Source: Pseudogymnoascus verrucosus
Taxonomy: Eukaryota
Assembly: GCA_001662655.1 (NCBI GenBank)
Contig: KV460278.1
DNA length: 20,000 bases
Strand: one strand, 5' to 3'
The notes below the pieces were generated by a model, which was not told the origin of the DNA, searched no databases, and saw nothing but the letters and a program-made list of their open reading frames with translations. The translations under genes were made by a program, and so were the position numbers. Below, one piece after another: positions 1 through 20,000 of the stretch (positions are counted from its first letter, which is position 1; every line of letters starts with the position of its first letter).

Positions 1-1065
1 GCGTGGAATATCCGGCAAATGGGCGTACTCGACCTGCCCGCCCTGATCGCGCGCGTGCTCTCCGCTACCGGCGCGCCGAAGTTGGGATTAGTAGCCCACA
101 GCCAGGGAACGACGCAGACGCTCGTGGCGCTGGCGAAGGAGCAGAGGCCGGATCTGGGGGAAAGGATTAGTGTGTTTTGTGCGCTGGCGCCGGCGGCGTA
201 TGCGGGGCCGTTGATTGGGAAGATGTATTTTAAGTTCATGCGGCTTATTTCGCCGGGGGCGTTTAGGGTGTTCTTCGGGATCCACGCGTTTATCCCGTTT
301 ATGATGACGATGCACTCACTCCTCCCGGGGAATCTGTATGGTGCGCTGGGGTACCGCGTGTTTAGCTTCTTGTTTGGGTGGTCGGATGATAGGTGGGATA
401 GGGGGTTGAGGGATCGGATGTTCCAGTTTAGTCCTGTGTATGTGTCTGCGGAGTCGATGAGGTGGTGGTTGGGGAGGGAGTGCTTTGCGAAGCAGAAGTG
501 TATTTTGCAGACGAGGGAGGAGTGGAGGGAGGAGGATAAACAGGATAGAGTGGAGGAGGAGAAACGGTCGTCTCCCGTTCTTGCGGCCGCTGACGCAGAG
601 TCTGGAGTCGAAGATGTTGAGAGGAGTGGAAGTCACGTCCACAAGGCGTCCACGGCGTGGTATGACTGCCGCGCGCCCCCTTTCGCTCTTTGGGTCGCGG
701 GTTCAGATCTCCTTGTTGATGGTAGGCGATTACTGCGCCGGTTTGCGAGCGGGAGAGAACCGCATGTTAGGGTTGTGCATCAGAAGGTTATAGAGGAGTA
801 TGAGCATCTTGATGTTATTTGGGCTGTTGATGTTGTGGAGAAGGTTGGGAGAGAGGTGAAGGAGGTGTTGTGGGCGACGTGTGAGGGGAGGGAGGGGTGG
901 AGGGTGCCGGTTGGATGTGAGGAGGTTGATGTTTGGGATGGGAAGGGGGTGGTGGGGAGTGGGAAAGAGAAGGGTGGTGAGGGGAGTGCGAGTGCAGAGG
1001 GGAGTGGGGAGAGTGAAATTGAAGAAACCGGGCGGGCGAGGGTGAAGCCTAGAGGCCGCCTGTAG
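1..1065 (+). CDS. Alpha/beta-hydrolase lipase, fungal steryl-ester hydrolase type (Tgl1/Yeh1/Yeh2-like); 5'-partial
   Basis: The frame is open from base 1 (AWNIRQMGVLDLPALI...), so the gene starts upstream of the window. Nucleophile elbow AHSQG, the ALAPAAY motif, candidate catalytic Asp (GSDLLVDG) and His (EYEHLDVIWA) match the acid-lipase/steryl-esterase family. Stop TAG at 1063-1065. Confidence 0.9.
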   Translation, partial: AWNIRQMGVLDLPALIARVLSATGAPKLGLVAHSQGTTQTLVALAKEQRPDLGERISVFCALAPAAYAGPLIGKMYFKFMRLISPGAFRVFFGIHAFIPFMMTMHSLLPGNLYGALGYRVFSFLFGWSDDRWDRGLRDRMFQFSPVYVSAESMRWWLGRECFAKQKCILQTREEWREEDKQDRVEEEKRSSPVLAAADAESGVEDVERSGSHVHKASTAWYDCRAPPFALWVAGSDLLVDGRRLLRRFASGREPHVRVVHQKVIEEYEHLDVIWAVDVVEKVGREVKEVLWATCEGREGWRVPVGCEEVDVWDGKGVVGSGKEKGGEGSASAEGSGESEIEETGRARVKPRGRL

Positions 1066-1237
1066 GGGTTGAGTGGAGGTGGGATTTAGCGTGTATATAT
1101 ATGTATAAGCTTGGAGTTTTTGGACCTGGGCCCCAGGAAAAAGGGGAAAGGAATTGGATATACAGCACCCCTGTTATTGCTTATTATAAACCTACATCAC
1201 AACTGACTTTCCCACTACCATACCAGCCCACCCCATC

Positions 1238-2074
1238 TCACCAGCCATTCTCAAAACCCACACTCGCAATCCTCATCCGATTCCTGCCTACAACCATCCA
1301 CCCCCCCTTCTCCCTAAACTGCCTCCCCACCCCCCTCTGAAACCCCCTAAACTGCTCCTTCTCCTCCTCCCCATGCCCTCTTTCTTCCCCCTCCTCCCCC
1401 TCCACCCCCACAAACTCCCTCAACAAGCACCTCCCCCCATCCCACCCCTCCGGCGGCTTCACCTCCGTCCCGCACCCGGGCCTGGGACCGATCACTAACA
1501 CGAGCCTCTCGACGTCGTGGAATAAATCCCGGCCGACGAAACGTAATATCATCGCCCCCTGGCTATTCGCGAACTGGCTCGCGCTGAGGCCTATATTCCT
1601 CAATCCCGTGATGGGGGAGGCTTGAGCGGCGAGGTGGTCACGTATCCACTTCACAAGCCGCGTCACCCTAATCGCCGGTTCATCCCCCAGCAGCACGAGG
1701 GTATCCATATCAGGCGCAATATATAGAACCCGACGTTGCGCCCACGGCGGCCGATGATGCATCTCCGACGCCAGCGGGAGAGCAATCGAATACGTCATCA
1801 GCGCGGCATTCCGGGACTCGAGACTCGTAGACAAGGCAGCTGGGTTGTAAGACCGCGATTGGAACGGGGGAGGACCGTGGGAGTCTGGGGAGGAGGCGTT
1901 GTGTGGGTTTGCGTAGTGGGCGCGGGGGTAGTGGAGTTCGAGGGTGCGGGGGTGGAAGGAGAGTGTCCAGATTGAGAGGCGGATTTCGGGGGGGAGGTGG
2001 AGGAAGAGGGGGAAGGTTGTGAGGCTGGTGGAGGGGGTGGGTGGATGTGCCGGACCTGTCGCGGCGGCCGCCAT
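1238..2074 (-). CDS. 2EXR-type domain hypothetical protein (278 aa)
   Basis: Intronless ORF, ATG in CACCATGG context. N-terminal pattern TFPLFLHLPPEIRLSIW...PR...PAALSTSLESRNAAL..Y followed by YIAPDMDTLVL is typical of the fungal 2EXR family. Convergent with the lipase across a 172-bp gap. Confidence 0.8.
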   Translation of the reverse strand: MAAAATGPAHPPTPSTSLTTFPLFLHLPPEIRLSIWTLSFHPRTLELHYPRAHYANPHNASSPDSHGPPPFQSRSYNPAALSTSLESRNAALMTYSIALPLASEMHHRPPWAQRRVLYIAPDMDTLVLLGDEPAIRVTRLVKWIRDHLAAQASPITGLRNIGLSASQFANSQGAMILRFVGRDLFHDVERLVLVIGPRPGCGTEVKPPEGWDGGRCLLREFVGVEGEEGEERGHGEEEKEQFRGFQRGVGRQFREKGGWMVVGRNRMRIASVGFENGW

Positions 2075-2919
2075 GGTGAGGTTGTGAGGCGTGGACTAGG
2101 TCCCCTGGATGTAGATCGTGGGGAGAGCTAGACACGGCGGTAGGCTTGGGCTAGGTCCCCTTCATGGAGAGATTGGGGAGAGCTAGATGGAGAGGTGTGC
2201 GGGGAAGATGGTGGGGTTGTCGTTGGGAGAGTGAATTTGGGATATCACGTGAGCTTTGTGAATGTGGTCGCGGCTTTGTATTTTTCCAGTCATTTAGCCC
2301 CTTGAGTGGCTTTGATGTGGCACCTCTGTAGCAACCTTCGTGAATACGAGTTGTTTGTGGCACCGCGTGTAATAAAGTTATAATTAGTGTTATATAGCCT
2401 AGCGGGTAGAGCCTCGTCGCCCGCCCCCACTTGCCCTTATTTTGTGATCGCGACTACCCCTAATACCTTACAACTCGAAAGTAGGTCTCAAATTTACGAC
2501 GCGTTGTGCCGCGACAGGAAAAATCTCATTGGGGAGAACGACGACCAGTGAAAGACCCTTGTTGGTCTGCTTTAGCGCTAAAATTTGCATGTCCAACTAT
2601 AAGGCACGCCTTGCGCAGACAGGTATCGTGGCTGGGGACATCGCAGCCTCAGCCTTCGACGCCACAAAAATGTGACCATTCTTAAACCAGGGAAATCGCT
2701 AGATCCTTTTCCGCAGCAATAATGAGGAGAGATTGAAGACGGCGGTAAAGACTGTGGCGTCCACTGCTAGCTGAAAGTGTGAAACAGCACGCGCACGGCA
2801 GCGAGATAATTATAGACGCAGCCTTGTCGTCGACGCTACAATATAACCTGACATTTCCTCCTGTATTTTGACTTCGAGATTATTAATTTTCGATACAGGC
2901 AATGTCGACACTCAGATCT

Positions 2920-3262
2920 ATTATATCGCAAGTCTAGCCTCCCAAAGGGGCTGTCATTCTGCAAATATCAAGCGTGCAAGCCTGGTCTATGGAGAAACTC
3001 TGATTCCATTATATCGCAAGTCTAGCCTCTCGAAGGGGCTGCCGTTCTACGAATATCAAGCGTAGCAAGCTTGGTCTCTGGAGATATATATTACAAGTCT
3101 AGCCCCTCGGATGGTTGTCGTTCTACGAAAATAAAGCGCAGCAAGCTCGGTCTCTGGCGATCCCAGATTGTCACAACTCTCGCATGCTCAACTTTACGCA
3201 TAGCCCCTCAAAGGCCTTTCATCGTGCCACAAATACCAAGCGCAAGAAGTTCGGTCTCTGAC
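2920..3262. repeat. Degenerate tandem array of four ~65-75 bp units
   Basis: Shared core (caagtc)TAGCCyCT..ggggctg..ttct.c.aatatcAAGCG..gcaagc.tGGTCTCTG. Units start near 2920, 3008, 3087 and 3200. Copies 1-3 are clear; copy 4 is more decayed. Confidence 0.85.
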
Positions 3263-3315
3263 TATTACTCGAGTTGAACCCTACAAATCGGCTCACTGCC
3301 TACATATCTCATAAA

Positions 3316-4680
3316 ATGCTTTCTTCACGTGGATGCATCTTTGTCCTAATTTGGGCTTACTCCCAAGTTGCCCAAGCATATACAAAGTTTGAACCGGAGT
3401 GCACGAATCCTAAAGAGGCTGTCAATTTTGTCTCTTCGCCTCCCACACGTGGGACATTGGATATACTATGGAGCTCTCTGTTCACTATATTTGCATGCAC
3501 CTGGTCTGTTCTACACCTTAATGTACCGCAGCAGAGAGTCAACCGGGACCCTGGGATACTGGGGGATCTCAAGTGGGGGATAAAAACAGTTTTGAGCAAA
3601 ACAAAATGGATGCTCTACACGGTTTTGGCCCCTGAAGTTCTTCTGCTCTATGCTGTCGCAAGACTCGTCAGTGCTTGGGAACAACACCCAGAGATAAAAG
3701 CTTTCGCTGACGCCGACCGAGTTCCATGGACGCTAGCCCATACGACATTCGCAGATATGGGCGGGTTTGTTGTACGAGGCAGGTCGGATCGTATTGGCGG
3801 AGTATCCCCTGGATCTGAGATGCCCACGGCCCCAATCCAGACACAGGTTAATGAAAGTGACCCAATCTCGGATTACGCCAACGAGTGGTATATATTGGAT
3901 CTAAAAACTATTCGGAGGTTGCGATCTGAAGGGCATATCACACTTCCTTGCATCCTTAAGGCTGAGATAGATGACCACTCAAAGGGGGATACCTTCACCA
4001 AGGTTATAGCCGCCACTCAAATCATCTGGACGATTGCGAATGCTATTACCCGAGCCTGCCGAGGCCTTGCAATCTCCCAGCTAGAAGTATCCGTTGTAGC
4101 GTTCGCAGTTTGCGCACTTCTCATCTATGCCAGTTACTGGTATAGCCCCAAGGACGTATCGGTCCCAATAACTTTTCTCCAGTGGAGAGGGCCTGTACCT
4201 TCTACAATTGCAAAGATCATCGTTAAGGGGGTAGTCTCGACTCGTCCCAAACGATATGTGGGGGTCAAAACAGGCCAAGCCCCCTTTAGGAATACCTTCG
4301 CCTACGACAACAAGAGCAGGCTCGATGTCTACACGCTTTTTTGGGGCGCTTTCTTCTTTGGCGGACCGCACCTTCTGGCGTGGAATTTTACGTTCCCTAC
4401 CCCAGCCGAGAGGATTATATGGCGAGCAACATCGTTATATTGTTCGTCAGTTGGACTAATAATATATTTTTTTTTCTATGTCCTAGAAAAGCCACTGAAG
4501 AATCTCGATATCGAATGGTCAAACACCTCTAGATTCTTGGACTTCCTTTCATATATTATCATGGCAATTTACCTATTAGCACGGCTCTTCCTGCTTGTTG
4601 AAACATTTAGGACTCTTCTTTTCTTACCCCCGAGCGCTTATATTGCAACCTGGACCTCAAGCGTGCCTATGTTTGGCTAA
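3316..4680 (+). CDS. Uncharacterised fungal multi-pass membrane protein with N-terminal signal peptide (454 aa)
   Basis: First in-frame ATG at 3316 (AAAATG). Signal-like MLSSRGCIFVLIWAYSQVAQA. Motifs RGTLDILWSSLFTIFACTWSVLHLNVP, WTLAHTTFADMGGF, EIDDHSKGDTFTK, ISQLEV, WYSPKDV, HLLAWNFTFPTPAERIIWR and ARLFLLVETFRTLLFLPPSAY match a widespread, often expanded fungal family of unknown function. About 6-7 hydrophobic segments; intronless. Confidence 0.85.
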   Translation: MLSSRGCIFVLIWAYSQVAQAYTKFEPECTNPKEAVNFVSSPPTRGTLDILWSSLFTIFACTWSVLHLNVPQQRVNRDPGILGDLKWGIKTVLSKTKWMLYTVLAPEVLLLYAVARLVSAWEQHPEIKAFADADRVPWTLAHTTFADMGGFVVRGRSDRIGGVSPGSEMPTAPIQTQVNESDPISDYANEWYILDLKTIRRLRSEGHITLPCILKAEIDDHSKGDTFTKVIAATQIIWTIANAITRACRGLAISQLEVSVVAFAVCALLIYASYWYSPKDVSVPITFLQWRGPVPSTIAKIIVKGVVSTRPKRYVGVKTGQAPFRNTFAYDNKSRLDVYTLFWGAFFFGGPHLLAWNFTFPTPAERIIWRATSLYCSSVGLIIYFFFYVLEKPLKNLDIEWSNTSRFLDFLSYIIMAIYLLARLFLLVETFRTLLFLPPSAYIATWTSSVPMFG

Positions 4681-7127
4681 GGATTAGGTAGCTCATAATA
4701 TCTGTATTGTATCTTTCATTACATACCTAAGTAATTAAGAGCATCTATTATACCGTCAACTACTGTATATGACGCAATTTTAGATAATCTTAAGTGGTTA
4801 AGAGCGTTGGTTTACTCTGTAGTTCCTATAAACAGTGTCATAATAGACAGGCTCTAGTGAGTAAGAGTATTTATTTTTCTATAGTTACTATAAGCAGCGC
4901 CATTACGGACAGGCCCCCTCTAAACTTTCAGACTGTACGAGTATATCTCCAACGTGTTTCTCATGTCCGTCACCAGCATTCAGTGTCCCCCGTCCCATGC
5001 TGCTTGGGTAGCATCGTCGCCATGCCTCTTTCCGCCCCAATTCCGATCACAGGGCTGAATACAGCAAATGTGAACGAAGTACGCTGCGCGGGCAGTGGAT
5101 AAGGTCGCATTCTGCGAAGGAGCGCAGGTCGCGGTATATGGAATCCTCGCCCACGCTCTAGCTCTCGAATGGGATTCACGCACAGAGAGATACAACAAGG
5201 ACTCCGAGAAAGAAAGCAAATAAGGGGTATCCGAATTCGCAACAAAGCGCTCTGGTCATTCACCAAATACAGATTGATTTGAGGTCTAGATTACAATGAA
5301 TGGGAGAAAGGACAAGCACCATCCATTCCTTGCTCCATGAGATATTTAGGACCGAAAACGCAACCCGCCCCCTTCTCAGAAGAGCAAGAAAACTTAGAAG
5401 TAGGAATACATTTTGTTGGACAACGTGAATTTTACTTTTGACAGAGAGTCGGTCACAGTGGAAATGGGCGAAATCATACCATATCACATCATATCTTCCT
5501 CCTCTCTGTCAATTTTCCTGTCTCCCACCTCCCCCTATTCCCCAAGGCAACGAAACCACCCCAATAACCATCTACCCCTATTCAACAGCACCACTTACTT
5601 TCACGTGATACCGCGCTCTCTTCCCATTCACATGCTCCACCACTCCAACGACTCCGTAACGGCCCGCATCTCCTCATCAGGAAAGCCGCACTGCATTACG
5701 CCCGCCCTCCACCTCGCTCCCCCCCCAGACCCATAGTTATGCCACGACGAATGCAAGCCGCGCTGCAGGTGTCAAGAAGCAGTTATGTGACGTGGAGAAC
5801 GGGCTATCGGCCGGTAGACAGGACAAGAGGGTGTGCCGTAGGCACCACAGGATAAGGAGCCACACTTCTTCTGCGCCCAAGACGGCAAACTGGGAGCGGT
5901 GAGAAAGCACCTACATGTTTCCATCGCGCTGTGGGTGTGCTGGTTATAGATAGCGATGCAATGCCCATGTGGCGAGCTCGATGTACGCGAGGAGGGGGAT
6001 AGGGTGGAGGCTTGATTCGCTGTGGTGGGGTGGTCTCGAATCGTGTCGTGCAGATGCAATACCGCTTCAGTACCGCTACGGCGCTAGATGGCTGGGATGC
6101 TTATGCGGGACGATCGATAAGGGAGGGAGAGAGGGGGGGTGGGGGCGGCCAATGGGTGGGCTTATGTATGTACTGGATATCGGGAATTGGGGAGAGGATG
6201 TTATCGTTTCCTTGATGCTGACGGAAGGGGTAGCTATAATAGAGGGGAGCTTGCATCAGGACGCGCAAGACATTACCTCATTGCTTTCGAGCTGTAGAGG
6301 TAGGTACAGTGAGCTATACGAGGTCGAGATCGACTGATCGAGATTGTTAATGGCAGAGAGTCTGGAGCTCAATCCCGCTGGTCGTAAGCATATTGCGTTT
6401 CGTCTCCTCTCCACCCGAGTGCAGCATCATCACCGTCAAAAACCTCTACGCAATCGCCCGCCATCCCACATCGTTAGCACGTGTAAACCCCCTCCCCGGT
6501 CCATTGACCCCTAGCCCACCCCCCTAGCCGCCCTACGAGGCACACTCGCCGCTGGAGTTGCCGATCCGCATCCCATCCCGAGGAGATGTAGGCATACATC
6601 TGTACTTGTAGTATAATGTACCAATTACGCGCCGGGATCTGACACACACACATACTGTTGTTGGTAGTGTAGAAGATACAATGGCCGCCCTGTTATCCGT
6701 TCCCCGAATAGATGGTCTAGACCGGAGCGCACGATGGGGAGTTGATAGGCTGGGCTGGGATGGAGTGGGCGGATGATGGAATGGGATTCTTGGAAGGCAT
6801 GGGTATAGGTTTGTTGATGGTTGGGATAGGGAAGGAAGGACAGGGCAGGGGCGGGCTGTTAGAGTGCGGGCAGTAGCGCGGGTAATCGATCGGCCGGGTG
6901 GTGGTGCTTGTCGGGCTAAGGACATAGTTGTAGGAGACAACTTGACTTCAATTAGAAAATTACATTGTAGCTTTCCATTGTTGCCCTAAATCAGTCAACT
7001 TTCCTCCATGAAAGACAGAAAATCCACGAATCAGCCGGCCGAGCTTAAACTCCGGTGGAGAACTCCATACAACGACTGATGCCCCTACTCCGACAACCAG
7101 TAGCCCCGATCCTTCTCCGAAAATTAA

Positions 7128-7458
7128 CTACGTCTCTGGGGGCGTCGCATGCCAACAACACTTTACTCCAGCGGCATCGGGCCCTGCTATGCATGGCAGT
7201 TGCACTATAACGTCGTATTGACCCATGCAGCCTCGACCCAAAGGCGGTTCGCAAGTTGCTCCTGCCTTTTCACATATATTTCCCTTCCACCCAACTTGTG
7301 CCATGACTCCTATGCGTATGATTAGCACATGTGAACTGCAGCAGCTCGCTGTTAGTACAAACCACAGATGAAAAGACTTGTGATATTAGCATCGTAGTGA
7401 TTAAATCTATATGAGGCATATCAACTTACCCAAGTATGGTAAAGGGTGTGTATCTCAT
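7128..7458 (-). CDS. Small secreted cysteine-rich peptide, beta-defensin-like Cys spacing; join(7430-7458, 7363-7376, 7128-7309), 74 aa
   Basis: Spliced product MRYTPFTILGLFICGVMA|QVGWKGNICEKAGATCEPPLGRGCMGQYDVIVQLPCIAGPDAAGVKCCWHATPPET*. Intron 1 (7377-7429) is GTAAGT..GCTAAT..AAG and intron 2 (7310-7362) is GTTTGT..GCTAAT..TAG, both 53 nt. Exons total 29+14+182=225 nt in frame. 18-aa signal peptide ending VMA. Mature pattern C-x6-C-x7-C-x11-C-x10-CC. Confidence 0.8.
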
Positions 7459-7550
7459 CTTGGGCTAGGTCTAGTTGGGGAAATGATATAATTTAGCTTT
7501 GGAAGTGTAAATTATATCGCCGTTATATTTTAGGGATTAGAAAAAGGCAT

Positions 7551-7556
7551 TTTATA
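7551..7556 (-). promoter_or_regulatory. Candidate TATA box of the Cys-rich peptide gene
   Basis: TATAAA on the minus strand about 93 nt upstream of the ATG at 7458. The region is AT-rich, so specificity is limited. Confidence 0.35.
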
Positions 7557-7723
7557 GTCTAGAAAAGCAAGCGTATCATAAATGTAATATAAACCATACA
7601 CTTACACATCGTAGGTTGCATTGGCTTCTACGAGTTTTACACATTTACACATCGCAGGCTGCAATTAGCTTTTATATAAAACTTGTTAAATCAGGAAGTG
7701 GCTCTATTGTGGTACAAATCTGC

Positions 7724-8043
7724 CAGTCATACAAGAACCCCCCCCCAAGTCGTCCCAATCACAAAAAAATAAAGCAATTTGGGCGCAGCTGAATCGCGTC
7801 AAACTCATAAACCAAAGGTCGCATGATCAAAACATACAAATTCTCATTGGAACCTACGATAAGTAAATATCTAAGTTGTGAATCAAGATATAGCTTCATT
7901 ATAAAAATTTAGCGATGACTCAGTGCTACAAGAACTCCAATAAGCCGCCCGTTATCACAAGAAAACAAAGCAATTTGGCGCAGCGGAAGCGCGCCGGGCT
8001 CATAACCCGGAGGTCGCATGATCGAAACATGCAATTGCTAATT
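7724..8043. repeat. Diverged ~120-bp direct repeat pair (7724-7848 and 7921-8043)
   Basis: Both copies share tacaagaac, atcacaa, aaagcaattt(g)ggcgcagc, ctcataa and aggtcgcatgatc.aaacat.caa in the same order and spacing. Confidence 0.85.
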
Positions 8044-10637
8044 CTTTTGTATTATTTTTATTTTTATTTTTTTTGCTCTTGTTTGGTCAGTTGTCAGTTT
8101 TAGATAGGCGGGCGCCGAGCTGAGATAATCGATATCGATATCCGATACGAACTGTTCGCGCTGGAACCGGGACGTCATGCGCTATCAAACAAACCCAACA
8201 ACAAGCCAGAGACACCCAGCGTACCACCATAGCTGAAATCGCGCTGCTCGCGTCGCGTCTCTCTTACCTTACCCCGGGGCCCGGGTTCCGGGGTAGCCGT
8301 GGTAGGCGCTGGTGGTTCAGTGTTCTACTGCTGTCTCACTCACTCCCTTCTCACTCTAGATCGCGCCGGATGCGGGGCGCGGGGTGGACGGGGATTAGAA
8401 TGCGGGTGTCTCTGTTCGCATCGCGGGTGGTACAGTACGGGAGAGTTAGGAGTGGCGACTGGCACGGGAAAAGGGAAGGATCGGGATCGGGATGGACGCT
8501 CTCGTTGGTTTTTGATGCAGTAGGCAGGAAGGGCGATGCGCGTGAGTCCGAGGTTGGACTTTTGTATGTCGCTGCCGATTTCCACATGCTGATTCCGAAA
8601 ACCCAACATATCCCATGCGTCGCCGCGCCGCGGTGCGATGCGCGCGTCACAAGTGAGAAATGCATCTCCGCGCTCCGACGACGTAGCCAACCCGGCATAC
8701 CTGGACGCGTACCTGGAGACCAGTCCGGGGGCGTGAGACAGCGCTGATAAGGCGAGACATTCCACGTGGATCAAACGGGTGTGCAGGACGCATTGGGTGC
8801 GCTTCCCCGACCCGGATTCGCCGCAACGGAGGAGAGACGCGGTGGCGGATATGGGTATGTAGAGTACCTTTGCGCGACGAGGAGAGGGATGTTGTTCGCG
8901 CTGGTGTTTTGTCGCGGACGGGGTGCCGGAGTTGGATGGGACTGCAGGTGGGTGGTGATGCAACGGTTTTGGTGGAGGAGGAGGGAGTAAGGAGGGGGGG
9001 ATGGGGGCAGTAGGGGCGCGTGTCGTCTCACCGGAAGCAGGAAGGCTGCAAATTGTCCGCAGCGTGATGTGATGTGGTGTTGATAGGCGCTGTGCGAATG
9101 TTACAGTCTACTGTAGAGGCTGCAGCTGTGGCGCGCCAACGTGAGTAGATGGGGAAGGAGGAGATACCGTGAAGGGGGTGGGACGTCAGAGGTGGCGATA
9201 ACGAGCGCTGATCAGGCGCGAGAACTATGGTAAGGCGGGAAGGAGGATAGCTAGAGAAATTCTAGCTGGCCGTTGAGTTATCTCGAGGAGGCTCGGTCCG
9301 AGAGATGACGAGGGGAGGTTCAGATTGTATAGATACGTAGAGATAGGGGGGGTGGAAGGGGGGTGGAAGGCGGGTGGAAGGGGGGAGAGAGATATGGTAG
9401 TCGTTCTGGCTGGCCGGACAGATGGTACTTTGAAGCCATGTAGGTACTGGAATCCGTATCTACAAGTTGCAGTTTTGATTGTCGTGCATTCGTCGACATA
9501 TATCTATACAACACATATACACCACACTCCTTCACCGGATATCCCAACTCGAACATCCCGATTGTCGTTACGTGCTGACCCCCACTCGTCCGTGTGGAGG
9601 TGTGCAAGCTGTCGCCATTGTTCCTGGATGCTGACCTCGAAACCTTGAGACTTTGACACACCTTTAGAGCTACGTACTCTGTACTCTATCGGGGTGTGCA
9701 TGGATGGCTGGCTCTGGTTATCACATCATGGACAAGCTGTTAGCGGACGCTTGACTGTGCATCAGGATGACCGGCCAGTAGGGGCCGATGGTGCAGCCCA
9801 GGTGCCCGGTTGCTTGATGGTGTATTGACTGTATAGGCTACGCTCTGCGTTTTGTGTATGTATGATGTAGTTTGTACAGCCATAGATGTACAACAACAGC
9901 AACCCTATGAACGAACGAACTGCAGGATATACGAACTTAACTCCTGTACATCCCAGTGTATGTTGCACTGGGCTGCTGTATGCAGTTCAGTATGTATGTC
10001 AGACGCCGCATGCAACTCTCCACAGCCAGTTGCGCGATCCAGGCCACCGACGTAGCGACCTCGACAAATCGACATATGGGAAAGCATCAACTGACCTCTC
10101 TGCATCTCCTCGTTCGTAGTTACCATGGATGGGATGGTGAGGAGGGGACTTCAATTAGTCCCGTGACAGGTACCCCTAAGAATACCCGTTCTCCTCAATC
10201 AAAACGTACCGCGGCAACCTTTTGAGCACGAACACCCGCGGAAGGCACGGGATTTTGTCGCCTTCATGTATCGACTCTCTCGGCTTCGTTGCTGCACGCT
10301 CGAAAATCTGCCGGGCAGAACCGCCACCCTGAAGGATTTCTTGCAGTTCTCGGTGTTATAGACGGGGCACACGAGGGGCTCGGCGGCGGTGGAATGCGGG
10401 ATTAGGTATCGGATGGCCCTTGGACGGCCCTTGATGTGGAGCGGATGCGCATTGTTTCTGTGGGGATGCGGTTGGGTTTTGCCTCGTTTTGCGTGGTTTT
10501 GCCACTGGGGATGGGGCTGACCTGATCGGCTCTGCTTGGACTTCTTGGGGTTCTTGGGATGTTCTTCGACGGCTGGACGGCGGGACATGACTGTTTGGGC
10601 CTGAGGGTAATAATAGGTTAGCGGTTGGTTAGTGTTA

Positions 10638-10666
10638 GGTAAGTGATGGTAAGTGATGGTAAGTGA
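10638..10666. repeat. 10-bp tandem repeat (GGTAAGTGAT), about 3 copies
   Basis: ggtaagtgat ggtaagtgat ggtaagtga read directly from the sequence. Confidence 0.8.
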
Positions 10667-11090
10667 AGCTTGGAGAGTCTTTGCTTTCCTTGTAGACCTT
10701 GAGACATGTAAATGAGCATGGTTGTTTGTGCATAGCATAGTATGTATGGATTGTAATGTAGAGCAGAGTAGAGTATACTGATTGATATACTGGTATGTAC
10801 AGTACATTCATCGTCGATATAGCACTCCTTGTAGAGTAACTTAAGTAACAGTAACAGGCGACTGACCTGGACTCGTCGACGGGAGAGGTACGGGATGGGA
10901 CCAGATAGGATAGGCAGTGGTCGACAGTCAACTTCCTTTCCTTCCTTTCCCCTCTCCACACATACGCCATCCCCCCCGCTGATTGTCCTCATTCTGAAGC
11001 CGTTTTGCTGGTATTCGTCGCATTGTTCCCTGATATAAAAACATCTCCAGAACTCGTCAGACTGATGTTCTGGATTATCTTGTTTTCTCC

Positions 11091-11160
11091 CTGTATCTCT
11101 TGTCTCTTCCTGTCTCATCTGTCTCCTCTGTCTCCTCTGTCTCTCCTGCATCTCCTGCAT
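11091..11160. repeat. Degenerate (TCTGTCTCC)n-like pyrimidine-rich minisatellite
   Basis: ctgtctcatctgtctcctctgtctcctctgtctctcctgcatctcctgcat. Confidence 0.6.
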
Positions 11161-11399
11161 ATTCACTGCGCACGGCTCCTTATCCACGCTAAGAGGTTCG
11201 AGGCCAGAGCAGAAAATGGAAAAATGGAGAAAATGCTTCGCTAGCTGCACCCACTACTGTACAAAAAGTATTCACTACCACTCCACTACCATTCACTCCA
11301 CGACCACTCACTGCCAACCCGACTACTGCAACTTCATCCACTAGCCCTTACCCCAGCCCGACTAACTAAACCACCCCATGCCAAATTCAATTCGTGATC

Positions 11400-11640
11400 C
11401 TATCCCTCTCTCCACTCTCCGCCGCTCACTTTACTACCCTACCACCTTACCACCTTCCAGCCCTTGCCTGTTCCCTCCTGTTCCCTGCAAAAACTAACAA
11501 CCTCAACAAATAAACTCTACTACTCCCCTTCCGTCTCTCTATTCTTGAATTCCCTCTCCATCTTTCTCTACTTTCTAAACTCTATAATCTTACTTTCTCT
11601 CAATAATTTCCTTAATATACTCTCCTCTCTTTCCCCACAA
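11400..11640 (+). promoter_or_regulatory. CT-rich core promoter / 5' leader region of reg1
   Basis: Long pyrimidine-rich, G-poor tract about 500-730 nt upstream of the ATG. CT tracts commonly mark transcription start regions in filamentous fungi. Confidence 0.4.
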
Positions 11641-11970
11641 CTGTCTCACCCCCCGCAAAAAAAGACCTTCACGAAACGAGAGATCAGATCACATCACCCC
11701 ACAATCTATCGCTTCAAACAGTCATTCCATCCGTCACCGCCGGCCGCCCTGTCAACGCTAGCACTACCACCCATAAAGAGTCGAAGAGTCGAAGACCATC
11801 ATCGATTCCTCGCCTATCCACGATATCGTCACAACGACTCGCTGCCCTGACACAGGCAACAGACGATCTAGACGGGCCCCCCCACGGTTGTCTCATGCTG
11901 CGAAACTAAACGTGCGGATCTCCGACGTGTCTCGTCCTCCGGTCCTGCATCCGCGATTACAATCCGTCCC

Positions 11971-12060
11971 ATGAGAGGCGGGCCACCACCAACCTTGACC
12001 GCCACGGGCACCAGGAAGAGGAGGATAAAAGGACACGAGTCTAGGTCGCTTCGACCATAA
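11971..12060 (+). other. Candidate 29-aa upstream ORF in the reg1 leader (MRGGPPPTLTATGTRKRRIKGHESRSLRP)
   Basis: ATG at 11971, TAA at 12058-12060, ending 71 nt before the main ATG. A second mini-uORF MLRN* lies at 11895-11909. Confidence 0.4.
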
Positions 12061-12131
12061 ACAGACATATATCGCCTCTCCCCCCCGAACCCCACCGACT
12101 CCGAGGCAGCCCACGCTCCACGCACGCGACT

Positions 12132-13956
12132 ATGGCCGTAGTATTATCAGCCGACGAGAATCGGTATTTCTCATCCAGTTCGCTCAAGAGGTCGCACTCG
12201 GGGAAGTTCACAAACTCGTCATACGCGCCTCTTGCGCCCTCGCCCTCGAAATCAGACCTACATAGCCAGATCTCCTACAACACCGTCTCCTCACCCCTGG
12301 CATCCTCTCCGCCGCCCGCACACTCGCCACCGCCTACGGTCCACACCGCCGATTCCACCACCGAATCCTTCTCTACTACCGAATCTTTCCCCTCCACACC
12401 CGCGAGCAGCATATCCTGCGCAGACGACCAGGACGACGATCAGATCGTGTTCCCCTCGTATGACGAGGTAGGATACTACGATCAGGACCAATCCGAAGAT
12501 CTGGAGCCACCTGCGAGTCCACGCGGCAATGGGGAGTCATACACCGTTTCGCCCACGTCGAATACTGCCTCGACGGACGCGTCGCGACCCGATTCTCCCG
12601 AGCTCGTCGAGCATGCCGAGGACGACACAGCGATACGGTCGCAGCCGTCGCGGCATGTGGATTACTTATCACATAATTGGCGGGAGGAGGATATTTGGTC
12701 GTCATGGCAGCATATCGTATCGAAACGAGGCAACTACAGCAATAGCGCCAGGTTAGAAAACGCGTCTTGGAGGACTTGGATCAAGAACAAGTACAAGCTC
12801 AAGACTGTGTCGCCCGAAACGCTGAATTGGTAAGTCCTAGCTACTCTCTTCTATCTACAGCCATACTAACTTCCCCAGGCTAAAAGACTGCGACGTGACC
12901 TGGCTCTACGGGCCCCTCCAAACGGGCTCCGGCAAACCCTTCATGCCCCCCCCTTCCCCCATCGGCAGCCGCCGCATCTCGAAATCCAACTCCTTCCTCC
13001 ACAAGAAGCCCATCCTCAAAAAACGCAGCATGTCCGAGATAATGCTTCAGCGCTCCCTCTCCGCCTCCTCCCTCCTCAAACAAGCCGCCGCTGCCGTGCA
13101 AGCCCAACAATCCGGCGCCTCCCTCTCATCCTCCTCGCACGACCGCCCGTACATGGGCCGCGCCATCTCCGACTACGGCGCCTTTTCGCTCGTTTCTCGC
13201 CGCCGAAGCCGCGAAAACACTAGCCTGCTCCCCTCGGTCACGAGCTCGGGCATCACATCCCCCGGCGCGGAGAAGAGGCATATCCACTTCAATGAGCAGG
13301 TGGAGCAGTGCATCGCGCTCGAGATGAAGGGGGATGACGATGACGACGATGCGATTGCGTACCCGTCCGACGGCCTCGGCGACTCCGACGACGATTCAGA
13401 CGACGGCGCGATCATGATGAAGCGCTCGTCCTCGAAACGCAAACTCCCTCCCCTTGCCAAGAAACCGGCTCCGGTCACCCCAAACACCGACATCGAGACA
13501 ATCGCCATGCTACCCTCCACAACTCTTAAGTACCGCGAAGACACCCCTGAACCGCCGGAGTCGGCGCTAAAACACAGCAGCAGCTGGTCCCTCTCCATCT
13601 CTCCCTCGCCATCACAAGAGACACTCCGCCCTTCATCCTCCTCTTCCACCGCAACAGCGCGCTCCTTCTCCTTACCAGCATCATCCGCACTCGACGATGA
13701 CGACGATTGGCCGCCCCCACCGCTCCCACCGCGCCGCGACAGCGTGTCGCTCGCCCAAGACCGGTTCGCGGGACTGCAGATCTCGGAGGAGGCGCAGGTG
13801 GGGGGGATGAGGCGCACGCCGTCGGGGATGTTTATGCCGCTCGAAGAGGACGAGGATGATATTGTGGGAGAGGGGTTGTTTGGGAGGGTGGTGGAGACGG
13901 TTAATACGGCGAGGGATATTGCGCATGTTATTTGGAATGTGGGGTGGAGGAGGTAG
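12132..13956 (+). CDS. reg1: Reg1/Hex2-like protein phosphatase 1 (Glc7) regulatory subunit; join(12132-12829, 12879-13956), 591 aa
   Basis: Exon 1 has HVDYLSHNWREEDIWSSW and RLENASWRTW (DUF1752-type). Splicing restores VSPETLNW-LKDCDVTWLYGPL. Exon 2 has KKPILKKRS, the PP1-docking RVxF-type motif KRHIHFNEQVEQCIA (RHIHF as in yeast Reg1) and the C-terminal VNTARDIAHVIWNVGWRR. Confidence 0.92.
12830..12878 (+). other. Spliceosomal intron of reg1 (49 nt, phase 2)
   Basis: GTAAGT donor at 12830, TACTAAC branch site at 12864-12870, CAG acceptor ending at 12878. Removal joins TG+G (Trp) and fuses the two long ORFs. Confidence 0.95.
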
Positions 13957-16743
13957 TTGGGGTGGTCGTGCGCTGTTATGCGCTGTGGTGTTTTGTTCTT
14001 TGAGCATGGGATACGTGGGGTATTACCCCCTCCTCTGTCTGGGCCTCAGAACTCTATGAGCACTGTATGGACATACCGTTCATCCCATCCCTGACCAGCT
14101 ACCTCTCCCTCTCTCGTCCAACAAACTTCCAGTCCACACACAACCGAGGACACGGACAAATTTTTTGCTTACAAACGGCGTTATCATTTTATTGTTTTTT
14201 CACGGAAAGGGGGATCATCATTGCATTGCGTTGCGCGGGGTCGGCCGGTTCTGCTATCATGTCTGCGTTTTTTTGCGTTGCGTTTTGTTTTGTTTTATTT
14301 TTATTTTTTCCTTTTTTTCTCGAACTCTCTCTCTCCCGAAACATGCGCGTGGGGATGATGATGACGTTCTGCTTGTTTTTGTTTTGTTTTTTCTACTTAC
14401 AACTTCCTTCTTCTTTCTTTCTTATTCCTTCTTCTTACTCTGTATATGAACAATCGGGACACTGAAGCGGGAAACTTTGTGCGAACGCGGGTGGGGCGGA
14501 GGCGGGGGGTATTAAAAAGCATTAGACCTCGATGATCGATGTTAGGTTTTTTTTTTGGGGTCTTGGTGTTTATGGTGGGGTGTGGGGAGTTGGTTCGGGG
14601 ATAAGGGGGGGTGGGAAAAGGGGGAACAGGAACAGAGGAAGTGGAAGTGTGATATTGTGCTGTTGTGATGAGAAAGGGGAAGGGGGAAGGGGTGAATACT
14701 GGATGAGTAGAGAGGGGGCAATAGCTGTATCTAGCTGTAATGAATGCACACACACAAACAAACAAACACAAAAACGCACATACCCGCCGTCGCCGTGATT
14801 CTTCTCACTTTCAGTGACGCAACTCCCACATTAGTAACCCACCACCACAACCACCACCAGTTCGTCGTCCCGTCCCGTTCCTTTCCCACCCACCTCCCCC
14901 TTTCCCACCCGCCTTCCCTTTCCTCCTTCCCCCCCCCCCCCCCGTTTCCCAACCCCCCAAACTCATTGGCCACCCCCCAACTCACGTGACGCAAACCTCA
15001 TGCGGCCTCCTGTACACCCCTCCACCCAATCCAAACCCGCAAACGAGCCAAGACCAGCGTTCGAGGTTGTGGTTGGGTGGTGAGGGGAGGTAGGTGCCTG
15101 ATGTGATATTGCCCTGGATTCCGTTTCGTTGGGTTTGGATTTTGGGGCTGGGATGGGAGGCGGAGGGGAAGGTGAGGCGGACTGGTGTGGTGTGGTGTTG
15201 TTTATTTCTGGGGGGTTTTGGGATGGGTATGGGGATTGCGTGTTCGATACTGCGATGTTGCTGCGGATAGATAGGCGGGTGGAAAGACAGTATGCAGACG
15301 TTCTATTCAAAGCCCTATAGATCTAAACTCGGTGATATGCATACATACATACCCACAGCACGTCTCAGCCTCGTCTCGCGGCTTCCGGTTCACCTCGCCT
15401 CGGAGACGAAGATGGGGCCTTCACCTCAACCTGTCTTGTTTCCTCCCTCTGGCCCATCGCCATCTCGACGGCAGTACCAGATATGGACCCCGCGACTCCG
15501 ATAACGCGTTATGGTAAACACCTCTTACCACCCCAAACACACCAAAATCTCAGCCCTAGCAATCACCTGCCCACCCCTCCCCGAGACAGAGGCGTAGACT
15601 AGACTTACCGGACGGTAGCTGGAGCGAGACAAGACCCTTCGTCCCCACCACTTATCTCGCTTCGTCGGCGCCAGCGGCGGCGCCAGCGGTGGTGGAATGG
15701 TGATAGTAGTGTTAGAGTCAGTAGTGCTGTCTCACGCGGTACGGTGCGGTGCGGTGCGTAGCGGCTTGGGGGTGGTGGTGGATGGGGGAGGCGTCGGATA
15801 GAGATTAGTTGTGGACTTAGGGATGGGAGTGGTGGTGGTGGGATACGTGGAGGGAGAAGGAGTGGGATGGAGATGGTAGATTGGACAGGACAAGAAGTCA
15901 TGTGTAGAGAACACTGAAACCGTGAGGCTAAACATACGTATAACTTAGGTCACTGGATCCCCATCATCAAAAGTGAGAGTCTCTCTCTTTCCCCTCAAAG
16001 ATCGATCACTGGACTGAGAGGAGAGGGAGAGGAGGGAGAGTCACTAGATCGCCGCCGCCGCGTCGTCACCATCGCCACAGCCGCTCACCTTCCTCAAGCA
16101 TCAGCGCGTCGCGCATCCAACCAAGCCGGTTACGCGTGACATCTCCCCTTCCTCAAGCATCCCCATCCTCTCCCATCCCCGTCATCCTATCCTCTCCTAT
16201 ACTCTCCAAACCAAACCCGGAGATACGCGCCGCGCACGTGCTCTCTCCTCTCTCCTGCCCCAGCCTATTCAATCACCTGCTCCCTTCCCATCGCGTCCGT
16301 CGTCACTTCACGTATATCCTTGGCATACGGAGCTCCGTAGGGCACCACTCAAGGAACCAAAGCATCCGGATCATCTCCCACCTCCCACCTCACACTCTCT
16401 CTCGCTCCTCGCTCATCTTTCGCTTCACGGGGTGGATCCCTGATCAAGCCAGTCAACAGCGGTATAGGACCGACTCCATCCCATCACAGCTCTGCTCTGT
16501 GCATCTAGGTTGCGTGATTGGGCGGTGTATGCTGTCACTGGTCACTGTTCCTTGAGGTACCAGGGGGTTGGGAAATTCGAGGCGTAGGGGGAATTGTGAT
16601 TTGTTCCCCTTGCTCGCCTGGTTGGGCGCGTAAAAATGGGTGAGTGAGGGTGTGGTGGACCAGTTAGAAAAAAGGAAATACACGAAAATACAGGTATTTT
16701 TTATTTTCTGATTTTCTTTTTTAATTTCTTTTTAGGGAGGAGG

Positions 16744-16779
16744 NNNNNNNNNNNNNNNNNNNNNNNNNNNNNNNNNNNN
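16744..16779. other. Assembly gap (N run)
   Basis: 36 Ns. Confidence 0.99.
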
Positions 16780-16996
16780 TGTGCCTACCGGTGAAGGAAG
16801 GATGGGGGACGGAGATGAACGACGGAGATGAGCTTGAGCTGGGGGGCTGTCGTCCGGGGCTTGTTCTTTTTCGCCTCCTCCCAGTCTAGGATGAACAAAC
16901 TTGGGCATGATACTCGAGTACAGACAGACAGTATCGCCTACACCGGAGGAAAAGTGGCATGGATGGGGGAACTGGGGATGGGGATGGATGAGCATA

Positions 16997-17085
16997 NNNN
17001 NNNNNNNNNNNNNNNNNNNNNNNNNNNNNNNNNNNNNNNNNNNNNNNNNNNNNNNNNNNNNNNNNNNNNNNNNNNNNNNNNNNNN
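16997..17085. other. Assembly gap (N run)
   Basis: 89 Ns. Confidence 0.99.
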
Positions 17086-18085
17086 ACGCAGGCCCTTCCT
17101 TCTGTTACTCCCTCCTTGGGATTTCCGCAAACGGCCACCATCCATCACACCAGCACCAGGATTTGAGATATTCCTCCGACTGTAACTTAACATTTTCTGT
17201 GTAAGAGTATCGCCCCATCTCGTCCGCACACCGAACCGCCGACTCGACTCGTGCTGCAGATCTAGCATCACACATCGCAGGGTGCAAAACTACAGTACAG
17301 TTAGTCGGTGGATGGATGTGATGTGAAGAGATGTGATATCTCCCCCCAAAGATACATACATACATCCAGCGAGCGAGCGCCTACATACATGCGTGCGTGT
17401 GTGGCGTAGGTACATCCCTCACGTGTACCATCATCACATCACAGCACAGCAGTACGGTACAGCACGCACGGCCCGGCACGAAAGAAACGAACAGGACAGC
17501 ACAGCAGGCGGTGCAAAATACCTATCCGCCGTACGTAGTTGCGGTCAATTCACCGACTTTTTGCCCCATCCGCGCCACTGTGGCCACGCCGGGGGGGGGG
17601 GTGCTATTCTTGTGCTGTTGCCTGGTATAGTGGTATAGAATGAAGTTGTATAGTTACTGTAGTGCGGGTATCTGGGCTGGGATGGGGGGATGTCATCGAT
17701 AGACAACACAACCTGACTGAACTGACAGATGCAGGACGGTGAGCGAGAGGGTTGCGAGAGGCCCGAGCAGCTGGCGGTGGAGATGTCTGGTGTGTGTGGT
17801 GTGGTCCTGGTGGTGTGTGGTCGGGGCCCAGCCCATCCATCCACCCCCATCCAGAGCGCGCCCAGCCGGACAGGGCGTCGGGGATTAAACTGTTTTTTCG
17901 GGATTGAAGGGACGGATGGGGGATATGACGGCATTTTTCTGATGTCGCCCAGTCTCATTTCGCACTCCTGGTGGCTGTGGCTTTTCAAGTCGACCAGGAG
18001 CTCGGGCACAATAATGATGATGATGACGGTGAGCCGCGTTGGGTAAATTGGCTGGGGGAGTGTGCTACGGGAGGCTGGTCTCGAG

Positions 18086-18112
18086 GACAGACAGACAGAC
18101 AGACAGACAGAC
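18086..18112. repeat. (GACA)n microsatellite, nearly 7 units
   Basis: Perfect tetranucleotide run. Confidence 0.95.
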
Positions 18113-19256
18113 GGTAATAGCGACACCGGTGAGAGTGACAGTGGTAGTGCTGGTAGTAGCGGTGGCAGTGGTTAATCTCCCGCTCAGCTCAGCCCAGCCC
18201 AGCCATTTGCGGTGATTGCAGACCGGGATATACCCAGGACAAGATACAGTGATTGACCCTCCTGCCCTTCTTCCTCCGTAAGAGATGAAAGAGAGAGAGA
18301 AGGAGAAGGTAGGGTAACCTTATTTCCGACGTCAACCGGCCGCCGGAAGGGAAGGAAGGAGGGAACAAGTCACGCGTCACCCTCGTCGTCGTCGTCGGGG
18401 AATTAATGGGGTTGAATGAGCAAGTTATAATACGAGGCAGGCTAGCTTGGGCTGGAAGAGGAAACTCGAATATGCCTGCCTGGTCTTCTTTTCGTGAATC
18501 TTGGATAGCTGGGGGTGTGTGGGTGGTAACATCGTGGTGGTGGCTAAACACACCCCGGCCTGCCTACCTGGGTTGATTACTCAGAGGGGAGCAGGAAAGA
18601 TGAAACGTGAAGGGGATGGATGGGAGGTGTGGTGTGGTGGTGCAAGAGAGGGATAAAGGGATTAAGGCATGATGATATAGAGTACGACAGGAGGAGTAGC
18701 TGAGGGCGTGCGTGAATGGGTGTGGTACAAACACGCTCTCGGTCTGTTTGGTGTCGTTCTGTGTTCTGTCTGTGCTATCTGTGTTATAGTAGAACCTCCG
18801 TATGTGCGAGCTGCGTGTTGCGAGCTCCGAGCCGTACGCATGTCTGTCTGTTCTCAGCGTCATCATGTGCTGCAACTGCACACTGCAACTGCAACTGCAC
18901 CAGCAACACCCACAAGCAGCTTTCATCTCACCTCACACGAGCCTGTCTGTTCCAGATCAACTCGATATCGCAGCCCAAGTTCCACTCCAGCTTGGTCTTA
19001 GCAAAGCATCGAGTTGAGACCGAGCTGGACTGACTGGGACTGTGGCAGTCACGGGGCAGGTCACGTTCTGCCTGTGACGGCGATAACGAGATCCCATTGC
19101 TTGGAGTTCTCCATTGCTTGCATCCCAACTCACTCAACTCCCACTCAGCTGGATCCGTGCACACCCCCTCTTTGATCCTTGATGGATGGACCCTTTGACT
19201 GTTTTCCCTCCCTCCTACCCTCTCTGACTCCGGACTTGGCTTGGGCTGGTGCTGAT

Positions 19257-19274
19257 CTGACTGACTGACTGACT
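19257..19274. repeat. (CTGA)n microsatellite
   Basis: ctgactgactgactgact. Confidence 0.8.
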
Positions 19275-19489
19275 TGACTGCTCCTGGCACTTAGCTCTTT
19301 TCCGTCTGGCTGGCTGATGCTGCTACTCCTCCTACTCCTCCTACTTCTCGGGGTAGCAGCGGTACTCGTGGTACCCGTGCGACGGTACTCGCTGGACGCG
19401 TGGTACTTGTGCGACAGGTGTCCGCAACCGTGGGAAGCGTGTCCGACCACAACCCACCGCACGTAAGATGCACAAACTGCACAACTTCA

Positions 19490-19520
19490 CAGTATAATGT
19501 CAGTATAATGTCAGTATAAT
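19490..19520. repeat. 11-bp tandem repeat (CAGTATAATGT), about 3 copies
   Basis: Two perfect copies and one truncated copy. Confidence 0.85.
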
Positions 19521-20000
19521 TGTGTAGTAATGTTGACCTGAGACGGGGACTGGTCGATGTACTCTACGTATTGCTGTGATGTACCAGTACGTATTATATT
19601 CCTCCCCTTGTCCTCGCCTTACCACGGAGAGAACGAGGGCGAGGATGAGGGCTAGGTAAGAGGTAAGAAGAGGATTACCGTGAAAAGTGGATTACACAAC
19701 CCCCTCCCAGCCAACAATCTGCCAACAAACCACCAGCTACTTTCGCCTACTACGACTACTACGCCTACTACCAGTAAACAAAAGGTCGGGTTAGAGGAAA
19801 GATACTTTGTCAATGCACCACACCTACATACTATCTCCATGTACTTTTCTTCTAACCCATTAACCCATTAAACCCACTAAAACCCCCCCCCGCTAGCTGA
19901 GCAAAAATTTAGCCCCATTAGCCCTCTTTTTCTCTAGTCCCATTCGCTCTGACGCACTTCCCTATTTTCCCATCCCCAACCACTCATAACCACTCATAAT

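What the first reader, a model, noticed from the sequence alone, without database searches (positions are those of the whole stretch)
7128..7458. Hidden three-exon gene for a secreted six-cysteine, beta-defensin-like peptide
Seen: the ORF track shows only a 66-aa fragment. Removing two 53-nt introns gives a complete 74-aa precursor with an 18-aa signal peptide (MRYTPFTILGLFICGVMA) and a 56-aa mature peptide starting with Gln, pattern C-x6-C-x7-C-x11-C-x10-CC, and Gly in the first loop (CEKAGATC). Established: C-x6-C...C...C...CC is the beta-defensin-type order, whereas classical fungal defensins such as plectasin are CSalpha-beta with a terminal CxC; hydrophobins have eight Cys. Inference: an easily overlooked antimicrobial, effector or inhibitor peptide with three disulfides and a possible N-terminal pyroglutamate. 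Acidic and basic residues are roughly balanced, so it may not be a cationic membrane-lytic peptide.
Basis: partly seen in the sequence, partly recalled or inferred. Interest (0 to 1): 0.85.

Follow-up and report, generated by a model that had tools for sequence, protein, structure and literature searches.

The report
Unannotated fungal six-cysteine secreted peptide gene
A small, unannotated fungal gene encodes a secreted six-cysteine peptide from a previously undescribed family whose predicted shape resembles animal beta-defensins, a fold not reported from fungi.

Summary
On the minus strand, exons 7458-7430, 7376-7363 and 7309-7128, split by two 53-nt GT..AG introns, give a 74-codon frame. 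It has a hydrophobic N-terminus and a 56-residue six-Cys peptide, C-x6-C-x7-C-x11-C-x10-CC.

The gene is real. The peptide has Cys-conserving relatives (best E 2.7e-09). A profile search found 21 proteins, E 3e-32 to 5e-12, from Trichoderma, Beauveria, Ophiocordyceps, Hapsidospora, a Mucorales species and unnamed contigs. All are "hypothetical" and none reaches a Pfam cut-off. A related strain's contig differs in exon 3 mostly by synonymous third-position changes and keeps all Cys.

A neighbouring gene places the window in Pseudogymnoascus. No protein from that genus appeared in the family searches.

Splicing is not shown directly: no RNA run was available. A single 94-nt intron is a rival 5' structure that leaves the mature peptide unchanged.

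An AlphaFold model (pLDDT 75) matches almost only beta-defensin-type structures in two fold searches, but weakly (Foldseek E >= 2.5; Z <= 3.4). Disulfide connectivity was not testable. The family is mostly anionic, so a target-binding role seems likelier than membrane lysis. Function is untested.

The parts
7430..7458 (-). Exon 1 (29 nt): ATG at 7458 with A at -3; encodes the first 9 residues and two bases of the 10th codon of the signal peptide.
   Evidence: The N-terminal motif built from homologues occurs once in the six-frame translation of the window, here, and in 0 of 300 shuffles. N-terminal tblastn HSPs of 7 of 12 family queries fall at 7458-7429, though each alone is not significant (E 15-101).
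7377..7429 (-). Intron 1 (53 nt): GTAAGT donor, CTAAT branch-like site, AAG acceptor (weaker than the usual YAG).
   Evidence: No RNA evidence.
7363..7376 (-). Exon 2, a 14-nt micro-exon encoding the middle of the signal peptide's hydrophobic core.
   Evidence: It gives the same four-residue spacing between the FT[IV]L[GS] motif and the G-x-M/S-A end as in five annotated homologues. It is the least certain part.
7310..7362 (-). Intron 2 (53 nt): GTTTGT donor, GCTAAT branch-like site 15 nt before the TAG acceptor. It also holds a TACTAAC that could serve the rival 94-nt intron.
7128..7309 (-). Exon 3 (182 nt): end of the signal peptide, the whole mature peptide, and the TAG stop at 7130-7128.
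7131..7298 (-). Coding sequence of the predicted 56-residue mature peptide (P0001): six Cys, starting with Gln.
7551..7556 (-). TATAAA, 93-98 nt upstream of the ATG; a possible core promoter element.
   Evidence: Read directly. This is inference only; no promoter test was run.

Best explanation
This is a real, unannotated protein-coding gene of a Pseudogymnoascus-type fungus (Leotiomycetes). My odds for each step follow.

Gene and family (about 0.9): it encodes a divergent member of an undescribed family of small secreted six-cysteine peptides. The family hallmarks are N-P-C-E...C-D/E-P...L-P-C...C-C-W-H.

Gene structure (about 0.7): the pre-peptide is made from three exons, including a 14-nt micro-exon.

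Processing (inferred): it enters the ER through an 18-residue signal peptide and is cut after a small-x-small site (V-M-A). This leaves an N-terminal Gln that can cyclise to pyroglutamate.

Fold (about 0.5): the 56-residue product folds into a short helix plus a three-stranded sheet held by three disulfides. The arrangement resembles beta-defensins, probably C1-C5, C2-C4, C3-C6, but with three longer loops.

Mechanism (about 0.25, inferred): the peptide (net -1) and most relatives are anionic. I therefore think it acts outside the cell by binding a specific protein target, as an enzyme inhibitor or a channel/receptor ligand. Several non-cationic animal peptides of this fold work that way. Membrane lysis by cationic charge seems less likely.
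For: Gene and frame:
- phmmer gave 4 Cys-conserving hits, E 2.7e-09 to 3.3e-04.
- The profile search gave 21 proteins, E 3.2e-32 to 5.4e-12; 4 of them were in the query profile.
- The 22-row alignment has invariant C9 C16 C24 L34 P35 C36 C47 C48 W49 H50.
- Run X3's contig, which is a close relative of the window, covers 6849-7797. The 10 codons of the mature peptide that differ split into 7 synonymous third-position changes and 3 replacements, with no Cys changed. The same differences would change 11 and 8 residues in the other two frames.

Secretion and 5' exons:
- All full-length homologues begin with a hydrophobic leader.
- Exon 1 resembles the leaders of P0006, P0009 and P0022. The motif occurs once in the window versus 0 in 300 shuffles.
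- The micro-exon gives the family's leader length.
- Two unnamed 104-aa ORFs (P0005, P0015) carry two insertions flanking an L-S-I-S-G segment. This looks like in-frame read-through of two introns around a micro-exon (inference).
- Gln follows the predicted cut in 8 of 22 rows (my reading).

Fold:
- The AF2 model built with the family alignment has pLDDT 75.3, with H8-11, E15-17, E29-32 and E46-50.
- All 13 of 13 Foldseek rows are beta-defensins or platypus DLP.
- In an all-against-48,161-chain search the top hit is hBD-2: Z 3.4, rmsd 1.9 A, 36 aligned, 33% identity. By their titles, 16 of the 21 rows with Z >= 2 are defensin-type.
- The 9 unaligned model residues equal the summed loop-length excess over the canonical 6-4-9-6-0 spacing (that spacing is recalled). 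This fits all six Cys being in register (inference).
- Pfam Defensin_int scores below threshold in 3 of 22 members.

Charge: the core net charge is negative in 16, zero in 1 and positive in 5 of 22.
Against: - No spliced RNA was seen.
- The acceptor of intron 1 is AAG and the donor of intron 2 is GTTTGT. Both are weaker than the signals of the rival 94-nt intron (GTAAGT...TACTAAC...CAG).
- No signal-peptide predictor was run.
- The window's peptide is the most divergent member. It differs at 3 of the 8 nearly invariant positions (P8, F23, G46) and sits on a long branch (1.27 against a median of 0.24).
- The fold evidence is weak in absolute terms: Foldseek E 2.5-9.4 with probability <= 0.21, and Z <= 3.4 where the tool warns that Z under 8 may mean only a common arrangement.
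- The single-sequence model was poor (pLDDT 54), and AF2 may simply echo the Cys pattern.
- No Pfam defensin model reaches its cut-off (best 18.9 bits against 25).
- No data bear on function; the proposed mechanism rests on charge and analogy.
Confidence: 0.6

Rival explanations
1. Same gene and same mature peptide, but a different 5' structure. One 94-nt intron (7429-7336) replaces the two 53-nt introns and the micro-exon, giving a 78-residue precursor with a longer leader.
For: One search lists this model among 7 in-frame GT..AG models. Its signals are all consensus: GTAAGT donor, a perfect TACTAAC about 16 nt before a CAG acceptor. The micro-exon model needs an AAG acceptor and a GTTTGT donor.
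Against: The resulting leader has His and Arg inside its hydrophobic core. It is also four residues longer between the FT[IV]L[GS] motif and the G-x-M-A end than in five annotated homologues (P0009, P0012, P0014, P0022, P0025). P0005 and P0015 look like read-through of two introns around a micro-exon (inference).
Confidence: 0.2
2. The peptide is a disulfide-rich mini-protein of some other fold or connectivity. The beta-defensin resemblance would then be an artefact of AlphaFold echoing the C-C-C-C-CC pattern, or a loose convergent likeness.
For: The model is only pLDDT 75.3 with pTM 0.54, from 22 sequences. All matches are statistically weak. No defensin Pfam model passes its cut-off. The loops are 3, 2 and 4 residues longer than the canonical beta-defensin spacing (against a recalled consensus). 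The family is anionic.
Against: Two independent aligners return defensin-type chains almost exclusively: 13 of 13 and 16 of 21. hBD-1 and hBD-2 are covered end to end at rmsd 1.9-2.0 A. The five AF2 models agree within pLDDT 68.6-75.3.
Confidence: 0.4
3. It is a classical antimicrobial defensin that kills microbes by cationic membrane attack.
For: The Cys order and predicted fold resemble beta-defensins. Five of 22 family cores are mildly cationic, +1 to +3.
Against: The net charge is -1 here, and it is negative in 16 of 22 family cores, many with pI 4.0-5.0. It has no CS-alpha-beta framework, so it is not a fungal-type defensin either.
Confidence: 0.1
4. It is a hydrophobin-like surface-active protein, as UniRef names three relatives.
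For: The UniRef name 'Hydrophobin' is attached to P0018, P0021 and P0024.
Against: There are six Cys, not the eight of the C-CC-C-C-CC-C pattern (the pattern is quoted in PMC8596622, passages read). None of the 22 members matched a hydrophobin Pfam family at E <= 1. GRAVY is about zero or negative in most. PMC8596622 (section 5) notes that some putative Trichoderma hydrophobins were mis-assigned; I could not tell whether these are the same proteins.
Confidence: 0.05
5. It is not a working gene: a chance ORF or a decaying pseudogene copy.
For: It is unannotated. It is the most divergent family member and sits on a long branch. No expression data exist.
Against: The frame is intact and all ten invariant family residues are kept. 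The start codon, splice signals and stop are all in place. Changes against a related strain are mostly synonymous, with no Cys altered.
Confidence: 0.05

Closest known systems
Uncharacterised 'hypothetical proteins' of Hypocreales, such as those of Trichoderma asperellum/asperelloides, T. ceciliae, T. harzianum, Beauveria bassiana, Ophiocordyceps camponoti-floridani and Hapsidospora chrysogenum, plus one of Halteromyces radiatus
   Same: They are homologous: 38-58% identity over the core, except 32% for P0024. They share the six-Cys framework, the invariant L-P-C and C-C-W-H, a signal peptide and a size of 70-75 aa in the short forms.
   Different: The window's copy comes from a different class (Leotiomycetes) and is unannotated. 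It has one extra residue in the fourth loop and differs at three nearly invariant positions. Some relatives carry acidic or Trp-rich pro-regions or C-terminal tails.
Vertebrate beta-defensins (hBD-2 1FD3, hBD-1, hBD-4, hBD-6, avian and crocodile defensins)
   Same: The Cys order is C-C-C-C-CC with an identical x6 first loop. A Gly sits three residues before C2, which is nearly invariant in the family and, from recall, conserved in beta-defensins. The model has a short N-terminal helix plus three strands. They are the best structural matches.
   Different: There is no significant sequence similarity. Three loops are longer. The peptide is anionic rather than cationic. It comes from a fungus; trans-defensins are described from vertebrates and, as big defensins, from invertebrates, while fungal defensins are cis-type (PMC8877149, abstract and introduction passages). 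Connectivity is untested.
Non-cationic animal peptides of the beta-defensin fold: platypus DLPs, cnidarian SCRiP, and sea-anemone alpha-amylase inhibitors such as magnificamide
   Same: They are small, have three disulfides and the same fold class. DLP-1, DLP-2, Int-DLP and SCRiP1 are among the fold hits. Their action is by binding a protein target rather than by membrane lysis (magnificamide: abstract in the listing; the rest is recalled).
   Different: No sequence relation was shown, apart from sub-threshold Pfam Defensin_int hits in 3 relatives. No activity is known for the fungal family.
Fungal CS-alpha-beta defensins (plectasin type, cis-defensins)
   Same: They are secreted fungal peptides with six Cys and three disulfides.
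   Different: Their framework is C...CxxxC...C...CxC (PMC5234102 abstract). The window's peptide has neither CxxxC nor CxC and ends in CC.
Hydrophobins and the HFS proteins of Trichoderma
   Same: They are small secreted cysteine-rich fungal proteins. Three relatives carry the automatic name 'Hydrophobin'.
   Different: They have eight Cys in other patterns (PMC8596622), and no Pfam hydrophobin match was found.

Membership tests
Undescribed fungal six-Cys 'CCWH' peptide family (no Pfam entry; database 'hypothetical proteins') | Significant sequence similarity to members | tested here: met
   phmmer E 2.7e-09 to 3.3e-04 for 4 members. tblastn of 12 members against the window gave E 1e-17 to 7e-08, all at exon 3.
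Undescribed fungal six-Cys 'CCWH' peptide family (no Pfam entry; database 'hypothetical proteins') | Cys framework C-x6-C-x7-C-x11-C-x9/10-CC | tested here: met
   The window has 6-7-11-10-0. Sixteen of 22 rows have 6-7-11-9-0 and one other has 6-7-11-10-0.
Undescribed fungal six-Cys 'CCWH' peptide family (no Pfam entry; database 'hypothetical proteins') | Invariant L-P-C and C-C-W-H | tested here: met
   L34 P35 C36 C47 C48 W49 H50 are invariant in 22 of 22 rows. However, P8, F23 and G46, which are nearly invariant, are replaced in the window's copy.
Undescribed fungal six-Cys 'CCWH' peptide family (no Pfam entry; database 'hypothetical proteins') | N-terminal signal peptide | tested here: inconclusive
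   It is present only after splicing. Exon 1 resembles homologues' leaders and the -3/-1 residues are V and A. No signal-peptide predictor and no RNA were available.
Beta-defensin / trans-defensin fold | Six Cys in the order C-C-C-C-CC | tested here: met
Beta-defensin / trans-defensin fold | Three-stranded antiparallel sheet with a short N-terminal helix, superposable on solved members | tested here: inconclusive
   The AF2 model has pLDDT 75.3. All 13 Foldseek rows are defensin-type but at E 2.5-9.4. VIA gives hBD-2 at Z 3.4, rmsd 1.9 A, 36 aligned, and 16 of 21 rows are defensin-type.
Beta-defensin / trans-defensin fold | Disulfides C1-C5, C2-C4, C3-C6 | not testable with these tools
   No model coordinates are returned (one search shows none in /data). 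There is only an indirect register argument from the aligned ranges.
Beta-defensin / trans-defensin fold | Match to a curated defensin sequence profile | tested here: not met
   No Pfam defensin family reaches its cut-off. PF17858 scores 15.6-18.9 bits against 25 in 3 of 22 members, and does not hit the window's peptide.
Beta-defensin / trans-defensin fold | Cationic net charge (typical of the family, not structural) | tested here: not met
   Net charge is -1. Sixteen of 22 family cores are negative.
Fungal CS-alpha-beta (cis) defensins | CxxxC and CxC framework | tested here: not met
   Neither motif is in the 56-residue peptide. The framework is as given in the PMC5234102 abstract.
Hydrophobins | Eight Cys in the pattern C-CC-C-C-CC-C and a hydrophobin Pfam match | tested here: not met
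   There are six Cys in the core. No hydrophobin family appeared among the matches of 22 members at E <= 1.

The most novel reading that the evidence does not exclude
The family truly adopts the beta-defensin (trans-defensin) fold with C1-C5, C2-C4, C3-C6 bonds. It would then be the first such family outside animals. It is anionic and scattered across Leotiomycetes, Hypocreales and Mucoromycota-like fungi. That would mean one of three things: the fold predates the animal-fungal split, it arose convergently, or it moved between fungi by transfer. It would also likely have a non-lytic, target-binding function new to fungal biology.
Probability: 0.35. Interest if true: 0.8.

Novelty: new variant of a known kind. 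Interest (0 to 1): 0.6.

Why it matters
Defensin evolution is framed as two superfamilies, with fungi holding only the cis (CS-alpha-beta) type and the trans type confined to animals (PMC8877149, passages read). A conserved fungal family with the beta-defensin Cys order and a predicted beta-defensin-like fold would test that picture directly. One recombinant peptide and one NMR or disulfide map would do it.

The case also shows how a 14-nt micro-exon can hide a secreted-peptide gene from annotation. No Pseudogymnoascus protein of this family appeared in the three searches of predicted proteins (two collections). The genus includes an important bat pathogen (recalled), and the relatives sit in biocontrol and insect-pathogenic fungi, so an unknown secreted peptide family there deserves a functional look.

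Tried and rejected
Expression. The look-up of sequencing runs listed no RNA holder. The four runs laid are contigs that carry the introns, that is, DNA-like and unspliced: X1 covers 7298-7470, X3 covers 6849-7797 and X4 covers 7240-7412. This says nothing about expression or splicing.

Searches that found nothing:
- The word-indexed single-sequence search.
- The window's own genome, which is not held.
- ESM Atlas, no usable hit.
- Earlier findings of this scan.

PDB sequence searches gave only weak, probably chance hits to Cys-rich receptor domains: GIP receptor at E 0.0024 and mGluR6 at E 5.1.

The single-sequence AF2 model was too poor to use (pLDDT 54).

P0003 (289 aa, E 1.9e-05) was dropped as spurious. 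It is a repeat protein that matches only residues 30-48 and lacks the Cys framework.

HFS 'hyphosphere' proteins were considered and rejected because they have eight single Cys (PMC8596622).

Paper searches:
- Six locus tags of relatives found 0 papers.
- '90157' plus 'atroviride' gave 3 papers. By their titles and abstract starts none concerns this family; I did not open them.
- Pseudogymnoascus plus 'small secreted' plus 'cysteine-rich' gave 8 papers, none on this family by title or abstract.
- Supplementary tables of Trichoderma secretome papers were not opened and may list relatives.

The family tree was unresolved, with 15 of 19 inner branches open, so I make no claim about origin or transfer.

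The 44-nt repeat in the 3' flank shows no special RNA fold (z 0.49).

The metagenome scan returned only one locus.

Full report
**Observation.**
- The ATG is at 7458, with A at -3.
- Exon 1 is 7458-7430 (29 nt).
- Intron 1 is 7429-7377 (53 nt; GTAAGT donor, a CTAAT 11 nt before an AAG acceptor).
- Exon 2 is 7376-7363 (14 nt).
- Intron 2 is 7362-7310 (53 nt; GTTTGT donor, GCTAAT 15 nt before a TAG acceptor).
- Exon 3 is 7309-7128, ending in TAG.

The joined frame is 225 nt, that is 74 codons plus stop. The stop-to-stop ORF 7131-7328 is 66 aa. The predicted mature 56 residues lie entirely in exon 3 (window:7131-7298:-, kept as P0001). Their Cys spacing is 6-7-11-10-0 and their net charge is -1.

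**Is it a gene?** Yes, with high confidence.

The word-indexed search with the single peptide found nothing. An exhaustive phmmer scan of 1.84 billion representatives, however, gave five hits at E <= 0.001.
- Four of them (P0002, P0004, P0005, P0006; E 2.7e-09 to 3.3e-04) keep all six Cys and carry N-terminal hydrophobic leaders.
- The fifth (P0003) is a repeat protein without the framework, and I dropped it.

A profile of the peptide plus these four found 21 proteins at E 3.2e-32 to 5.4e-12; four of these were in the profile and 17 were new. The named ones come from a dozen Trichoderma species, Beauveria bassiana, Ophiocordyceps camponoti-floridani, Hapsidospora chrysogenum and the Mucorales species Halteromyces radiatus. 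The rest are unnamed Logan, JGI or ENA sequences. All are 'hypothetical'.

In the 22-row alignment, C9, C16, C24, L34, P35, C36, C47, C48, W49 and H50 are invariant. N7, P8, E10, G13, F23, G26, D29 and G46 are nearly so.

In tblastn, 12 of 12 family queries hit exon 3 at E 1e-17 to 7e-08, and nowhere else in the window below 1e-3. So there is no paralogue within these 20 kb.

**Independent comparative evidence.** No RNA run was available, and the four runs laid are DNA-like contigs that contain the introns. One contig of run X3 is nevertheless informative. It covers 6849-7797 and is a close relative of the window. Applying its listed differences shows the following.
- Ten codons of the mature peptide differ.
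- Seven of those are synonymous third-position changes.
- Three are replacements (A to V, R to K, M to S). Two of them move towards the family consensus.
- No Cys is touched.
- The same differences would alter 11 and 8 residues in the other two frames.

This is the signature of a translated frame under purifying selection. With 7 of 12 base changes at third positions the test alone is only suggestive (p = 0.07).

**The 5' exons.** Splicing was not observed, so this part rests on homology.

A motif built from the first residues of six homologues occurs exactly once in the six-frame translation of the window, at exon 1, and in 0 of 300 shuffles. I wrote the motif after seeing the target and loosened one gap so that it would fit, so it is somewhat post hoc. 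The N-terminal HSPs of 7 of 12 queries land on 7458-7429, but each alone is insignificant (E 15-101).

Enumerating GT..AG combinations gave seven in-frame models. The serious rival is a single 94-nt intron, 7429-7336, with fully consensus signals (GTAAGT, TACTAAC, CAG). These are better than the AAG acceptor and GTTTGT donor that the micro-exon model needs.

Three points count against the rival.
- Its leader holds His and Arg in the hydrophobic core.
- Its leader is four residues longer than in five annotated homologues (P0009, P0012, P0014, P0022, P0025). The micro-exon model reproduces their four-residue spacing between the FT[IV]L[GS] motif and the G-x-M/S-A end.
- Two unnamed 104-aa ORFs (P0005, P0015) show two insertions, found in no other member, flanking an L-S-I-S-G segment. 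I read these as in-frame read-through of two introns around a micro-exon. That is an inference from protein sequence only.

I put the three-exon model at about 0.7 and the rival at about 0.2. Either way the mature peptide is unchanged.

The cut after V-M-A obeys the small -3/-1 rule (established knowledge; no predictor was run). Gln follows the predicted cut in 8 of 22 rows (my reading), so an N-terminal pyroglutamate is plausible.

**Host and annotation.** The neighbouring ORF 3316-4677 has its best hit at 94% identity to a Pseudogymnoascus sp. protein, and 16 of the 21 named rows among the top 34 are from Pseudogymnoascus. The window is therefore from that genus (Leotiomycetes). No Pseudogymnoascus protein appeared in any of the family searches. 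So the gene is unannotated there, or at least absent from the collections searched.

A metagenome contig (L001) carries an intronless, AT-rich homologue identical to P0013.

**Fold.** The single-sequence AF2 model was poor (pLDDT 54). With the 22-row alignment, pLDDT rose to 75.3 (pTM 0.54; the five models range from 68.6 to 75.3). The model has a short helix at 8-11 and strands at 15-17, 29-32 and 46-50.

- Foldseek against the PDB returned 13 rows. All are beta-defensin-type: two hBD-2 chains, eight hBD-1 entries, hBD-6, platypus DLP-1 and an avian defensin. All are at E 2.5-9.4 with probability <= 0.21.
- The Foldseek-independent search of 48,161 chains put hBD-2 first (Z 3.4, rmsd 1.9 A, 36 aligned of 41, 33% identity). 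Sixteen of the 21 rows with Z >= 2 are defensins or defensin-like peptides: hBD-1, -2, -4 and -6, avian and crocodile defensins, platypus DLPs, an alpha-defensin, a big defensin, crotamine and SCRiP1. I count the last two as this fold from recall.
- hBD-1 entries align 34 of 36 residues at rmsd 1.9-2.1 A.

In both the hBD-1 and hBD-2 alignments the whole aligned stretch of the defensin chain (residues 3-36 and 6-41) is matched without internal gaps, and exactly nine model residues are left out. Nine equals the summed excess of the three longer loops over the canonical 6-4-9-6-0 spacing (recalled). This fits all six Cys being in register, and hence C1-C5, C2-C4, C3-C6. That is an inference: no coordinates are returned, so the connectivity was not tested.

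At sequence level, only sub-threshold hits to Pfam 'Platypus intermediate defensin-like peptide' appear, in 3 of 22 members (best 18.9 bits against a cut-off of 25).

The tool's own warning applies: Z under 8 may reflect only a common arrangement, and AF2 may echo the Cys pattern. I rate the beta-defensin-like fold at about 0.5.

**Mechanism.** Nothing here measures function. The core's net charge is negative in 16, zero in 1 and positive in 5 of 22 members. That argues against a classical cationic, membrane-lytic defensin.

The family lacks the CxxxC/CxC framework of fungal cis-defensins and the eight Cys of hydrophobins. No hydrophobin Pfam match was found, so the UniRef name 'Hydrophobin' on three relatives looks like a mis-assignment.

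Non-cationic animal peptides of this fold act by binding proteins. Magnificamide, for example, is an alpha-amylase inhibitor (abstract listing). By analogy, I commit to an extracellular target-binding role, as an inhibitor or ligand, at about 0.25.

**Comparison and novelty.** The gene is a new, divergent and unannotated member of a family that exists in databases only as hypothetical proteins. My searches found no paper on it; supplements were not opened.

Relative to known kinds, it is a beta-defensin-like mini-protein in a fungus. Reviews place trans-defensins in vertebrates, and as big defensins in invertebrates, with only cis-defensins in fungi (PMC8877149, abstract and introduction passages). 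Predicted beta-defensin-like disulfide patterns have been reported for some divergent fungal cis-defensin relatives (PMC5234102, passages), but that is a different framework and family.

Membership in the beta-defensin family proper is not claimed. The profile test and the charge feature are not met, and the connectivity is untested.

**Verdict.** The hidden gene is well supported. The three-exon structure is likely but unproven. The defensin-like fold is a consistent but weak prediction. Function is unknown, with a target-binding role as my best guess.

Noticed in passing
window 7128-7309 versus 6849-7797: In run X3's contig, 13 of the 21 listed substitutions fall in the 182 nt of exon 3. None falls in the 149 nt of introns plus exons 1-2 (Fisher p = 1.6e-05; p = 8e-04 if all 7 unlisted differences lie outside). 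Synonymous divergence in the exon far exceeds that of the adjacent non-coding DNA. This is unexplained; gene conversion from a paralogue or old balanced alleles are possibilities.
   Followed up: partly
window 7309: The first base of exon 3 differs in the window from all three runs that cover it (X1, X3, X4). This gives Gly in place of their Ala inside the signal peptide.
   Followed up: partly
window 7034-7077: A 44-nt element lies 51-94 nt downstream of the stop. It is single-copy in the window but present on many differently flanked contigs, at 20-fold or higher depth, in runs X2 (soil metagenome), X3 and X4. One X3 contig has two copies 2 kb apart. It is a dispersed short repeat of unknown nature, with no special RNA fold and no Rfam match.
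   Followed up: partly
window 7969-8040 (+): A tRNA-Met (CAT) gene lies about 510 nt upstream of the peptide gene's ATG, on the other strand.
   Followed up: yes
family profile positions 53-71, corresponding to window peptide residues about 33-51: The L-P-C-G-P...C-C-W-H stretch of the family closely resembles a segment of the cysteine-rich domain of metabotropic glutamate receptor 6 (E 5.1, not significant). The single peptide also weakly matches the GIP-receptor ectodomain (E 0.0024). These are probably chance matches between Cys-rich hairpins.
   Followed up: no
homologues P0006, P0018, P0020, P0024; P0019, P0021, P0023; P0022, P0025: Some relatives carry a 35-50-residue acidic pro-region between leader and core. 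Others have Trp-rich N-W-x-D-N-W repeats, and two have a Trp-rich C-terminal tail. This suggests family sub-types with extra processing or anchoring.
   Followed up: no
L001 1078-1299 and P0016: Intronless homologues occur on a very AT-rich metagenome contig and in a Mucorales species. The family therefore spans distant fungal phyla in a patchy way. The tree was too poorly resolved to tell vertical descent from transfer.
   Followed up: partly
window about 16740-17290: Runs of X appear in the translated frames there, so the window holds stretches of N (masked or unassembled) in that region.
   Followed up: no
window 1-1065 (+) and 3316-4677 (+): The neighbouring ORFs are an open-ended ORF with a lipase-like H-S-Q-G motif (my reading, not searched) and a 454-aa fungal protein without precomputed Pfam domains, widely conserved in Leotiomycetes and Sordariomycetes.
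   Followed up: partly
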